Below, piece after piece: positions 1 through 64,000 of a stretch of DNA of 64,000 nucleotides. The stretch is from IMG/VR virus record IMGVR_UViG_3300024265_000041, positions 20,256 through 84,255 of that record. One strand, 5' to 3'. The DNA is from a virus. The translations under genes were made by a program, and so were the position numbers. The notes beneath the pieces were generated by a model. The model ran no database searches, was not told where the DNA came from, and saw only the letters and a program-made list of their open reading frames with translations. Position 1 is the first letter of the stretch. Each line of letters begins with the position of its first letter.

Positions 1-1851
1 ACTAATTTGAAAAATAAAGAAATACTTTATAGTAAAACGTTTAAAAATATTATAAACCTACAGGAAGGATTCCAGAGTCTACTTGCAGAAAGAAGTAAAG
101 GTACAGAAGATAAGCCAGCTGCCTTAGTTGATGTTGCCCAACTTGAAGATACTCAGAACAGACTAGCTGTACTTTACGATTTTAAGGACTACCAGGATTA
201 CCTTGATTTTCTGGAGTCTGGAGCTGCTTTGGAAAAAGAAATTGGAGATCAGAGAGTAGCTAATGCAAGAGTGGTTGCAGCTAGGTTAAACGCCATACAA
301 TTATCTCAGTTGGGAATCAGTTTAGGGGAATTGAAAGATAGAGGTGACAAGGAATTAGAACTGATCGAACAAAATCAGGATCGATTGCAAGCTAAACTTA
401 AGGCTGGTTATGATGCTAGACTTTTGAGTCTGTCAGATTACATAAACTCTGAAGGTAAACTTATAACTCAATCTGGACAAGAAGAAATAAATGTCCTGAC
501 CATAAGGCTGTTAGAGCTTAACAGAGTTAGACAAGCACATAATGAAGAAGCCAAGAAGTTTGAGTCTACTGGTAATATTGAGGCGTGGAAACAAGAAGCT
601 GAAGCGGTGAAAGCTTTAGATGAAAAAATAAGGGAATTGACAAAAACAATAGACGGAAACAAACTAGCTACTCAAAACCAATTGGGAGCAATTAATCAGT
701 TGATAGACACTATGGAAAGTAAAGCTATAAAAGCTGCCACTTCAGCCATAGTAGCTCAGGATGCTCAAATTAATAGAAATAAATTTTTGGCTGAAGGGTT
801 TTTATCAGTTGCTGAAGCTAACGTTAATTATACCATTGCTCAACTTAATGGATTGAAGGCTACTAGAGGGCTGACTAAGGAGCAAGACGCACAATTAATT
901 AGACTGACAGAGTTAGAAAAAAAGTTAAGGGATAATGCTATTGGAATAAATGGGTTAGCAGTAACCTGGGACGCGGCGGCTAACACTATGGCTGGTAAAG
1001 CTGTACAGTCAGCCAAATCCATGCAGGGAGCATTTGTTGAGTTCTTCTTAGATCCAACTAAAGATGGGTTTGACGGATTACTAGATGCATTCTCTAACAT
1101 GATACTCAAAATGAGTGCTGAAAGAGCTGTTCAAGGTCTATTTAATGAGGGAGGGTTGGGGGACTTTTTTACTGAAACATTTGGAAAAATATCTGGGGAA
1201 GGCTCTACCGGTGGGACTGAGGAGTCAGTAAGTACTGCCGCCTTGACTACAGCAGTTGGGGTAAATACCACAGCACTTGGCGTTCAGACAGCTGCAGAAG
1301 GGGTAAGCAGTGCAGCACAAGGAGTAACTAGCACTGCCCTCGGATTGACATCTACAGCACTAGGGTTACAGACAACTGCTAATGGACTAAATACTACTGC
1401 CCTTGGGATATTAACTACAACTGGTCTCGGACCAAACACTTTGTCGTTAGGATTGTTGACATCATCGAATGGGATATTGGGTGGGTTTATTAGTGCTAAC
1501 ACTGTAGCGCTTATAGCTAATACTTCTGCTTTAGCAACTTCTGGTATAGGAGGGTTTTTTGCTGACGGGGGAAATGTTAAAGGTAATGTCCCAATTATTG
1601 TTGGTGAGAAAGGCCCAGAAGTTTTTGTACCAAGTGGGTCTGGAACTATAGTGCCTAACAGAGATATAAGTAAAAGCTCTAATGCTAGTTCTGCTGGAAA
1701 TGTAACCTTCGAAAATACTGTACAAATTATTGGAGATAACTCAAATAAAGAAGAGATCAGAATAATGGTTAAGCAGGGAATGGACGAATTAGAATCTAAG
1801 ATTATTAGGCAACAACAACGAACTCAGAGAACATTAGGAGTCAGGAGGTAA
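1..1851 (+). CDS. Tail tape measure protein, C-terminal part (5' end outside window)
   Basis: Frame open from base 1; coiled-coil, Ala/Thr/Gly heptads (TTALGxx); C-terminal FADGG..V.G..PIIVGEKGPEVFVP...G.IVPN motif typical of tape measure ends; tail-tip genes follow. Confidence 0.9.
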   Translation, partial: TNLKNKEILYSKTFKNIINLQEGFQSLLAERSKGTEDKPAALVDVAQLEDTQNRLAVLYDFKDYQDYLDFLESGAALEKEIGDQRVANARVVAARLNAIQLSQLGISLGELKDRGDKELELIEQNQDRLQAKLKAGYDARLLSLSDYINSEGKLITQSGQEEINVLTIRLLELNRVRQAHNEEAKKFESTGNIEAWKQEAEAVKALDEKIRELTKTIDGNKLATQNQLGAINQLIDTMESKAIKAATSAIVAQDAQINRNKFLAEGFLSVAEANVNYTIAQLNGLKATRGLTKEQDAQLIRLTELEKKLRDNAIGINGLAVTWDAAANTMAGKAVQSAKSMQGAFVEFFLDPTKDGFDGLLDAFSNMILKMSAERAVQGLFNEGGLGDFFTETFGKISGEGSTGGTEESVSTAALTTAVGVNTTALGVQTAAEGVSSAAQGVTSTALGLTSTALGLQTTANGLNTTALGILTTTGLGPNTLSLGLLTSSNGILGGFISANTVALIANTSALATSGIGGFFADGGNVKGNVPIIVGEKGPEVFVPSGSGTIVPNRDISKSSNASSAGNVTFENTVQIIGDNSNKEEIRIMVKQGMDELESKIIRQQQRTQRTLGVRR

Positions 1852-1854
1852 ATC

Positions 1855-2826
1855 ATGGTAGCAAAAGTAATCCCATTCCCAATAGCTTTAGCTCCGGTCT
1901 CTATGACTGAGAGATTACATGGTAATACAAATGTGTTCTTTTCTGAGCTTAATAAAATACCAACTACTACCGAAAACCCAGGCGCTAGATGGGGCTTTGA
2001 TTTAGATTATTCAGAGATTGACGGATACAGTCTTAGGGGCCAGAATGTCGGCGCTGCCATTTCTAGATTAAGAGGGCAGGCTGTAAGGATGCACTGTCAC
2101 TCACTAGCAAGACCTAACACTACAGGATCTCTTGACACCGCTAATAAAGTTGGGAATGGGGACTTTTCCCTAGGTGGTAGCGGGTGGAGCAAATCTGAAG
2201 GGGCAGGCAGTAAAGTGGGTCTAGAAGGAGGCAGAGCAAGACTTGATAAAGGGACCGGTGAGGCTTCAGTTAGTAGGACTATTTCTGTTACTTCTGGTGA
2301 GACTTATTCTATGGGGGTCTCAGTATACGAGGGGAGCGGGGATTCTGTTACCATGACTGTAGGGTCTAGTAATGACACCTTCACTGGAGGGGGAAGACAC
2401 GCCAGCACTTTTACTGCTAGTGGTTCTTCTATCACTGTTACTGTGGCTAATAATACAAATAATACGGTCTTATCAGTTGGAGATATTATTGTTGCAAGAG
2501 CTGCCACTGTCAGCGGTGCTCAGACAGGGTCAACTATTTTGATTACAGGGTTAGGGTCAAGCTCTGATAACGCAATTAACCCTATGGATTGGATTAGTAT
2601 TAACGGGGAGTTAAAACGCGTGGTAGAGCCCTGCATGAGTAACTCAGGAAGCGGAAGAGTTACTTTTGAGCCACCACTTAGGGCCTCAGCTCCTAATGGC
2701 TCTGCGGTGGTTTTGCATAGCCCATTTGCTAAATTTATTTTAAATGGGGAGTCTAGTCCTATGTCAACATCTGCCCCATATTTTACAAGTTACACTCTAA
2801 GTTTGTTAGAGGATACTTCCCTATGA
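1855..2826 (+). CDS. Distal tail protein (Dit) with inserted carbohydrate-binding-like module
   Basis: Directly after tape measure; PGARW and VTFEPPLRAS..NG motifs; central NGDFS....GWS...SRTISVTSGETY segment resembles a CBM jelly roll. Confidence 0.7.
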   Translation: MVAKVIPFPIALAPVSMTERLHGNTNVFFSELNKIPTTTENPGARWGFDLDYSEIDGYSLRGQNVGAAISRLRGQAVRMHCHSLARPNTTGSLDTANKVGNGDFSLGGSGWSKSEGAGSKVGLEGGRARLDKGTGEASVSRTISVTSGETYSMGVSVYEGSGDSVTMTVGSSNDTFTGGGRHASTFTASGSSITVTVANNTNNTVLSVGDIIVARAATVSGAQTGSTILITGLGSSSDNAINPMDWISINGELKRVVEPCMSNSGSGRVTFEPPLRASAPNGSAVVLHSPFAKFILNGESSPMSTSAPYFTSYTLSLLEDTSL

Positions 2827-3461
2827 GCAGAGGATTATCTGGGGCTTTATTAACTCATTTTTCAGCAGATCATATCATTTCTATTGTGCTAATAGAGTTG
2901 AGTTTTGATAGTGGAACTCAAAGATATCACACAGGGATAGGAGATATTACCTATAGGACTTTTACCTACGTCGGTATTGGCACGCTAGGACAAATAGAAC
3001 CAATACTTGAAGACCAGGGTATAAAAATGAAAGGAGTAAGAGTAGCTCTCCAGGGGGTTGATACAACCGTAATAGATTTAACTAGTAATGAAGATATTCA
3101 AGGTAGGGCAGCTAGAATTGATGTGGCAGCTTATGACTATGAAACTGCAACTATTATTGACGGGTTTGAAATTTTTTCAGGGACTATGGATACCTCTGAA
3201 ATTACTAGAGGTGAAAATGCTTCTTTGGTTTTAACTTTAGAGTCTATAATGTCTCAATTCGATCTTCCAAACGTAAGAAGATTTACCGATGAAGATCACA
3301 AGACAAGACATCCTAATGACGAATTTTTTTCCTTATTAGTTACTATAAATGAGCAACAAATTGTTTGGGGGGCACAACAAGATGATACTAGTGGGGTCCC
3401 AGGGGGAGGGGGAGGTAGAGGGGGAAGATCAGATCAGCATAATCAAAGAGAGTTTAGATAA
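2823..3461 (+). CDS. Tail tip / baseplate hub protein (lambda gpL- or DUF2163-like)
   Basis: Synteny; TYVGIG.LG.I, IFSG.MD, RRFTDEDHK.RHP.D.FF..WG pattern. Confidence 0.75.
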   Translation: MSRGLSGALLTHFSADHIISIVLIELSFDSGTQRYHTGIGDITYRTFTYVGIGTLGQIEPILEDQGIKMKGVRVALQGVDTTVIDLTSNEDIQGRAARIDVAAYDYETATIIDGFEIFSGTMDTSEITRGENASLVLTLESIMSQFDLPNVRRFTDEDHKTRHPNDEFFSLLVTINEQQIVWGAQQDDTSGVPGGGGGRGGRSDQHNQREFR

Positions 3462-3479
3462 CATAATTAGGAGATTACT

Positions 3480-3866
3480 TTGCAAAGACAAACTTCATTA
3501 TTACTTTACATTACTGCACACCAACATACCAAATTTGAGTGGGGAGTGAATGATTGTTGTACTTTTTCCTGTAACTGGTTTAAGGAAATCACCGGTAAAA
3601 ATTTACTCCCACTAGTAGGGGGTGATTACAACGACGAAAAAGGAGCTATGCTATTATTAGAAAAATTTGGTAGGGATAATGCATCTGCTTTATTTGGGGA
3701 GGAAATTCACCCAAGTTTAGCCACCCCCGGAGATATAGTTGAGGCAGATATGGAATACGGTGAAACTTTAGGGATTTGCTTAGGATTAGATTCAGCATTT
3801 ATAGGGATTAAAGAACTTATAACAGTAAGAACTCTAGAATGTAAACGAGCCTGGAGGGTTAACTAA
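3480..3866 (+). CDS. NlpC/P60-like tail assembly protein (DUF6950-like)
   Basis: FEWGVNDCCTF motif, A.PGDIV, LGICLG; sits between hub and tip protein. Confidence 0.75.
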   Translation: MQRQTSLLLYITAHQHTKFEWGVNDCCTFSCNWFKEITGKNLLPLVGGDYNDEKGAMLLLEKFGRDNASALFGEEIHPSLATPGDIVEADMEYGETLGICLGLDSAFIGIKELITVRTLECKRAWRVN

Positions 3867-6800
3867 TGCCACCAGCAGTAGCAGCTGTAGCAACAATAGT
3901 TGCAGGGTTCGTTATCAAAAATATAGTCATCTATGTGGTGGTTGTTCTTTTGATAAACATGGCTGCTGCTAGCTATGCCAGACATCATCAACCTACCTTT
4001 TCTGACCCTGCTGATAATCGTAGGTTAGTTTCTAGAAGTAGTGTATCTCCAACCATTATTCTGTACGGAGAGAGGAGACTCGGAGGCACTATGGTTTATT
4101 GGGCAACCGGAGGGGGCGCAAAGCCTAATGCCCCTCCTAAATCTCTGTGTATGGTCCTTTGTTTAACTCAACATGAAATTAATAGTATTGGTGATGTTTA
4201 TCTTGGGGATACTTTGTCAACAGATCCTTCTATCCCTGTAGCTGATACTTTTGAGAAATTTACAGGAGCTAGTGGGCAGACTGTAAGCACTACGGTTCAG
4301 CAGTATAATGTAAGTGGAGAACCATGGACTACTAGTTTTACTGGGGACAGTGTTGCTTATTTGGTCATTGTTCTTGATAGCTATGAGGACTGGGATAGGA
4401 TCCCAGATGTTTCTACTGTATGCCAGGGGTCTAAAATTTATGACCCAAGAAAAGATAGCACTAATGGAGGGTCTGGATCTCATCGTTACACTGACCCCTC
4501 TACATGGGAGTACTCAAATAACCCAGCTTTGATTGCCAGAGATTATCTCACTAGGGATGAAGGATTTGGGGAAGACCATATTAAAATTGATGACGCCTTT
4601 ACTATCGCGTCTGCAAACACATGTGATATTTGGGAAGCTGTACCTGAAGATGAAGATGGTACAGACATATCTTTTGATTCTGCTAGTAGTGAGATTAGGG
4701 ACGTTGGGGCTACCCTTCCTGTCTACTCAGTTGGGACTCCAATTTTGATTTCAGGGTCTTCTAGCAATAATGGAAACCATACAGTCTTAACTAGTACTTC
4801 TGCTGTCTTAACAACAACAGGATCCCCGGCAATAGTTACAGAAGCTGCTGGAAGTTTGGTTGTAGTTTCTGAACGACAACCAAGGTACTCGTGTGATCTT
4901 GCCCTCTCACTAACTCAGTCCAGAAAGGAAAATCTTCTTCAAATCTTGGAGACTATGTATGGAGAAGTAGTTTATGTAGGAGGGGAATGGAAGATCATGG
5001 CAGGGGAGTTTACCACTCCTACTTTTACTATAATAGAAGACGACATTGTAGGATCCTTTGCAATCGGTAGTAGCACTTCTGCATCAAATTTGTATAACTC
5101 TGTATCTGGAACTTACTATGATTCTAAAAGATTTTACCAACAAGTGAGTTTTAAGCAAAGAGACAATGCTGGGTATGTTTCAAGAGACGGAGGTAGGGAA
5201 GTTACCAGGGAAATTAGATTGATTGGTGTCACCGATGAGTACCAAGCACAACGACTAGCAACATTTGAACTAAATCAATCAGAGCATCAAACCTTAGTTA
5301 CATTTATTGGTAAACCAAGACTGTTGGATCTGCATGTCAACATGATGGTTAAGTTAACTCTAGATAACCCGGCGTGGACTGATAAACCTTTCAGAGTCTT
5401 ATCATGGGAATTGCAAAAAGATTTAACTGTAAGTATAACTCTAAGAGATGAAAACTCTGGGGCATGGGATTCTGGGTTAGGTATTTATAATCAAGTTCAA
5501 TCTCATCTACAATATAACCCTTACATCCCAAGACTTGTAGACGTCCCTACTAATTTTAGATTTTTTACTGGGGGGAATATAAGCAAAGAGACAGCATTCA
5601 AATTATCTACTGATGCTATTAGAGGTGGGTATGGTGCCTATGCGTTATTAAGATGGGAGGATTCCCCAGACGATCAATTAGCTGGATATAGGATCAAATG
5701 GAGAGAGACTTCTTCTTCTGCTGGACTTAGTGATGCTATAGCGGAAATGGTACCAATTGTCTCTTTTGCTGGTAATGAAAATGACAGTAATCCAGATGCA
5801 ATTAATGACTCTATCAGAGAAATGGTTGGGGTGTACGGAACCAATACAGATACTTCTGGGATGAGCGGAGCAACGCTGAACCCTTTTGAAAGTGGGATTA
5901 AATCTATTAACGTGGCGGGTGACTCTGATAGGGTATTAGACATAACAACCCCTGTGGACGAATACCCTACTGATGAGTTTTCTATGGTGACTTTGTTTAG
6001 CGTAGCCACGGCTACAGCAGACACAACTATTGTAGGACAATGGGGCAGTACAGACGCTAAGAAAGGATTCAGATTTGGTACAATGGAGGGCTCTACTAAT
6101 ATTGGGGTCACGGTTTATGATAGTACAGGGACTAAGCGGGAGATCGATTCTGGGGCTGTTTACGATGGAGATGTTGCCCACATAGCAGTGATATCAAAAC
6201 GAGATGATAAATTAATTTTAGAAATCGACGGAGCCCCAGTTGGTGAGTACAATTTTACTGGTGGTGACACTATGAATTGGGACCAGACTGAAGACCTCAA
6301 GATTGGAGGAGGATCGGTAGGTGCAGTTCATAATGGACGGTGGAGTAACGCTTTAGTTACGAATCGACACATGGATGAGTACGAAAGGGAGAACGCTTAT
6401 AATCTTTGGGCTACTGGAGATGTAGCTATTGGGAAGGCAAACACTTGGAATCGAGATTCGGTAGGTGAAACTGAACGATCATGGACAAGAAGATTAACAG
6501 AAGGGAGAACTTACGATTTTGAATTAGAAGCCTTCAACAAAAAAGGGTTATACAGTTCCCCAATTGCTTTGATAGGTAAAACTGTACTAGGAGCCACAAC
6601 CCCTCCTAAAGAATCTATTTTTTTATCAGCAATAGTAACTCCAATAGGAAACTTAATGACCCTGAATATTTCTAGTGTAGTTGCCAGAGATTTAGCTTAT
6701 GTAGAATGGGCGTACAGCACAGTAAATGATAGAGATGATTCAGTTATTCAGTACAGCTCTGTCCTAACTGAAATACCATCTGGGGCCCGAGGGTTCCCTA

Positions 6801-7576
6801 ATTACAAAAAAGTTTCACAACTCATAGGGAAAGTTGTTCAGCAATATCTTGTGTTTACCGGGGTTAATTATGTTTGGGCTAGAATTATTAATTCTTCAGA
6901 CCAAACAGGAGATTGGAATACTGGGCCAACAGCTGGGTTAGAAGTAGTAGGAGGGGAACCTGCCTCTGGTATTGTTAACTTAATCCCAACTAATAGAAGG
7001 GCTCAAATTAGTGTTTCTGATGGGCACGTTTTCCACCAAACAAACGCATCTAACTCTAAGTTAATTCTGGCAGACCATGATATTGCAGAAAACGATTATA
7101 TGTCATGTAGTGTGTGGGTTGATCGAGAAACTGCAACCGAGTGTACTCTGACTGTTGAATTTTTTGACAGTATAGATGATCTGATTGTGACAGACCCACT
7201 GTTTGAATTTAACCATACACCAGTACCGGTAGTTCTTACCAGAACAGTCCTTGAAGGCATCCTTGTTCCTGTAGGGGCAGTAACGATGCAAATGAGATTA
7301 GAAACTGTAGGAGGAACTGTATTGACAGCTAACCCTGTCCTTAATGAAGGACTAACCGTATTAAGATTTATTAGCCCGTGGGGGGATAGATTTTTAGACC
7401 CAGATGATGATGGAGTTTATTTAGATGTTGGTGATTACCAAAACCTATTAGATGGACAAGTTGAAGCCCCTGTAGAGGACAGCCCAACAGTAACCACAGC
7501 TTCGGGGGGTCCTTTTAAAGACCCAGAGTTAGATGAAGGTGGGTGGTACGACCGAAAATTCAGTGACCCTCTGTAA
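3866..7576 (+). CDS. Tail tip attachment / host specificity protein J-like (Fn3, LamG-like and CBM-like modules)
   Basis: P.IILYGERRLGG, KIYDPR...W.YS.NPAL..RDYL, QAQRLA motifs; Fn3-like LRWEDS..GYRIKWRE...TYDFELEAFN; LamG-like HIAV...LEIDG. Confidence 0.85.
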   Translation: MPPAVAAVATIVAGFVIKNIVIYVVVVLLINMAAASYARHHQPTFSDPADNRRLVSRSSVSPTIILYGERRLGGTMVYWATGGGAKPNAPPKSLCMVLCLTQHEINSIGDVYLGDTLSTDPSIPVADTFEKFTGASGQTVSTTVQQYNVSGEPWTTSFTGDSVAYLVIVLDSYEDWDRIPDVSTVCQGSKIYDPRKDSTNGGSGSHRYTDPSTWEYSNNPALIARDYLTRDEGFGEDHIKIDDAFTIASANTCDIWEAVPEDEDGTDISFDSASSEIRDVGATLPVYSVGTPILISGSSSNNGNHTVLTSTSAVLTTTGSPAIVTEAAGSLVVVSERQPRYSCDLALSLTQSRKENLLQILETMYGEVVYVGGEWKIMAGEFTTPTFTIIEDDIVGSFAIGSSTSASNLYNSVSGTYYDSKRFYQQVSFKQRDNAGYVSRDGGREVTREIRLIGVTDEYQAQRLATFELNQSEHQTLVTFIGKPRLLDLHVNMMVKLTLDNPAWTDKPFRVLSWELQKDLTVSITLRDENSGAWDSGLGIYNQVQSHLQYNPYIPRLVDVPTNFRFFTGGNISKETAFKLSTDAIRGGYGAYALLRWEDSPDDQLAGYRIKWRETSSSAGLSDAIAEMVPIVSFAGNENDSNPDAINDSIREMVGVYGTNTDTSGMSGATLNPFESGIKSINVAGDSDRVLDITTPVDEYPTDEFSMVTLFSVATATADTTIVGQWGSTDAKKGFRFGTMEGSTNIGVTVYDSTGTKREIDSGAVYDGDVAHIAVISKRDDKLILEIDGAPVGEYNFTGGDTMNWDQTEDLKIGGGSVGAVHNGRWSNALVTNRHMDEYERENAYNLWATGDVAIGKANTWNRDSVGETERSWTRRLTEGRTYDFELEAFNKKGLYSSPIALIGKTVLGATTPPKESIFLSAIVTPIGNLMTLNISSVVARDLAYVEWAYSTVNDRDDSVIQYSSVLTEIPSGARGFPNYKKVSQLIGKVVQQYLVFTGVNYVWARIINSSDQTGDWNTGPTAGLEVVGGEPASGIVNLIPTNRRAQISVSDGHVFHQTNASNSKLILADHDIAENDYMSCSVWVDRETATECTLTVEFFDSIDDLIVTDPLFEFNHTPVPVVLTRTVLEGILVPVGAVTMQMRLETVGGTVLTANPVLNEGLTVLRFISPWGDRFLDPDDDGVYLDVGDYQNLLDGQVEAPVEDSPTVTTASGGPFKDPELDEGGWYDRKFSDPL

Positions 7577-7631
7577 TTAAATTTGTTACCATCTGAAAAT
7601 TAATTTAGATTAAAAATTTTAGTAGAGAGAA

Positions 7632-10600
7632 ATGGCAAACAATAGACTTCTAACAGACCTAAACCTTGAACCAGGGAACGTAGTTTCTTCTGGCCTGGAG
7701 TTGCAAACTAAAGATTGCACTGCTGCAGGGTTTCAGCTTAAATTAGTATTCTTCGACTCAGGTGAAACTGTCATATCTTCTTTCCTTGGTAATGTGGTTG
7801 ACCCTCATGACAGTACCTCTGATAACCTATGGCAGAGGTCAGTTAAAAACAATGTTGGAATTCCTAATAATGCAGTCTATTTAAACATAGGATTTGTTTA
7901 CACTTCTTTGAGTGTTGCTAATGAAACAGTTGGGTCTCGAAAACCTACACTGAATAGAGGGGTTAAAGTAGCCCCATTCACTAGACCTTCAAATACTGCT
8001 GGCAGCGGGGGGTCTGGTAGTACACCACGGTTTACTGATCATACTGGATTAAGAAATCACGTAATCGGGGAGGCACGGTTAGTCTTTGTAAAAGGTCTAC
8101 CAGCTTATGAGTGGGATTCCACTTCCACAGAAAGCGATAATGGGTGGACAGTTATTAAGCCAGCAACTTTTCTCACCACAGATCCAGGCAGATGGAAAAT
8201 TACCAGACCAAATACTTTCGAGTATGATTCATCTTGGGATGAAAATTGGGTTGATGATTATGTAATAGATGGTGGTGATACTGAAGGCCCAATAGACCAC
8301 TCTAATAACACTGGCACAGACATGTCTGCTGTTATTCAAGCTCAGATTGATTACCTTTCAGATTTAGTTAAGCAGGACCCTTTCTGGGTTGAAAATACTG
8401 ATATCTCGTTTACAGCTCCTGACAAAATAAATTCTGCAGGTAGCGAGTTTGGTTCATTTTCTGTTGGAAACACTATTGGTACATTCGGATCTGTTGCTAA
8501 TAATTTTAGCGCTACTATAACAGCGGTAACTGCAGCCCAAATTACTGTAGACACAACATTTCCAGGGAGGCCATTAACTACAGAATCAGCTGGGCCTGAG
8601 GTTAGAATTACACGTCTTTTAGCTGATGAAACAACTGGAAGGAGACAATTTGTTCGTCTAGTAATTCCTCATCAAGCAAAAATAGCTAATACAGTTTATG
8701 TTAAGTCTGGGGTCCAAATTCATACCTCTGAAGTTTTATATAGTCATGTGGAAGACGCCGGGGAACAAAATGATACTTACGCCTGGGCTTTTGTTTTCAT
8801 GTCTGGTTCTCATATTGATCAGTTTAAGTTATGGGGTAGAGGTAACTCAGGAATTCTATTAGGAACTGAAAGAATTTTAAATGATATGAAGATCGGTAAT
8901 ATTAGATTATTTAATATTGGTGAAACTTATGTTAGTGAGACTCAATCACATATTGGCGTTAGGTTTCAAGGGTTCAATTTCGAGTACAACCACATTCAGG
9001 TTGACGGAGGTAACCTAGGGTTTGATTATAAAGCAGTTTCTGATGTTCGTGCCGTAGCAGCATTGAGCGTAACTGCCTCAACTGCTTTCCGTATAACCGA
9101 TGGATGCGAACAATTAGACTTGGGGGCTCAAGTTGCTGATAGTCCAAATTTTCTTGGGGTTCAAATTGATAGTTCTGGTAATCTTAAAGGTAATTTCAGA
9201 ATGTTTTTCAACGAGGATTCGTTCCCAAGTGAGGGTTGCTTTGAATCTGGATATGCGGCTAAGGTTGGGATATTCTCTACGGCTGACCCTGTGGCCAACT
9301 GTGATTTAACTTTCCAAATTGCTAATACTCATGCAAGAATTGGAACCGATCCAGAATACGGAGGTAACAGTGTTGGGGTATTATTTGGTGCTATTGAAGA
9401 TAGTTCTACTGTCATCATAATGGCGAATGAATCTTTGCATACTACCCAAACTTTACATACAGAATACGCGGCTGAAGCTGACCCTACTTTTACTATATCA
9501 TCACCTAACTTACAGGTGACTAATGATATTAGAATCCATGGGTCAGGATCTGTATACGGAGGAACGTCAGGAGGTGCCGGTACAGGCGATCTTGATGATA
9601 TGTGGTTGGGCATCCGTCCTCCTGGGGTTGGGTACCTTCGAGAAACCGAAGGGCAAACTACTTACCAGGGTGTCGATATAGGAGGGGGCGGAATAGGCGG
9701 AGGCGGAGGGTTCTCTAATGTTACTTACATTCTAGATAACACAAATTCAATTGGGTGGTATCGAGTAGCTCAGGCCCCAACAAATTTTGGGGAAGGAAGC
9801 TTTGAGATCAGTGTATCCTATAAGACTGACGCAATTCCTCCAGGTGCTACTCCCGTACTGCAAAACGCATGGTCAGGGGTTGGTGACGACGACACGTTCC
9901 AAGTTACTGCAGTTTATAACTACCCGGCAAGTGCCGATGTTGCTAGATGCTATGCCATCCCAGCTGATTTTGCAACCCTCACTGCAGCTGCTTCTAAAAA
10001 CGACACAACATTATCACTTACTTCTGTTACCGGGCTAGCAGTAGATGACTATATGACGGTGACAGAGAAGGGGGAATCAAGTTCTCATAAAGTGACGGCT
10101 ATAGACACGTTAGATGTCGATATAATTCCAGGAATAAATTTTGATGCAACAACCTCTGCCGGAGTGTTTGAAGAAGCTGCAATAGGGTCACATGTTGCTG
10201 AGGCAACAGTGGTTCGAGGAGACAGTAACAGGAGAAACAAATTTTCATTCAGCGGCCTAACAGCTAAGACTCGTTATTACTACAAAATTTTCCAAGAGGG
10301 AGTGGGGGAAGATGCTGCAGTTTTCACTGGATTTTCTAAAACTATGGAAATTGCTAACACTGCTAGAAGTTTCACTTTCTTTGGCGGTTCATGTGCTGCA
10401 TGGTCGAACTCAAATACGTTTATTTCTATGGCGAAAACTCTTGATGCCTTATCTGATGTTGATTTTTTTATCCACACAGGAGACTTAGCTTATCTTGATA
10501 CTTGGTCAAGTATTGATACAGCTCGTGAAAATTACGACGTAGCTATAGGGGATGATAGACAACGACTTATTTGGAAGACTTACCCTGCTGCTTACATGTT

Positions 10601-11384
10601 TGATGATCATGATATGGGAACTAATGACGGATATAAAGGGAGCGCTACTGTAACCTGGGCTCATGACTCATTCAGAGAAAATTGTCCTAACATACCAGAG
10701 ACAGGATCTGGGTCTCCCTATTACAGTTTCATTAATGGTCGGGTGCGTTTTATTATGTGCGACAACAGGTCAGAAAGAGACATTAAGACAGCAATTGATA
10801 ATAGCAGTAAACTAGTTTATTCAGCAGCGCAAAGAACTTGGTTAATGGCAGAATTGGATGCCGCAGCGGACGCCAGTCAAATCGTTGTCTGGATGCACAG
10901 TTACCCTTTCATTTCCGATGTATCAACCGGGATTGGGTCTGATAACTGGCGTAAGTACTCAACTTACAGAGAAGCTTTAGTTGATGACTTCCAGATAAGA
11001 GGAACTGGAGGAACCACAGACATGACATTGTCAATGCTTTCTTTAGGCGGCGATGCTCACATGATGGCATGGAGTAATGGAGTTGGTTATGGGGCAGGAA
11101 GTTCAGGTGCGTTCCCTAGCGTCCAAGCAGCCTCTTACCATAGCGGTGGTTCGCTTAAAGGCGGTCCATGGTCTGATATGCCAACTACTGACGAAGGGGG
11201 GTATAGTTGGCCAGATGGGGCTGTTGTAGGGGAAAGGCATTATGGCGTGTTTACTGTCACTGATTCAGGAGGAGCTACTATCTCAATCAGGTTCAAGGGT
11301 TATGCAAGACCTGATCTTACTCTTAATGACCCAGACACTGAGTACCTATCAATCGATGAAACGTTTGTAATTACTGTACCTTAA
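7632..11384 (+). CDS. Tailspike-like protein: CBM-like N-terminus, beta-helix, C-terminal PhoD alkaline phosphatase domain
   Basis: YEWDSTST..DNGWTVIKP...GRW head-binding motif, D.SAVIQAQID beta-helix start; PhoD motifs GSC, TGDLAY, FDDHD..TND, D.RSER, Q..WL, D.W..Y, GGDAH. Confidence 0.8.
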   Translation: MANNRLLTDLNLEPGNVVSSGLELQTKDCTAAGFQLKLVFFDSGETVISSFLGNVVDPHDSTSDNLWQRSVKNNVGIPNNAVYLNIGFVYTSLSVANETVGSRKPTLNRGVKVAPFTRPSNTAGSGGSGSTPRFTDHTGLRNHVIGEARLVFVKGLPAYEWDSTSTESDNGWTVIKPATFLTTDPGRWKITRPNTFEYDSSWDENWVDDYVIDGGDTEGPIDHSNNTGTDMSAVIQAQIDYLSDLVKQDPFWVENTDISFTAPDKINSAGSEFGSFSVGNTIGTFGSVANNFSATITAVTAAQITVDTTFPGRPLTTESAGPEVRITRLLADETTGRRQFVRLVIPHQAKIANTVYVKSGVQIHTSEVLYSHVEDAGEQNDTYAWAFVFMSGSHIDQFKLWGRGNSGILLGTERILNDMKIGNIRLFNIGETYVSETQSHIGVRFQGFNFEYNHIQVDGGNLGFDYKAVSDVRAVAALSVTASTAFRITDGCEQLDLGAQVADSPNFLGVQIDSSGNLKGNFRMFFNEDSFPSEGCFESGYAAKVGIFSTADPVANCDLTFQIANTHARIGTDPEYGGNSVGVLFGAIEDSSTVIIMANESLHTTQTLHTEYAAEADPTFTISSPNLQVTNDIRIHGSGSVYGGTSGGAGTGDLDDMWLGIRPPGVGYLRETEGQTTYQGVDIGGGGIGGGGGFSNVTYILDNTNSIGWYRVAQAPTNFGEGSFEISVSYKTDAIPPGATPVLQNAWSGVGDDDTFQVTAVYNYPASADVARCYAIPADFATLTAAASKNDTTLSLTSVTGLAVDDYMTVTEKGESSSHKVTAIDTLDVDIIPGINFDATTSAGVFEEAAIGSHVAEATVVRGDSNRRNKFSFSGLTAKTRYYYKIFQEGVGEDAAVFTGFSKTMEIANTARSFTFFGGSCAAWSNSNTFISMAKTLDALSDVDFFIHTGDLAYLDTWSSIDTARENYDVAIGDDRQRLIWKTYPAAYMFDDHDMGTNDGYKGSATVTWAHDSFRENCPNIPETGSGSPYYSFINGRVRFIMCDNRSERDIKTAIDNSSKLVYSAAQRTWLMAELDAAADASQIVVWMHSYPFISDVSTGIGSDNWRKYSTYREALVDDFQIRGTGGTTDMTLSMLSLGGDAHMMAWSNGVGYGAGSSGAFPSVQAASYHSGGSLKGGPWSDMPTTDEGGYSWPDGAVVGERHYGVFTVTDSGGATISIRFKGYARPDLTLNDPDTEYLSIDETFVITVP

Positions 11385-11397
11385 GGATAATTAGAAT

Positions 11398-14034
11398 ATG
11401 GCAGAACCAACCCCAGCCCCGCAGACGTTTAGAATATCGAAGACTAAAGGTCAGGCGTCAGTCATTACTCATCTATCTGGTGCTGGTATTAATCCAGAAA
11501 TCACCAAAGTTAGATTAGTTGACGATCCCACTGGCGAGGCAGCGTATTTTGAGGTTTACATAGCGTCTCTGCCAGACGCCACAACCCCTCTGTCTATCTC
11601 CCTACTGTCCGATAACCTGTTTGATGACAACTGGACTCTACTAGGACAAAAGACTGCAGGAGCTATACCAGGAGGCGGGGATTCACTTGAATATGAGTTA
11701 CTGAAGACTTACGACGGAAAAACTAATATCCCTAAAATTTTTGGACTCATTAGTACTGACGATTTAGATGTAGGAGATCAGGAAGCTTTCAATGTTATGG
11801 AAAATGGAGACGCCCATGTTTATGGAGATTTCTACATTGGAGGGGTTAAAGTAGACCCGGCTGCAGGCAGTGGAATTACTGACGTTGATCCTATCCTTAT
11901 CATAAAGGACAGTGATAGTGACAGCACAGTAAGTTTTGGGGTTGGCTTAACAGGGATTGTCAGATGGGATGACCTGAATGATGTAATAGTAGCTAACCTA
12001 GGGTTTGATGAGGCAACCACTAATGATTTTGTAATCGAAAACCTCTTAGGAAATATTGTACTTGGAAGTGAGACTGTAGTTGAGAACAAAGTTTGGTCTG
12101 CAGAGTCTAATCCTACTTATTATTTGTTGGATACTTCTGCAGCTGCAGTTGACGCGACTAACTCAACCGGAATGATTAAATTCAAGTTTGGTTTAGATGT
12201 TGACAATACGACTACGTATGCACAGCTAGGATATAATTCAGCCACTGATACTGTTTTTGAAATCACTAACAATCAAGGGTTAATACTGTTAAACGGAGAA
12301 GGGAACGAGTTAGAAATAAGTGCCAATGAAATAATTTATAGAGATGGAGATCCAAAATTTGTTTTAAAAGATGACGATACTTCTGATGTGTTTAACGCTA
12401 CCCCAATTTACTCAACCCAGGAGTTAAATTTCAGAGATAGTGTAGATGCTGAGGTCGGTATTGTAGGATATGAGGGGTCAGCAGTTCTAAAGGTGACTAA
12501 CAGAATAGCAATTGGGGGTAGTGTCGCTATAAGAGCTAATAACACATCTTCAAATGAATTATTAATAGCTACAGATTTACAATTTGGTGGAGACTCGGTT
12601 CATCACGAAGGAAGTTTCCCTACCAATAATATTTTGGATAATACAACTATTACTGATGGGTATGTTCTCACCTGGGATGACACTAACAATTATTGGTATG
12701 CAGCAGCCGGAGGTGGAGGAGGGGCAACCCTAGGGGCTAACACTTTCACTGGTGAGCAAACTATCAATATGGCAAACCCATCTTTACATTTAAAAGATAC
12801 TGTAGGTAATGGGTACAGAATGGAATGTGACACTGCTCAGTTAGATATCGATGAGTTAGACTCAAGTGGTACTTATATTTCAACTCCTTTTAGAATTGAT
12901 ACAGGAGCCCTTAGGCTAAATCTTCAGTCTACAAACATGGAGTGGAACGGGAACATTGTTTGGAATGCATCTAACTTAGCGAACGTTTCTCAGGCTTCGG
13001 CAGAGGCAGGAACTTCTACTACATTCCGTTCATGGTCTCCACAAAGAGTTAAACAAGCAATTGATGCCCTAGCACCGGGCGGAGGTAATACTGCATTCAC
13101 GAATGTTGCTAATATTTTTACAGAGGATCAAGAAATCAAAACCACTTCACCAGCTTTATTCCTGAATGAAACTGATGCAACTGACAATAATTGGTTATTT
13201 ACAGTTTCTGCCGGAGTATTTAATGTTGAGAGAAGGACTGATGCTAATGTTTACGTTTCAACACCACTTAGAATTTCTTTAGCTGCAAAGAGGCTTGAAC
13301 TAACTAGCACCACTTTGATTTGGGACGGGAACGCAGTTGCTACTGGTAGCGGTTTTGCTAAAACTAATGTAGGAAATACATTCACCGTAGACCAAACCAT
13401 ATCAACAAGCTCTCCTAAATTAACCTTAACAAATACAGGCAGTACAGGAGGATTTATAGATTCTTCAGGTGATCTTGTTAGAGTTAGGAATGAAGGGTCT
13501 GGTACAGGAACTAGTATGGTTCAATTAATCCCAGGTAACTCTTCCTCTTTTGCTTTCCAAGTTGGTAGCGATTTGACTTATAGAGGCGGTGAGGTTTGGC
13601 ACTCTTTATCTACAGTAATTTCTCAGGCTGATGCAGAAGCAGGGACCGCGACAGGCTGCGATGGTTGGTCATCACTTCGGGTAGCACAAGCTGCTACCGC
13701 CATCCATACATCTGCTAGGAGACTTAAAACTATAAAAGGAGTAGAATATGACCTATTGGATCTGGTTTGCAAAATAGGCAAATTAGGATCAACTCTTTAC
13801 ACATTAAATTCTGACCCTAAGAAAGAACTACGTAGAGGGTTTGTTCTTGAAGACATAAAAGATTTAATGAAAGGGGTTACCGGGGTTGACGATAAGGGGG
13901 AAGATAAATATTTATTTTATACCAGTATGGTATCTCCTCTTTATGTAGCATTTTCTCAGGAGGTCAAACTTAGAAAGAAGTTAGAGGTAGAAATTGACAA
14001 ACTTAAATTAGCAATATTTGGAGCCAACAAATGA
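11398..14034 (+). CDS. Tail fibre with C-terminal intramolecular chaperone (peptidase S74-like)
   Basis: Repeats N.FT..Q.I....P.L.L (x3) and SQA.AEAGT.T....WS..RV.QA (x2); C-terminal SARRLK...GFVLEDI...Y..MV..L plus coiled coil. Confidence 0.85.
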   Translation: MAEPTPAPQTFRISKTKGQASVITHLSGAGINPEITKVRLVDDPTGEAAYFEVYIASLPDATTPLSISLLSDNLFDDNWTLLGQKTAGAIPGGGDSLEYELLKTYDGKTNIPKIFGLISTDDLDVGDQEAFNVMENGDAHVYGDFYIGGVKVDPAAGSGITDVDPILIIKDSDSDSTVSFGVGLTGIVRWDDLNDVIVANLGFDEATTNDFVIENLLGNIVLGSETVVENKVWSAESNPTYYLLDTSAAAVDATNSTGMIKFKFGLDVDNTTTYAQLGYNSATDTVFEITNNQGLILLNGEGNELEISANEIIYRDGDPKFVLKDDDTSDVFNATPIYSTQELNFRDSVDAEVGIVGYEGSAVLKVTNRIAIGGSVAIRANNTSSNELLIATDLQFGGDSVHHEGSFPTNNILDNTTITDGYVLTWDDTNNYWYAAAGGGGGATLGANTFTGEQTINMANPSLHLKDTVGNGYRMECDTAQLDIDELDSSGTYISTPFRIDTGALRLNLQSTNMEWNGNIVWNASNLANVSQASAEAGTSTTFRSWSPQRVKQAIDALAPGGGNTAFTNVANIFTEDQEIKTTSPALFLNETDATDNNWLFTVSAGVFNVERRTDANVYVSTPLRISLAAKRLELTSTTLIWDGNAVATGSGFAKTNVGNTFTVDQTISTSSPKLTLTNTGSTGGFIDSSGDLVRVRNEGSGTGTSMVQLIPGNSSSFAFQVGSDLTYRGGEVWHSLSTVISQADAEAGTATGCDGWSSLRVAQAATAIHTSARRLKTIKGVEYDLLDLVCKIGKLGSTLYTLNSDPKKELRRGFVLEDIKDLMKGVTGVDDKGEDKYLFYTSMVSPLYVAFSQEVKLRKKLEVEIDKLKLAIFGANK

Positions 14035-14357
14035 GTGAAACAAAAGACACAGTAAGAAAACAAATTTTATCTGAGGAGCAATCCTCCTCTATAGGGGACT
14101 GCTTATTACAGGTACTTAATAAACCTGGGATAGCGCCCCCTTTAACCCCTGAAACTATGGAACAGCATAGACAATGGCAGCAACTTTGTAATGTTGCTAT
14201 GGCTTTATCTTCACGTCATATGGGCCTCTATCAAAACGAACTTATTGAGGGAACTTCTAAAGGGAAGGATTCTAAAAAACCTGGAGTTAAAAAACAGGCT
14301 AAGAGAACAGCAGGGACCAGAGGCAATCAAAGAGCTAAATCACAGGAGAAAAAATAA
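14031..14357 (+). CDS. Hypothetical protein (possible fibre assembly factor)
   Basis: Overlaps fibre stop codon; basic C-terminal tail. Confidence 0.55.
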   Translation: MSETKDTVRKQILSEEQSSSIGDCLLQVLNKPGIAPPLTPETMEQHRQWQQLCNVAMALSSRHMGLYQNELIEGTSKGKDSKKPGVKKQAKRTAGTRGNQRAKSQEKK

Positions 14358-14812
14358 TGTTATTAATACTAAAAAGAGACCCATCAACAGAAACTGAAAC
14401 CCAAGGGTCCCTTAGTGTTGGTGGTGAAATGTTCGATACCATAGAGCCTCCCTGGGGTGACAATAAGCCATTTAAGTCATGCTTGCCTGCTGGTAATTAC
14501 TTGTTGGTACCTCATACAGGTGGAAGGTATAAAAACACTTACTGTATGGTTAACGAAAAACTTGGGGTATATCACCTACCAGAAGAAAGAGTTCATAACA
14601 CTGATCGCTATGCCTGTGTATTTCATGCCGCTAATTGGGCCAGTCAATTAGAAGGTTGTGTTGCTTTGGGCCTAGGTAAATCAACTGCGTATGACAAGAG
14701 AACTTCTATGATTTTACCTATGGTTATTAGGTCTAGGGACGCGGTTAGGAGGTTTAAAATACTAATGCACAATAACCCTGGTCCTCATTCACTAAGAATT
14801 ATTGACGGTTAG
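14357..14812 (+). CDS. DUF5675-family protein, putative endolysin (L,D-transpeptidase-like fold)
   Basis: L.LKR......T.G.L....FDTIE.PW.DN....SC.PAG.Y...FH.AN....LEGC.ALG; immediately upstream of holin and spanins. Confidence 0.75.
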   Translation: MLLILKRDPSTETETQGSLSVGGEMFDTIEPPWGDNKPFKSCLPAGNYLLVPHTGGRYKNTYCMVNEKLGVYHLPEERVHNTDRYACVFHAANWASQLEGCVALGLGKSTAYDKRTSMILPMVIRSRDAVRRFKILMHNNPGPHSLRIIDG

Positions 14813-14814
14813 TA

Positions 14815-15138
14815 ATGGAACCTAAATCAGAAGAGAAGGCAGAGGTTAGGACTTCTGCCGAAATTCAGGACGTTCGTTGGAGGAACCGCCGTCGAATGGC
14901 ATGGAAAGCATTTAACTTAGCTTCTTTCTTAAGTGTATTTACCATTGTTGGAATTTCTTTACTAGTAATTTTTGGCACCCCTGAAAAAATAGAATCCGCC
15001 TCAAATAGTTGGGCAGCACTTGGGATAGTGTTTGGTGGTTTGTGGGGGGTGGTCATGGCTTATATTGGGTCAGCTGCATACTCTGATACCAGAGTAAGCG
15101 GAACTCCTAAATCAAAAGGGAAAGAGGAAATTTACTAA
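14815..15138 (+). CDS. Putative holin (2 TM helices)
   Basis: RWRNRRRMAW followed by two hydrophobic helices and a charged tail; within lysis cassette. Confidence 0.7.
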   Translation: MEPKSEEKAEVRTSAEIQDVRWRNRRRMAWKAFNLASFLSVFTIVGISLLVIFGTPEKIESASNSWAALGIVFGGLWGVVMAYIGSAAYSDTRVSGTPKSKGKEEIY

Positions 15139-15599
15139 TGTTTAATCTTGGAATTCTAGGTCTTAATAAATTTGCTATAGGGGGGGTTGTCCTTCTAGGT
15201 TTGTATGCAGGTTGGCAGAAAATTAAAGTGGTAGGGTTAGAAAAAGATTTAATTGTAATAACTCAGTCAAGAGATTCATGGAAAGCTTCTGATGCAAAAC
15301 TCAGAGTAAAAGTAACTCAGGTTGAAGCCTCAGCTAAGAAAGCTAATGACTTAAACAATGAGTATTTAAAAACAGTTAGGTTATCTCAACATAACTATCT
15401 TGAACTACAACAGGAGCTGAAAAATGTCACACAAAAATCTGAGGAAATATCTCGCATATTCGCGGAGCATGATTTTGAGTTTTTGCTCATGTCTAAGCCT
15501 TCTCTTATGCAGCGTAGGATTCGTAATGGTACTAAGCGGCTGTTCGAGTCTTTTAAGGCAGAAGGAGACCCCACCGGCACCTCCTCCGGTAATAATTGA
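15138..15599 (+). CDS. i-spanin (Rz-like)
   Basis: N-terminal TM anchor then coiled coil; overlapped by a lipoprotein gene. Confidence 0.8.
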   Translation: MFNLGILGLNKFAIGGVVLLGLYAGWQKIKVVGLEKDLIVITQSRDSWKASDAKLRVKVTQVEASAKKANDLNNEYLKTVRLSQHNYLELQQELKNVTQKSEEISRIFAEHDFEFLLMSKPSLMQRRIRNGTKRLFESFKAEGDPTGTSSGNN

Positions 15600-15858
15600 T
15601 CAGAAAGAACTGGTTAGTATTGAGTGTGTACTCCCAGCTGCAGCAGAAGGGATTAATCCTTATATCACTGATCCTACAGTTATAGAGACTAAGGACGGAA
15701 AGGTTTGGGTAGCGTGGACCCCAAAGAATTACGAGTTGCTTTCTAAAAACTTATCTCAGATAGAGGACGGGTGGGATGCTAGGAACAAGACTATAAAGTA
15801 CCTTAAGGGATGTATTCTGAGGTCAAGGGAGAAGTTAATGAGTGACCCAGATACATAG
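15424..15858 (+). CDS. o-spanin (Rz1-like lipoprotein)
   Basis: GGAG RBS, signal peptide with lipobox VLSG-C, Pro-rich linker; overlaps i-spanin in another frame. Confidence 0.8.
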   Translation: MSHKNLRKYLAYSRSMILSFCSCLSLLLCSVGFVMVLSGCSSLLRQKETPPAPPPVIIDQKELVSIECVLPAAAEGINPYITDPTVIETKDGKVWVAWTPKNYELLSKNLSQIEDGWDARNKTIKYLKGCILRSREKLMSDPDT

Positions 15859-15947
15859 ACCTTGATAGCATAAGTATGAATTAGTTTTATATTGTGGTAT
15901 TTTTAATGAGATTAGTATAAAGACTCAAACCGTTTAGGAGAAACAAA

Positions 15948-16418
15948 ATGACAGATCAAGTTTTCAATATAGCAAAGGGCCGCGTAGCTGAACTTCATAA
16001 CAAAGTACAAACTAATGAAGTAGCAGCCTCGCAATTGGTAATTATCGCAATCGTATCGACTGACACAGATGATTTAATCAGGGATGTCGATGACATAGCA
16101 GCGTTACTTGTTTTAGGTAATACTGCTGAAGCTACTAATGGCGGGTACGCAAGGATCGATTTAGACGATACAGATTTAGATGCGATAGACAATGATGATA
16201 CTAACAACCGTATGGACGTAAATATCACGGTTGACCCTGTATTCAGTTCTATTACTGGTGGCGATAACTGGACCCATTTAGTCATTGCTTATGACACTAC
16301 AGGGTCTGACACTGATGCGAATCTTCTTCCACTGACTATTCATGACTTTGTAGTTACTCCGAACGGAGGCGATATTACAGCACAAATCGCTGCAGACGGT
16401 TACTTCAGAGCTTCATAA
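15948..16418 (+). CDS. Putative virion protein, paralogue 1 of 3
   Basis: AGGAG RBS; FNIAKGR...EATN.GY.R..L.D...DPVFSS...W..LVIAYD...D.NL.P...HDF.VTPNGGDIT shared with the next two genes. Confidence 0.75.
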   Translation: MTDQVFNIAKGRVAELHNKVQTNEVAASQLVIIAIVSTDTDDLIRDVDDIAALLVLGNTAEATNGGYARIDLDDTDLDAIDNDDTNNRMDVNITVDPVFSSITGGDNWTHLVIAYDTTGSDTDANLLPLTIHDFVVTPNGGDITAQIAADGYFRAS

Positions 16419-16441
16419 ATTGATCTATATTTCTAACAAAC

Positions 16442-16470
16442 ATGTGGGTTTTTATAGGCCCACATAATTT
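16442..16470 (+). terminator. Stem-loop between paralogues 1 and 2 (weak terminator or stabiliser)
   Basis: ATGTGGG...CCCACAT stem followed by AATTTT. Confidence 0.45.
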
Positions 16471-16492
16471 TCTGGTGGAGGGGCACAAAATA

Positions 16493-16987
16493 ATGGCTAA
16501 TGATGTTACATTTAATGTAGCTAGAGGCCGAGTAGTGGGGCTGCATGAGAGGGTTAGGGCACAAGACCCCACAGGGTCTGTGTTGACAATTATTGCAATT
16601 CAATCTACTGAACTCACTGGCACAATTAAGGATGTTGAAACTATAGCTGAATTACTTGCCTTATCTGGCGTGGATGAGGCAAATAACTCTGGGTATTCTA
16701 GGCTAGTTTACACGGATACTACTCTTGCTTCGTTCCCTGTAGTGATTGATGATACGTTGGATTTAGTCGAGCTTCCTTTACCTGATCCAGTATTTACTTC
16801 AGTTTCAGCCGGTGATGGCCCTGGGGACCTCTGGACTGATATAGTTATTGCTTATGACAAAACAGGATCTGAAACTGACGCTAATCTTATCCCAATGGTT
16901 ATATTGACTATCATAAATGGCGTTACCCCGAACGGAGGGGATATTACAGTCCAAGCTTCTGGTGGTAACTACTATTTGAACTCGTAG
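16493..16987 (+). CDS. Putative virion protein, paralogue 2 of 3 (start moved to ATG 16493)
   Basis: GGAGG RBS before ATG 16493; MANDVTFNVARGR aligns with MTDQVFNIAKGR. Confidence 0.75.
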   Translation: MANDVTFNVARGRVVGLHERVRAQDPTGSVLTIIAIQSTELTGTIKDVETIAELLALSGVDEANNSGYSRLVYTDTTLASFPVVIDDTLDLVELPLPDPVFTSVSAGDGPGDLWTDIVIAYDKTGSETDANLIPMVILTIINGVTPNGGDITVQASGGNYYLNS

Positions 16988-17021
16988 GAGGAGTTATGAC
17001 GGAATTAAGGGGGGCAACTGG

Positions 17022-17492
17022 GTGAGTGACATATTGTTTAACATAACTAGAGGACAAAAGTCTGAATTACATTTAAGGGTAAATGCCAACGACCCTACCA
17101 ATGCTGTCCTAGTTATTGTTGCTGTAGTATCTACTGACACTCAAGCTGTACTTGAGGACGTTGATGACCTAACAGAGTTATTAGCTTTATCCAATACTGC
17201 TGAAGCAACTAATTCTGGGTATTCAAGGCTAATTTTAACTGACACAGATCTAGAAGATATCAGAGTTAACCATACCACTAATACTATGGAGTTAGACCTT
17301 ACAAATGACCCAGTATTTAGCTCAGTATCAGATGGGGATAACTGGACTCATTTAGTTTTTTGTTATGATAGTGACTCCACTAGTGGGTCGGATTCTAATA
17401 TTATACCAATGACTATGCACGATTTTGTTGTTACCCCAAATGGTGGGGACATAACGGTTGGGATAGACCCAGTCGGGTATTGTAGGTCATAA
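17022..17492 (+). CDS. Putative virion protein, paralogue 3 of 3
   Basis: Same motif set ending HDFVVTPNGGDIT. Confidence 0.75.
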   Translation: MSDILFNITRGQKSELHLRVNANDPTNAVLVIVAVVSTDTQAVLEDVDDLTELLALSNTAEATNSGYSRLILTDTDLEDIRVNHTTNTMELDLTNDPVFSSVSDGDNWTHLVFCYDSDSTSGSDSNIIPMTMHDFVVTPNGGDITVGIDPVGYCRS

Positions 17493-17505
17493 AGGGTAAT
17501 ATTTA

Positions 17506-20301
17506 ATGGCTACTGCAATAACCTATATAAAGTCAGTTACACAATCAGGAAGTGATTCTGATGTTTCTACCCTGAACATTAACGTGCCTGCAGGAAGTGG
17601 CGCTTGTTTGGTAGTTTCTATAGCGGCAAAAGACACTAACATAACTGTCAATAGCGTGGTATTCAACGGAAGCGAAACCTTTGATGAAGTAGGAGTTTCT
17701 AGAAACGGTAACGCTAGTTCTTTTTTATATATATTGAAATCCCCCTCAATAGATCTAACCGCAGATGTAGTTATTACAATGAGCGATTCCTCAAGACTAG
17801 TGACTGGGGTTTCTCTCTATAATGGCGTTGACCCAAATAGCCCATTCAACGTAAGTTTTAACGCCCAATCTAACGGCACTGACAACAACCCAAGCCTACA
17901 AGTTACCCCTGACGACGGTAATTGGTATGTCGATAGTTTGTGTCAAGTTTCAGCAGGGCCAGACACTATAGACACCCATTCTCCAGGCACCTTAGTAACC
18001 AATCAAGCAGCCATAGGTGGAGGTACAGACACTAGGGTAGGATCCATGTACTTTGCTTGTGACGGTACTCAAGTTAGCGCTAGTTACGGTATGTCTGGGT
18101 CTGATAACTGGGCTCTCCAAGCTACTGCTTTACGGGTACCTCAGGTAGCTAACCAAACAGTTTCAACTAACTCAGCATTTGATGCCGATACTATAGAATC
18201 TCTTACTCAGAGTTCTAACATAAATATAGCTGTTGCCCAAGTTTTTGAGACTAATCTTGCACAGCCGATTACTCTAGACAATGGGGCTCAAGGGGTCAAT
18301 GTATTCCAGGTCACAGAAACTAATTTATCTCAAACCATTACTCCCTCAACTGGTAACGTAAACATAACTGTTTCTCAGTCCACTGAAAGTGATGCTTCCC
18401 AATCTGTAACAGCATTTTCTTCTATACCTATAACGGTAACTCAGGTCACAGAATCTAATTTAGCTCAGGTGATAACTCCGGTTGTTGGGAATACAAACAT
18501 TACAGTGTCCCAGATATCAGAAACAGATTTATCTAGAACTCTTACTATTTCAGCTGGGAACGTGAATGTGTCTTTGGCTCAATCTGTTGAGACTGACACT
18601 TCACAAATAGTAATCCCAGTCCAATCAACTAATGTTTCTGTTCTACAGGTTACTGAAACAGATTTATCTCAAATCATTACTCCATTAGCTGGCAATGTTG
18701 ATGTAACTTTAAACCAAAATTCTGAAACAGATTTATCTCAAACACTCACCCCATTAGCTGGCAATGTTGATGTAACTTTAAATCAGATTTCTGAAACAGA
18801 TTTATCTCAGGTTATTATTCCTATTCAATCAACTGTTGTTGCTGTTAGTCAAAGTTCTGAAACAAATTCATCTCAAATCATTACTCCATTAGCTGGAAAT
18901 GTTGATGTAACTTTAAACCAGATTTCTGAAACAGATTTATCTCAAACCCTCACCCCACTAGCTGGTAATGTTGATGTAACTTTAAACCAGATTTCTGAAA
19001 CAGATTTATCTCAAACCCTCACCCCATTAACTGGTAATGTTGATGTAACTTTAAATCAGAATTTTGAGACAGATTTATCTCAGGTTATTATTCCTATTCA
19101 ATCAATTGTTGTTGCGGTTAGTCAAAGTTCTGAAACAGATTTATCTCAAACCCTCACCCCACTAGCTGGTAATGTTGATGTAACTTTAAACCAGATTTCT
19201 GAAACAGATTTATCTCAACCCCTCACCCCTACTAGTAACATTAATATTTCTGTTGGTCAGGTTTTAGAAATAGATTTATCTCAGGATATTATCCCACTTG
19301 CTGGTAGCGTTGGTGTCACTTTAAGTCAGATTTCTGAAACTGATTTATCTCAAATCATTACTCCATTAGCTGGTAATGTTGATGTAACTTTAACCCAGAA
19401 TTTTGAAACAGATTTATCTCAGATTATTACCCCTACTCAATCAACTGTTGTTGCTGTTATCCAGGTTTCTGAAACTGACTTATCTCAGGTTATTAACCCA
19501 TTTGAAGGTAATGTTGATGTTACTTTAAATCAGATTTCTGAAACAGATTTATCTCAAACTTTCACCTCCACTAGTAGCATTAATATTTCTGTTGGTCAGG
19601 GTTTAGAGACAGATTTATCTCAAACCTTCACCCCACTAGCTGGGAATGTTGATGTAATTTTAAATCAGGTGTCTGAAACAGATTTATCTCAACCCCTCAC
19701 CCTACTTGCTGGTAATATTGATATAGGTTTAAATCAGGTGTCTGAAACAGATACGTCACAGATTATTAACCCAACCCAATCATCTTTTGTTCCCCTTAAT
19801 CAAATTACTGAAACAGATTTATCTCACGTTATTAACCCACTAGCTGGGAATGTTGATGTAATTTTAAATCAGGTGTCTGAAACAGATACGTCACAGATTG
19901 TTACCCAGGTAAATAACATTGACCTTTCTGTTGGGCAGGTCTCAGAATCAAATTCATCTCAAATAATTACACCATCTGCTGGCAATGTCGATATCTCTGT
20001 AACTCAGGTTGTCGAGGTTGACACTTCTAAGGCTATAGGAGTTTCAGCAGATGGGGTTATATCTGCTAATCAGGTTTTCGAGACAGATTTAGCCCAGCCA
20101 ATAACAGTGGTGGTAGGTGGAATTAACATAAATGTTAACTTAGTCAATGAGATCGATTTGTCACAAGTAGTAACAGTTATACCTAGCAATATCCTTGCTG
20201 TAGGTCAGGCTTTAGAAGTAGAACTAGCTCAACCTATATCTCCTCTTATTTCAAGCTCTAGTCTGTTATATTATCAGACTATAATTAGATTAATGAGATA
20301 A
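17506..20301 (+). CDS. Long repeat protein, putative fibre or appendage
   Basis: About 215-aa beta-rich N-terminal domain, then ~31 repeats of 22-23 aa (V.Q..ETDLSQ.ITP.AGNVDV). Confidence 0.75.
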   Translation: MATAITYIKSVTQSGSDSDVSTLNINVPAGSGACLVVSIAAKDTNITVNSVVFNGSETFDEVGVSRNGNASSFLYILKSPSIDLTADVVITMSDSSRLVTGVSLYNGVDPNSPFNVSFNAQSNGTDNNPSLQVTPDDGNWYVDSLCQVSAGPDTIDTHSPGTLVTNQAAIGGGTDTRVGSMYFACDGTQVSASYGMSGSDNWALQATALRVPQVANQTVSTNSAFDADTIESLTQSSNINIAVAQVFETNLAQPITLDNGAQGVNVFQVTETNLSQTITPSTGNVNITVSQSTESDASQSVTAFSSIPITVTQVTESNLAQVITPVVGNTNITVSQISETDLSRTLTISAGNVNVSLAQSVETDTSQIVIPVQSTNVSVLQVTETDLSQIITPLAGNVDVTLNQNSETDLSQTLTPLAGNVDVTLNQISETDLSQVIIPIQSTVVAVSQSSETNSSQIITPLAGNVDVTLNQISETDLSQTLTPLAGNVDVTLNQISETDLSQTLTPLTGNVDVTLNQNFETDLSQVIIPIQSIVVAVSQSSETDLSQTLTPLAGNVDVTLNQISETDLSQPLTPTSNINISVGQVLEIDLSQDIIPLAGSVGVTLSQISETDLSQIITPLAGNVDVTLTQNFETDLSQIITPTQSTVVAVIQVSETDLSQVINPFEGNVDVTLNQISETDLSQTFTSTSSINISVGQGLETDLSQTFTPLAGNVDVILNQVSETDLSQPLTLLAGNIDIGLNQVSETDTSQIINPTQSSFVPLNQITETDLSHVINPLAGNVDVILNQVSETDTSQIVTQVNNIDLSVGQVSESNSSQIITPSAGNVDISVTQVVEVDTSKAIGVSADGVISANQVFETDLAQPITVVVGGININVNLVNEIDLSQVVTVIPSNILAVGQALEVELAQPISPLISSSSLLYYQTIIRLMR
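18160..20240 (+). repeat. Coding tandem repeat, 66-69 nt period
   Basis: Recurrent tctgaaacagatttatctca and gctggtaatgttgatgtaactttaaa, near-identical in ~18650-19900. Confidence 0.95.
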
Positions 20302-20338
20302 GGTTAATATTTAAAAAAACTTAAAAGAGGAGAAAACA

Positions 20339-20659
20339 ATGAGCCAAAAAATCAAAACAACCATGACTGACGGTAGTGAAGTAACTTCAGATCACAGAGA
20401 TATTGACCCTGATACCCACCAACAAAAAGGGTATGTGATTTTATCTCAGGAGGAAAGGGACAAAGGATTTGTCAGGCCTGTTCGTAAGTCTTATGTACAC
20501 AAACATTGTGGGGCAACAACTATAATAAGTAATTCAATAGCAGAGACCTACGCTAGGGATCCTAAATTTTATACAGGAACTTTTTGCTTTCAGTGCAAAA
20601 CCCATTTTCCTATTGATCAATTTTGGTGGGAAGGAACTAAAGAAACATTAGGAACTTAA
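20339..20659 (+). CDS. Phage Zn-binding hypothetical protein
   Basis: YV.LS.EER.KGFVRPVR.SY.H..CG...AETYARDP.FY..TFC..C..HFP. Confidence 0.7.
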   Translation: MSQKIKTTMTDGSEVTSDHRDIDPDTHQQKGYVILSQEERDKGFVRPVRKSYVHKHCGATTIISNSIAETYARDPKFYTGTFCFQCKTHFPIDQFWWEGTKETLGT

Positions 20660-20675
20660 TTAATGGAGGTCAGTT

Positions 20676-21089
20676 GTGATAGAACTACTTCAATTACTGC
20701 AGGTTATAATAGAGTTGGCAAAATCTTATGGGTATGGCGTAGTCACCCTGACAGTTGTGTTAGCTAATTTTTATTTGTTGTTCACCTTAAGGAAGGGGCA
20801 TAAATCCCTGTTAGAGTCAATTAAGATAGAAACTGAAAATTCTTTAAAGGCTAACGAAGAATTGTCTTCTGCTATTATTCAATCCATGATTGACATCATT
20901 GATGAATCCAGCATAAAAATTACTGAGACAATATTAAATTGTGAAAAGTACCAAAAGTACAAACAAAAATCACATGCAAAATCTTTAGAAGAAATAATCG
21001 ACGTTCTTAATGAAATGAACAAAAGTCATTCTGAACTAAGAGGGATGTTCGGGGCTTCTTTAATGATAGGTCAAAAGAGGGTTAAATAG
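20676..21089 (+). CDS. Hypothetical membrane protein
   Basis: GGAGG RBS; N-terminal TM segment then coiled coil. Confidence 0.6.
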   Translation: MIELLQLLQVIIELAKSYGYGVVTLTVVLANFYLLFTLRKGHKSLLESIKIETENSLKANEELSSAIIQSMIDIIDESSIKITETILNCEKYQKYKQKSHAKSLEEIIDVLNEMNKSHSELRGMFGASLMIGQKRVK

Positions 21090-21812
21090 ATGTTCGTCCC
21101 AAATAATGCTCAGTTCAGAATTCTTTCCAGTTTATGCTTGAGTAAATACAAAGAAGCTCAGGCAGCTGCTCTAAATGAGGTCCAATCCAACCTGATGTAT
21201 AAGTTCCATAATATGACAAAATCTGCATTACTTCTTCAGTATGATTTATGGTTCGGGTGGCTGATCCATGTCGACAGATCTTTAGTCAGGAAATCGAAAG
21301 ACGAACTCTTAAGTAGGGACACATCTAACTCCCTTTTGGTAGCAGCAGAAACTCTTGAAACTCATAGGTATGAACACATCATAAAACGTGAAAATAAAAT
21401 ATTTTCTAATGATTTTTTGGAAGGTCATTTTGCTGTTAGGAAATTCTCGTTCGATGCTTTTAGGGTGAACATAAGAAAATCCTCAGGGCAAAAAGTCGGT
21501 GATGCTATGTACTCACTCACAAGATCTGTAATGACCATGTTAGAGAATTCCCTTTATGAACTACAGGAGTTAGATTTCATTTTGTTTGGAGATAAGAGTG
21601 AGAAAGCTTTTTTAAGCATCCAGGACTGGGATATGGACCTACTTAGAACTACAAATAATTGTGTAGTACTGAGAAGAGGTAAGTTATTTTCTGAAGTCTA
21701 TGGGGTATCTGAGTTTAACCTGAAAAGTTATACATCAGATCAAACTCCTAATATTGGATTATTATTAAAAAAACTTGAAGACTTAGAGATATCAGTTATC
21801 AACGTAATTTAA
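21090..21812 (+). CDS. Hypothetical protein
   Basis: 240-aa ORF abutting the upstream stop. Confidence 0.6.
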   Translation: MFVPNNAQFRILSSLCLSKYKEAQAAALNEVQSNLMYKFHNMTKSALLLQYDLWFGWLIHVDRSLVRKSKDELLSRDTSNSLLVAAETLETHRYEHIIKRENKIFSNDFLEGHFAVRKFSFDAFRVNIRKSSGQKVGDAMYSLTRSVMTMLENSLYELQELDFILFGDKSEKAFLSIQDWDMDLLRTTNNCVVLRRGKLFSEVYGVSEFNLKSYTSDQTPNIGLLLKKLEDLEISVINVI

Positions 21813-21974
21813 TTAAAGATTCAACCTGTAAGAAATTTCTTTTAATGTTTCGTCCTGTCTGACTGACAGAGTTTCTTGCTCTGCTATACTCATAACAAAG
21901 TCGTATTCCCATGAAGTGAGGTCTTCAGGGTCATCTAAGAGTTCATTGATTACTTCAATCTGATTTTTGTTCAT
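21813..21974 (-). CDS. Small hypothetical protein (53 aa, not in ORF track)
   Basis: AGGAG RBS; MNKNQIEVINELLDDPEDLTSWEYDFVMSI... Confidence 0.6.
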   Translation of the reverse strand: MNKNQIEVINELLDDPEDLTSWEYDFVMSIAEQETLSVRQDETLKEISYRLNL

Positions 21975-22150
21975 TTTTGCTCCTTTTTGATAGCTCTTCT
22001 ACAACGAGAACAGATATTTCCAAAGGCACTAGAAGTCTTACCTTTAGACATTAATATTTTGTTGCAAAGGCTGTGGTCACCAGGAAATGATCCCTCCCTG
22101 TATGCGTGATTAACTTTAGTGGATGGGTGAGGTTGCCAAACTATATTCAT
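21971..22150 (-). CDS. Small Zn-finger-like protein (59 aa, not in ORF track)
   Basis: AGGAG RBS; MNIVWQPHPSTKVNHAY...SLC...CSRC; ATGA overlap with next gene. Confidence 0.6.
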   Translation of the reverse strand: MNIVWQPHPSTKVNHAYREGSFPGDHSLCNKILMSKGKTSSAFGNICSRCRRAIKKEQK

Positions 22151-22162
22151 GATTTCTCCTGG

Positions 22163-22441
22163 TTACCTTTTGTACTGCCATTTGATGGAAGGTTTTAACA
22201 TGGTGTGCCTTTCGTAAGCGCCCCAGACAGCTCCTCCCATAAACATAACTGTATGAGGATTGAACCACCACTTGAATTCTTCTGACATCAAATAGGTAAT
22301 TATTAGGTCTGGAATTGTTATGCACACGACCATAACCAATAACGATTTAATCCTACGTTTAGTGAAAATTTTACGCCAAAAACCTTTTACTTTTATATGC
22401 TTTAAGCTCCCCCATCTTAAATCTTTCCAATTTATTTTCAT
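22163..22441 (-). CDS. Hypothetical membrane protein
   Basis: RBS; two hydrophobic segments. Confidence 0.55.
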   Translation of the reverse strand: MKINWKDLRWGSLKHIKVKGFWRKIFTKRRIKSLLVMVVCITIPDLIITYLMSEEFKWWFNPHTVMFMGGAVWGAYERHTMLKPSIKWQYKR

Positions 22442-22456
22442 TACTACCTTCCTCAG

Positions 22457-22639
22457 TTATTTAATTATCCTGCAACCGCATTTTCTCCTAACGATAGACA
22501 ACCTCTTTTTCTTATTTTTATCCATTCTAATTTCCCTAGCAATCCTTTTAGCGCATTCCGGGCAATCGTTGTGGTTGTAATACTCTCCTAAATATTGCCT
22601 GCCGCACCCAAAACATGCCTTAGTTACCATCAATGCCAT
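22457..22639 (-). CDS. Small Zn-ribbon protein
   Basis: CFGC...CPEC; RBS supports ATG 22639. Confidence 0.55.
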   Translation of the reverse strand: MALMVTKACFGCGRQYLGEYYNHNDCPECAKRIAREIRMDKNKKKRLSIVRRKCGCRIIK

Positions 22640-22640
22640 C

Positions 22641-24827
22641 TTATTGCTCCCCTCCAATAAAAATGACGTTCTGAGCTATCGTCTGCTCTGCCATTCTGTG
22701 GGTAACGTACAGTATTTGTTTACCCGTAGCAGCCAGGATACCAGCGAGCGCCGCTGAGTTCTCTTCGTTCATTTGGGAACTCGCCTCATCCAGCATCAGA
22801 TAGCTGCTCTGGCCGTAGAAAAGATCACATAGAGCTAACCTCAAAGCTACCCCCATAATCTCCTGTTGGCAACCAGAGGCCGATTTGACGGAGAATTCTC
22901 GACCTTTCTCGACGTAGGAGAATGTACCGTTGTCTTTGAGGCGTATTTCAGTTATTTGATCTTCCTGGTTTTGTGTAGTGGAAGAGGCAATTTCGGATGC
23001 CCTGGCCAATATGACTCCCCAAATAGACCCGAGGAAGCGAGTTCTGCTATCGCGTAGGTACTTCTGGAGGTCCTGGGTGAGATTCAATTTTACCTTGACC
23101 TGTTTAACCTCCACCTCTTTGTTACGTGCTACGGTGAGCGCGTTGCCCTTAGCAGTGACATCATATTCGAGTTCGGTATCTTCTCGGGTAACGTCTGCCA
23201 AATTTTCTTTGGCGGTTTCGAGGTCGTTCTGACTGTGTCTTAATTGAGTATAAAATTCATTAACCTCCAATAATGAGGTATTAGCTATGGGCTCCTGCTT
23301 GGCAATATCGTCTAGTAATTGATTAATAGATCTTTTAAGTGACTCTAACTCACTAGTGGCAAGTGTCTGATCGCTAAGGGCCAAATTAAGGTCCTCCCGA
23401 ACGGTGGTCAGGGTTGCTAATTCATGTTCGGCTACTTCTATTTTGTCAGAAGAGGGTAGGTCTTTGTATTCTTCTATCTCTTTTTTAAGTTCACTCAGTT
23501 GGGCAACGGCTGAATCCAAAGCCTCCTGGGTTCCGTCCCCAGGGTGTTCTTCAATCAGTTGATCTAAATTCTCTTTAGACTCAGTGTAAGATTTAGATGC
23601 TATATCAGTCTCGCCCAGTAAGATTTCTGTACGGGCATTTAGTTTTTTTATCTCAGTTTCTAAATCTCTTTGATTGAAGTTTTCGTGTTCCCTGTGACAG
23701 GTTGGGCACTCACCTTCGTCTAACGCTTTTTCCAATCTGCTAATATCCAACTGGATAGATCGGACAGACTCTTTGGCAGTAACATAAATTTTCTCCAAAC
23801 CGTCTAATTGAGATTGTTCGTTGGCAATTACTATGTCTAGTTCCTCTGCCAACTTCACATTAGGTTTCCCTGTTATACCTATCCATTCTTCAGTCTCATA
23901 CAAAGAAATTTCAGCAGAGTCCCGTCTGGGAGCTTTCTTTGCATTCTCCAAATGGTTCTTAAGAAACTCAGATTCTTTTTTGGTTGCAGCCTGAGCCTGT
24001 TCAGCTAAGTCTTTAGGGAACGAGTTCACTTGATCCTTACTCTCTTCAAATTGTTTTTCTACATCCATCAACCTGATTTTAAGACCTGCCATACAATCTA
24101 TAGCAAAGTTAACTTTCTCGTTGGATGCCTCAGCTTTACGAATATTTTCTTCTAACTCTTTTTTCTTATTACAGGCATTATCAAAAACTTCAGCTGCATC
24201 TTTAAGGGTGGAAGCGTGAAGCTCGTGAGCAACCTCTGACTCCTTCAGCATTTCTTTTAACTGTTCAATACTGAACTCACCGATATCCATCCCTTCAATT
24301 TTCCCAGACAGGAAGGTAGCATTTTTACCGGCCTTCTTAATCATCTTGTCGATGATTGAAATCTTGGCCATGGCCTCAACTTTCTTCTGCAGGTCGGTAG
24401 CCCCTATTGTTAGGAGAACGCTGGTCTCCATCTGGCGAGAGTAAGTGTGGGTGAGGAATTCTTTTACATCTGCCCCGTAAGTATCCTCTACCCAGGAAGT
24501 GACTGACGTGCTCCCTGTGGCTATCATCTCCCCAGTTTTTACGTTAAGAACTTTGGCATCTTTATGGGTACGGATAACTTCAACTTCGGTTCCGTCTTCC
24601 GGGGTTATTAAATTTAATGAGACCTTACATGACTTCTCCCCGGTTGTGATTAACTCAGATTTATCACTACCAATTGCCCTCATGCCATACAAGGCAAAAG
24701 CAATTGCTGCTAGTAACGTAGATTTACCTGAGAAGTTTGGCCCACGAATGACGTTCATCCCGTCAGTAAAATTTACAGATAAGCTGTTGTGCTTTTTAAA
24801 ATTGGTTAGTTCTGCTGCTAGTAGCAT
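22641..24827 (-). CDS. sbcC: SbcC/Rad50-like ATPase (recombination nuclease subunit)
   Basis: Walker A GPNFSGKST, coiled coil with CPTC Zn hook, signature ASGCQ, Walker B LMLDE, VTH. Confidence 0.93.
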   Translation of the reverse strand: MLLAAELTNFKKHNSLSVNFTDGMNVIRGPNFSGKSTLLAAIAFALYGMRAIGSDKSELITTGEKSCKVSLNLITPEDGTEVEVIRTHKDAKVLNVKTGEMIATGSTSVTSWVEDTYGADVKEFLTHTYSRQMETSVLLTIGATDLQKKVEAMAKISIIDKMIKKAGKNATFLSGKIEGMDIGEFSIEQLKEMLKESEVAHELHASTLKDAAEVFDNACNKKKELEENIRKAEASNEKVNFAIDCMAGLKIRLMDVEKQFEESKDQVNSFPKDLAEQAQAATKKESEFLKNHLENAKKAPRRDSAEISLYETEEWIGITGKPNVKLAEELDIVIANEQSQLDGLEKIYVTAKESVRSIQLDISRLEKALDEGECPTCHREHENFNQRDLETEIKKLNARTEILLGETDIASKSYTESKENLDQLIEEHPGDGTQEALDSAVAQLSELKKEIEEYKDLPSSDKIEVAEHELATLTTVREDLNLALSDQTLATSELESLKRSINQLLDDIAKQEPIANTSLLEVNEFYTQLRHSQNDLETAKENLADVTREDTELEYDVTAKGNALTVARNKEVEVKQVKVKLNLTQDLQKYLRDSRTRFLGSIWGVILARASEIASSTTQNQEDQITEIRLKDNGTFSYVEKGREFSVKSASGCQQEIMGVALRLALCDLFYGQSSYLMLDEASSQMNEENSAALAGILAATGKQILYVTHRMAEQTIAQNVIFIGGEQ

Positions 24828-24852
24828 CCCTTCATACCTCCTTCTATTTTAT

Positions 24853-25134
24853 TTAGTTCAACCTGAGGTCTATGACTACATACTCACAGGTCATTTCAAC
24901 TCCTGCTCCAAAAACAGGAGTGCTGGCCTTAAACTTAATTGTAGCTCCAGGTGTGTTATTACATACATCTACCATACTGTTATAGTGGATTATTTTTGAA
25001 TTCTGACCTGCTTTGTAATACCCAACTAACCAAAGTACTGATACCATGAACCCCGCTATTATGAGGCACAGTATTACGAACCTAACTAACTTTTTGACTA
25101 ACTTCATAACATCTAACTTTATGTCCACAACCAA
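24853..25134 (-). CDS. Hypothetical membrane protein
   Basis: One TM helix; fills the gap between sbcD and sbcC. Confidence 0.5.
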   Translation of the reverse strand: MVVDIKLDVMKLVKKLVRFVILCLIIAGFMVSVLWLVGYYKAGQNSKIIHYNSMVDVCNNTPGATIKFKASTPVFGAGVEMTCEYVVIDLRLN

Positions 25135-25138
25135 TCCC

Positions 25139-26197
25139 CTATTCTACTTCAGTCAGTATTTCTTCAAAAATCTCTTCCAGGTTTGTACCTTTCAACTCTT
25201 TCCTGATGGTGTCTGGCAACGACTCAAGTTCATCGACGTTGATTATTTTTTCTTTCTCAACGCTAATGGTCTCTACTGCATTTTTAATTGCGTAGGCGTT
25301 TGGGAATTTCTTCCACAGACCAACCATCCATTTTGAAAAGGCCGGGTATTCTTCTGAAGGTATTTCACCGACTATACGAACGAACTGAGTATTGTCACTA
25401 AGGAACCCTTCGTCTAACTCCTCAAAAGGATCTAGTTCCAGGTAGTGAAGTGCTTCTTCCCAAATTAGATTTTTAGTCATTCCGTTCTCTTGATCATAAG
25501 ACCAAATATATTTGTCGGCAATGTCAGCGAACCCTGTTGGGTGGTGGTTGCCTAACATAATAATGCGACCTTTTTTGTAGGTGTTTGAGTTATGCTCATG
25601 CCCTATCAAAACATAATCGAATGAGTCCAATAGAACATCACCATCATCGTCAGTTAGGTTCAGAGTGGTATCGTTCTTATCCCACGGCATATTATAGTTG
25701 CAGTGGAGACATAGGATTTTGACTGTACCATCGTCCATACTGTCTGCCCTTTCCATAGCTTCTTCTATGGTGCTTTCGAAAAGTTCCTGGTCGCAATGAT
25801 GAGGGATCATAAATACCATGACATTGTCTATAAGTTCCAGAGAGTACCCACCTTTCCCAATTTCGTTTAAAACTATTTCTGAGCAGGAGTCCTGTTCGTC
25901 TAACATTTCCTTTATCAACTGAAGAGACCCCTTAATCCCTTCCTGATTTTTAAGGTCATGATTACCGGCCAAAACATAATCAAAATTACTGCAAATAGAA
26001 TACCCCTGAGCTATGGTCATTTCATTATTGCTGTAGGAGTCGAATAAGTCCCCACAAAACACAGAAAAGTCGCACTCCTGTGTGGATACTTCGTATGCTA
26101 GGTCGTATAACTTTTGTTTCAGCAAACGTCGTGAAGCAAAAGTGGTGTTCGCATTGAGGGTTTTTCCTAAATGGAAGTCACTGGGGAAGATAATCAT
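25139..26197 (-). CDS. sbcD: SbcD/Mre11-like metallophosphoesterase nuclease
   Basis: SDFHLG, GDLFD, GNHD, GHEH motifs; adjacent to sbcC. Confidence 0.93.
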   Translation of the reverse strand: MIIFPSDFHLGKTLNANTTFASRRLLKQKLYDLAYEVSTQECDFSVFCGDLFDSYSNNEMTIAQGYSICSNFDYVLAGNHDLKNQEGIKGSLQLIKEMLDEQDSCSEIVLNEIGKGGYSLELIDNVMVFMIPHHCDQELFESTIEEAMERADSMDDGTVKILCLHCNYNMPWDKNDTTLNLTDDDGDVLLDSFDYVLIGHEHNSNTYKKGRIIMLGNHHPTGFADIADKYIWSYDQENGMTKNLIWEEALHYLELDPFEELDEGFLSDNTQFVRIVGEIPSEEYPAFSKWMVGLWKKFPNAYAIKNAVETISVEKEKIINVDELESLPDTIRKELKGTNLEEIFEEILTEVE

Positions 26198-26415
26198 TAG
26201 TTTTCATCCTCATATTTGTTTACTAATACCTTACCGTGGATATTGTTTAGAGACCTAACCAAATCATCTTTCTTTTGGCTCTCTCTATGAAGTTTATCAA
26301 ATTTCTTTTTCTCTTCTACATACTCAGATTTATACATTACAAACAACTTTATAGACTCAGACATTAGCCAAACGCTTAAGATAAGTAAAATACTTCCTAA
26401 AATAAAATCAATCAT
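26197..26415 (-). CDS. Hypothetical membrane protein
   Basis: N-terminal TM; coupled to neighbours. Confidence 0.5.
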   Translation of the reverse strand: MIDFILGSILLILSVWLMSESIKLFVMYKSEYVEEKKKFDKLHRESQKKDDLVRSLNNIHGKVLVNKYEDEN

Positions 26416-26419
26416 GTTG

Positions 26420-26740
26420 TTAATAAATCCAAAGAGACTCAGTTAGGATCTTAGTTACTTTTTTCAGAGGTGCGCTTTTCTTATTTTTGTTCAACTCTAC
26501 CAAAGCCTCATGCAAAACTCTTGACTCAGGTTTCGTCAGGCGAATACAGGGGTGTAACTCTTGAGAACCTTTTTTGAAATAGATTTCTAATGATTCTATT
26601 TTCTTTTTCCTTTTGTTAATCAGGTACTGCTCTCCCAACCACTTAGATATGAGAATAAAATCTCGTTTGCTCCCAATAAATATATGATCTTCCCCACAAC
26701 TTTCTCCCATACCGTTTAGTTTTGCGAATACTTCTAACAT
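26420..26740 (-). CDS. Hypothetical protein
   Basis: Translationally coupled ORF. Confidence 0.5.
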   Translation of the reverse strand: MLEVFAKLNGMGESCGEDHIFIGSKRDFILISKWLGEQYLINKRKKKIESLEIYFKKGSQELHPCIRLTKPESRVLHEALVELNKNKKSAPLKKVTKILTESLWIY

Positions 26741-27036
26741 TAGTTTACCTTGTCTCTTAACTTATTTGACTCGTGGATAGCTATCTCACCCCTAACTGTG
26801 GAGCCGTCTTCGTACTGGATATAGGCCTCTTTAACAACACCGTGACCACAACATGCGTTCATAACTCCGGGTAGCGTCCCTAAACAGGGGTCATGTCCTT
26901 CTGGCGTATTCTTTTCTCCGCACTTACCGCATGACCTTTCTAGGTAAGTAAATCTAGAAGGTTCCTTAGTATCTAGGTAAACCCACTCACCATTTAAAAA
27001 TTCAATTTCGTGTCCTCTAAGTTTACTTTTTATCAT
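26740..27036 (-). CDS. Cys/His-rich hypothetical protein (paralogue of 50694-51011)
   Basis: CG.C....DPC...LPG.MNACCGHG..EAYIQ. Confidence 0.7.
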   Translation of the reverse strand: MIKSKLRGHEIEFLNGEWVYLDTKEPSRFTYLERSCGKCGEKNTPEGHDPCLGTLPGVMNACCGHGVVKEAYIQYEDGSTVRGEIAIHESNKLRDKVN

Positions 27037-27037
27037 A

Positions 27038-27520
27038 TTACGTGACCCTCCTGTTTAAGTAAGCAAGGATCTCTTTCACGTTCTGCTTGGTGTACTTCCT
27101 CACGTCAGCTGCATATCTAATATTAGGTTTAACTCTTGGAGTGTAATAGGCCTTCATAAGGTCTTTCGCATTCCATAACTCAAGTGAGTAAGTAAGCTCA
27201 CTGGCGAACAGTATCCAGTAAGAACCTCCAGCTCTGATTTGTTTTTTAGCCGCTGTCATTTGATGATCTTTGACAGAAGTTTTTAAACAGTCAACTAAAC
27301 TGCCATGCTTCACTGAGGCTTTACATTCAATTCGATGGTGGTGCCCAGCTATTAACAGTCCATAGTCAGCAGGGGCCTTCTGTGCAAACCCACGAACTCC
27401 AGCAGCTTTTTTATCAGGGTATCGATACATACGGGCATCGCATAAACTTTCAATTTCTTTTAGAGCTTCTTGTGTTTTGTCTTCCAGCCGGTTACCCGCT
27501 GCCTGAGCCTGATTTCTCAT
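27038..27520 (-). CDS. Holliday junction resolvase-like PD-(D/E)xK nuclease
   Basis: G.RLE, PADY, IECK, HQ......AGG motifs. Confidence 0.75.
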   Translation of the reverse strand: MRNQAQAAGNRLEDKTQEALKEIESLCDARMYRYPDKKAAGVRGFAQKAPADYGLLIAGHHHRIECKASVKHGSLVDCLKTSVKDHQMTAAKKQIRAGGSYWILFASELTYSLELWNAKDLMKAYYTPRVKPNIRYAADVRKYTKQNVKEILAYLNRRVT

Positions 27521-27523
27521 TAC

Positions 27524-28171
27524 TTACCTCTTAAGGTTTATAAAATATTTCCCGTTAATGTGTTTTTGACCAGGAGGTATCCACATCCCTCCGTTACTTC
27601 CTCTACTATCTGAACCGGCAGTGTACCCACACTGATTACACACAGGGTAGTCCCAGCAGGAAGGGTCAGAGGTATTAGATAGACACCCTAAAGGTTCATG
27701 TCTTACATTGTGGGACCAGCAAACAGGACAGGTTTTCGTATCCTCTATCTGATCCCTAGTTACTTCTAATGCACTTGAAGGAAGTAACTTTCTGTGTTTC
27801 CTTATCCACCGTTTTGCTATCTTGTTAACAGGACTAGAGAAGAAGTATTCTTCAGGAACATCCACGACTGTTGTCCCCATTAGGTGGGCGTGATTTAACT
27901 CAACAATTACCCCTGGGGAGGTGTCATGACCTTCAAGTTTTAGTAAATGTAGTTCAGCAGCTAGGTCTAACATGTGAAGGTTTTCTTGTTTCCAATACTT
28001 AAACCCTTTTTTGAGTTTATACTCATAAGCTAACTGGTGGAAGTGTACTATTGGGGAATATACGCCAACAACTCCATCCCTTTTTAATTGCGCGCAATAG
28101 GCCTTAGCTAATTGAAATCTTACTTCCATTACTTCCTTAATCCCACTGTACGGGTGAGCCACATAGATCAT
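27524..28171 (-). CDS. DUF1937 / nucleoside-deoxyribosyltransferase-like protein with C-terminal Zn ribbon
   Basis: IYVAHPYS, YSPIVH.H, W...L.ML, S.GV..E...A; CPVC...CNQC. Confidence 0.7.
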   Translation of the reverse strand: MIYVAHPYSGIKEVMEVRFQLAKAYCAQLKRDGVVGVYSPIVHFHQLAYEYKLKKGFKYWKQENLHMLDLAAELHLLKLEGHDTSPGVIVELNHAHLMGTTVVDVPEEYFFSSPVNKIAKRWIRKHRKLLPSSALEVTRDQIEDTKTCPVCWSHNVRHEPLGCLSNTSDPSCWDYPVCNQCGYTAGSDSRGSNGGMWIPPGQKHINGKYFINLKR

Positions 28172-28392
28172 TACACTTCCCTCATGGTTACCTGATTATT
28201 GGCTGATTTTTCTACTAAGTAAGGGACTCCTTCAAACCTCATACGCTGTCCCACTTTGGGTGGGATTGGTATATGCACTTTGGAAGGGTAGTTGATAGTA
28301 TCACCGTTGAGTTTTATCAATACTAGTTTGTACGCAACATTTCTAATCGAAGGTAATTCTGGGTCTAACTCCACTATTTTATCTTTACTCAT
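28171..28392 (-). CDS. Hypothetical protein
   Basis: GGAGG RBS; coupled ORF. Confidence 0.5.
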   Translation of the reverse strand: MSKDKIVELDPELPSIRNVAYKLVLIKLNGDTINYPSKVHIPIPPKVGQRMRFEGVPYLVEKSANNQVTMREV

Positions 28393-28421
28393 ATTGATTC
28401 CTCCAGATGAATTACCTTTTA

Positions 28422-29180
28422 TTAAAGACCAGCATCACGCCCTGTGTGGGCTTCCCAAAGAGAGGGGAACTCTAGCCTTACTGTGTGAAGAAAATCTGCG
28501 TCAGTGTTAGCAATATCCGTCTTCTGCATCATGTATCTCACGAAACCGTAACCGGCCTGTTTCATAGTTTTTCCCTTGTGCTTACCAAAAGGGATAACTT
28601 TCATTGCCTGAGGGGTGCCACAAAACTCTGCTAACTCAATATAATTCATGTCAAAATATTCACAGTAGTAGTCAACCAATCTGGCCACGCCTAATACATC
28701 TGCCATCGCATCATGAGCCCCTGTTAACTCTTCACCAAACGCCTGTTGGTAAGTGTAACTAAGCTTATGGTTTGTTGCTGTTGGGTTAGCTCTGCGAGCC
28801 AAAATTATCGTATCAATCTGGGGGTAATCGATTATTTCTTCCCACCCAAGATTAATAGAAACAACGTTATCAAATCTAATATGATTATGACCAGCTATGA
28901 TGACTAAACGACCTGAGTCCTGAAGACTTTCTACATAGCTTTCTAACATCCAAACTATTATGGAAGGATGAGGGTACCCGAGGACCATAGTTTGTGAAAT
29001 ACCATGAACCTTAACTGCTTCTGGATGGATCTTTTTACCTGGGTTGCTTATGGCATGAACAATAGGTAAGTGGTCTCCTCCATCTATCGATAAGGTTGCA
29101 GCAGTTTGAACTGGCAAATCAACTTTTGGTTCAGGTCCTGTTGTTTCGTAGTCATAAGTTACTAATGCAATTTCTGACAT
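28422..29180 (-). CDS. DEDDh 3'-5' exonuclease (ExoX/DnaQ-like)
   Basis: DYETTG, VHGI, GHN..RFD, AHDAMAD; C-terminal PFGKHKG. Confidence 0.9.
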   Translation of the reverse strand: MSEIALVTYDYETTGPEPKVDLPVQTAATLSIDGGDHLPIVHAISNPGKKIHPEAVKVHGISQTMVLGYPHPSIIVWMLESYVESLQDSGRLVIIAGHNHIRFDNVVSINLGWEEIIDYPQIDTIILARRANPTATNHKLSYTYQQAFGEELTGAHDAMADVLGVARLVDYYCEYFDMNYIELAEFCGTPQAMKVIPFGKHKGKTMKQAGYGFVRYMMQKTDIANTDADFLHTVRLEFPSLWEAHTGRDAGL

Positions 29181-29425
29181 CCTTCTCCTCCTGTGAATTT
29201 CTTTTCATTTTTCATGTAATCCAATACGACCTCTAAAACTGAGATCAAATTATCTCTTGGTAAGTTACTGCATGAAGAAGGGTAAAAGTTTTTTTCATTT
29301 TCACCTTGGATAGGGAATGCCAGGAGGTAAAACCCTGCTTTTTCCTCATAGATAATATCTAAAGTATCAGATATAGCCCCACCAAGTTCTTTGAGTTCCA
29401 TTTTAATTTCGTTCATTTTGAACAC
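29162..29425 (-). CDS. Hypothetical protein
   Basis: AGGAG RBS; overlapping ORF. Confidence 0.5.
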   Translation of the reverse strand: MFKMNEIKMELKELGGAISDTLDIIYEEKAGFYLLAFPIQGENEKNFYPSSCSNLPRDNLISVLEVVLDYMKNEKKFTGGEGCQKLH

Positions 29426-29445
29426 ACTCCTTAGGTGTTATCCTA

Positions 29446-32400
29446 CTAATCTTTACCTTCTGTTAACACTCTTTCTGAAGTTTCCATAATGGAATCCTCT
29501 GTTGGGTTAATTCCTATCTCAACCTGGGAACCCCAATTGATCCCTATACTAACATCAGCCTCCATTGGTACTGCATGTCCAGGGGGAGTCAGTGACATTA
29601 TTTCCGTCATTTCGTTAATGTAAGTCACTACAGTTGATACAGGTACCCTGGAAACAAATTCATCGTAAACAGGGGCGATCAATTTTGCTCTAGTACGCTG
29701 CATTAATTTAATCCTACGAACTATGCCCAAAACTTTCACTAGAATGTCAGCAGCACAACCCTGTATTGTGGCGTTGATAAGCTGACGTTCTGCCCGAGCA
29801 ACAGTTTGTTTGTTACTAGAAAAAATCTTGGCATCAATATGACGGCGATTACCAAAGGCGGTTTCGGTGTATCCATGAAGTTTAGCAAACTTGGCAACAC
29901 TCCTCTGCCAGGGTGTGATGCCTGGGTAGGTTTCCATTACAGCGTCGAATATCAGGTTAGCTTCTTCAAGGGTAATGATTAGTCGTTCAGATAATGTTAA
30001 GGCTCCTCCACCATACCCTATTAGAAAGTTTGTTTCCTTAGCTTTTGCCTTACGGGTGAAGACACAAAGTTTATGATGTTCTAATTCTGGGTTTTCGTAG
30101 TAGTCAACGTAATGGTCGTAGTCTAAATGCAACTTGTTAACTTTAGAAATGATACCAACAGCAGACTGACTATGTATGTCTCGTCGTTCAGATCCAATGT
30201 AACACCCCATCATTGTTTCGTCCTGACACTCACTCGCCATGATCCTCAACTCTTGTTGAGAGAAATCGATTGCTACTACCACATGAGGTTCTTCCCCTCT
30301 CTTTTTCCACCCTGCCCTCTGAGCCGGGAAGCAACTTCTTAGCCTACCTCCGTCTTTATAGCCAGAAACCTGCAACAAATTAGGGGTACCTCCAGAGGGT
30401 CTTCTAGTTACAGTTCCACAATTCTTAATAGAGGGGTGTAACATTTTGTCACTTGTGTAAACCCAATTTGGGTAGGGTTTGAAATACAGTCCATTATAAG
30501 TTTTATCGGTTTTAATAATACGCAAATAATCTAGGGCCTCTATTCTCCAATCCCCTTCTTTCATGTCATAAGCCTTGGCTGTATCCATAGCTAAAACATC
30601 AGTACCAGGGCTTCCCTTCAAATTATGTGTTGCTCTGAAGCTTTTAAAATCAGTAATTTTAGAATGTCTTCTAACCGGCAGTCCCATCATGCAATATAGC
30701 ATTGCCTGCATTTTTTTATAGGAGCCGACTTCGATGTGGGTGCCATGTTTGATCGTCTTAGTCGTACCATTCTCAGCCGCTTCCTTATCGATGAGATCTG
30801 CACAAAATTCAAGGAATGTCTCATAATTTTCCCCTTTTCTTCCCTTGAGTTGGTTGGCTGCTGGCCCTAACACTCTAAGGAACTCCCCTGCTAAACTGCT
30901 AATCTTCCCAGAGCTGTAAACCCCCTCGATGTAGTCTGCCAATCTAGAAACAGCCACTGAGACTGGGGGGGTAATCCCAACTATACCACAAACCTTTTCT
31001 AACCCTTTAACAGTTGGTAGCCACTTGGTAGAGGATGAGATTACTTCTTCAGTCGGAGGTACAAAAACACAAGAACCTAAAAGCTTCTCTTTTTCTGAAG
31101 CTACCCTGGAGTTTATTTGCTCAAGGTTTAACTTTTTCTCTTCTGGTTGATCTTTATTTTTAGCCACTAGGTAAGGCTTAACTTCAACTTTAATGAAACT
31201 GTCAACCGCTGCTGGGTTTGGTGTATTACAATTTTTCAACAGCAGCGGTAGTAACTTTCCCATGGCTTCCTCCGCCCCCTCCTTAGAGGACTTCACGTAC
31301 TCTCGTAACTCTTCTTCATCCAGTGGAGTACCTTCACGTTTCGCTTCAATCAAAACTCGTTCAGCGTCTGGCTGGTTCGCCACATAGAAATCCCAAGTGC
31401 CTTCTATCATCATCTTCAATCTGAGTAAGTCCCAGAGATGGGCAGTAACAATTGCATCGTCGCAACCGTAAGGGAAAGCGCACTCTTCAGCGGTCAGTTC
31501 AGACATGTTAGCTTTATCGCCCAGAGTCTCTAAGAAAGTTTGCTGTTTGTAGCCTAAAAGTTCTTTACTTAATGATTTCAAATGGGCGCTTAGATTTTCA
31601 TCTGCATACGCTGACATGATCACGGTATCCATAACTTTCTTTGGAGAGTACTCACATTCTCGTTCAGTCAACTCGACTTCAAAGGACTCGTTGTGAGCAA
31701 CCAAAGGCGTACCAGATTTTTCAGCCGCAGCTAAGAATTGACCTAAAACTCTATTAGGTAAATTGTTAGAATCTTTGTGGCCGGTGGTGACATAGAAACA
31801 ACTTTCGTAGTTAGCACCGAAGCAAAAGCTGGCTCCCACTGGTACCTGCCTCAGTACGTCTACGAAATCTTTGTTCTTACTGGCAATCTGCAATGACTCC
31901 TGCCTTACTGGATCAAATGACTCGTAATCGAACGCAACAATTGGACCCTCAGCGAACGCCTCAACTGCCTCTTTTAAATCTGCTTCCTCAAAAGTTTCTG
32001 AATCTATTAACCATGAGGTCGGGCATAACTCTTCCAGCCGTTCAAAATAGTCCATGCAATTAGCTTTCTCCAAAACCTCTCGCAAACGATCTTTACTTGG
32101 AATTCTCTTGAAGTATTTAATACACCCTTTCTTCTTGGCGAAAGGTTTCCCCACCCACTCTGGGTGTAAACTAGCCAACGAAAACATGATTTCCCAATCG
32201 TGTCTGTTGTCATAAAGTTTTCTTAAATTTCTAGATTCTTCTACTTCAAGTGATTCTAAAATTAATGAGTAGTCTGAGGTAGCTACACATTTTTGAATTT
32301 CCAGCATACCTTCAATTTCGAACTCCCCTAACAAAGAGGTAAACGCTGCTGACCCCATTCCTTTAATACCTGGGTAACAATCTGACCTATCTCCCACGAT

Positions 32401-32949
32401 TGATTTCTCTAAAGTAATTAACTCTAAAGGGACCCCTTTATGCTCACCGATAATTGGATCACCTTTCAGATGTACCAAAACATTTTTACTGGAAAGTGCA
32501 AGTAGGTCAGCGTCGATTGTTTTTACTTCAATTTCCCCAGGAAGGCAACCACATAACATAGAAATAACATCATCTGCTTCACAGGCAGGTGCCAATATTT
32601 GAGTATACCCTAGCGAAGCTAATAGACCTTTGGCCAGTAGCATTAACTTGTCGGTTTCGGCGACTGAGACAAGGTCTCTTTTTTTATCGTCAGCTTTCCT
32701 CTTCACTTTGTAAGGCGGGTAAATTGCTTTACGTCTAGTGTTATCGTCGTCCCAACAAGCTAATGTTGACCTGGGATAGACCTCTGACTCTTCTATTGTG
32801 TTCAGGATTATAAACTCAATGAAACGACTTAGGCCAAACCCAGCTGTATTACAGGCTTTACCGTCGTCCCCCATAATAGAATCTTTGTCATTACCTGAAT
32901 GATATAGGTTAAGCAGTAACCCTCTTATATCTAAGATAACAGTCTTCAT
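29446..32949 (-). CDS. polA: Family A DNA polymerase with fused 5'-3' and 3'-5' exonuclease domains (start moved to ATG 32949)
   Basis: 5'-exo RKAIYPPYK, EADDVI, DADL, GDRSD..PGIKG.G; 3'-exo DYE, AHN, YGCDDA; motif A DFSQQELR, motif B K..NF...YG, motif C VYDE; GAGGT RBS. Confidence 0.95.
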   Translation of the reverse strand: MKTVILDIRGLLLNLYHSGNDKDSIMGDDGKACNTAGFGLSRFIEFIILNTIEESEVYPRSTLACWDDDNTRRKAIYPPYKVKRKADDKKRDLVSVAETDKLMLLAKGLLASLGYTQILAPACEADDVISMLCGCLPGEIEVKTIDADLLALSSKNVLVHLKGDPIIGEHKGVPLELITLEKSIVGDRSDCYPGIKGMGSAAFTSLLGEFEIEGMLEIQKCVATSDYSLILESLEVEESRNLRKLYDNRHDWEIMFSLASLHPEWVGKPFAKKKGCIKYFKRIPSKDRLREVLEKANCMDYFERLEELCPTSWLIDSETFEEADLKEAVEAFAEGPIVAFDYESFDPVRQESLQIASKNKDFVDVLRQVPVGASFCFGANYESCFYVTTGHKDSNNLPNRVLGQFLAAAEKSGTPLVAHNESFEVELTERECEYSPKKVMDTVIMSAYADENLSAHLKSLSKELLGYKQQTFLETLGDKANMSELTAEECAFPYGCDDAIVTAHLWDLLRLKMMIEGTWDFYVANQPDAERVLIEAKREGTPLDEEELREYVKSSKEGAEEAMGKLLPLLLKNCNTPNPAAVDSFIKVEVKPYLVAKNKDQPEEKKLNLEQINSRVASEKEKLLGSCVFVPPTEEVISSSTKWLPTVKGLEKVCGIVGITPPVSVAVSRLADYIEGVYSSGKISSLAGEFLRVLGPAANQLKGRKGENYETFLEFCADLIDKEAAENGTTKTIKHGTHIEVGSYKKMQAMLYCMMGLPVRRHSKITDFKSFRATHNLKGSPGTDVLAMDTAKAYDMKEGDWRIEALDYLRIIKTDKTYNGLYFKPYPNWVYTSDKMLHPSIKNCGTVTRRPSGGTPNLLQVSGYKDGGRLRSCFPAQRAGWKKRGEEPHVVVAIDFSQQELRIMASECQDETMMGCYIGSERRDIHSQSAVGIISKVNKLHLDYDHYVDYYENPELEHHKLCVFTRKAKAKETNFLIGYGGGALTLSERLIITLEEANLIFDAVMETYPGITPWQRSVAKFAKLHGYTETAFGNRRHIDAKIFSSNKQTVARAERQLINATIQGCAADILVKVLGIVRRIKLMQRTRAKLIAPVYDEFVSRVPVSTVVTYINEMTEIMSLTPPGHAVPMEADVSIGINWGSQVEIGINPTEDSIMETSERVLTEGKD

Positions 32950-32963
32950 TCTGCACCTCTTAT

Positions 32964-32984
32964 ATCTCGTACTATGTACGAAAT
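32964..32984. promoter_or_regulatory. Palindrome just upstream of polA RBS, variant of the TTCGTAC-N-GTACGAA element
   Basis: ATCTCGTAC-TAT-GTACGAAAT. Confidence 0.5.
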
Positions 32985-33006
32985 TAATTATTTTTCTAAA
33001 TGTACT

Positions 33007-33028
33007 GAGGGGGAATGAGATCCCCCTC
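33007..33028 (-). terminator. GC-rich hairpin between SSB-like gene and polA
   Basis: 8-bp stem GAGGGGGA/TCCCCCTC, no clear U tract. Confidence 0.4.
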
Positions 33029-33041
33029 TCTCGGTGGTTTC

Positions 33042-33974
33042 TTAATCTTCTAATACGTCTTCTAACAGACCCAAACAACTAAACTTCCAAGGGCACCAAG
33101 AGTTCTTTCCTTTAGTAATTTTCTTACCAACGGAGACCATGGTGACAACCTTGTCAGGGTTAACCCCATACTTGTGTTGAACCTTTACTACATACCCAGA
33201 AAAACGCTTCAGGGAGGAAGGCGGAATGCTTAGTAAAACAAACTCCCCATCAAATTGTCCATCCTTGATTTCAGCTACAGCTTCTAGGTAAGTTTTAGTT
33301 TCTACCTCTAGCCCCTGACCAGCTAGCCTACTTCGGAAGCTTTCCACCGGGACTCCGGAGGTGTCAGTCACATTGTCATAGCTATAAATAAACTCGTCTG
33401 TATCCCCGTCGCATAGCTCTTTAATGATGAACTTTTCTCGTGTCTGAGTGACGATCATTGGGACTTCTTTTTCGTCTAATGTTTCCCCATCAATCATGAA
33501 GCTCTCTCCGTCAAGTTTCATAATATCGAAAGACCCAAACCCTATCTCTAACCCACTGAACCCTGCCTGAGCAGCAACAGCCAATGCTCCTCCCTGAACC
33601 TGATCTGGGTTATAAGAAGCTATTTGAGTGTGGGCAGAAGGCTGTGCCATAGAGGTTCCTGTGTGGACTTCTGTTTCGTCGTCAGGGTCAGACTGATCTA
33701 CATTGGAAATAAGATTATCTTCTTTATCGGAGGGACCAGAGTTTTCCTCTATTTCCCTCTGGTTAGCCGGAGGGGTTGGAGGTTTCTTTCTTGAGGTGGT
33801 ACGTGAAGGCGGTTTACTTGCCGCCTTCTTTTTAACTGCAGATTTTTTGGCGGCTTCAGCTTTTTTGTCAGATGCAGATTTTTTGGCGGCTTCAGCTTTT
33901 TTGGCATCTTCAATTTTTTTAGATTCGGCCTTTTCATCGGCTACGGTGTTAACAGTGGATTTTTTTCTAAGCAT
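33042..33974 (-). CDS. Putative single-stranded DNA-binding protein with Lys/Ala-rich N-terminal tail
   Basis: Between helicase and polymerase; beta-rich domain ending LSIPPSS...F..Y...W.PW.F and acidic end; KKAEAAKKSA x2. Confidence 0.55.
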   Translation of the reverse strand: MLRKKSTVNTVADEKAESKKIEDAKKAEAAKKSASDKKAEAAKKSAVKKKAASKPPSRTTSRKKPPTPPANQREIEENSGPSDKEDNLISNVDQSDPDDETEVHTGTSMAQPSAHTQIASYNPDQVQGGALAVAAQAGFSGLEIGFGSFDIMKLDGESFMIDGETLDEKEVPMIVTQTREKFIIKELCDGDTDEFIYSYDNVTDTSGVPVESFRSRLAGQGLEVETKTYLEAVAEIKDGQFDGEFVLLSIPPSSLKRFSGYVVKVQHKYGVNPDKVVTMVSVGKKITKGKNSWCPWKFSCLGLLEDVLED

Positions 33975-34055
33975 GGTAATCTCCAGTTATATTAAAGTTT
34001 AAATTTACATTTACATTTACATTAGAATGACTAGATATTTCTACCTAGCAAAATA

Positions 34056-34084
34056 ATATTCCCATAGTGTATTGTCTATGTCAA
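34056..34084 (-). promoter_or_regulatory. Sigma70-type promoter for SSB-like gene/polA
   Basis: TTGACA-N17-GAATAT with TG extension on minus strand. Confidence 0.55.
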
Positions 34085-34090
34085 GTGTAT

Positions 34091-35686
34091 CTAAAACATG
34101 TTACCCCATTCAGGTATCTCTGCTGTTACCCCCTTTTCGTCGAAAAGTTGTTCATCCTTGAATCCCTTTATGCTGCCTACAGGGTCTACTCCTTCTACCT
34201 CAATTTTAAACAGAGTTGTGGTATCGAAAGTAACCTGCCTGTTCTGGTCGTGTTTTGACAACATTTGATTTCTGGTTTCCACTGAGCATGTCTTCAGAGG
34301 GGTAATTAAATAAAAATTTGTAGAGAACGTCTGCCCAATACGGTGTATCCGGTCACAGGCCTGAGCGAACCTCCCTGGGACCCCTACAGGCTCTGCGAAA
34401 ATCATGTGGGAGCATTCCTTTTGAAGATTCAACCCAACACCCCCACTTAGGTAATTTGATATCAATATCCTGTAATTTGGGTCAGTCTGAAACTTTTTAA
34501 TCACCTCTGGCTTACTCCCCTTAGTCCCCCCATAAAGGGTTAGAGGGTTAAAGTGAGAGAATGTCTTCTCCAGGTTCTCAACAGTCATTCTGAAATGACA
34601 AAAAATTACTACCTTATGTTTCTCCATGCCAATGTTATTTAACAACTCTGCTATAGCCTCAACTGGGGTATTCTTAATTTTATTGTCTGAAAAATTATGC
34701 GGGTTCATTACTATCTGCATAAGCTTCTGACGCAGTGAGACTTCCATCTCAGCATCAATCATCCTATCCTCAAGTTCTAACAGTCGTTCTTTGGCTAATT
34801 TTCGGTAAAGTCTTAAGTGTTCAGTAGATAGATCAATCTGTACTTCTGAATACAGTTTAGGGGGGAGATCTAGAACATCTGTTTTCTCCACTCTACGAGC
34901 CTGGGAATAAAATGTTTGTGAAAGGTAGTCTAAATTTTTGTACCCTTCTATTTCCTCAAAATCAGAATGAGGATTATAAACAACGTGCATGGCTTCAAAA
35001 TTCCTCATTGATCCATAGGTTCTTGGGGTTATTAAGGCTATGTAACCATATAAATCAATTAACGTATTCTCTGCCGGGGTGCCAGTCATTAACAGTAACG
35101 CTGACTCCCCCTCAGGTCCTAAGAATCTTGACACACACTTACTAATATTACTCGTCGGGGTTTTCAGTGCCGTTGCCTCGTCAGCTACTAAAACATTAAA
35201 TCCGTTGTTTTTTAAAAACAAGCACTCCAACAGAGGAATAGACCCGTTTGCTCTTTGCTTTCTGGTGTAGACCTGATCACGGAATCTGTTATATGACATT
35301 AGCAAAACATCTGGAGTACCATCCTCTAACCAACGGTCTCTTTGCTTCTGTCTCTGCTCAGGGTTACCGTTATATAGTTCAATTTTTAAATAATCATCTA
35401 TACCAATGAGTACGTCAGAGAATTCATTTCTAAATTGGTGAAGAAGAGTTGGTGGCATAATACAAACTGCTCTGTTCCCCTCTCCGCAAAAGAAGGATAT
35501 AAACGCCTGAGCGATTAAAGTTTTACCAGTTCCTTGATCGTCATACAGACCGAACCTATCATAACTACAAGCTTGAGATAGTCCTGAAACTTGGTGGTGC
35601 TTTGAGTCAAACAAAAGTTCAACCTTCTTTGCCCACGGTGCAGGGGTTTTTATCCCTGCAGCTTTCATATACTCATCTAAGGTCAT
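34091..35686 (-). CDS. SNF2-family (SF2) helicase
   Basis: DDQGTGKT, VADEAT, LMTGTP, GGVGLNLQ, QACDRIHRIGQ. Confidence 0.93.
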   Translation of the reverse strand: MTLDEYMKAAGIKTPAPWAKKVELLFDSKHHQVSGLSQACSYDRFGLYDDQGTGKTLIAQAFISFFCGEGNRAVCIMPPTLLHQFRNEFSDVLIGIDDYLKIELYNGNPEQRQKQRDRWLEDGTPDVLLMSYNRFRDQVYTRKQRANGSIPLLECLFLKNNGFNVLVADEATALKTPTSNISKCVSRFLGPEGESALLLMTGTPAENTLIDLYGYIALITPRTYGSMRNFEAMHVVYNPHSDFEEIEGYKNLDYLSQTFYSQARRVEKTDVLDLPPKLYSEVQIDLSTEHLRLYRKLAKERLLELEDRMIDAEMEVSLRQKLMQIVMNPHNFSDNKIKNTPVEAIAELLNNIGMEKHKVVIFCHFRMTVENLEKTFSHFNPLTLYGGTKGSKPEVIKKFQTDPNYRILISNYLSGGVGLNLQKECSHMIFAEPVGVPGRFAQACDRIHRIGQTFSTNFYLITPLKTCSVETRNQMLSKHDQNRQVTFDTTTLFKIEVEGVDPVGSIKGFKDEQLFDEKGVTAEIPEWGNMF

Positions 35687-38544
35687 ACAACTATCTCTGA
35701 CTCAATAAAGGTTTCTGTCTCAATACCTTTCAATTTAAGTTTAGATAGTTCAATAACTACGCATGGCCTTTTATTAGCAAAATCTGGAGATTCAATGCAC
35801 GTTTGGTTTGTGCTTAAACAGTAGTTTTCTTGATCCACCAGTTTAATAAATTGAGATCTGTATTCTATTACTGTCTTGTTCCCCTGAAGTCTGACATACC
35901 TAACGTATAACGAATGACAAACTATCATATCTAAATAAAGTTTATTCCCTATTCTCAAGTAATGTTCGTCTGGCACTAACCATGTGCCAGCCCCTGACTC
36001 CTGGAGAGCCGCCATTTCTGATAAATTATCCATGACTAAATCAATTTCAGTTCTAGATTTCTCCATACTTAATTCTTTTGCAATGTGGTCAAGATGACTT
36101 ATGAACTCATTTCTCAATTTATGGATCTCTTCTGAGATATCTATACCAAATTCAGTCAGTGCTTCGTTAAGCAAATCCAGTCCAGAAATGGTTAATTGCA
36201 AAGCTATTTTTGGTCTGGTGTCTAACTCTTCAGGCATCACTGACTCGTAACTGTCAACTAAATGTCTAACGTGGGGACGGGGAGTTTTTAAAGCGTATAA
36301 CATCATTATTTTTCCCAGCATGACTAGCGAGGGATGATTTCTAGAAAGGAATTTAAACGTATTCTCCCTGCCCTGCTGCCCCTCTAACTTCATATGAACC
36401 ATTACCGAACGCTGCTGGAGCGCCGGAGCCATAGGCTGCTGCTCTGAACACACACACAATGGAGAAGTTATTGGGTAGGCCACCGTTGAAGCTCCAGTTC
36501 TCCCTCGTTGTACTGAGGGTCCTTTTTTATTGACCGTCCCCTTACGAACAACCTGAGACCCCCAGGCCATTTTCAATATTTCCCCTGCTTTTTCATAAGA
36601 AAAAGTAGTTGACATTTTCGACTTGTTGTACTCATCTAAAACGCGTGGGGTGGTCGTTGTCGAAGATACCAAGTCTAATAAAGCGTAAGGGGTTATGGCT
36701 GACAGAGCTGCGGGGCTGTCCCCATTAACATGGTCTACTCCGTGTAGGAAACTGAATAGTATAGCTGTTTCTGTTTTACCAGACCCAGCGTTACCGTATA
36801 ACGAGAGTAAAGGAAATTGTTTTCTGCCTTCTGCTCCGGTAATTACATGAGTTTTAAAATGGCTAATCATAAACCAACCAAGGATAGCGCCTACAGCATT
36901 CATCTCGTTGACATCTAACAAGGACAAGGCTACTTTCTTCAGGTGGTTCATTTGGTCTAAGTCTGATAGGTTAGGTAATCTTGTTTTTGAAAGTATAGGA
37001 GGACACGGGATTGCTCCAACAACGTCGTGGGTACCAGAGACCATGTACTGATCTAAACTAAACCCAGGCTCTGTGTAAACTAATCTATCTGACCCTGGTG
37101 AAGACGGTGTAATACCGCATGTAAAAACTTCCATAATTTCACCAACCCCCTCGTCTACGTCGTTGAATAATTTGTGTTTAATTTTTTGAACATCAGCATC
37201 AGACCCATAAAAAACTGGAGTTCCCAACCCAGCTATACTTTGGATTAATGAGCTTTTACTATTAAATGAATCTTCTGCAACCCTAATGACCTTATTTACC
37301 GATCCGTTTTCTATAACTTCAACCTCTACTGCAGTTATTAACGACCCATGCTTATCGTCTGTGGACCCCATTTCTATAAATGCTGACCCAGATAGTTTAT
37401 ACAAATTACAAGGTCGAAATACAAAGGTTGAGACTCTTTGAGGTCCTCTGTAGTACCCATCACTCTCCTCAGAAATCCCTAACTCCCCCTCTCCATCTGC
37501 AATTTGACATATCCCTTCAATAGGGCAACCTACACATGGACTCTCTTCAAAAACAGACTCCATAATTCCACAATTAAATTTGTACCTATCAGCATGACTT
37601 ATCCCATAACTGACTAAACTTTTTATTTCTTTCCGCCTTTTTGAAGGGGAGTTGTGTCTGCTGCTTTTGCTGTTATTTGAGAACTCATCTATTACTGAGG
37701 ATAGATCATTAATTGACTTACCTGAAGCGGAGCAATAAGTCATGAACTGCATAATGTAATCATTAAAATGTTTGTCTGGGTTCATCCCAGAGAATGCCGC
37801 CATTTGTTTAATACAGTTCGGGTCTTCCCCATTAAGAGATTTAAGATCCTCATCTGTAACTCCTATTGCGTTTGCTATTTTCTTATCTTCTTGTACCACC
37901 ATCCTCCTAGAAGTTTTATACAACCCAGACAACGCATCTGATCTTAACCCTTTTTCAAATTTAGGAAACTCAGGATTAGGCTTAGGGTTTTTTGAGTAAG
38001 TTACATAAGTGTCTGGGGTTAAATCTTTCAAGTCTCCAAGGGATACTCTAGTTTTTCTCTTGCCATTGTCTCGAAGTACATTGGCGACCCTCCACATCCT
38101 TCCCTTACCTTGACTATACACATTATAATCTAATCCCTCTTCATGAAAGTGACGAGCTATGCGTTTGTAAATCCTGGGAAGGCTGTCCTTAAACCTGAAG
38201 TCTATGAAGAATTCCTGTGGCACTAGGATATGGAACCCCTTCCCTCCAGAGCAGTAAATTTTTATATACCTTTCTGGAACCCCATAATTTATCAATTTAT
38301 TAACTATTTTAATGGCAGAGTCTATTGATATTTCCAAATGACCCTGACAGTCAATATCAAAATACATTGGCCCTTTATATTTCAATGTTGACTGGTCTGT
38401 CTCGTCGCTGACTGGCATGTTCAATTCTAAAACTGAAACGAACATTATGTTTTCTTCAGATAATTCCTCTTCGGTCGCGTTGTCTGTCCTTAAAATCCAT
38501 TTCTCCTGGATATGACCCTCCCCTGCTTTAGTATATCTAATCAT
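35683..38544 (-). CDS. Primase-helicase (AEP/prim-pol domain + PriL-like Cys domain + P-loop NTPase)
   Basis: YFDID, SGGKGFH, R.WR..N; Cys cluster C..M....PC..CP; Walker A GNAGSGKT, VLDE. Confidence 0.85.
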   Translation of the reverse strand: MIRYTKAGEGHIQEKWILRTDNATEEELSEENIMFVSVLELNMPVSDETDQSTLKYKGPMYFDIDCQGHLEISIDSAIKIVNKLINYGVPERYIKIYCSGGKGFHILVPQEFFIDFRFKDSLPRIYKRIARHFHEEGLDYNVYSQGKGRMWRVANVLRDNGKRKTRVSLGDLKDLTPDTYVTYSKNPKPNPEFPKFEKGLRSDALSGLYKTSRRMVVQEDKKIANAIGVTDEDLKSLNGEDPNCIKQMAAFSGMNPDKHFNDYIMQFMTYCSASGKSINDLSSVIDEFSNNSKSSRHNSPSKRRKEIKSLVSYGISHADRYKFNCGIMESVFEESPCVGCPIEGICQIADGEGELGISEESDGYYRGPQRVSTFVFRPCNLYKLSGSAFIEMGSTDDKHGSLITAVEVEVIENGSVNKVIRVAEDSFNSKSSLIQSIAGLGTPVFYGSDADVQKIKHKLFNDVDEGVGEIMEVFTCGITPSSPGSDRLVYTEPGFSLDQYMVSGTHDVVGAIPCPPILSKTRLPNLSDLDQMNHLKKVALSLLDVNEMNAVGAILGWFMISHFKTHVITGAEGRKQFPLLSLYGNAGSGKTETAILFSFLHGVDHVNGDSPAALSAITPYALLDLVSSTTTTPRVLDEYNKSKMSTTFSYEKAGEILKMAWGSQVVRKGTVNKKGPSVQRGRTGASTVAYPITSPLCVCSEQQPMAPALQQRSVMVHMKLEGQQGRENTFKFLSRNHPSLVMLGKIMMLYALKTPRPHVRHLVDSYESVMPEELDTRPKIALQLTISGLDLLNEALTEFGIDISEEIHKLRNEFISHLDHIAKELSMEKSRTEIDLVMDNLSEMAALQESGAGTWLVPDEHYLRIGNKLYLDMIVCHSLYVRYVRLQGNKTVIEYRSQFIKLVDQENYCLSTNQTCIESPDFANKRPCVVIELSKLKLKGIETETFIESEIVV

Positions 38545-38933
38545 GGACGGCCTCCCTTTTTTATGGACTGAAATAAATTCTTATCTTTAACCAGATACTT
38601 TTTCTTAATAGAAGAGAGGGTAGCAACTACAAAATCTTTTTCCACTTTAAAAACAAACTCTGGAGACAGACCATTCCATCTTTTATTAAGAACTACTGGG
38701 ATGGATGGGGTAAGTGTTACCCCACATGAGAGCGACACCATACGTAAACCACCCTGGTAAATACTCCCCTTGCTATCTATCACTGTCCAATGAACTGATC
38801 CGTTAGAGATCGTAAAATGGTCTAAAGTTACTAGGTCTATAAGTGTAGGATCTTTACTGGTAGAATTAGGCTCTCTCCCAATAAATATGGGGGACCCAAC
38901 CTCAAGTACTATCCTGATGGTTTTTTTATTCAT
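38541..38933 (-). CDS. Hypothetical protein
   Basis: ATGA overlap with primase start. Confidence 0.5.
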   Translation of the reverse strand: MNKKTIRIVLEVGSPIFIGREPNSTSKDPTLIDLVTLDHFTISNGSVHWTVIDSKGSIYQGGLRMVSLSCGVTLTPSIPVVLNKRWNGLSPEFVFKVEKDFVVATLSSIKKKYLVKDKNLFQSIKKGGRP

Positions 38934-38950
38934 TAAATAATTCTGACTAT

Positions 38951-39193
38951 TTACATCGTTATTTCTTTATCGCTAAGTTTTTTAAGAATAATACCCCCTA
39001 TGGAACTTCTTTTCATATACTTAACAATGAATACTATGTCTTCATTTTCTTCCAGCCCCTTCAACATAGTCTTAGTTGCCTGAACGTTAATTTCATCCAA
39101 AACTAACAGCCCACCTACCGCCATTTGGTTGTATTGCAGTGGGAGTTTTGAAAGATCTGTACAAAACTTTGTTTCTTTATGTTTTCTTGGCAT
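38951..39193 (-). CDS. Hypothetical protein
   Basis: AGGAG RBS. Confidence 0.55.
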   Translation of the reverse strand: MPRKHKETKFCTDLSKLPLQYNQMAVGGLLVLDEINVQATKTMLKGLEENEDIVFIVKYMKRSSIGGIILKKLSDKEITM

Positions 39194-39212
39194 TTCTTAC
39201 TCCTGGTAATAA

Positions 39213-39674
39213 CTACAAACTAGCCACCCCTGCCTTATTTAATAAGTAGGAGAGTACATGTAAGTCGCTCTTTAAACTTTGAACTTTCTTTAGAATTAAA
39301 TTATGATTGACATTAAAAATATCCGAAACTTCCTTAGTAGTAAACAGGACATCCTTAAACCTCATTATTATCAACCCTTTTGGTATAATGCAATTGCTAT
39401 TGTAAGACCCTACGAAGTCTATGTTGTGAGTTGAGATAGGGAATTTCCTAGTTTTTCTAGTAATAAAAACATTACCTGTCCTAGAATATAAAAACTTATT
39501 ACAGTCTATAAGCCTCTCTAACCCTTCGCTCAACCCTACTACTTCTGATCCTCCAGCATACCCCCCTAAGTTTGGTTGCAGGTCATAAAAGTACATAGCT
39601 ACCATACTTCTAAATTGCATTTCTAAAATGCTACAATCTACCAGGGTATCTGAGGGAGATTTCATCTGAAACAC
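39213..39674 (-). CDS. Hypothetical protein, possible C-terminal HTH
   Basis: FTTKEVSDIFNV HTH-like segment. Confidence 0.45.
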   Translation of the reverse strand: MFQMKSPSDTLVDCSILEMQFRSMVAMYFYDLQPNLGGYAGGSEVVGLSEGLERLIDCNKFLYSRTGNVFITRKTRKFPISTHNIDFVGSYNSNCIIPKGLIIMRFKDVLFTTKEVSDIFNVNHNLILKKVQSLKSDLHVLSYLLNKAGVASL

Positions 39675-39915
39675 CTTTACTTAAAGTTATTAAATCTGCT
39701 GGGTCTAGAGTTTTAGAAAATTCCTTACCGGCCTCTTTAAGAAGATCTGCAGCTAGCTTAACATTAGGAGGTATCCCTCCCGGAGTACCGTATATTGCAT
39801 GACTTATCATTATCACAATATCAGACAGGGGGCACTTGATGCCTTTGCTTTCTGGCTTGATCATCCTCATCTTTTTTAATCTTGCATACGACTTAAACTG
39901 AATCAACTCACCCAC
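39631..39915 (-). CDS. Hypothetical protein
   Basis: Overlapping ORF in operon. Confidence 0.45.
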   Translation of the reverse strand: MGELIQFKSYARLKKMRMIKPESKGIKCPLSDIVIMISHAIYGTPGGIPPNVKLAADLLKEAGKEFSKTLDPADLITLSKGVSDEISLRYPGRL

Positions 39916-40210
39916 GCTTAACCCCCCATATATTTTTAAGGATTTCTACGTCCTTTTCCATTTGCTTGCACAGTTCATCATCTCCAGCATCGATAAATAT
40001 AGTTTTCAATTGTTGTCCTGAGTACTCAGGTTTAACGTTGTCCCCATATAGGAAAAAGCAGGTTCTTGAAAACACTAGAGGAGGTAAAAACGGCCCAGCA
40101 AGTTTAAGTGAATAGTGGTTAATTAGTGATCTTTTCAGGGTAGACAAACGACTATTTGCCCCTTTAAGATCTGGTTTATCTAACCTCAGAGTGAGAGTTA
40201 TTTTTTTCAT
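39908..40210 (-). CDS. Hypothetical protein
   Basis: Coupled ORF. Confidence 0.5.
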   Translation of the reverse strand: MKKITLTLRLDKPDLKGANSRLSTLKRSLINHYSLKLAGPFLPPLVFSRTCFFLYGDNVKPEYSGQQLKTIFIDAGDDELCKQMEKDVEILKNIWGVKRG

Positions 40211-40731
40211 TCCCTAAGTCTCAGCCATTCTCTTCTGTGACTGTAAATGGTGTCTATTTTCACACCAAACTTATCAGCAATATCACCTTTATTCTGTAAG
40301 TCGTACTCCCCTGAGTCAAGCATGTGGTAGAGTTCTTCAACTTTATCTTTAGTCATAATGACTTTACCGTGATTGTCCCCTCTACATGCAGTTAGCTCTT
40401 TATACTTCTGAATAGTTACCCACTTTTGATGCCCTGGTCTAACACACCTACTATTACCACAGGTTGGCACCAGAATATGGGACATCGGTTTCGCTACGAA
40501 ATGGTTAGGCAACCTTGGGGCTCTTGCTTCTAGGTCATCCATATATTGATAAACTAAATAGTTAGCAGAAAATTCTTCCTTCATGAATTTTGCTCTGTTA
40601 GATATCCTGTTACGCCAGTATTTTGGTTGCTCCCAAATCCAATGCGCTACTAACCCCTCGCCCATGGTTATCTTGCCCTTTAAGTAGAATTCTAATCTCT
40701 TAAGGAATTTAGTTTCTATCAAGTTTTTCAT
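40207..40731 (-). CDS. HNH/His-Me-finger-derived protein with C-terminal HTH
   Basis: HWIW, PTCGNSRCVRPGH, RGDNH, DIADKFGV...TI. Confidence 0.65.
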   Translation of the reverse strand: MKNLIETKFLKRLEFYLKGKITMGEGLVAHWIWEQPKYWRNRISNRAKFMKEEFSANYLVYQYMDDLEARAPRLPNHFVAKPMSHILVPTCGNSRCVRPGHQKWVTIQKYKELTACRGDNHGKVIMTKDKVEELYHMLDSGEYDLQNKGDIADKFGVKIDTIYSHRREWLRLRE

Positions 40732-40739
40732 TTACGCCT

Positions 40740-41147
40740 CTAAATTTGGTACATTAATCCTTCACATGATTTTAAAATGCCTTCCCCTATTTCCCTCAAC
40801 TCCTCAGAGTCTTCACCACATAGCCAATCTATTTCGTCTTCTTCTCTGCACAACAAATCAGCGTGACTGTCACCTACTGGCATCCCACAAACTTCCTTCA
40901 ATAACTCCCCCACCCCTCTCCACCCTAAATACTCAGGCCACTCTTCAGCAGTCTTGCAGTGGCAACTCGGGTTGAAATTAGTTCCTGATAAAACTACCTT
41001 CTGTGATCTTAAATCTAAAATAGTGTATTGGTAGTTAACTAGATACACGCCAGAGCTATGAAACTTAGTATCTACTTTATAACGAAGATTCAAAACAAAT
41101 ATAGAACCAAGTTTATCTTGATAGTCTTCGGTAACCGATCTTTTCAT
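40740..41147 (-). CDS. Hypothetical protein
   Basis: GAGG RBS; first gene after the 41279 promoter. Confidence 0.55.
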   Translation of the reverse strand: MKRSVTEDYQDKLGSIFVLNLRYKVDTKFHSSGVYLVNYQYTILDLRSQKVVLSGTNFNPSCHCKTAEEWPEYLGWRGVGELLKEVCGMPVGDSHADLLCREEDEIDWLCGEDSEELREIGEGILKSCEGLMYQI

Positions 41148-41250
41148 AACTTCCTCTATGATTGATTATTTAACAGAGTAAAAGCAATAAAGCTTAAGCT
41201 AAATGGTAAATCTCTTACTGTTTTTAATTACCCTGTGTACTTCTAAGCCC

Positions 41251-41279
41251 AGTATCCTATCGACTGTGGTTTATGTCAA
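41251..41279 (-). promoter_or_regulatory. Strong sigma70-type promoter for the replication operon
   Basis: TTGACA-N17-GATACT on minus strand in intergenic DNA. Confidence 0.75.
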
Positions 41280-41324
41280 CTAAGTCTGGCGTAGCTTTAG
41301 GGATTTCCTAATACCCCATTTGTT

Positions 41325-41660
41325 CTAACAGGTTCTTTCTGTTGCTCTGCATTTTAACAGGCATTCGCTCTCTAACTGGTCAGTACCAACAACTTTAATT
41401 ATTACGTGGTATACATTGCCCACCACAAGATTCGCAAAAGGATCGAATATTTTCCTGTAAACCCCATTCGATGCGGTGACATAGGGCAACGTAACAGGCC
41501 ATGACTCACCAATCAAATCAACTCCGTTACTGTCTGTAATAGTTACTGTCACGGTGGCATCGTTAACATAGATTGGGTTTGCTAACGGGTTTGTAACTGT
41601 GTGCTGTATTACTGTTGAGTTCCCAGGGGATAACTCATTAGATTCAGTTGATTCACTCAT
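41325..41660 (-). CDS. Ig-like/BppU-like putative virion protein
   Basis: ATVTVTITD..G....WPVTL.YV..SNG.Y beta-sandwich pattern. Confidence 0.55.
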   Translation of the reverse strand: MSESTESNELSPGNSTVIQHTVTNPLANPIYVNDATVTVTITDSNGVDLIGESWPVTLPYVTASNGVYRKIFDPFANLVVGNVYHVIIKVVGTDQLESECLLKCRATERTC

Positions 41661-41662
41661 TA

Positions 41663-41869
41663 TTAGTTTCCTGTAATTTCTGTCTCACCGGTTAAACCTG
41701 CAGTTACGCTAGCTTCCCCCGTTAGTGCATTTGTTGGTACTGTATCAGAGCTATACGCGTAAGTTACTGATAACTCACCCCTAAGGAATCCAATTTGCCT
41801 TCTGGAGAAAAACCCTCGTGTGATTATCCTCTGTATCAAACCAAACCCACGAGATATTAAATTAGACAT
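41663..41869 (-). CDS. Small putative virion protein
   Basis: LISRGFG...IITRGF, then LTGE.S.T repeats; coupled to 868-aa gene. Confidence 0.5.
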   Translation of the reverse strand: MSNLISRGFGLIQRIITRGFFSRRQIGFLRGELSVTYAYSSDTVPTNALTGEASVTAGLTGETEITGN

Positions 41870-44475
41870 TATGTAGCCCTAGTTTTACTTGTTGGAATAT
41901 CGGCGTCATCCAGGGTGAATGTCATTGCTGCCGTTACGTTGTCAATTTTATAATCTGTCCATGTTGTACCTACTTGTGCAGGGCTTCTTAAATCTGACCA
42001 AATCATATAAAGTACTTGTGAAGGGGTCATTGCGGATCCGTCAGCCGCGTAGCTTTCAGTCATTGCTGTTGTCCAGACTCCATTAATAGAATCTAATATC
42101 AGATCTAATCTACCACCGTCCGTCCAGTCAGTTTGTAATTCATTTGTGTCAGCTAAAATTGAAGCTACATCCACGCCTTTAATAGCTCCATCGGTGTTAA
42201 CTGTTGGGGACCCTGTTAAGTTGTTAACTAACTCCTTGTAAGTTCCTCTTACCTCCACAGTTGCATCTGCACCGTTTAATGTAACAGTACCTAATTCCCC
42301 ACTGACCGTAATAACGTCACCAGCCTCTAACCCAGAAAGTGTGATCCCACCACTGTAACGCCTAAACTGAATTGTTACAGCTTGCCCTGCTGTTTTTGTG
42401 AACGTAGGGGCTGCGGCTCCAGGTACCTTACTATAGCAGTCGTGATAATTATAATCCCCTGCAAGAGTTTGAGTTACTGTCCCTCTGAATCCGCAAAAAT
42501 CAAAGTGCCCTAGCTGAACAGAAATTGAATCTATATCGCAACCCTCAAAATGCACTTCTTCTGTCCCTGTACATATTCCAGAAACCTCTGAAGCACCTTG
42601 GAAATACGTTCCAGAAACACTTTTATTATTTAAGGCGAGCGTCCAATGATCACCGAAGAATGAAAAATTATCACTAATCCCTTCCAAGGTAATGATGGAT
42701 CCGTTTATGGTATGAAAATCTGTAAGTCCGACGCTAGATGAAAGAGTTAATGCGTCTGCTAATGTTAAAACTGGCCTATCAGCAACGCCGTTAAAGAATG
42801 CAACGACCCCCGCTTTCCCAGATAAAGTATTAACCCATATTCTTCCTAAAGCGTAACCAACAGAATCAAAGTTAGTAACGAAATCAAACCGCAAACGATC
42901 AGTAGCAATATTATTTGCGGTTGTAGATAAAAATCTAAATCTTACTTTCCCTAAATTAGCACCTGTCCCAGTATATGCGTTAACAGCTCTAATTGTTTCC
43001 TCTATTAAGGTTGTACCAACAGCTCCAGGCAATACTAACTCTGTTTTGAATGCAGCATCACCCCAATGGTAAAATTGAAGTTCTACAGAGTCCAAAATAC
43101 CACTAACGTACCCTCTCCAGGTGACGTCTGTTGCAACCTGAGTTCCTCCTAAAGTTACTTCATAATAGAAATCTGTGTTCCCCCCAACAGCGGCAACTTC
43201 ATGTACAACTCCGTCCTCTTCGTGAGTCGCTTCGAATGTGAGAGTTTCAGTTCCGGTTGTAATCACTACACCAGTCGCATTGATTGCCCCACCTCCAGAA
43301 ACCCCTGTCGACAACAGTCCAATTTGAGCTTGGGTTGCAGGGGCTTTGTCATTTTCATACCCGGTGCCGTCGTAAGTATCTTCAAGATTTCCTGCAGCAG
43401 TTGCGCTAATAGTCCCCGCTTCTATGTTATCTATACTTGCCTGAGTAAGTGCTGCTAACAGGACAGGTGAGCTAGGTAGCATTACATACCCTGATGTTGT
43501 GTTGGGAATTCTCTCCCATGGCCTATCGAGAGAAGCAATCTTTGTCGTACCATCGTAACTGAGAACTAATCTAGCCTGATCTTCCCCAGTGCCTGACATA
43601 ACAAAAACCATTTGCCCTTCATACGCGTTATCATCTGGGGAAGCTAAAGTGTTTAAAGTGACTGTTGTTGATGTCCCAGCTTGTGCAAGGCCCTCATTAA
43701 CATGCGTTCCTCCTGCATCTGCTATAATATTAAATTCGCTAGTCGCGTCAGGGTTCATTTTCCAATTACGATTTACTGTTGCAGTTTTAGATGTGCCATC
43801 ATATTGTAATATACGTCGTGCCTGACCTTCACCTGTCCCTGCAATTATTGCCACTATAGCGGGGTCATAAGCTCCGTCCATTGAACTAGCACCTGTATCA
43901 AACTGTATTTGATTATCCCCTGTTCCTGGTCCCTGAGCTGTCTCCGTTCTAATAACTATACTGGCTAAGCTTCTCAATTCTTTGCCTGCACTTTGGGCAA
44001 TATTGTGGTTCGCTTTGGTAATAACTCTATCCCATATGGCTTTTGCTATTTCAACCATACCAGTTGCAGTTGAAGCAATCGCATCTAGACCAGTAGAGGC
44101 TAACGAATATCCTTCTTTACTGACTATGTCAACTATAATTGGTATTGCTATGGCATTCTTAGAGCCTTCTATAACAACCTGTAGAGACACCTGATCAACG
44201 CCAGTAACAAATGCTGCGTCCGGGTAATCGCAACGATACAATCCTGGGAAATTAGTATCGTCAACAAGAATAAACCCACCATCTGAGTGAGCAGCGCTTG
44301 ACGAAGCTAATGTAATAAGCGTTAAATCTGTTCTAGCCTCCCCCTGTCTCGTATAGGATGCTGATCCACCTGTCTCTATGTCTGAATATAGCAACCCTGT
44401 TACGGGTAACCCAGTAGTTTTGTCTAAAATGTAATAATACGCACTTACATCGACTGACCCTTCTGTAATTATCAT
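41869..44475 (-). CDS. Large Thr/Gly/Asp-rich putative virion (fibre/spike) protein
   Basis: Duplicated AQ.G....AS..D.AY....GTGE.QAR....YDGT.K.A...R.W...P..TS domain; beta-helix-like region; composition matches tail genes. Confidence 0.7.
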   Translation of the reverse strand: MIITEGSVDVSAYYYILDKTTGLPVTGLLYSDIETGGSASYTRQGEARTDLTLITLASSSAAHSDGGFILVDDTNFPGLYRCDYPDAAFVTGVDQVSLQVVIEGSKNAIAIPIIVDIVSKEGYSLASTGLDAIASTATGMVEIAKAIWDRVITKANHNIAQSAGKELRSLASIVIRTETAQGPGTGDNQIQFDTGASSMDGAYDPAIVAIIAGTGEGQARRILQYDGTSKTATVNRNWKMNPDATSEFNIIADAGGTHVNEGLAQAGTSTTVTLNTLASPDDNAYEGQMVFVMSGTGEDQARLVLSYDGTTKIASLDRPWERIPNTTSGYVMLPSSPVLLAALTQASIDNIEAGTISATAAGNLEDTYDGTGYENDKAPATQAQIGLLSTGVSGGGAINATGVVITTGTETLTFEATHEEDGVVHEVAAVGGNTDFYYEVTLGGTQVATDVTWRGYVSGILDSVELQFYHWGDAAFKTELVLPGAVGTTLIEETIRAVNAYTGTGANLGKVRFRFLSTTANNIATDRLRFDFVTNFDSVGYALGRIWVNTLSGKAGVVAFFNGVADRPVLTLADALTLSSSVGLTDFHTINGSIITLEGISDNFSFFGDHWTLALNNKSVSGTYFQGASEVSGICTGTEEVHFEGCDIDSISVQLGHFDFCGFRGTVTQTLAGDYNYHDCYSKVPGAAAPTFTKTAGQAVTIQFRRYSGGITLSGLEAGDVITVSGELGTVTLNGADATVEVRGTYKELVNNLTGSPTVNTDGAIKGVDVASILADTNELQTDWTDGGRLDLILDSINGVWTTAMTESYAADGSAMTPSQVLYMIWSDLRSPAQVGTTWTDYKIDNVTAAMTFTLDDADIPTSKTRAT

Positions 44476-44562
44476 AACCTTATGTCCCGGATTACTATTG
44501 ATCTAGTTATTAATAGTAACTCACTTATAGGATCTTCACCAGCGAGTTTTAATAGTGACCCC

Positions 44563-45477
44563 TTACTCTTCCAAATTGTCAAGTAAATGGTTAATTTTAT
44601 CCCAGTTGTCGTAGAGCTTACCAAGACGCTCCTCGACATCTACCTCCTGTTCCTCAACTTGAGTCCATAAGTACTGGTCTACATACTCGTTGATTTCGTC
44701 TTTTATCATTTCCTCCATCACAGCAGGTTCCAGAGCATCTAACTCCCAGGACGTGTTACCGAATTTTTTGATGTACTCTTTAGCCCTACTGTCAGTAATT
44801 TTGGCAGGATTAGGAGGAGGTGAGTATCGTTCTACCTGATCCATGTTGAGCGCCAGCCGGATAATTTCTACTTTTCCAGACCCTCCTGTAAATAAATCTA
44901 ACCGGTCTTTATTATCCCGAGTCATATCCATTCCGCTCGGGTCATGGTCTCCAAGATGAATTAGGACACAATGTTTCCCTTCGTTCAATTTATCTTCATA
45001 ACGTTGACCCGCTCGCCATGCTTCAGAGGCAGACAGGTAACCTTTACATGCCATATGAGGCACCAGAAGGGGCCTACACGCTCTCGAAACTACGTTACCT
45101 AGTGCTTCCTTCTCTACCCAAACTTCTATGTAGCAGGGTTGCCTCCCCCACTGGTCGAATCTAATAAATCTTGGCAACATCTCAATCGCTTCAGCTTCGT
45201 CTTCTCGGTACCAAAAATTGTTATGCTCACGATTTCTGTCTTCGATAGCTTTCCATGATATTAACCCTGCTAGCCTAGCCTTGTTAATTAGGTTGCCCAA
45301 ATTTTTGTATGACCTGTCAGAATTTTCTAACCACCACCTGGCTACAAATTGGTAATAGATTTGCCTTAAGGTCAGAGTGTACCCCTGCTTTTGGTATTCC
45401 CTGATTATCTCTTCAGCTTGGTAAACTATTGCCAAACTTTCTGATGTTGGGTTCCAATTTTTGTACCAAATTTTCAT
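44563..45477 (-). CDS. Topoisomerase VI A / Spo11-like protein (winged helix + TOPRIM)
   Basis: TLRQIYYQ catalytic-Tyr motif, EVWVEK, KGY.S, GDHDPSG, WELDAL. Confidence 0.8.
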   Translation of the reverse strand: MKIWYKNWNPTSESLAIVYQAEEIIREYQKQGYTLTLRQIYYQFVARWWLENSDRSYKNLGNLINKARLAGLISWKAIEDRNREHNNFWYREDEAEAIEMLPRFIRFDQWGRQPCYIEVWVEKEALGNVVSRACRPLLVPHMACKGYLSASEAWRAGQRYEDKLNEGKHCVLIHLGDHDPSGMDMTRDNKDRLDLFTGGSGKVEIIRLALNMDQVERYSPPPNPAKITDSRAKEYIKKFGNTSWELDALEPAVMEEMIKDEINEYVDQYLWTQVEEQEVDVEERLGKLYDNWDKINHLLDNLEE

Positions 45478-45713
45478 TTTATAGCCTCCGAGTAGTCCAA
45501 TATTTTAATCAGACTTTCGTCTACATCTACTTCACCTTCAATAAACAAATTGGCTTTCAATTCCATATATATTAAATCCTTAGTATCCATGTAGATGTTG
45601 ATCTCTGTTACTGAAATACCTTGGTCACTTAATTTCTTTAAAACATTTTCACCTTTACTATCCAGTAGTTTGATGTCACTACTAGATCCATTTTTAGGTA
45701 ATATTAATTTCAT
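45474..45713 (-). CDS. Hypothetical protein
   Basis: GAGG RBS; ATGA overlap. Confidence 0.5.
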   Translation of the reverse strand: MKLILPKNGSSSDIKLLDSKGENVLKKLSDQGISVTEINIYMDTKDLIYMELKANLFIEGEVDVDESLIKILDYSEAIK

Positions 45714-45762
45714 AATTAATCCTCAATTATCGGTAGTTTAATAGGCATTTCTGTATCCGGGT

Positions 45763-45984
45763 TCAGACTTCCATCACCTTTAGGTCCAGCCATCGATAAA
45801 CCGTCCCATCTCTAAGATTTTCACAGTCTTTGCATCTGCGTTTTTTAGCTTCCCTACAGATCCCTTGTTGTGAACCCGATGTCCACAACTTAAAGTTTCT
45901 ACCTGCCTATAGGAGTTAACGTGATAACCGTAAACTGGGGGGTTTTAAGTAATCTTTAACTTTTCTCCAAATGTATTCATACAT
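45763..45984 (-). pseudogene. Frameshifted small Zn-finger gene
   Basis: MYEYIWRKVKDYLKPP joins VYGYH...ETLSCGH...RRCKDC if one C is removed from the C6 run (45937-45942). Confidence 0.45.
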
Positions 45985-46000
45985 ATTTGACCTACCCTCT

Positions 46001-46540
46001 TCAGATTGGTATGCGGGTAAGTATTTTATAAATGTGAGTATAAGGTATTTTCCCTTTTGGTTGAGGTCCAGTTAGTAAAACCTGAGACTCAATGTAGTCG
46101 GAAGTATGAAACCCATGCTCTAACGTTGGGTCTTGTGGAAACTTTAGTTCGACTGTAGTTTCAATCGCAGATTTAGCCCTATAAATAATGCCTTTTAAAT
46201 TCTTGATTTCCTGCTCTAAATTTGGGATACCCTGAAGCTCTCTCTTCTGTTTTCTTTGAAGATTATCAAGATTTATGATTTCCTTGTTTTTTTCGTCGAT
46301 AGCGATTATGTGACCGTCTTTAACTACTGCTATCCGACTCGTTAAGTGTTCTACTTGGCGCTTTAGTCCAAGTTTTTCTTTACGTGATTTTTTAACTTCC
46401 AAAATTAACTGTTCATTGGTTAGTGTGTTTAAAGATTTCATTTTTGGGTCCTCTAGTTTTTCGCTTTTGGTGCTTTTAGGAGCGGGGCATCCTTCTGACC
46501 CGCAGTTAAGTAAACAATGTTCATGAGGTATGTTATTCAC
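46001..46540 (-). CDS. Coiled-coil hypothetical protein
   Basis: Heptad-rich centre. Confidence 0.55.
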   Translation of the reverse strand: MNNIPHEHCLLNCGSEGCPAPKSTKSEKLEDPKMKSLNTLTNEQLILEVKKSRKEKLGLKRQVEHLTSRIAVVKDGHIIAIDEKNKEIINLDNLQRKQKRELQGIPNLEQEIKNLKGIIYRAKSAIETTVELKFPQDPTLEHGFHTSDYIESQVLLTGPQPKGKIPYTHIYKILTRIPI

Positions 46541-48263
46541 AGATATTGTACCTCCCCCCTAAATACAGAAGATCTCTGGTACCAACTTTACCTCCGTTCT
46601 CGTTCGAATGGATTAAAGTATTAACCACAATTTTATCTTCACTATAATATGCCACAACCCTCATACAACGAGTGTCTCCTAGTTCTTTAATAACTCTTAA
46701 TTCTTCCTCACAACCTACGTCTGTAGTGAGCGCATAACTAATAACCATAGAATGGTACTCAGGACTTATTGATTGTGCCTTTTCCATTGCTATAGTATCT
46801 TCGTCTGCTTCTAGCCAGTCCCAAGAACGTCCTCCAAAAATATCCCCATCAGGTAACTTTTGTTCTGGGTCGAAACTGAATTCATGAATTTGACCATAGT
46901 CAGGGAACGCTGCTGGAGGAAAAGTACTCCAATAGTCCTCTGTCTGAATTACTCCTTCCATTTTGAAATAATCTCTTGGCCATGTAGTCTTTAACCAACC
47001 TCTGTATTTTGCCCCTCCATCCCCAAGTTGGATGTCAATATAATCTTTATCTTCTTCTAAACAACCCCCAGGTCTGTTTGATATTTTGTTTTTTCTTTTT
47101 ACTTTTTTAGGAGGATTAGAGGGTACTGAAGATTGTATAGATTCAGACTGTTTGATAATGGTTTCTTTTTTATATTTTTCAAGACTTTCTACCCTGGTTG
47201 TTAAAGATTTTATGATCTCAGTCTGATCTACGATTAAATTAGCGTTAGCCAATAATTTTGACAATACCCCTTCTGATAAAAGTAATCTATTGAGAAACCC
47301 TTTAGCTTTTTGATTCAACCTTTCATTAGGTTTAGCTTTAGAAGTTATGAAATTAGACTGTTCAGGAAGTCTTCCAGTACCGGCCATTATAGTAGATAAA
47401 GCAATCTTACCTAGTGTTGCTAAATTTTCTTCTCTTACTACTTTTAACCACCCTTTCAATTTTAATGCATATTTAGGATCCCTTGATACCTCTTCAGAAA
47501 ACATAGGATTAAAGTTAGATAACCCAATAATTCCATCAACTCCTAAAATGAAGTAGTCTAGGTCTAGTATCCCTCTTTCTGCAACTTCTCTGCTAGCCTT
47601 TTTAATTCGATCATATTCGTTCAAATATTTGTACGCAGTAGGGTAACTAACCTTGAGACTTTTAACTATTTCTTTTACCCCTAGCTTCCCCCCTTCAGGT
47701 ATGAATTTATTTAACTCATTAAGTTTATCAATAATTTCATCAGTTACAGAAGATTTTCGTAGAAACTCTTTATCTAAACCAAAATCGTAGTCCCTCCTCT
47801 CGCTAGGGAATAACATAGTTAAATGCTCTGGATTGATACAATCTTTGCTTCCGCAACAGGGGACGATTAGATCCCCTCTTTCGTAAAGCAATTTGGCTTC
47901 ATAACCTTCTGGGAAAGAGTTTGGAGTTTCTATCTCTAAGGCTTTCAATCCCCCTTTTGATTTATAAAAACACTCTAAAAACCCATAGAACACTGACTCA
48001 TAGTAATCCTGGTAGGTCTGAGGCCACAATGGTTCCGGTCTAGATAACATCCATAAATATTTACGGATATCAACCTTCCTTCCTCTGTTACTGTCTCTGG
48101 GGTCACCGTTAATATTAGTCGGCCCATTCCAAATCATGCATTGACTGTTAGAGTTTTCGTCTGGGCAATTAACTAATTCAATATGTTTTTCTAGCTTCAA
48201 CAACCTTGCAGTTTTATGGTAGTTGGAAGCACCAGCCGCCTTAAGGGTCATATCCTCCTGCAT
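46533..48263 (-). CDS. Large HNH-derived/HTH DNA-binding protein
   Basis: CMIWNG....G.P, PCCGSKDCINPEHL, HTH EIVKSLKVSYPTAYKY, coiled coil. Confidence 0.6.
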   Translation of the reverse strand: MQEDMTLKAAGASNYHKTARLLKLEKHIELVNCPDENSNSQCMIWNGPTNINGDPRDSNRGRKVDIRKYLWMLSRPEPLWPQTYQDYYESVFYGFLECFYKSKGGLKALEIETPNSFPEGYEAKLLYERGDLIVPCCGSKDCINPEHLTMLFPSERRDYDFGLDKEFLRKSSVTDEIIDKLNELNKFIPEGGKLGVKEIVKSLKVSYPTAYKYLNEYDRIKKASREVAERGILDLDYFILGVDGIIGLSNFNPMFSEEVSRDPKYALKLKGWLKVVREENLATLGKIALSTIMAGTGRLPEQSNFITSKAKPNERLNQKAKGFLNRLLLSEGVLSKLLANANLIVDQTEIIKSLTTRVESLEKYKKETIIKQSESIQSSVPSNPPKKVKRKNKISNRPGGCLEEDKDYIDIQLGDGGAKYRGWLKTTWPRDYFKMEGVIQTEDYWSTFPPAAFPDYGQIHEFSFDPEQKLPDGDIFGGRSWDWLEADEDTIAMEKAQSISPEYHSMVISYALTTDVGCEEELRVIKELGDTRCMRVVAYYSEDKIVVNTLIHSNENGGKVGTRDLLYLGGRYNICE

Positions 48264-48277
48264 TTTAACCCTCCAGT

Positions 48278-48463
48278 TTAAAGACCGTCATCTATCACTC
48301 CCTCTTCTAAAAGGAAGTCATAGACAGCCTCATCATGAGTATCGATTGGTACTGCTACAAAAATGTAATCGTCTGACTTATGGTGTTCCTTCGTGAATTT
48401 ATCTAACTCACATGGGAAGCACCAAAAATTATCTGGCCAGACGCATACATAAAAGTTATACAT
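48278..48463 (-). CDS. Small hypothetical protein
   Basis: VWPD.FWC...KSDDY. Confidence 0.55.
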   Translation of the reverse strand: MYNFYVCVWPDNFWCFPCELDKFTKEHHKSDDYIFVAVPIDTHDEAVYDFLLEEGVIDDGL

Positions 48464-48472
48464 ACATAACCC

Positions 48473-49657
48473 TTAAACGAGGGGCTTACCTTGAGAGTTA
48501 CATTTCCTTTTCGCAAGACCAACTGCGAAAGAGGGCATCCCGTCTTCTGTTACGTCTTGGTATTTACAAGTGATCCATTTACCAACCCACTCTTCAGGAG
48601 CAGTAAGCATTACCTTACGTTCTTTGTGGGTTCGTTTAGGGGTGCAATTGAAAGTAGAAGTTTCCTGAGCAATGTAACTCTTATAGGCGAATTTGAACCC
48701 TTCAGGAATTTCACAGGTTAGCATGGCGTTTCCATTTTTGTCAGGCCACATATCTACAATTTTGAATTCGTTGTCATAAAATATTTTATATTTGAACATG
48801 TGGGCAGACCGTTTCCCCATGGTATACTCCCCAGAAAGGTGTCTGATAATGATACCTTCAAACCCTTGTCCGGTAAGTTCCATGTGTGCTCTACGCATAG
48901 ACTCTTCGTTAGGGATTGAAATACATCCAACTAAGTGAAAATTATTTTCAGAGTAATTGTATTCCTCGTAGGCCTTATTTAAAAGCCTATACCGCTCACT
49001 GAATGGCATACCTAAAATGATTAAATCAAATAAATGAAACTCAAGCTCTTCAGTCAAACCTGGCTTATAAACTTCAGCTCTTGAGAAAATCCTTTGAAGA
49101 GGTAATCCGTGTAAATAAACTTCACCGTCCAACGCTAGACATCGGTTATTACAAAGTTTATTTACAGATCTTAATAATTGGTCAGAAGCCTCTACAAGAT
49201 GCTCCACATTGTAGACTTCACCTTTGCGTGATAGCATCTGAAAATCACCGGGGGTGAACCCATTAGGCCAAAGTTTATTACCCACGGTCAGTCTTAACCC
49301 ATCGAGTTTAGCTTGCCCTACTGTGTCATCCCAGTTAACCCTATGCGGAACTTTTTTGAAATCCAGAGCCAACTGCGCTCGTAACTTCAAACCTGACAGT
49401 TCGATGTCTACGTTATAGTCGTCAAGTTTTACTTTGGCTCGATGCTTAGATTTAGACTCAAGTACTGCCTGTTCTTCTGGGGTAGTTTCGTTAGATTTTC
49501 CCACGTTCTTAGCTTTAGATTTAGACCTTTGCTGTTTTAGCTTTCCGCCAACTAAACCTGACTCGCTGACTACAGTGTCCCCTTCAGTCCAAACTGACCA
49601 TTGTCGGTCTCTGTTTTTAGAGTCACGGATAAAAACTGTCGGTAGTAATTGTTGCAT
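48473..49657 (-). CDS. ATP-dependent DNA ligase with N-terminal WGR-like domain
   Basis: KLDGLR, LDGEVY, FHLFD, GFEGIIIR, KRS..MFKYK, G.P.F. Confidence 0.93.
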   Translation of the reverse strand: MQQLLPTVFIRDSKNRDRQWSVWTEGDTVVSESGLVGGKLKQQRSKSKAKNVGKSNETTPEEQAVLESKSKHRAKVKLDDYNVDIELSGLKLRAQLALDFKKVPHRVNWDDTVGQAKLDGLRLTVGNKLWPNGFTPGDFQMLSRKGEVYNVEHLVEASDQLLRSVNKLCNNRCLALDGEVYLHGLPLQRIFSRAEVYKPGLTEELEFHLFDLIILGMPFSERYRLLNKAYEEYNYSENNFHLVGCISIPNEESMRRAHMELTGQGFEGIIIRHLSGEYTMGKRSAHMFKYKIFYDNEFKIVDMWPDKNGNAMLTCEIPEGFKFAYKSYIAQETSTFNCTPKRTHKERKVMLTAPEEWVGKWITCKYQDVTEDGMPSFAVGLAKRKCNSQGKPLV

Positions 49658-49689
49658 CTTGTTCTCCTGTAAAGTAAAACGATTTTTCT

Positions 49690-49935
49690 CTAACTATTTT
49701 TCAATTCACGATCAACTCGTTCTTCCATCATCTCCCAAACTTTTTCATACTCAGGCCATCCAGATTCTACTACAACACAATTGAAAGGAGGATTATGGCA
49801 TGTACCTCCCCTCCTAATTTTCTCAATGGTATTACACACCATTTGAAAACCCTCAAGGTGCGTCTTAGGTAAAATTGATCTGGCTGTTTCCAGATCACTA
49901 AGTTTTATTACTAAATATCTGTTCTCTCTTTTCAT
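49690..49935 (-). CDS. Phage hypothetical protein
   Basis: RENRYLVIK..D...CVVVES.WPEYE.VW.M.E.R. Confidence 0.65.
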   Translation of the reverse strand: MKRENRYLVIKLSDLETARSILPKTHLEGFQMVCNTIEKIRRGGTCHNPPFNCVVVESGWPEYEKVWEMMEERVDRELKNS

Positions 49936-49936
49936 A

Positions 49937-50506
49937 CTATTTCCCAGAGTTAATTGAAAATTTCTTTTTAATGCTATCTCGTCTTACATAGAATAATCCT
50001 AGAGGACGTTCTTCAGGCTCAAACGTAACTACAAACGAACCTCTTGTGTTCCCTGAGACAGGTTCTCCTTTCTTAATATACCTATCAGGTTTTCCACCTT
50101 TACCGGGGATAATCCAATCACATGCTGCGATGAAGGAGATACGACCGTTTATGTAAATAAGGTCGCTGGCATTATCAAAAATTTTCTCATAATGATCCTC
50201 ACCGTTCGCTGTAGGGATCAACATAACTGTGATAAACCCTTTCTTTTTCTCCTCAATCGCCTTATCTACCCAGGGAGAAATTTTGTCATACGGAGGATTT
50301 AAAAACCCACGCCTAAATTTAGACCAGTCCTGTTTCAGACTATCTTGTTCAAGTGTGAAATAGTTATCACACAACGCGTTCTCATCAGACGCTGCTAGGT
50401 CTACATCGAAGTCGTATAAACTGTCTAACCAGTTAGCTAGATAGTAAGGGGTTCCGTATGAGTTTCTAAACTCTAAAGGGGTTTTAGAGTTATGATCAGC
50501 CATCAC
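49937..50506 (-). CDS. Phage DNA N6-adenine methyltransferase (Dam-like)
   Basis: TP, FDVDLAAS..NA.C..YFT...DSL.Q.W, NPPY, GRISF. Confidence 0.9.
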   Translation of the reverse strand: MMADHNSKTPLEFRNSYGTPYYLANWLDSLYDFDVDLAASDENALCDNYFTLEQDSLKQDWSKFRRGFLNPPYDKISPWVDKAIEEKKKGFITVMLIPTANGEDHYEKIFDNASDLIYINGRISFIAACDWIIPGKGGKPDRYIKKGEPVSGNTRGSFVVTFEPEERPLGLFYVRRDSIKKKFSINSGK

Positions 50507-50675
50507 GTCTTTTTGTTGCTAGCCTACTTAGCAACATCCCAAGTTCATTCAGGTTCCTATAATCCTGGAGAACCAGCTTATCCATTTGAGGTAAAATATC
50601 CTCAAAAAAATTGTTCGACCTGTCAATGCACTCCTGCATGTCTTTCACTCGTTGTTCATTAATAGTGATACCCAT
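50496..50675 (-). CDS. Small hypothetical protein (59 aa, not in ORF track)
   Basis: GAGGT RBS; MGITINEQRVKDMQ...ILPQ..KLVLQDY..LNE. Confidence 0.6.
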   Translation of the reverse strand: MGITINEQRVKDMQECIDRSNNFFEDILPQMDKLVLQDYRNLNELGMLLSRLATKRRDG

Positions 50676-50693
50676 CTTTACCTCTTTCTACAG

Positions 50694-51011
50694 TTATTTT
50701 TTACATTGGAATATTAATTTATATCCTAAAAGGACATTTTGTAATTTAACGGCTAGAGCACCATGAACCCTGTTACCTCCATAAAACTGGATGTAAGCTT
50801 CTTCAGTTACCCCATGACCACAACACGCATTCATAACTCCCCCTGGTAATTTCTCTATGCAGGGGTCATCACCATTTGCATTTCTCATTCTTTTACAAAC
50901 TCCACAAGGAGTTTTTCTCCAATTTTCTACTGTTGGTTCCATAGTGTCTGTGTAAAACCACTGACCTTTCACACAAATCATTGGATTTCCTCTTAATAGA
51001 TCTTTGTCCAC
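50694..51011 (-). CDS. Cys/His-rich hypothetical protein (paralogue of 26740-27036)
   Basis: CGVC...DPC...LPG..MNACCGHG..EAYIQ. Confidence 0.7.
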   Translation of the reverse strand: MDKDLLRGNPMICVKGQWFYTDTMEPTVENWRKTPCGVCKRMRNANGDDPCIEKLPGGVMNACCGHGVTEEAYIQFYGGNRVHGALAVKLQNVLLGYKLIFQCKK

Positions 51012-51033
51012 TAATTGCTCCTTAATTCATCGG

Positions 51034-51885
51034 TTACACACTGAAAGGGTATTTTATTGCAGGGTGATGTTGATACCCAATCAATTTAAAGTCATCCAAG
51101 GTGACCCAGGTTTCTAAGTCCTCAAGTGATTTAATTTTTGGGTTTATTTTCATGGTCGGCAGACGGAAGGGGTTTCGAATAAGTTGAACGTCCCGCAAAA
51201 GTATTAACTGATCTTCGTAGATGTGAGCATTAACAATTTTATGAAAAGCCGTGCCAGGTTTTAGCCCAGTAATTTGAGCCATAATCATTAACAGCCATGC
51301 AACCTGAATTTGATTAAACCCATGACCTAAACATAAATCGTCTGACCGTTGGTAAGAGGTTAGGTACAGAACCCCGTCGAGAATACTGAAAGTGTGAGTG
51401 TGCATACATGAGTTTAGGCAGGCTCTGTCACGCTCTCCAGGATTCATGAATGTAACTATTTCACTTCTGTTGTCTATACCCTTTCTAAGGTCCATATAAA
51501 CGTCTCGAAGTTGGTCTACCTTATGACCTTCTGGGTTCCTCCAATCGCGTCCCTGGGCTCCGTAGCATCGCCCCATGTCGTCTTTTCCCATACGGAATGG
51601 GTTGGCTAACCAATCTTGGTTTTCATTGGCGTTGGCGTCCCAAGTGTTTGTTCCAAGTTCTCTGAACTGCCTAGCGCTGGTGTATCCTCGAATGTACCCC
51701 AACATTTCTGCCACTGCTTTTTTCCAGAAAGACTTCTTCGTGGTAAGGATTGGCAATATCCCTTCACTCACGTCGTATTCAAAGTCAGCATTAATAACAG
51801 TAAGGCACCTCTTCCCAGTGCGTTTATTTTTAACCCAAACACCCTGATTAATTACCCGCTTACATAAATCTAAATATTGCTGCAC
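51034..51885 (-). CDS. thyA: Thymidylate synthase
   Basis: RTG, PILTTKK, YG.Q.R, catalytic Cys in SCMH, YQRS.D..LG..FN, NAHIY, Y..HP.I; 283 aa. Confidence 0.95.
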
Positions 51886-51929
51886 TTTGTTTCTCCAATT
51901 GTTTGGTTTTCTGAATCTGTATATTACAC

Positions 51930-51996
51930 GAACAGGTATTAATAGGCAGTTGCTTTAGCCTGTCACTTACGCCCCAGCTTCGAGGGGACCTTATTC
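51930..51996 (-). ncRNA. Candidate structured RNA (three-way junction) between tRNA-Pro and thyA
   Basis: Closing stem GAAU(A)AGGU/ACCUGUUC, hairpins CCCC/GGGG and AGGC/GCCU; non-coding interval. Confidence 0.4.
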
Positions 51997-52007
51997 TTTA
52001 CTAATTT

Positions 52008-52084
52008 TGGTCGGGGCAACAGGATTCGAACCTGCGACAACTCGCATCCAAGGCGAGGACTCTACCAAACTGAGCTACACCCCG
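52008..52084 (-). tRNA. tRNA-Pro(UGG), CCA encoded
   Basis: CGGGGTG acceptor, TAGCTCAG..TGGTAGAG D arm, CTCGC-CTTGGAT-GCGAG anticodon arm, GGTTCGAATCC T arm, ACCA end. Confidence 0.97.
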
Positions 52085-52090
52085 TACTAT

Positions 52091-52666
52091 TTATTCCTCT
52101 TCTGCTTTATCTGCGCGAGCGTTAGCAGCGTCGTTCGAGTATTTAAGCCCTTCATACCGCTTAGATAATTTCTCCACGTTATGCTCAAGTGTTTCCTGGC
52201 GGGTGATGCCTAAACCCTGACGAATACCCGCCATGTAAAACTCCAAATCACCAAGTTCTTCTTTGGCATTTTCTCGGTCTAGATCTTTACCATAGATTAC
52301 AAACTTTTTAACCGCTTCTGACAGCTCCCCTGCCTCCCCGACAATCCCAGTAGCCATGTGCCAAACATGGGCTTTCTTTGGGGTTAGTTCAGCAATGATA
52401 TCTTCCCCCTTCTTACAAAGCGCCTTTACCATTTCTGAATGTACTATTTTCTTTTTAAAATCATTTGAATCTAGCTTACCCACTTCCTTTTTTGTTAAAC
52501 TTAAAATCTGGCTACGGAGAGACGCTATTTTGATTCTGCATTTCCTACTTGACAATGGAAGTACCCTAGTACACTCTGCACAGATCGTCTCCCCGTCCAT
52601 AAAAGTTGGCATTACCCCTTCCTCGCCACAATAATCACATTCTTTAATTGGTGCATCACTCATCAT
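52091..52666 (-). CDS. mazG: MazG-like NTP pyrophosphohydrolase with N-terminal Zn ribbon
   Basis: GIVGEAGEL.E.VKK, EELGDL.FY, N..KL.KRY; CDYC...CAEC; GGAGG RBS supports ATG 52666. Confidence 0.85.
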   Translation of the reverse strand: MMSDAPIKECDYCGEEGVMPTFMDGETICAECTRVLPLSSRKCRIKIASLRSQILSLTKKEVGKLDSNDFKKKIVHSEMVKALCKKGEDIIAELTPKKAHVWHMATGIVGEAGELSEAVKKFVIYGKDLDRENAKEELGDLEFYMAGIRQGLGITRQETLEHNVEKLSKRYEGLKYSNDAANARADKAEEE

Positions 52667-52681
52667 TACCTCCACTTTAAG

Positions 52682-52771
52682 AAATTTACATACGGAGTAG
52701 GTCGGATCCCTCTACAGGAATAAGGTTCGCGCTGACGAGGCGCTAATCCGATCCACTTCCTATATAAACTT
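52682..52771 (-). ncRNA. Candidate structured RNA: long stem topped by a three-way junction
   Basis: AAGUUUAUAUA/UAUGUAAAUUU, GGAAGUGG/CUACUCC, UCGGAUU/GAUCCGA; apical hairpins GCGC-CUCGUCA-GCGC and CCUUAU..GUAGAGG; G-U pairs indicate minus strand. Confidence 0.65.
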
Positions 52772-52781
52772 AAATTTCTCT

Positions 52782-52868
52782 AACTAAGTATAGGCAACTA
52801 GTGAACTGTTACGCTTTCTTTAAAGGATGGCTGTCTCTAAGCCTACCTCTTAGCTCCCATACTTAACT
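52782..52868 (-). ncRNA. 23S rRNA GTPase-associated-centre (H43-H44, uL11-binding domain) mimic RNA on a carrier stem
   Basis: 52797-52854 reads GCTAAGAGGTAGGCTTAGAGACAGCCATCCTTTAAAGAAAGCGTAACAGTTCACTAGT, 48/58 ungapped identity to recalled E. coli 23S nt 1051-1108; non-rRNA flanks pair to 13 bp. Confidence 0.88.
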
Positions 52869-52869
52869 C

Positions 52870-53124
52870 TCAGATATCTTGATCTCTTTCACGCTTTCCT
52901 ACTATAGTCCCAGCCAACATCTCTATGATTCTACCTGTCGCCATTACTAGAAACTTTTTCCCACTCTCGTCCTGCATTTGAATGTCGACTGTAGGTAGCC
53001 CGTTTATTGTGCCCTTGCCTACAATAACGCATTTCTTAATAACAAGTAAGGTAGTTTTATTTCCATACTTTTGAGCCTCTTCCGGGTAGTCAACAATCTC
53101 CACCTTAAAATTACGGGTTTGCAT
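52870..53124 (-). CDS. Hypothetical protein
   Basis: GGAG RBS; VIVGKGT..G.PTVD....D..G..F. Confidence 0.6.
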   Translation of the reverse strand: MQTRNFKVEIVDYPEEAQKYGNKTTLLVIKKCVIVGKGTINGLPTVDIQMQDESGKKFLVMATGRIIEMLAGTIVGKRERDQDI

Positions 53125-53183
53125 TTTTCTATCTCCAAATTGTTTTTGAATTTTGCTAAACTTATATCAAAACTACTTCCAAA

Positions 53184-53360
53184 CTACTCCTTATATTTAG
53201 TCAGGTCAATTTCTACCGCTTTCCCTGTTACTTTGTCAGTTACATTGAAGACCAAGGCGATAGTGTCCGGGTTCCTCTGAGCCTCTAGTGCCTTCCTAGC
53301 CGCCTCCAGAGGGGAGTCGGCTTCTTCATCAATTATCCATTCTACTAAATAACTTCTCAC
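53184..53360 (-). CDS. Small hypothetical protein (58 aa, not in ORF track)
   Basis: GGAGG RBS, GTG start; Y.V.W.ID.EADSP.EAA..AL..QR.P.T.A.VF.V. Confidence 0.65.
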   Translation of the reverse strand: MRSYLVEWIIDEEADSPLEAARKALEAQRNPDTIALVFNVTDKVTGKAVEIDLTKYKE

Positions 53361-53369
53361 AACTACCTC

Positions 53370-53624
53370 CTAAAAATACTTTTTCAAAATCTCATAATCA
53401 CCAAGAGGAATAGGCTTCACCTTAAAAACCTTGTAGACCATTTCATCCCTATCCCAGCACTTTTGTTTCAGTACAGGATCTATCCCAGCCCAATCTGGTT
53501 GCCCATGGCACTCACCTTCGAGCGCCTTAGTTCCTGCCTGAAGTGCATCAGGCGCTTCAATTAGTTGCTTCGACCTTTTCTCATACTCTCCAATGTGAAG
53601 AGATAATGTGACTAGAAATTTCAT
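53370..53624 (-). CDS. Hypothetical protein
   Basis: GAGG RBS. Confidence 0.55.
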   Translation of the reverse strand: MKFLVTLSLHIGEYEKRSKQLIEAPDALQAGTKALEGECHGQPDWAGIDPVLKQKCWDRDEMVYKVFKVKPIPLGDYEILKKYF

Positions 53625-53671
53625 ATCTTTTCCTCTGTTAATTATTTATACCCAAACCAACTACAATCCGT

Positions 53672-54175
53672 TTATAGAGTCTCTAGATATTTCTTCCAGT
53701 TTTTCCATGATTGACCTTCCATATCGATCGTCCCAGTTTTCTGTAACTCTTTAAAAGGCTCACTTTCCCTCCATTCCTCACGAGACCGTTGACTCTGTCG
53801 AGCCCCTTGTTTATTCTTAAACTTTTCTAAATCAATCTCCATCTCAATATTTTCTTCAAGACGTTCCCACCAGTTGTCACTAGGATTTCCAGAGATTGAT
53901 AAGGTTAAATTCCCGTCTTTTATACCTAACTGTAAAATCCATTTCCAACAATCTGAAGTACCCTCAGAGCCAAAGCCACAGTACCCATTTATTGCTATCA
54001 TAAAGGAGTCACCGCACTCCACATGCATCCCTTCAATACCCCTCCCCTGATTAGAGAATTTAAAACTTTTAGGGTAGGGATGCCCTCCAATTTTTAAACC
54101 AGTGAACCCCATTTCAGCAGCTTTATCTAAAGCCGATAGACTACATATTTTAACTTGATCTTTTTCTTTTTTCAT
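53672..54175 (-). CDS. Hypothetical protein
   Basis: Coupled ORF. Confidence 0.55.
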   Translation of the reverse strand: MKKEKDQVKICSLSALDKAAEMGFTGLKIGGHPYPKSFKFSNQGRGIEGMHVECGDSFMIAINGYCGFGSEGTSDCWKWILQLGIKDGNLTLSISGNPSDNWWERLEENIEMEIDLEKFKNKQGARQSQRSREEWRESEPFKELQKTGTIDMEGQSWKNWKKYLETL

Positions 54176-54408
54176 TTAATTACTCTCATGCCTGTACTGG
54201 TTACACTTAATGGACACCATTTTGGTATTTTCTGATTTTCGGGGATACTGGCAGTTATAATTCCATGAGACTCCCCTACTTCGTATGGTATTGTCTTACT
54301 TTTGCTCCCGTGGTTACAAACAGGTATGTAACTAACTTTTGCAAACCCTCCACGATGCCCCTCATGTGGGCACTGGGAGCAGTGAGTTATTTCGATAAAT
54401 ACAGACAT
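54172..54408 (-). CDS. Small Cys-rich protein
   Basis: CSQCP...C...IPKWCPL. Confidence 0.6.
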   Translation of the reverse strand: MSVFIEITHCSQCPHEGHRGGFAKVSYIPVCNHGSKSKTIPYEVGESHGIITASIPENQKIPKWCPLSVTSTGMRVIK

Positions 54409-54445
54409 GCTTCTGCCCTCTGTTGCTAATTATTTATAGCCAAAC

Positions 54446-55537
54446 TTATTCAGCTTTTGGATCGCATTTTTCCCACGAGTCATCTATCTGACCATACGCG
54501 CCCCTACTAACTCTTTCTCTGGCCTCCTGCGCTACTTTGTCCATGTCTGCCTGAGTAAAATTTGCAGGGACAGATACTGTTCCTGAGTACTCTAAGCGAA
54601 TATATGCCGTCAGAGTTATGGTAATTTTCTTTTCTTCTGAGTCCAATTTTCTACCAAGGTTACGCAATCGTCTGACTTCCTCGTCTACAATGGTTTTAAT
54701 TTCACTTCCCCTTTTCAATCGCCCCAGTTGTTGATCGTATTGATTACCCTTGTGAATGAGAATTGCATTCTTATCAGACGGTTCGGTGCCGTAGGTTATT
54801 TCCTTAGCAACCCCCAGCCTATTATCATGAAAGATATCACTGTCTCTAAATAATAGTACATTGCCCGGTATTTTTAAACCTAACTTAATGTCAGAAAAAC
54901 TACCTGGAAAATGAGAAAACACGAACCAGTTTTCAGGGATGTTCTTCTCATAAAATGACCCTTTACATTCCAGGTAAGCACTCAGGGCGTTATAGCTTAA
55001 GGTTGTGTGGGTCTCTATAACCCTCGATTCTTCATCGACCACTCCAGTTATGTATACCCCATAATCTTTAGATAACCGCTCCAGAATAGTTGTATTCGGG
55101 TTTTCCTTCTATTTTTTACCCACAAGGGTAGCAGTTTTTGTTGTGCCGTCGTAGTCTGTAACTGAAACTAATGCACGTTCCGTAGTGTGATCAAGATTAT
55201 GGTCTTTCATTACTTCCCAATACCCTGGTATCACACTAGGGTACATCTCACGCCCTTTATCGTCCGTAATTCTGTCCCCAATCATTTTGTAAATCTGCCC
55301 CTTAGTGACTCTATTAGTGGTTCTGCCCGTTCGTTTTATAACCCTATCCATTTTGATTTTCCTCATGGCCAAACCGAATTCTCTCAACGCTGCGTTGGCC
55401 CTTTCCGCAGTCGATGATAAATCTTTAACTCTCTTCATGTTTTCTTCAAAAGCCCTAAGACGCTGCATATGTTTAGGGAACACAGTAGCTATTACTGCCG
55501 CTTGAGGAAAACTAAGTTTAGGGAATTTATATTTCAC
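54446..55537 (-). pseudogene. Two in-frame ORFs (55109-55537 and 54446-55042) separated by a single TAG
   Basis: After TAG (55109-55111) the frame continues KENPNTTILERLSKDYGVYITG straight into the downstream ORF, which lacks a well-spaced RBS. Confidence 0.5.
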
Positions 55538-55556
55538 TTTACTTCAATCCTGTTAC

Positions 55557-56124
55557 TTACAATTGATCCTGCTCTGACATTGAAACAACTTCATGCCCAG
55601 CCACTATTAAGTGATCTAACACTGTAACATCTATGACCCTTAATATATCCTTCAATTTTTTAGTGATATGTACGTCAGGCCCACTTGCTTCAGCTACCCC
55701 GCTGGGGTGGTTGTGGGCCAGGATTACAGCTGAAGCATTCAATTTCAAAGATCGTTTTACTATCACCCTTGGGTGGACTGAGGATGAGCTAATCGTTCCA
55801 TGAAACTCCTCTATGTATTCTATCAAGCTATGCTGATTATCAAGATAGAATACTGCAAAATGTTCAGAATTCCTGAGGGAATAATAAAGTCCCGCCCTTA
55901 ACCTCTTTCAGGTATTCTTCTAAAGCGGTTTTGGCGATCACCAACTCTTCTAGTGTCTCATACCCCTTCCCAGGGGTTAATTGGACAATTAACCCGCGAC
56001 TGAAAACTTCCCAATTAATGTTTCTTTCGATTATTAATTCAATGTCGTTTTGAGCTTTACGTTTCAATCTGTCTGAGATTTCGATGTTCTCAAGTGACAC
56101 AAATAACTGATATAAAATTTTCAT
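55557..56124 (-). pseudogene. radC: RadC-like JAB/MPN protein split by a frameshift
   Basis: EHFAVFYLDNQHSLI..EEFHGT...VHPR...A.AVILAHNHPSG...S..D...T..L......V.VLDHLIV; the N-terminal part lies in the 55864-56124 frame. Confidence 0.7.
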
Positions 56125-56483
56125 TTTGTTACTCCTTTCTCATACTGCTCCACTAGTTCCTTAACGTCATGTAGGTATAGATAATCACTTGACCCACTGT
56201 GCATTGACGCAAGAACAACAGGGCTCGGTGATATAAGAAATGCTTCCGGCTTTACCCCCTTAAGGAACTCCTTAAACATCTCGTATAACTTTTCAGTAAC
56301 TACCCCTTTAGAGGCTTCGATAACGTCCCTCTCGTGGGCAATTAATGTGTTAACCTGCCAAACAGGTTCATTCAAAATTACTTTTGGGAGACCTCCTAAA
56401 AATTCATCCAAATCCTGCTCTAAATCCCAGCCGTACCTAAGCGCTGTTTCAATTGCTACGTGATAGAAGAATGATTTTTTCAT
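56121..56483 (-). CDS. Hypothetical protein
   Basis: GAGG RBS. Confidence 0.55.
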   Translation of the reverse strand: MKKSFFYHVAIETALRYGWDLEQDLDEFLGGLPKVILNEPVWQVNTLIAHERDVIEASKGVVTEKLYEMFKEFLKGVKPEAFLISPSPVVLASMHSGSSDYLYLHDVKELVEQYEKGVTK

Positions 56484-56510
56484 AAAATTTCCTCAGACCT
56501 GTTATGTCCC

Positions 56511-56723
56511 TTAGAGTTTAACTTCTACCCAATTGGCGTTCACTTCTATATCAGACAAAGACCCGTTTTGTCGTTCACGCTCTAACGCCCACAAAACATT
56601 TCTTTTCAACATTTCTTTGTCTATCTTAGCTTCACACCTAACGTCGTACTCAACTGTCACTGAGAAGGTGAGCCTCTTTTTCATCTTCTGAGTTTTTTCT
56701 ATATGAGGGTTAGACCTACTCAT
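56511..56723 (-). CDS. Hypothetical protein
   Basis: GGAG RBS. Confidence 0.5.
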   Translation of the reverse strand: MSRSNPHIEKTQKMKKRLTFSVTVEYDVRCEAKIDKEMLKRNVLWALERERQNGSLSDIEVNANWVEVKL

Positions 56724-56783
56724 GTTTTTTCTCCGCCATACTTCTAATTGCGGGTTTGGTATGATTAAAAAATGATTGTTTCA

Positions 56784-56996
56784 TTAGATTTCTCCCTTAA
56801 GTGTATCGTCAATATTAGCGTCGTTTAACCATTCAAGATCTTCATCATTATTCAAATCCCAAATGACGAAACTACCGTGAATATCTTCATGCCCAATATG
56901 ATATTTATACTCACGACAAAGTTCATTAACCTTCTCCATGAACTCATCAATTTTAGGAGACTCTACATAGTCACCAACTCTACAATCAAAGCGCAT
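56784..56996 (-). CDS. Hypothetical protein
   Basis: F...V..LC..Y...I.HED.HG.F. Confidence 0.6.
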   Translation of the reverse strand: MRFDCRVGDYVESPKIDEFMEKVNELCREYKYHIGHEDIHGSFVIWDLNNDEDLEWLNDANIDDTLKGEI

Positions 56997-57036
56997 TACA
57001 TTTACCTTCAGGTTGACAAGGAATTAGAATTAGGAG

Positions 57037-57264
57037 CTATCTTTTAACTTTCCTAATGCAACATTTTTTAAATTTTTTGCCGCTCCTACATGGGCATGGA
57101 TCGTTCCTGCCGATTTTCATTCTCCCCTTTACTGAGTACCCCATAGACTTCTTCTCTTTCGCCGCCTTATCCATAGCCTCCATTAATTTTTCCTGGCTTT
57201 TAGATTCAAAATAATCTGGGTCAATTTCTTTAAGAAAACTCTCGTCTGGTGTATATAATTGCAT
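57037..57264 (-). CDS. SEC-C motif protein
   Basis: [20 protein letters not shown]. Confidence 0.85.
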
Positions 57265-57306
57265 TTTACTTCTCCGCTAAATTGTTTTTAAGCTATACTT
57301 TCACCC

Positions 57307-57339
57307 AAAAAGCCCAATCCTCGAAAGGGTATGGGCTTT
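57307..57339 (-). terminator. Rho-independent terminator
   Basis: AAAGCCCA..CCT-TTCG-AGG..TGGGC-TTTTT on minus strand. Confidence 0.7.
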
Positions 57340-57353
57340 GACTTTATGTCGCT

Positions 57354-57629
57354 CTAATTTATATTGGTCCCATACACTGTCCAAATCCAGTGCGGTCTTA
57401 CCTCATTCCCCACTTCTCCTAGTTTTAGTTTGGGCGGGTCGTGGCTGTTTCGCTCTGATTCAGGCGCTACCTCCTGAGTGTCTATAAATTTTGGAGCTTT
57501 ATTACAAGGTTTGATTTTGTAGAGTAAATATAATCCCAGACGACTCAGGCGAGTCTTCCACTTGACGGAAATACCTAGCACCCCTAAGGTCAATAAAAAT
57601 AAAATATAAGACGCTATAGATTTATACAC
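57354..57629 (-). CDS. Hypothetical membrane protein
   Basis: GGGGAG RBS; N-terminal TM. Confidence 0.5.
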   Translation of the reverse strand: MYKSIASYILFLLTLGVLGISVKWKTRLSRLGLYLLYKIKPCNKAPKFIDTQEVAPESERNSHDPPKLKLGEVGNEVRPHWIWTVYGTNIN

Positions 57630-57645
57630 TTTAACTCCCCTGCTA

Positions 57646-58041
57646 TTAGTCTAACTGATAATAGATTTCACCGTCATGTCTATAAAACATTTGTCCTGAG
57701 CATTGTCCAGACTCCCACTCTTTCTTATAGAGTTCCCAGTCTTTATTTGTCAGGCCTTCACTAGATCGAATATCGCCAGAAACAAATTGAATAAACAAAG
57801 CATCCAGCTCGACAACCTGCCACGAATTAATCTGGTCATCTGTCCAAGCTCCAAAGGCTCTAACATGATCACGAAACGCCTGCTGCTTTTCAACCGTATC
57901 TAAAAATTGATATTCATCTTCCGCAGCTTCTATCGCATATTTCCAGGTATAAGCTCCAGCGTTCTGGCCCATTTCTGCCACACTTGAACAGAAGTCAGAA
58001 GGTTCTGCTTCATTAAAAAATTTTGTTATATTAATTTCCAT
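57646..58041 (-). CDS. Hypothetical protein (start moved to ATG 58041)
   Basis: GGAGG RBS; MEINIT.FF...SVAE.G.NAG..TW. Confidence 0.6.
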   Translation of the reverse strand: MEINITKFFNEAEPSDFCSSVAEMGQNAGAYTWKYAIEAAEDEYQFLDTVEKQQAFRDHVRAFGAWTDDQINSWQVVELDALFIQFVSGDIRSSEGLTNKDWELYKKEWESGQCSGQMFYRHDGEIYYQLD

Positions 58042-58255
58042 TCCAATTCCCTCCCCACGTTCCCTTCCACTCTTCAGGCGGAGGACTGTGATACGCTTTA
58101 ATTTTCTCAAATTGCTCTATGCTAAGACCATCCCCACGATGGCGAACTCCTACCGCTCTGGCATCTGCTCGTCTAACTAAACTCTCTCGGCAGAAACAAC
58201 ATAGACCATCATAGGAGCTGGCATAACCTTTACCGCATTTGCACTTTAGACCCAC
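58031..58255 (-). CDS. Small Zn-finger protein
   Basis: CKCG...DGLC.FC. Confidence 0.55.
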   Translation of the reverse strand: MGLKCKCGKGYASSYDGLCCFCRESLVRRADARAVGVRHRGDGLSIEQFEKIKAYHSPPPEEWKGTWGGNWNGN

Positions 58256-58291
58256 TAGTTCACTCCTTCCTGTATTCCAGCTGCTTGATTA

Positions 58292-58558
58292 CTACCTCGC
58301 AATTCTCTCCAATATTGAGATATTTATAGAGTTTCCTTTTTCGGATTTCTCTACTTTAACCGTGACGTCCCTTTGGTTATCTGTCTTATGACTTCTCACA
58401 TAAGTGTAGGTATCCCTTCCGTCACCGTTTATCGGCGGGTGTTTACAATAAATAGGTTGCCCAGGGAACTTAAGATCAAGTACTTTTCGTATAGCCCCAT
58501 CCCAAGTTCCACAGTCTTCTCCGCAGATCCCAACGTAAATTTCTCTAACTTTATACAT
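58292..58558 (-). CDS. Hypothetical protein
   Basis: Coupled ORF. Confidence 0.5.
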   Translation of the reverse strand: MYKVREIYVGICGEDCGTWDGAIRKVLDLKFPGQPIYCKHPPINGDGRDTYTYVRSHKTDNQRDVTVKVEKSEKGNSINISILERIAR

Positions 58559-59085
58559 TATGCTTTATCGTACCACTCATCCCTTAACGGAAGAAATTCC
58601 GTATTAAACTCATAGACTAAAGGTACTCGACCATAAAACCTAACGTAATCAAACAGAACCTTAGCCGCAATTCCTTTGACTAGTTCATACTGATAAACTC
58701 CCGGACAGTTTCTCTCTATTCTTTCAGAATACAATCTTTCAAGTTCTACAGCCAGTGGGTAGCATTCCCAGACAAGTTCATCAAACCCAATACCACTATG
58801 AATATTAGTAAAAAATATAGGGAGAGTTCCAACACGGTGATTAAATCCGTCGATTAAAAATGATAGAGTTATTGCAACCCCTCTGCTGTTGCCTATAACC
58901 TTAGGATCCTCCTTCTGTCCTACCTTCCCAGAAACCTCGATAGTCAAATACTTACCATAGGCTTCATCAGCATACTTCTGGATATTTGTCCGGGCGTCAG
59001 AACTAGAATCCTTTCTGTTTTCCCAGATTCTTTTTTCTAGAATAGTGCCGCCTTGAATGATACTGAATAAATACTGAAATATCAC
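58558..59085 (-). CDS. Hypothetical protein
   Basis: AGGAG RBS; PGVYQYE motif. Confidence 0.55.
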   Translation of the reverse strand: MIFQYLFSIIQGGTILEKRIWENRKDSSSDARTNIQKYADEAYGKYLTIEVSGKVGQKEDPKVIGNSRGVAITLSFLIDGFNHRVGTLPIFFTNIHSGIGFDELVWECYPLAVELERLYSERIERNCPGVYQYELVKGIAAKVLFDYVRFYGRVPLVYEFNTEFLPLRDEWYDKA

Positions 59086-59486
59086 GATTTCTCTCCTAAG
59101 TCAGACTCAGGTGGCTCCATCCCTCTCAGAGCACTAATAACCTCAGGTTCAACAAAGGCCATCGGCCCATTGGGACAGGGGACATTAAATATATTGTGGA
59201 ACACTGATCTTTTCAGGTGAGCAACTTCCCCAGTCCGGTGAGCCTCTTCTGGATTTAAGTTTCCGTTCGGAAGAGGGTCACCAGATTTTTCTGGGTCGGC
59301 TCCTACTAAGGCAATAAACCCATCGTCAAATAATTTTTGATGTTCCTGACATAACCCAGGTCCGGTGCAAGTAGTATTTTCAAATTTGTCTCGCAATCCT
59401 CTGTCCATCAAAATTGCCCCTGATTCCTTCTCTGAGCCACAAATTATGCAAAACACAGTTTCCATTGTTACGTATGATTTACCCAT
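59082..59486 (-). CDS. Phage Zn-binding hypothetical protein
   Basis: KSYV.ME...C..CG...GLC.EH.K....G.IAL...RTG. Confidence 0.65.
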   Translation of the reverse strand: MGKSYVTMETVFCIICGSEKESGAILMDRGLRDKFENTTCTGPGLCQEHQKLFDDGFIALVGADPEKSGDPLPNGNLNPEEAHRTGEVAHLKRSVFHNIFNVPCPNGPMAFVEPEVISALRGMEPPESDLGEKS

Positions 59487-59500
59487 GATCTTATCCTGTT

Positions 59501-59521
59501 TGTTTCGTACATTTGTACGAA
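59501..59521. promoter_or_regulatory. Palindromic element, copy 1
   Basis: TGTTTCGTACATTTGTACGAA, identical to 63715-63735. Confidence 0.65.
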
Positions 59522-59567
59522 GGTTATTAACTCAATAAAGTTTTAAAAATATCAGTAATTGAAGGCA

Positions 59568-59801
59568 TTATTTTGATTTTCTCTTGTGGTCATCCTTAGC
59601 TTCACGACGCAACTCTCTAACCATTGAACAGAAATCTTCCAGACTAGCAAGATTTAGGATGATTGTATCTTCTTGTTGTTCCAGACAGATTAAATCATTA
59701 GCATCCAATGAAGCTGCTACTGCCGGTTCCGGCAAAGCGAGCTCTTCATCCTCCTTTTGCCAGAGAACTTTTGCATGTCTATATAATATTGTATGACTCA
59801 T
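59568..59801 (-). CDS. Hypothetical protein
   Basis: GGGGAG RBS. Confidence 0.5.
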   Translation of the reverse strand: MSHTILYRHAKVLWQKEDEELALPEPAVAASLDANDLICLEQQEDTIILNLASLEDFCSMVRELRREAKDDHKRKSK

Positions 59802-59817
59802 TCTACTCCCCTAATTT

Positions 59818-60082
59818 TTACCTGTGCATAGTTATATATACAAACTTCCCGTAGCAAAAAGTTTTAAGTTTTCCAGTGTCTTCGTCGTACTCCAACGAAT
59901 TAATTACGTGACAATCAAGTAATTCGAAATCCGGCTGATCTTCAAACTCTTAGGATTGGGGACTCTTTCTCGATTTGATCAGCCGAAAAAATAGTTAGAT
60001 GAGTAGAAGACCAGCGAAAATTAACCGTTATGTAGGTCATCAACTTAACTTTTTTGTGGTACATTTCTACTAACTTATCCAT
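59818..60082 (-). pseudogene. Frameshifted paralogue of the C-terminal domain of 60082-60555
   Basis: IEKESPILR|EFED...HV...YDEDTGKLKTFCYG versus IENKGSPIC.AEFDD...HV...Y.EETGKLSTFYCG; 265 nt, one frameshift near 59950. Confidence 0.65.
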
Positions 60083-60555
60083 TATTTAAACCCCTTACCT
60101 AACTCTAAAACAATAGGTGTCCCGCAGTAAAAGGTAGATAACTTACCCGTCTCCTCAACATAGTAAGTCGCAGCTAATACGTGTTCTATGTATAATTTAA
60201 AAGTGGTACCGTCATCAAACTCTGCCACACAAATTGGGGAGCCTTTATTCTCAATATCTTCAAGAGAATTGATATGAAGGTGGTTCGACGTAATATTGTT
60301 GATAACCAATACCTTAGCTAAATGAAGTTTTTGGTAAAACTTCTCCATTACTGTAAACTCCGGTTCTTTTTCTGATTCAGACCAACCCATATCCCTTAAA
60401 ACTTCCTCTGGATCAAGTTCTTCCCCTTCTTTTTGATGTCCTAAATAAAGGAAAATTAACCTGTCTCCTTTATTCCTAGCTTTTAACCCATACTCAGTTG
60501 TACCGTCTTTAACTTTAGCCGTTGTCATTGGGCATATACTTCCACGTTTAATCAT
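60082..60555 (-). CDS. Hypothetical two-domain protein
   Basis: Coupled ORF. Confidence 0.55.
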   Translation of the reverse strand: MIKRGSICPMTTAKVKDGTTEYGLKARNKGDRLIFLYLGHQKEGEELDPEEVLRDMGWSESEKEPEFTVMEKFYQKLHLAKVLVINNITSNHLHINSLEDIENKGSPICVAEFDDGTTFKLYIEHVLAATYYVEETGKLSTFYCGTPIVLELGKGFK

Positions 60556-60848
60556 CAGATCTTATACTCCGTTATAAACCTATTACTCTGCCTGCTGGTT
60601 GTCTTCTCCCCATATCCGTACTTCAATAGAACTGACTTAATGTCAGCCACCATCTCGTCTATGGTTTCTTCTTTTTCGTCCTCTTTAAAAGAGATTATTA
60701 CCTTCAAGGCTGGCCACCTTCTAGCCCCACCGTAAAACTTTGGGCCGCTTCCGTTAATATGTTCTCTAAGTTCTATTTCAGCAGCATCTTTTGAACGCCA
60801 ACCCCTAGCCATTACCCCTGACAGCTCTATTAGCTCATTTATTTTCAT
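60555..60848 (-). CDS. Hypothetical protein
   Basis: AGGAG RBS. Confidence 0.5.
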   Translation of the reverse strand: MKINELIELSGVMARGWRSKDAAEIELREHINGSGPKFYGGARRWPALKVIISFKEDEKEETIDEMVADIKSVLLKYGYGEKTTSRQSNRFITEYKI

Positions 60849-60852
60849 TGCT

Positions 60853-61041
60853 TTACTCCTGTATGTGAGAAACCTGAGGTAATAGCGAATCTAATTGATC
60901 TGCCATTTCTATAAAATCAATTTCTTCGTGTCTAGGGTCACTCTCGTTCATTTCACGAATTTTATTTTCAGCTTTCATCCCGTCCACCCTGACCATTATA
61001 GCCATAGCTTGAATTTGTATTTCTAAATTAGTTGGGCTCAT
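60853..61041 (-). CDS. Hypothetical protein
   Basis: V.GM.AEN..R... Confidence 0.5.
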   Translation of the reverse strand: MSPTNLEIQIQAMAIMVRVDGMKAENKIREMNESDPRHEEIDFIEMADQLDSLLPQVSHIQE

Positions 61042-61351
61042 CGGTACTCCTTAGTCTTTTACAATTTTTCTCGTCAGTCTTAATCAAACGACTGCCGTAC
61101 TCGAAAGCCAAAGATCCATCATCTTGATAACGGGTTATTTTCTTCCCCTGCCCTACTCCTTCAATCCTTGAATACCTTTTTTCCTCTATACTAATTGACT
61201 CCACACAGTCTCCGATTTTGAGTGGTTCTTTTTCACTTCCTTCCTCAGGCAAAAATAATATTAAAATAAGCCCAAAAATTATTGCTATATACAGTAGACA
61301 TATTGATGTTATGACTCGTTCAATGTCACTTAAGTTTTTAGAATTCATCAT
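61028..61351 (-). CDS. Hypothetical membrane protein
   Basis: N-terminal TM; KIGDC. Confidence 0.5.
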   Translation of the reverse strand: MMNSKNLSDIERVITSICLLYIAIIFGLILILFLPEEGSEKEPLKIGDCVESISIEEKRYSRIEGVGQGKKITRYQDDGSLAFEYGSRLIKTDEKNCKRLRSTDEPN

Positions 61352-61611
61352 ATCCTATCCTCTTGAGTGTCATAGATATTCATCCAATGCTTACTGGTAA
61401 GCCCTTCTACTCCTTCAAGATGTTCTACCACCGTCCAGATATCGAAGTCCCCATTGTCGTCGGTGAATTCTTTTATCTTGTTGTCCAGAATTTCGTCCAG
61501 ATCATCAAACTCAATGTCTATGTCTGGTATGTTTTTCTCTTGTTCAATCTGACGTTTAGCCATAACCAAACCTTCGTGCTTAGGAACACAAAGAAAATCT
61601 AATTTCCCCAT
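61348..61611 (-). CDS. Acidic hypothetical protein
   Basis: AGGAG RBS. Confidence 0.5.
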   Translation of the reverse strand: MGKLDFLCVPKHEGLVMAKRQIEQEKNIPDIDIEFDDLDEILDNKIKEFTDDNGDFDIWTVVEHLEGVEGLTSKHWMNIYDTQEDRI

Positions 61612-61676
61612 CTATCTTCTCCTTTTCTTTTGAGTTTATCCTGGAGGTGGACAACAGCATCACACTCTACCTGGAG

Positions 61677-61940
61677 TTAATTTTTGAGAGATACTTTTTC
61701 CTTATTCAGAGTGGCTACATACCTTCTCAGCCTCACATAAGCGACCGTGATATAGGAGTAAATTAAAGAGTCTGCTCCACCTGTCACTCCTAAGGATCTA
61801 GGGTTTTGCCCTACAGCGAACGCCCTGTACTTATCCAGTTGTGCTGCTAACTCATCCCTTTCTTTTTTCAGCCGGTCGCAGGTTTTACCTAGAAAATTTA
61901 TTTTCCCTTGGTAATGTAGAATTGATTTTCCTTCACTCAT
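61677..61940 (-). CDS. Hypothetical protein (start moved to ATG 61940)
   Basis: GAGG RBS; overlaps upstream stop. Confidence 0.45.
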   Translation of the reverse strand: MSEGKSILHYQGKINFLGKTCDRLKKERDELAAQLDKYRAFAVGQNPRSLGVTGGADSLIYSYITVAYVRLRRYVATLNKEKVSLKN

Positions 61941-62145
61941 CCTCATCCCTCCAGAGCCCATCACTTTCAATAAGGTTGCGGTATTTAATAATGTCTTCAG
62001 GGTCAAAATCACGATGGCTGGGAAACTCCTGGCCGGTTTCGAGGTTAGTGTTCTGACCATAGACACACAGCCCAAGCTCCTGCTCAAGGTATTCAATCAC
62101 CTTTAGGATCGTTTTATTTTGTGGCCTGTAGTTTTCCTTTGTCAT
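61933..62145 (-). CDS. Hypothetical protein
   Basis: GAGG RBS. Confidence 0.45.
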   Translation of the reverse strand: MTKENYRPQNKTILKVIEYLEQELGLCVYGQNTNLETGQEFPSHRDFDPEDIIKYRNLIESDGLWRDEDE

Positions 62146-62452
62146 ACCCTAACCTCTTAACTTCGTCACTAAAAATGTTTAACTTCTCGATAACTATTTG
62201 ATGTTTCAATAAAATACCTTTCCTAACTGAATCCTGGGTAGTTGGCCCCATGTCCTCCAGCGCATTTTCAAAAAGCTTCCCTTCCGCTAGAAGTAATTTC
62301 ATCTCCAAAACAATTTGACTTAGATAGACAGGGATAGCTAGATTACCACCTCTGAACAGCCCCGAGGATTTCATAATTATACTAATCTTGGCCATTTGTT
62401 CTATTTGTTTTTTAGAAAGTTTATTGCTCACAGGACCTCCTATACTCATCAT
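62114..62452 (-). CDS. Hypothetical protein
   Basis: ORF in operon; start uncertain. Confidence 0.45.
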   Translation of the reverse strand: MMSIGGPVSNKLSKKQIEQMAKISIIMKSSGLFRGGNLAIPVYLSQIVLEMKLLLAEGKLFENALEDMGPTTQDSVRKGILLKHQIVIEKLNIFSDEVKRLGYDKGKLQATK

Positions 62453-62696
62453 TTATTGTCACTCTAGACAAAATTAATTCTTCGTTCCTTTCTCCCATCG
62501 TCAAATCAATTTGAATCCACATAGCCGACTTTAAGGCTAAAAACTGATCCTTGGGAAGATAACAATTGAATTCAGATTCCAACATTTTTGCAACCTGAGG
62601 GTGTGAATACCCCTTACATAGCATATCTGCTAATCGATCCCACAATTCTTTTTGATTGTGGGGGTAAACCACATTTACAGACTCAAGTCTTTTCAT
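62421..62696 (-). CDS. Hypothetical protein
   Basis: AGGA RBS. Confidence 0.45.
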   Translation of the reverse strand: MKRLESVNVVYPHNQKELWDRLADMLCKGYSHPQVAKMLESEFNCYLPKDQFLALKSAMWIQIDLTMGERNEELILSRVTINDEYRRSCEQ

Positions 62697-62719
62697 CAGT
62701 TTTCCTTTTAGGATCTAGT

Positions 62720-62917
62720 CTAAAATCGATTAACTAAAATAATTTTCTTCGGTACTTTTGGACAAACTACAACAAGGATGGACTCCCCTAATTCGTTTTG
62801 GTTTTCATCTATTGCAAATATACCTAACCCGTTGCTTAAGCAATAAGGACAACATAGGTTTTCATAAACCTCCTTAGCTTTCCAAGGTTCTCCGCAAACT
62901 GCACAATGGAAGTTCAT
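62720..62917 (-). CDS. Small Zn-ribbon protein
   Basis: CAVCGEPW...CPYC. Confidence 0.55.
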   Translation of the reverse strand: MNFHCAVCGEPWKAKEVYENLCCPYCLSNGLGIFAIDENQNELGESILVVVCPKVPKKIILVNRF

Positions 62918-62993
62918 AACAATTTACTCCTATTCATGCTCCCGTTTTGATCTGTTTATTTTACCCTTTAGCTAATATATTGAATGCAACTTT

Positions 62994-63392
62994 TCATCCG
63001 TGGCAGTATTCCCACATGTCAGCTAAAGTATAGCTATAATTCTGTTGTCCGTTTTCATAAAACTGCAAAGAATCTAACCTAGCATCGCGTTTTAAGACGG
63101 CCTTACTACACCCGCTCTTATCGTTTGGTGATCGAGGGAAAAATGATTTAAGTTGAGGGTGTAACCAGTTTTTAAACCAGTAAAAAACAACGTCCTCATC
63201 CTGCATATAAAGCAAAACTTCTCGGTTAGGAACTTGACGAGTTTCCAGGTCTATCAACTTGTTCTTAATAGCCTCCTTTGAAATACCAGAGTATTCAATC
63301 TTGTTAAAGATGTCGTAAACTAAGTCAAAAACTTTTCGACATTCCTCCTCTGTATGAGGCCTTTTCAAGGTGTTAAGGTCGACGGTTTTCAT
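62994..63392 (-). CDS. Hypothetical protein
   Basis: GGAG RBS; ATGA overlap. Confidence 0.5.
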   Translation of the reverse strand: MKTVDLNTLKRPHTEEECRKVFDLVYDIFNKIEYSGISKEAIKNKLIDLETRQVPNREVLLYMQDEDVVFYWFKNWLHPQLKSFFPRSPNDKSGCSKAVLKRDARLDSLQFYENGQQNYSYTLADMWEYCHG

Positions 63393-63682
63393 GCTTGACT
63401 ACTCCAAGAGTGATCATCCTTTGAAAACATTATACCACCGTTCAGGATACTATCCCCTTTCTCGTTGAAGTAAGCAAACGGCCAAACATATTGGCCACGA
63501 TTTTTCTTGATCGGTAAATCAGAAGACGGGAATATAACTAACCAGTAATCCTCATGGCTTTGCTTTATTTTATTAATAAGAAGATGATTCAACTCCTCTA
63601 TGGACTGAGTAGTTGCCGCAGTCTGTAGCATTTCTTTGATAGCGGATAACATGCGCTCCGCGTTTTCCTGTTGTAAGTTCAT
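63389..63682 (-). CDS. Hypothetical protein
   Basis: AGGAG RBS; NGGI.F...WS. Confidence 0.55.
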   Translation of the reverse strand: MNLQQENAERMLSAIKEMLQTAATTQSIEELNHLLINKIKQSHEDYWLVIFPSSDLPIKKNRGQYVWPFAYFNEKGDSILNGGIMFSKDDHSWSSQA

Positions 63683-63715
63683 TTCGTTTTTCTCCTAAGT
63701 AAAAACAAACTTGAT

Positions 63716-63737
63716 GTTTCGTACATTTGTACGAAAC
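63716..63737. promoter_or_regulatory. Palindromic element, copy 2
   Basis: GTTTCGTAC-ATTT-GTACGAAAC, perfect 9-bp arms. Confidence 0.65.
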
Positions 63738-63743
63738 TTTTAA

Positions 63744-64000
63744 TTACTTTAGTTTTCCTTCCCATACAATTTCTGCATCTTTACCGCAATGCAACCTCCA
63801 AAGCTTACCATCAAAAGATGGGATATACCCAGCCTCCCAAAGGTCAATGCAGGATTGAAATTTATTTTCTCCTTGTGATTTTTTATGGAAAATAGATGAT
63901 ATGTAAGCCCACACAGAATCCCACACAGAATCCCACACAGAACCCCACACAGAATCCCACACAGAACCCCACACAGAACCCCTCACAGAACCCCTCACAG
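63744..64000 (-). CDS. SV(W/R)(D/G) tetrapeptide-repeat protein, partial (5' end outside window)
   Basis: 12-nt repeats TCTGTGTGGGAT/GGT; C-terminal AYI.S.F...LWE.G.IPSFDGK.WRLH. Confidence 0.7.
   Translation of the reverse strand, partial: VRGSVRGSVWGSVWDSVWGSVWDSVWDSVWAYISSIFHKKSQGENKFQSCIDLWEAGYIPSFDGKLWRLHCGKDAEIVWEGKLK

Follow-up and report, generated by a model that had tools for sequence, protein, structure and literature searches.

A phage-encoded RNA resembling the GAC of 23S rRNA and its neighbours in a 1.24-kb locus of an uncultured phage

Introduction

When elements related to translation and to nucleotide metabolism lie in a row on one strand of a phage genome, do they constitute a single functional module, or have separate functions come to share a transcription unit? 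The question arises for a locus in the genome of an uncultured phage (84,255 bp, ~84 kb), where a small RNA that resembles part of 23S rRNA, a MazG-like gene and a tRNA gene are found together. Phages are known to carry tRNAs and a few ribosomal proteins, and the ribosomal element imitated here, the GTPase-associated centre (GAC) of bacterial 23S rRNA (the H42 tip, H43 and H44; E. coli 1051–1108), is the binding site for uL11 and thiostrepton. An initial annotation of the window, a 64,000-nucleotide stretch of this genome, proposed that the locus is a coordinated island of RNAs and proteins that counters the stringent response. On balance, we think it likely, though far from assured, that the 1.24-kb stretch holds two different things on one leftward transcription unit rather than one stringent-response module.

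Results

Organization of the locus

In order of transcription, the minus strand of the locus carries a small open reading frame (ORF84), the GAC-mimic RNA, a long hairpin (RNA2), the MazG-like gene, tRNA-Pro(UGG), a spacer and ThyA (Table 1), in agreement with the order given in the initial annotation. The tight packing of the genome that had been described is also evident, as the crude intergenic gaps have a median of 14.5 nt across the whole genome (~116 gaps), and the two gaps of the mimic–ThyA locus rank as the 6th and 7th largest of these. The 194-nt gap directly 5' of the mazG ribosome-binding site is filled by the mimic and RNA2, in agreement with the proposal that two folded elements occupy the DNA before mazG. 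A scan of the minus strand inside the locus for sigma-70 promoters and intrinsic terminators gave nothing convincing, and because there is no promoter or terminator consensus between the elements, all of the parts could be co-expressed.

Of the two flanking genes, ThyA is identified at the equivalog level by NF002498. ORF84, whose stop codon is 3 nt ahead of the closing stem of the mimic, belongs to no family in Pfam, PHROG or NCBIfam, and a search of the Atlas gave only weak leads (top score 0.89). No close relatives of the phage or the locus were found by megablast against phages, with MazG or primase against viral contigs, or with the mimic-variant pattern or the MazG alignment against metagenome contigs. 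The phage primase is only ~27% identical to primases of Vibrio and Pseudomonas phages. Among sequencing runs, the sequence is listed for one sample only, a subsurface DNA metagenome that is probably its source, and for no RNA sample.

Table 1. Features of the mimic–ThyA locus and the evidence for each.
Feature	Position	Strand	Evidence
ORF84, small protein	53124–52870	-	ORF with GGAGA ribosome-binding site
GAC-mimic RNA, 87 nt	52868–52782	-	Rfam LSU_rRNA_bacteria local match, fold, 23S alignment
Mimic closing stem	52866–52855 paired with 52796–52784	-	Non-rRNA, 12 bp plus one bulge
Mimic core, equivalent to E. coli 1051–1108	52854–52797	-	H43 and H44 contiguous, no insert
RNA2, irregular hairpin of ~100 nt	52781–52682	-	MFE -32.2 kcal/mol, z -3.63
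MazG-like gene	52663–52091	-	Pfam PF03819, 29 bits (cutoff 22); phrog_229, 7e-39
tRNA-Pro(UGG), CCA encoded	52084–52008	-	ARAGORN; Rfam tRNA, 59 bits
Spacer and thyA leader (claimed third RNA)	52007–51886	-	Fold energy as for shuffled sequences
ThyA, thymidylate synthase	51885–51034	-	Pfam 4e-74; NF002498, 483.9 bits (cutoff 427)

A free-standing copy of the GAC

The mimic matches Rfam LSU_rRNA_bacteria with 43.7 bits (E 1.9e-11; model positions 1071–1177), a local match that is restricted to H42–H44, and 48 of the 58 positions of its core are identical to an E. coli-type 23S sequence (L002). In this comparison the similarity ends at the edges of the domain, and the flanking sequences are unlike H42 of the 23S sequence, yet they pair with each other. 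All 16 of the 16 rRNA base pairs are formed, with compensatory changes at two of them (1053:1106 and 1058:1080) and a G-U pair at 1091:1100. H43 presents the conserved 1065–1073 loop, including A1067, on the 1057–1059:1079–1081 stem, in which all pairs are present and 1058:1080 is a G-C pair that matches the Rfam consensus, and H44 (1087–1102) is contiguous, with A1095 in a GUAA-type loop and the 1082:1086 pair present. The predicted fold has an MFE of -24.4 (z -1.98), and the mimic scores 88 bits on its own contiguous-GAC model (R1). It departs from 23S rRNA at A1071/U1100 and A1061, and since this variant core has no match among 241 million metagenome records, the mimic is not freshly captured rRNA. 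The GAC-mimic RNA of the initial annotation is thus upheld by the Rfam match, the sequence identity, the complete pairing and the non-rRNA closing stem, and this pattern of sequence conservation and change indicates that the mimic is genuine and that its structure is under selection. When IMG/VR was searched for a contiguous GAC, the matches (L001/L085, L084 and L002) were true pieces of 23S rRNA and not mimics.

A family of phage mimics associated with tRNA genes

Elements of the H43 type are present in IMG/VR as 97 stretches, which represent 69 distinct elements, as well as in unannotated intergenic DNA of pf16, XacN1, UNO-G1W1, Aeromonas 4_4572, GAP32, CBB and others, some of which (pf16 and XacN1, for example) are cultured phages; the pf16 element sits between tRNA-Asn and tRNA-Pro. 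These RNAs are built as a closing stem that encloses H43, an insert and H44, and the 1058:1080 pair covaries (UA 23, AU 16, GC 29, CG 1). This large family of phage mimic RNAs, typically paired with a tRNA, is absent from Rfam 15, and we found no description of a phage GAC-mimic RNA in the papers searched. The main (split) family is marked by GAGU and GGCGUAAYAGCACA signatures and by a variable insert that separates 1090 from 1091. The window mimic lacks the insert and differs in signature, reading GAAAGCGUAACAGUUCAC and carrying GAAA at 1087–1090 where the main family has GAGU, and members of the family score 31–48 bits on the contiguous-GAC model compared with 88 bits for the window mimic. 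With no insert and a different signature, the window copy is therefore either a variant of the family or an independent invention; judging from these sequences it may be independent of the main family, such that the habits of the family might not transfer to it.

The tRNA-Pro(UGG) gene is the only tRNA gene in the 84,255-bp genome and is located 698 nt (~0.7 kb) downstream of the mimic on the same strand, without direct adjacency; the proline codons of the phage are 37% CCA and 42% CCU. Among the IMG/VR elements a tRNA lies within 1 kb of the mimic in 47 of 69, against 30.4 expected by chance within the same loci, and the nearest tRNA is on the same strand as the mimic in every case (65/65). 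For comparison, any tRNA at all is found in just one of 60 MazG-centred loci. These counts support the conclusion that mimic and tRNA belong together across phages. As the mimics are widespread in large phages, usually inside tRNA arrays, they are most likely processed as stable RNAs alongside the tRNAs.

One interpretation of this pairing is that the mimic and the tRNA form an anti-toxin or anti-defence set of RNAs, in which GAC-attacking enzymes, such as Tre23-type ADP-ribosyltransferases, would act on the mimic as a decoy substrate, a targeted tRNA would be replaced by that of the phage, and MazG and ThyA would be bystanders. We know of no defence system directed at the GAC, and the large insert in most family members breaks H44, so that the target may or may not survive there; we consider this explanation unlikely, even with a same-strand tRNA linkage as strong as that observed. 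What speaks for it otherwise is that the loop residues of H43 and H44, including A1067 and A1095, are kept in the mimic, and that a bacterial toxin is known to ADP-ribosylate the GAC at H44 (PMC8661411).

The MazG-like protein and the stringent response

The MazG-like protein has one Pfam MazG stretch forming a single domain, preceded by a unique N-terminal extension of ~70 aa with a CxxC...CxxC motif. In the AF2 model the MazG domain is predicted with high confidence (pLDDT >90), and the N-terminal Cys4 region is poorly modelled (pLDDT <50). More than 3000 homologues (~120 aa, 60–70% identical) were found, and two MazG hits (P0002 and P0003) are 82% identical. The acidic metal-binding residues E110, E113, E135, E136 and D139 (GEAGEL...EELGDLEF) are invariant in the MazG alignment, and these residues, PF03819 and the MazG-type PDB matches together identify a four-helix domain of the MazG-like superfamily of all-alpha NTP pyrophosphohydrolases. 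The top PDB matches of the model are iMazG, DCTPP1 and YpjD, albeit with a weak Foldseek E value (0.02). The closest in structure are iMazG of a Vibrio integron and DCTPP1/RS21-C6 (TM by target 0.53–0.68), although sequence identity is ~25% and the window protein has the additional N-terminal Cys4 region; a search of the PDB by sequence gave nothing meaningful, the DARPin rows being low-complexity noise. The model superimposes poorly on the E. coli-type MazG 3cra (rmsd 17), the score with the E. coli-type model NF007113 is 20.5 bits (cutoff 208), and the window protein does not have the two tandem MazG domains over ~260 aa that characterize the E. coli type (PRK09562). On its predicted structure, the protein reads as a single-domain NTP pyrophosphohydrolase of the iMazG/DCTPP1 type, and because the gene adjoins ThyA it reads as part of dNTP metabolism, such that MazG and ThyA look like ordinary nucleotide-supply enzymes with a putative role in that pathway.

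These observations bear directly on the module that had been proposed to sustain host translation, in which titration of uL11 by the mimic would keep RelA inactive, (p)ppGpp would be broken down by MazG, and the tRNA would make up for tRNAs that are depleted. The dependence of RelA activity on uL11 is established, the parts are contiguous on one strand of a tightly packed genome, where no terminator consensus intervenes, and one other phage (L131) has a mimic, two tRNAs and MazG in that order. However, no mimic is present in any of 80 MazG loci, and MazG is near the mimic in only one of 69 mimic loci. The co-occurrence that the initial annotation anticipated is thus found for the mimic and tRNAs and fails for mazG, and of the coordinated island it is the mimic–tRNA half that survives. 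Neither does the protein lend itself to the role assigned to it, as it is unlike the E. coli type, and its place beside ThyA suggests dNTP metabolism. The MazG of cyanophage S-PM2, compared here at the level of the Pfam family only, is likewise a MazG-like enzyme encoded by a phage, and a reduction of (p)ppGpp levels was at one time proposed for it, but the purified protein prefers dGTP and dCTP and leaves (p)ppGpp intact (PMC6850273). We therefore find no support for a stringent-response role of MazG, and consider a module of this kind quite improbable.

RNA2 and the thyA leader

The second, long-stem RNA that had been recognized between the mimic and mazG is a stable fold, as none of 200 shuffled sequences is as stable (z given in Table 1). 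Its predicted shape is a stem of ~25–30 bp with an AU-rich base and a GC-rich branched head, and its 3' end is separated by 8 nt from the Shine-Dalgarno sequence of mazG. The predicted duplex reaches the length (~20 bp or more) of RNase III-type processing hairpins, of the kind found between T7 early genes. Processing of the long stems by RNase III, as suggested in the initial annotation, is plausible. RNA2 has no match in Rfam at E<=10 and no homologues when the mimic and MazG loci (913 kb) are searched. It was also considered as a relocated family insert, but has no similarity to the 69 mimic loci or to 24 MazG loci. From its modelled fold we infer that RNA2 is a candidate processing or insulating stem.

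The three-way-junction RNA placed between the tRNA and thyA did not withstand the same analysis. This spacer folds no better than shuffled sequences, either as a whole (z +0.15) or in sub-pieces (z -0.22 and +0.72), and its comparison with Rfam gave only chance-level rows. A known riboswitch or leader in RNA2 or the spacer was likewise rejected, with no Rfam match at E<=10 beyond chance rows.

The position of the two folded elements raises the alternative that the mimic and RNA2 are a cis-acting 5' UTR of mazG–thyA, to which free host uL11 or the L10–L12 complex would bind and so tune synthesis of the enzymes to the state of the host ribosomes. Mimicry of rRNA in the leaders of r-protein operons is an established mode of regulation, and a folded region that fills the gap before the mazG ribosome-binding site and ends so close to it is consistent with such a leader. 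Against this, most of the 69 family elements neighbour tRNA genes instead of preceding protein genes, the mimic has a closing stem of its own and 100 nt between it and the ribosome-binding site, and the Shine-Dalgarno sequence is predicted to pair weakly, at low confidence. Regulation in cis is accordingly another explanation to which we give a low probability.

Discussion

The reading that we favour separates the locus into two parts. The first would be a translation-related pair of RNAs, comprising an insert-less and self-closed copy of the GAC (an H42-like stem with H43 and H44) and the sole tRNA, with the mimic RNAs most likely produced and processed, together with tRNAs, into small stable RNAs. 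Judged by its likeness to the GAC, the mimic probably imitates, away from the ribosome, the binding site of uL11 where translation GTPases dock, and it could serve as a decoy, or sponge, that takes up a protein, toxin or factor recognizing this site. The second part would be a nucleotide-precursor pair, an iMazG/DCTPP1-like single-domain dNTP pyrophosphatase together with thymidylate synthase, lodged by chance between the RNAs. RNA2 may then act as a duplex for processing or protection, parting the stable RNA from the mazG–thyA message, and the spacer 3' of the tRNA would simply be the thyA leader.

A more elaborate proposal, and a long shot, is that the mimic, the long hairpin and the lone tRNA are a minimal three-RNA cassette cut from one transcript, whose capture of uL11, of a translation GTPase or of a toxin aimed at the GAC would protect or re-tune host translation, with the Cys4 N-terminus of MazG binding one of the RNAs and tying nucleotide supply to the cassette. 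That the mimic is merely a functionless, decaying fragment of host 23S rRNA acquired by illegitimate recombination is extremely improbable, for although some viral contigs (L001/L085 and L084) do have genuine 23S pieces at their ends, those in L084 and L085 continue into neighbouring rRNA over ~200 model positions, whereas the similarity of the mimic stops exactly at the domain edges, its flanks form a new closing stem, its changes are compensatory, and its variant core is absent from metagenome records.

A near-exact, free-standing copy of the ribosomal RNA on which uL11 and GTPases dock, accompanying the tRNA genes of numerous large phages that are not related to one another, would represent a new way to interfere with translation or with attack directed at translation. 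To this the window adds the smallest form of the mimic, without an insert, an 87-nt object that is convenient for binding tests, together with a quantified link between mimics and tRNA genes. It also adds a clear negative for the link to MazG and the stringent response, and adjacency alone should not carry that idea forward.

Compared with the GAC of 23S rRNA, the mimic has the same secondary structure and retains the H43 and H44 loops, but it is phage-encoded and free-standing, outside the ribosome, and closed by an unrelated stem. Like other members of the phage family, the window copy is a self-closed, phage-borne H43/H44 element that shares its strand with a nearby tRNA gene, and differs in having a protein gene between the mimic and the tRNA and in having no insert. 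The tRNA gene cluster of phage T4 encodes small stable RNAs, species 1 and 2 (rnaC/rnaD), that are matured with the tRNAs and for which we know of no function; as non-tRNA stable RNAs in a phage tRNA cluster they are similar to the mimics by description, without a sequence comparison, and T4 has no match to the mimics in a blastn search of the phage collection. The leaders of r-protein operons, such as the L10 leader (RF00557), are also extra-ribosomal RNAs that imitate an r-protein binding site on rRNA, and an Rfam search with the mimic matched no r-protein leader family. These leaders are cis-regulatory, bacterial and only loosely rRNA-like, whereas the mimic is near-exact, phage-borne and, in its relatives, situated among tRNA genes.

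A GTPase-associated centre mimic in a densely packed genome

The IMG/VR virus record, of which the window covers bases 20256-84255, is rated complete at 84,255 bp, has a GC content of 40.5%, and lists a subsurface metagenome as its only source. The median intergenic gap is 14.5 nt by a crude gene call, and the two gaps in the locus tabulated below are the 6th and 7th largest, so the initial annotation's observation of a filled gap in an otherwise packed genome holds. Other unusually long gaps (233-569 nt) are at genome positions 715-1283 and 3626-3996, outside the window, and at window positions 15600-15947 and 39675-39907.

Features of the locus in minus-strand order (window coordinates)
Feature	Coordinates	Strand	Remarks
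ORF84	53124-52870	-	first in minus-strand order
Gap, ORF84 to MazG-like gene		-	194 nt; holds GAC mimic and RNA2
GAC mimic	52868-52782	-	
RNA2	52781-52682	-	
MazG-like gene	52663-52091	-	
tRNA-Pro(UGG)	52084-52008	-	
Spacer, tRNA to ThyA	52007-51886	-	122 nt
ThyA	51885-51034	-	

The proposed mimic of the 23S rRNA GTPase-associated centre (GAC) is real. The Rfam bacterial LSU model matches locally at 52870-52769 (43.7 bits, E 1.9e-11) over model positions 1071-1177, the H42-H44 region, and the 58-nt core is identical at 48 of 58 positions to a true E. coli-type 23S sequence (L002). The mimic can make every one of the 16 GAC secondary-structure pairs, with compensatory changes at 1053:1106 and 1058:1080 and a G-U pair at 1091:1100; the joint change G1071A/C1100U involves a base triple of the published GAC structures. 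The likeness to L002 ends at the domain edges, and the flanks are unlike rRNA yet pair with each other. A decaying rRNA fragment is unlikely, since genuine rRNA fragments at the termini of viral contigs extend into adjacent rRNA and the mimic does not; moreover, its variant core has zero occurrences in the metagenome records searched.

Two true 23S fragments (L085:1-206, the same as L001, and L084:2474-2726; Rfam LSU 102 and 118 bits) occupy the extreme termini of short "viral" contigs, adjoining phage-like ORFs, and stem from chimeric assembly or from genuine capture of rRNA. A weak match to our contiguous-GAC model (R1) at 24774-24834 (-), the start of an SbcC-like gene (13.1 bits, E 0.6), is regarded as chance.

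Related elements in other phages

Mimic relatives were sought by blastn against cultured phages and by pattern-scanning IMG/VR. Unannotated GAC-mimic RNAs are present in cultured phages that have been published: blastn placed H43-type elements in unannotated intergenic DNA, including one between tRNA-Asn and tRNA-Pro of Pseudomonas phage pf16 (KU873925.1, about 29410-29615; L087:2985-3190), and one 3' of the 2'-5' RNA ligase gene of Xanthomonas jumbo phage XacN1 (AP018399.1; L086:2985-3275), which has its own strong terminator at its end (fold z -4.28). Further matches were obtained in UNO-G1W1, Aeromonas 4_4572, Astolliot, Milchi, GAP32, CBB, and Pd_22F. The annotation of Pseudomonas phage Milchi includes its element in a hypothetical protein.

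The IMG/VR scan returned 97 stretches corresponding to 69 distinct elements, each with a closing stem, H43, UUUAAAGAGU, a variable insert, GGCGUAAYAGCACA, and a closing strand, and about 120-410 nt long where a simple closing-stem search located the 3' half. H44 is thereby split by the insert. Positions 1058:1080 covary across four Watson-Crick types. Rfam has no family for phage GAC mimics, and our literature search found no paper describing them.

The mimic is linked to tRNA genes, not to MazG

A tRNA lies within 1 kb of 47 of the 69 family elements (within 500 nt for 42), compared with 30.4 expected if placement within these retrieved loci were random, and the nearest tRNA is on the mimic's strand in 65/65 cases. 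The window mimic shares its strand with the sole tRNA of the genome, which lies 698 nt downstream. From the MazG side, we searched 80 IMG/VR loci encoding homologues 51-68% identical to the window MazG; model R1 found GAC-like elements in 0/80, and any tRNA was present in 1/60 and ThyA in 1/80. Conversely, MazG is near the mimic in just 1/69 loci. Proximity to tRNA is therefore a habit of the family and proximity to MazG is not, such that only the tRNA part of the proposed RNA, MazG, and tRNA island recurs.

The exceptional mimic locus (L131:8890-9602) has the order tRNA array, mimic, tRNA-Ser, tRNA-Ile, and MazG-like ORF (HMM E 2e-11). The only ThyA-MazG pair in the set of 80 MazG loci is on a 79-kb viral contig (L059:1202-3336), where a ThyA 70% identical to that of the window is about 950 nt upstream of the MazG homologue. 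tRNA-Pro, also the tRNA of the window, is the commonest immediate mimic neighbour in the 69 IMG/VR loci (L088-L182), accounting for 9/57 neighbours versus 18/393 other tRNAs (odds ratio 3.9, p 0.003, with no correction for the 20 tests made or for relatedness among the phages).

The window tRNA-Pro(UGG) itself is as initially annotated, a standard tRNA with an encoded CCA. CCA and CCU make up 79% of the phage's Pro codons, a usage that would fit codon supply by this tRNA.

RNA2 and the thyA leader

The second folded RNA predicted before mazG is upheld. RNA2 is a long irregular predicted hairpin with a branched GC-rich head (MFE -32.2 kcal/mol, z -3.63; 0/200 shuffles fold equally well), and its 3' end is 8 nt ahead of the mazG Shine-Dalgarno sequence. 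The predicted duplex of about 25-30 bp would be long enough for RNase III-type processing or a protective stem. RNA2 matches no Rfam family, its structure model has no match across 913 kb of phage loci that carry mimics or MazG, and no relatives of this phage were found in the phage, viral-contig, and metagenome collections searched.

The third RNA, a supposed three-way junction between tRNA-Pro and thyA, is not sustained. The spacer folds as its shuffles do (z +0.15; halves -0.22 and +0.72) and gives only chance-level rows against Rfam; we read it as the thyA leader.

MazG and ThyA

With 3159 matches, the phage family to which the MazG domain belongs is very large; its members are proteins of about 120 aa, and the acidic motifs do not vary within the alignment. 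AlphaFold models this domain with confidence, and the model's best PDB matches, with weak E-values, are the single-domain house-cleaning enzymes iMazG, DCTPP1/RS21-C6, and YpjD. With the equivalog model for E. coli-type MazG the protein scores 20.5 bits, below the cutoff of 208, and a MazG purified from a cyanophage shows no binding or hydrolysis of (p)ppGpp, preferring dGTP and dCTP (PMC6850273). These data argue against the suggestion that MazG counters the stringent response, and a role in the dNTP pool is the more economical reading because ThyA is encoded next door. Residues 1-70 (window 52454-52663) comprise an N-terminal Cys4 extension (CxxC...CxxC) and then a long helix; the extension is poorly modelled, and thousands of MazG homologues lack it, with P0005 alone having a loosely similar one.

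Discussion

We infer that the mimic is freed from its transcript to give a stable RNA, plausibly by tRNA-processing enzymes in its relatives and perhaps by cleavage in or near RNA2 in the window phage. Outside the ribosome it would then imitate the uL11 and translation-GTPase site. It might target uL11 or the stalk base, a translation factor, or a toxin aimed at the GAC; one such toxin is Tre23, which ADP-ribosylates H44 (PMC8661411).

In its proposed form the island does not amount to a new system; the new findings are the negative MazG result, the quantified tRNA linkage, and an insert-less variant of the mimic. With the contiguous-GAC model, the 69 family elements all fall at 31-48 bits, versus 88 bits for the window mimic, although this was among the three sequences on which the model was trained; a genuine rRNA segment outside the training set scores 86 bits. 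Compared with the phage family, the window copy thus lacks the insert and has an H44 closer to that of rRNA, and it may be ancestral, reduced, or independently derived.
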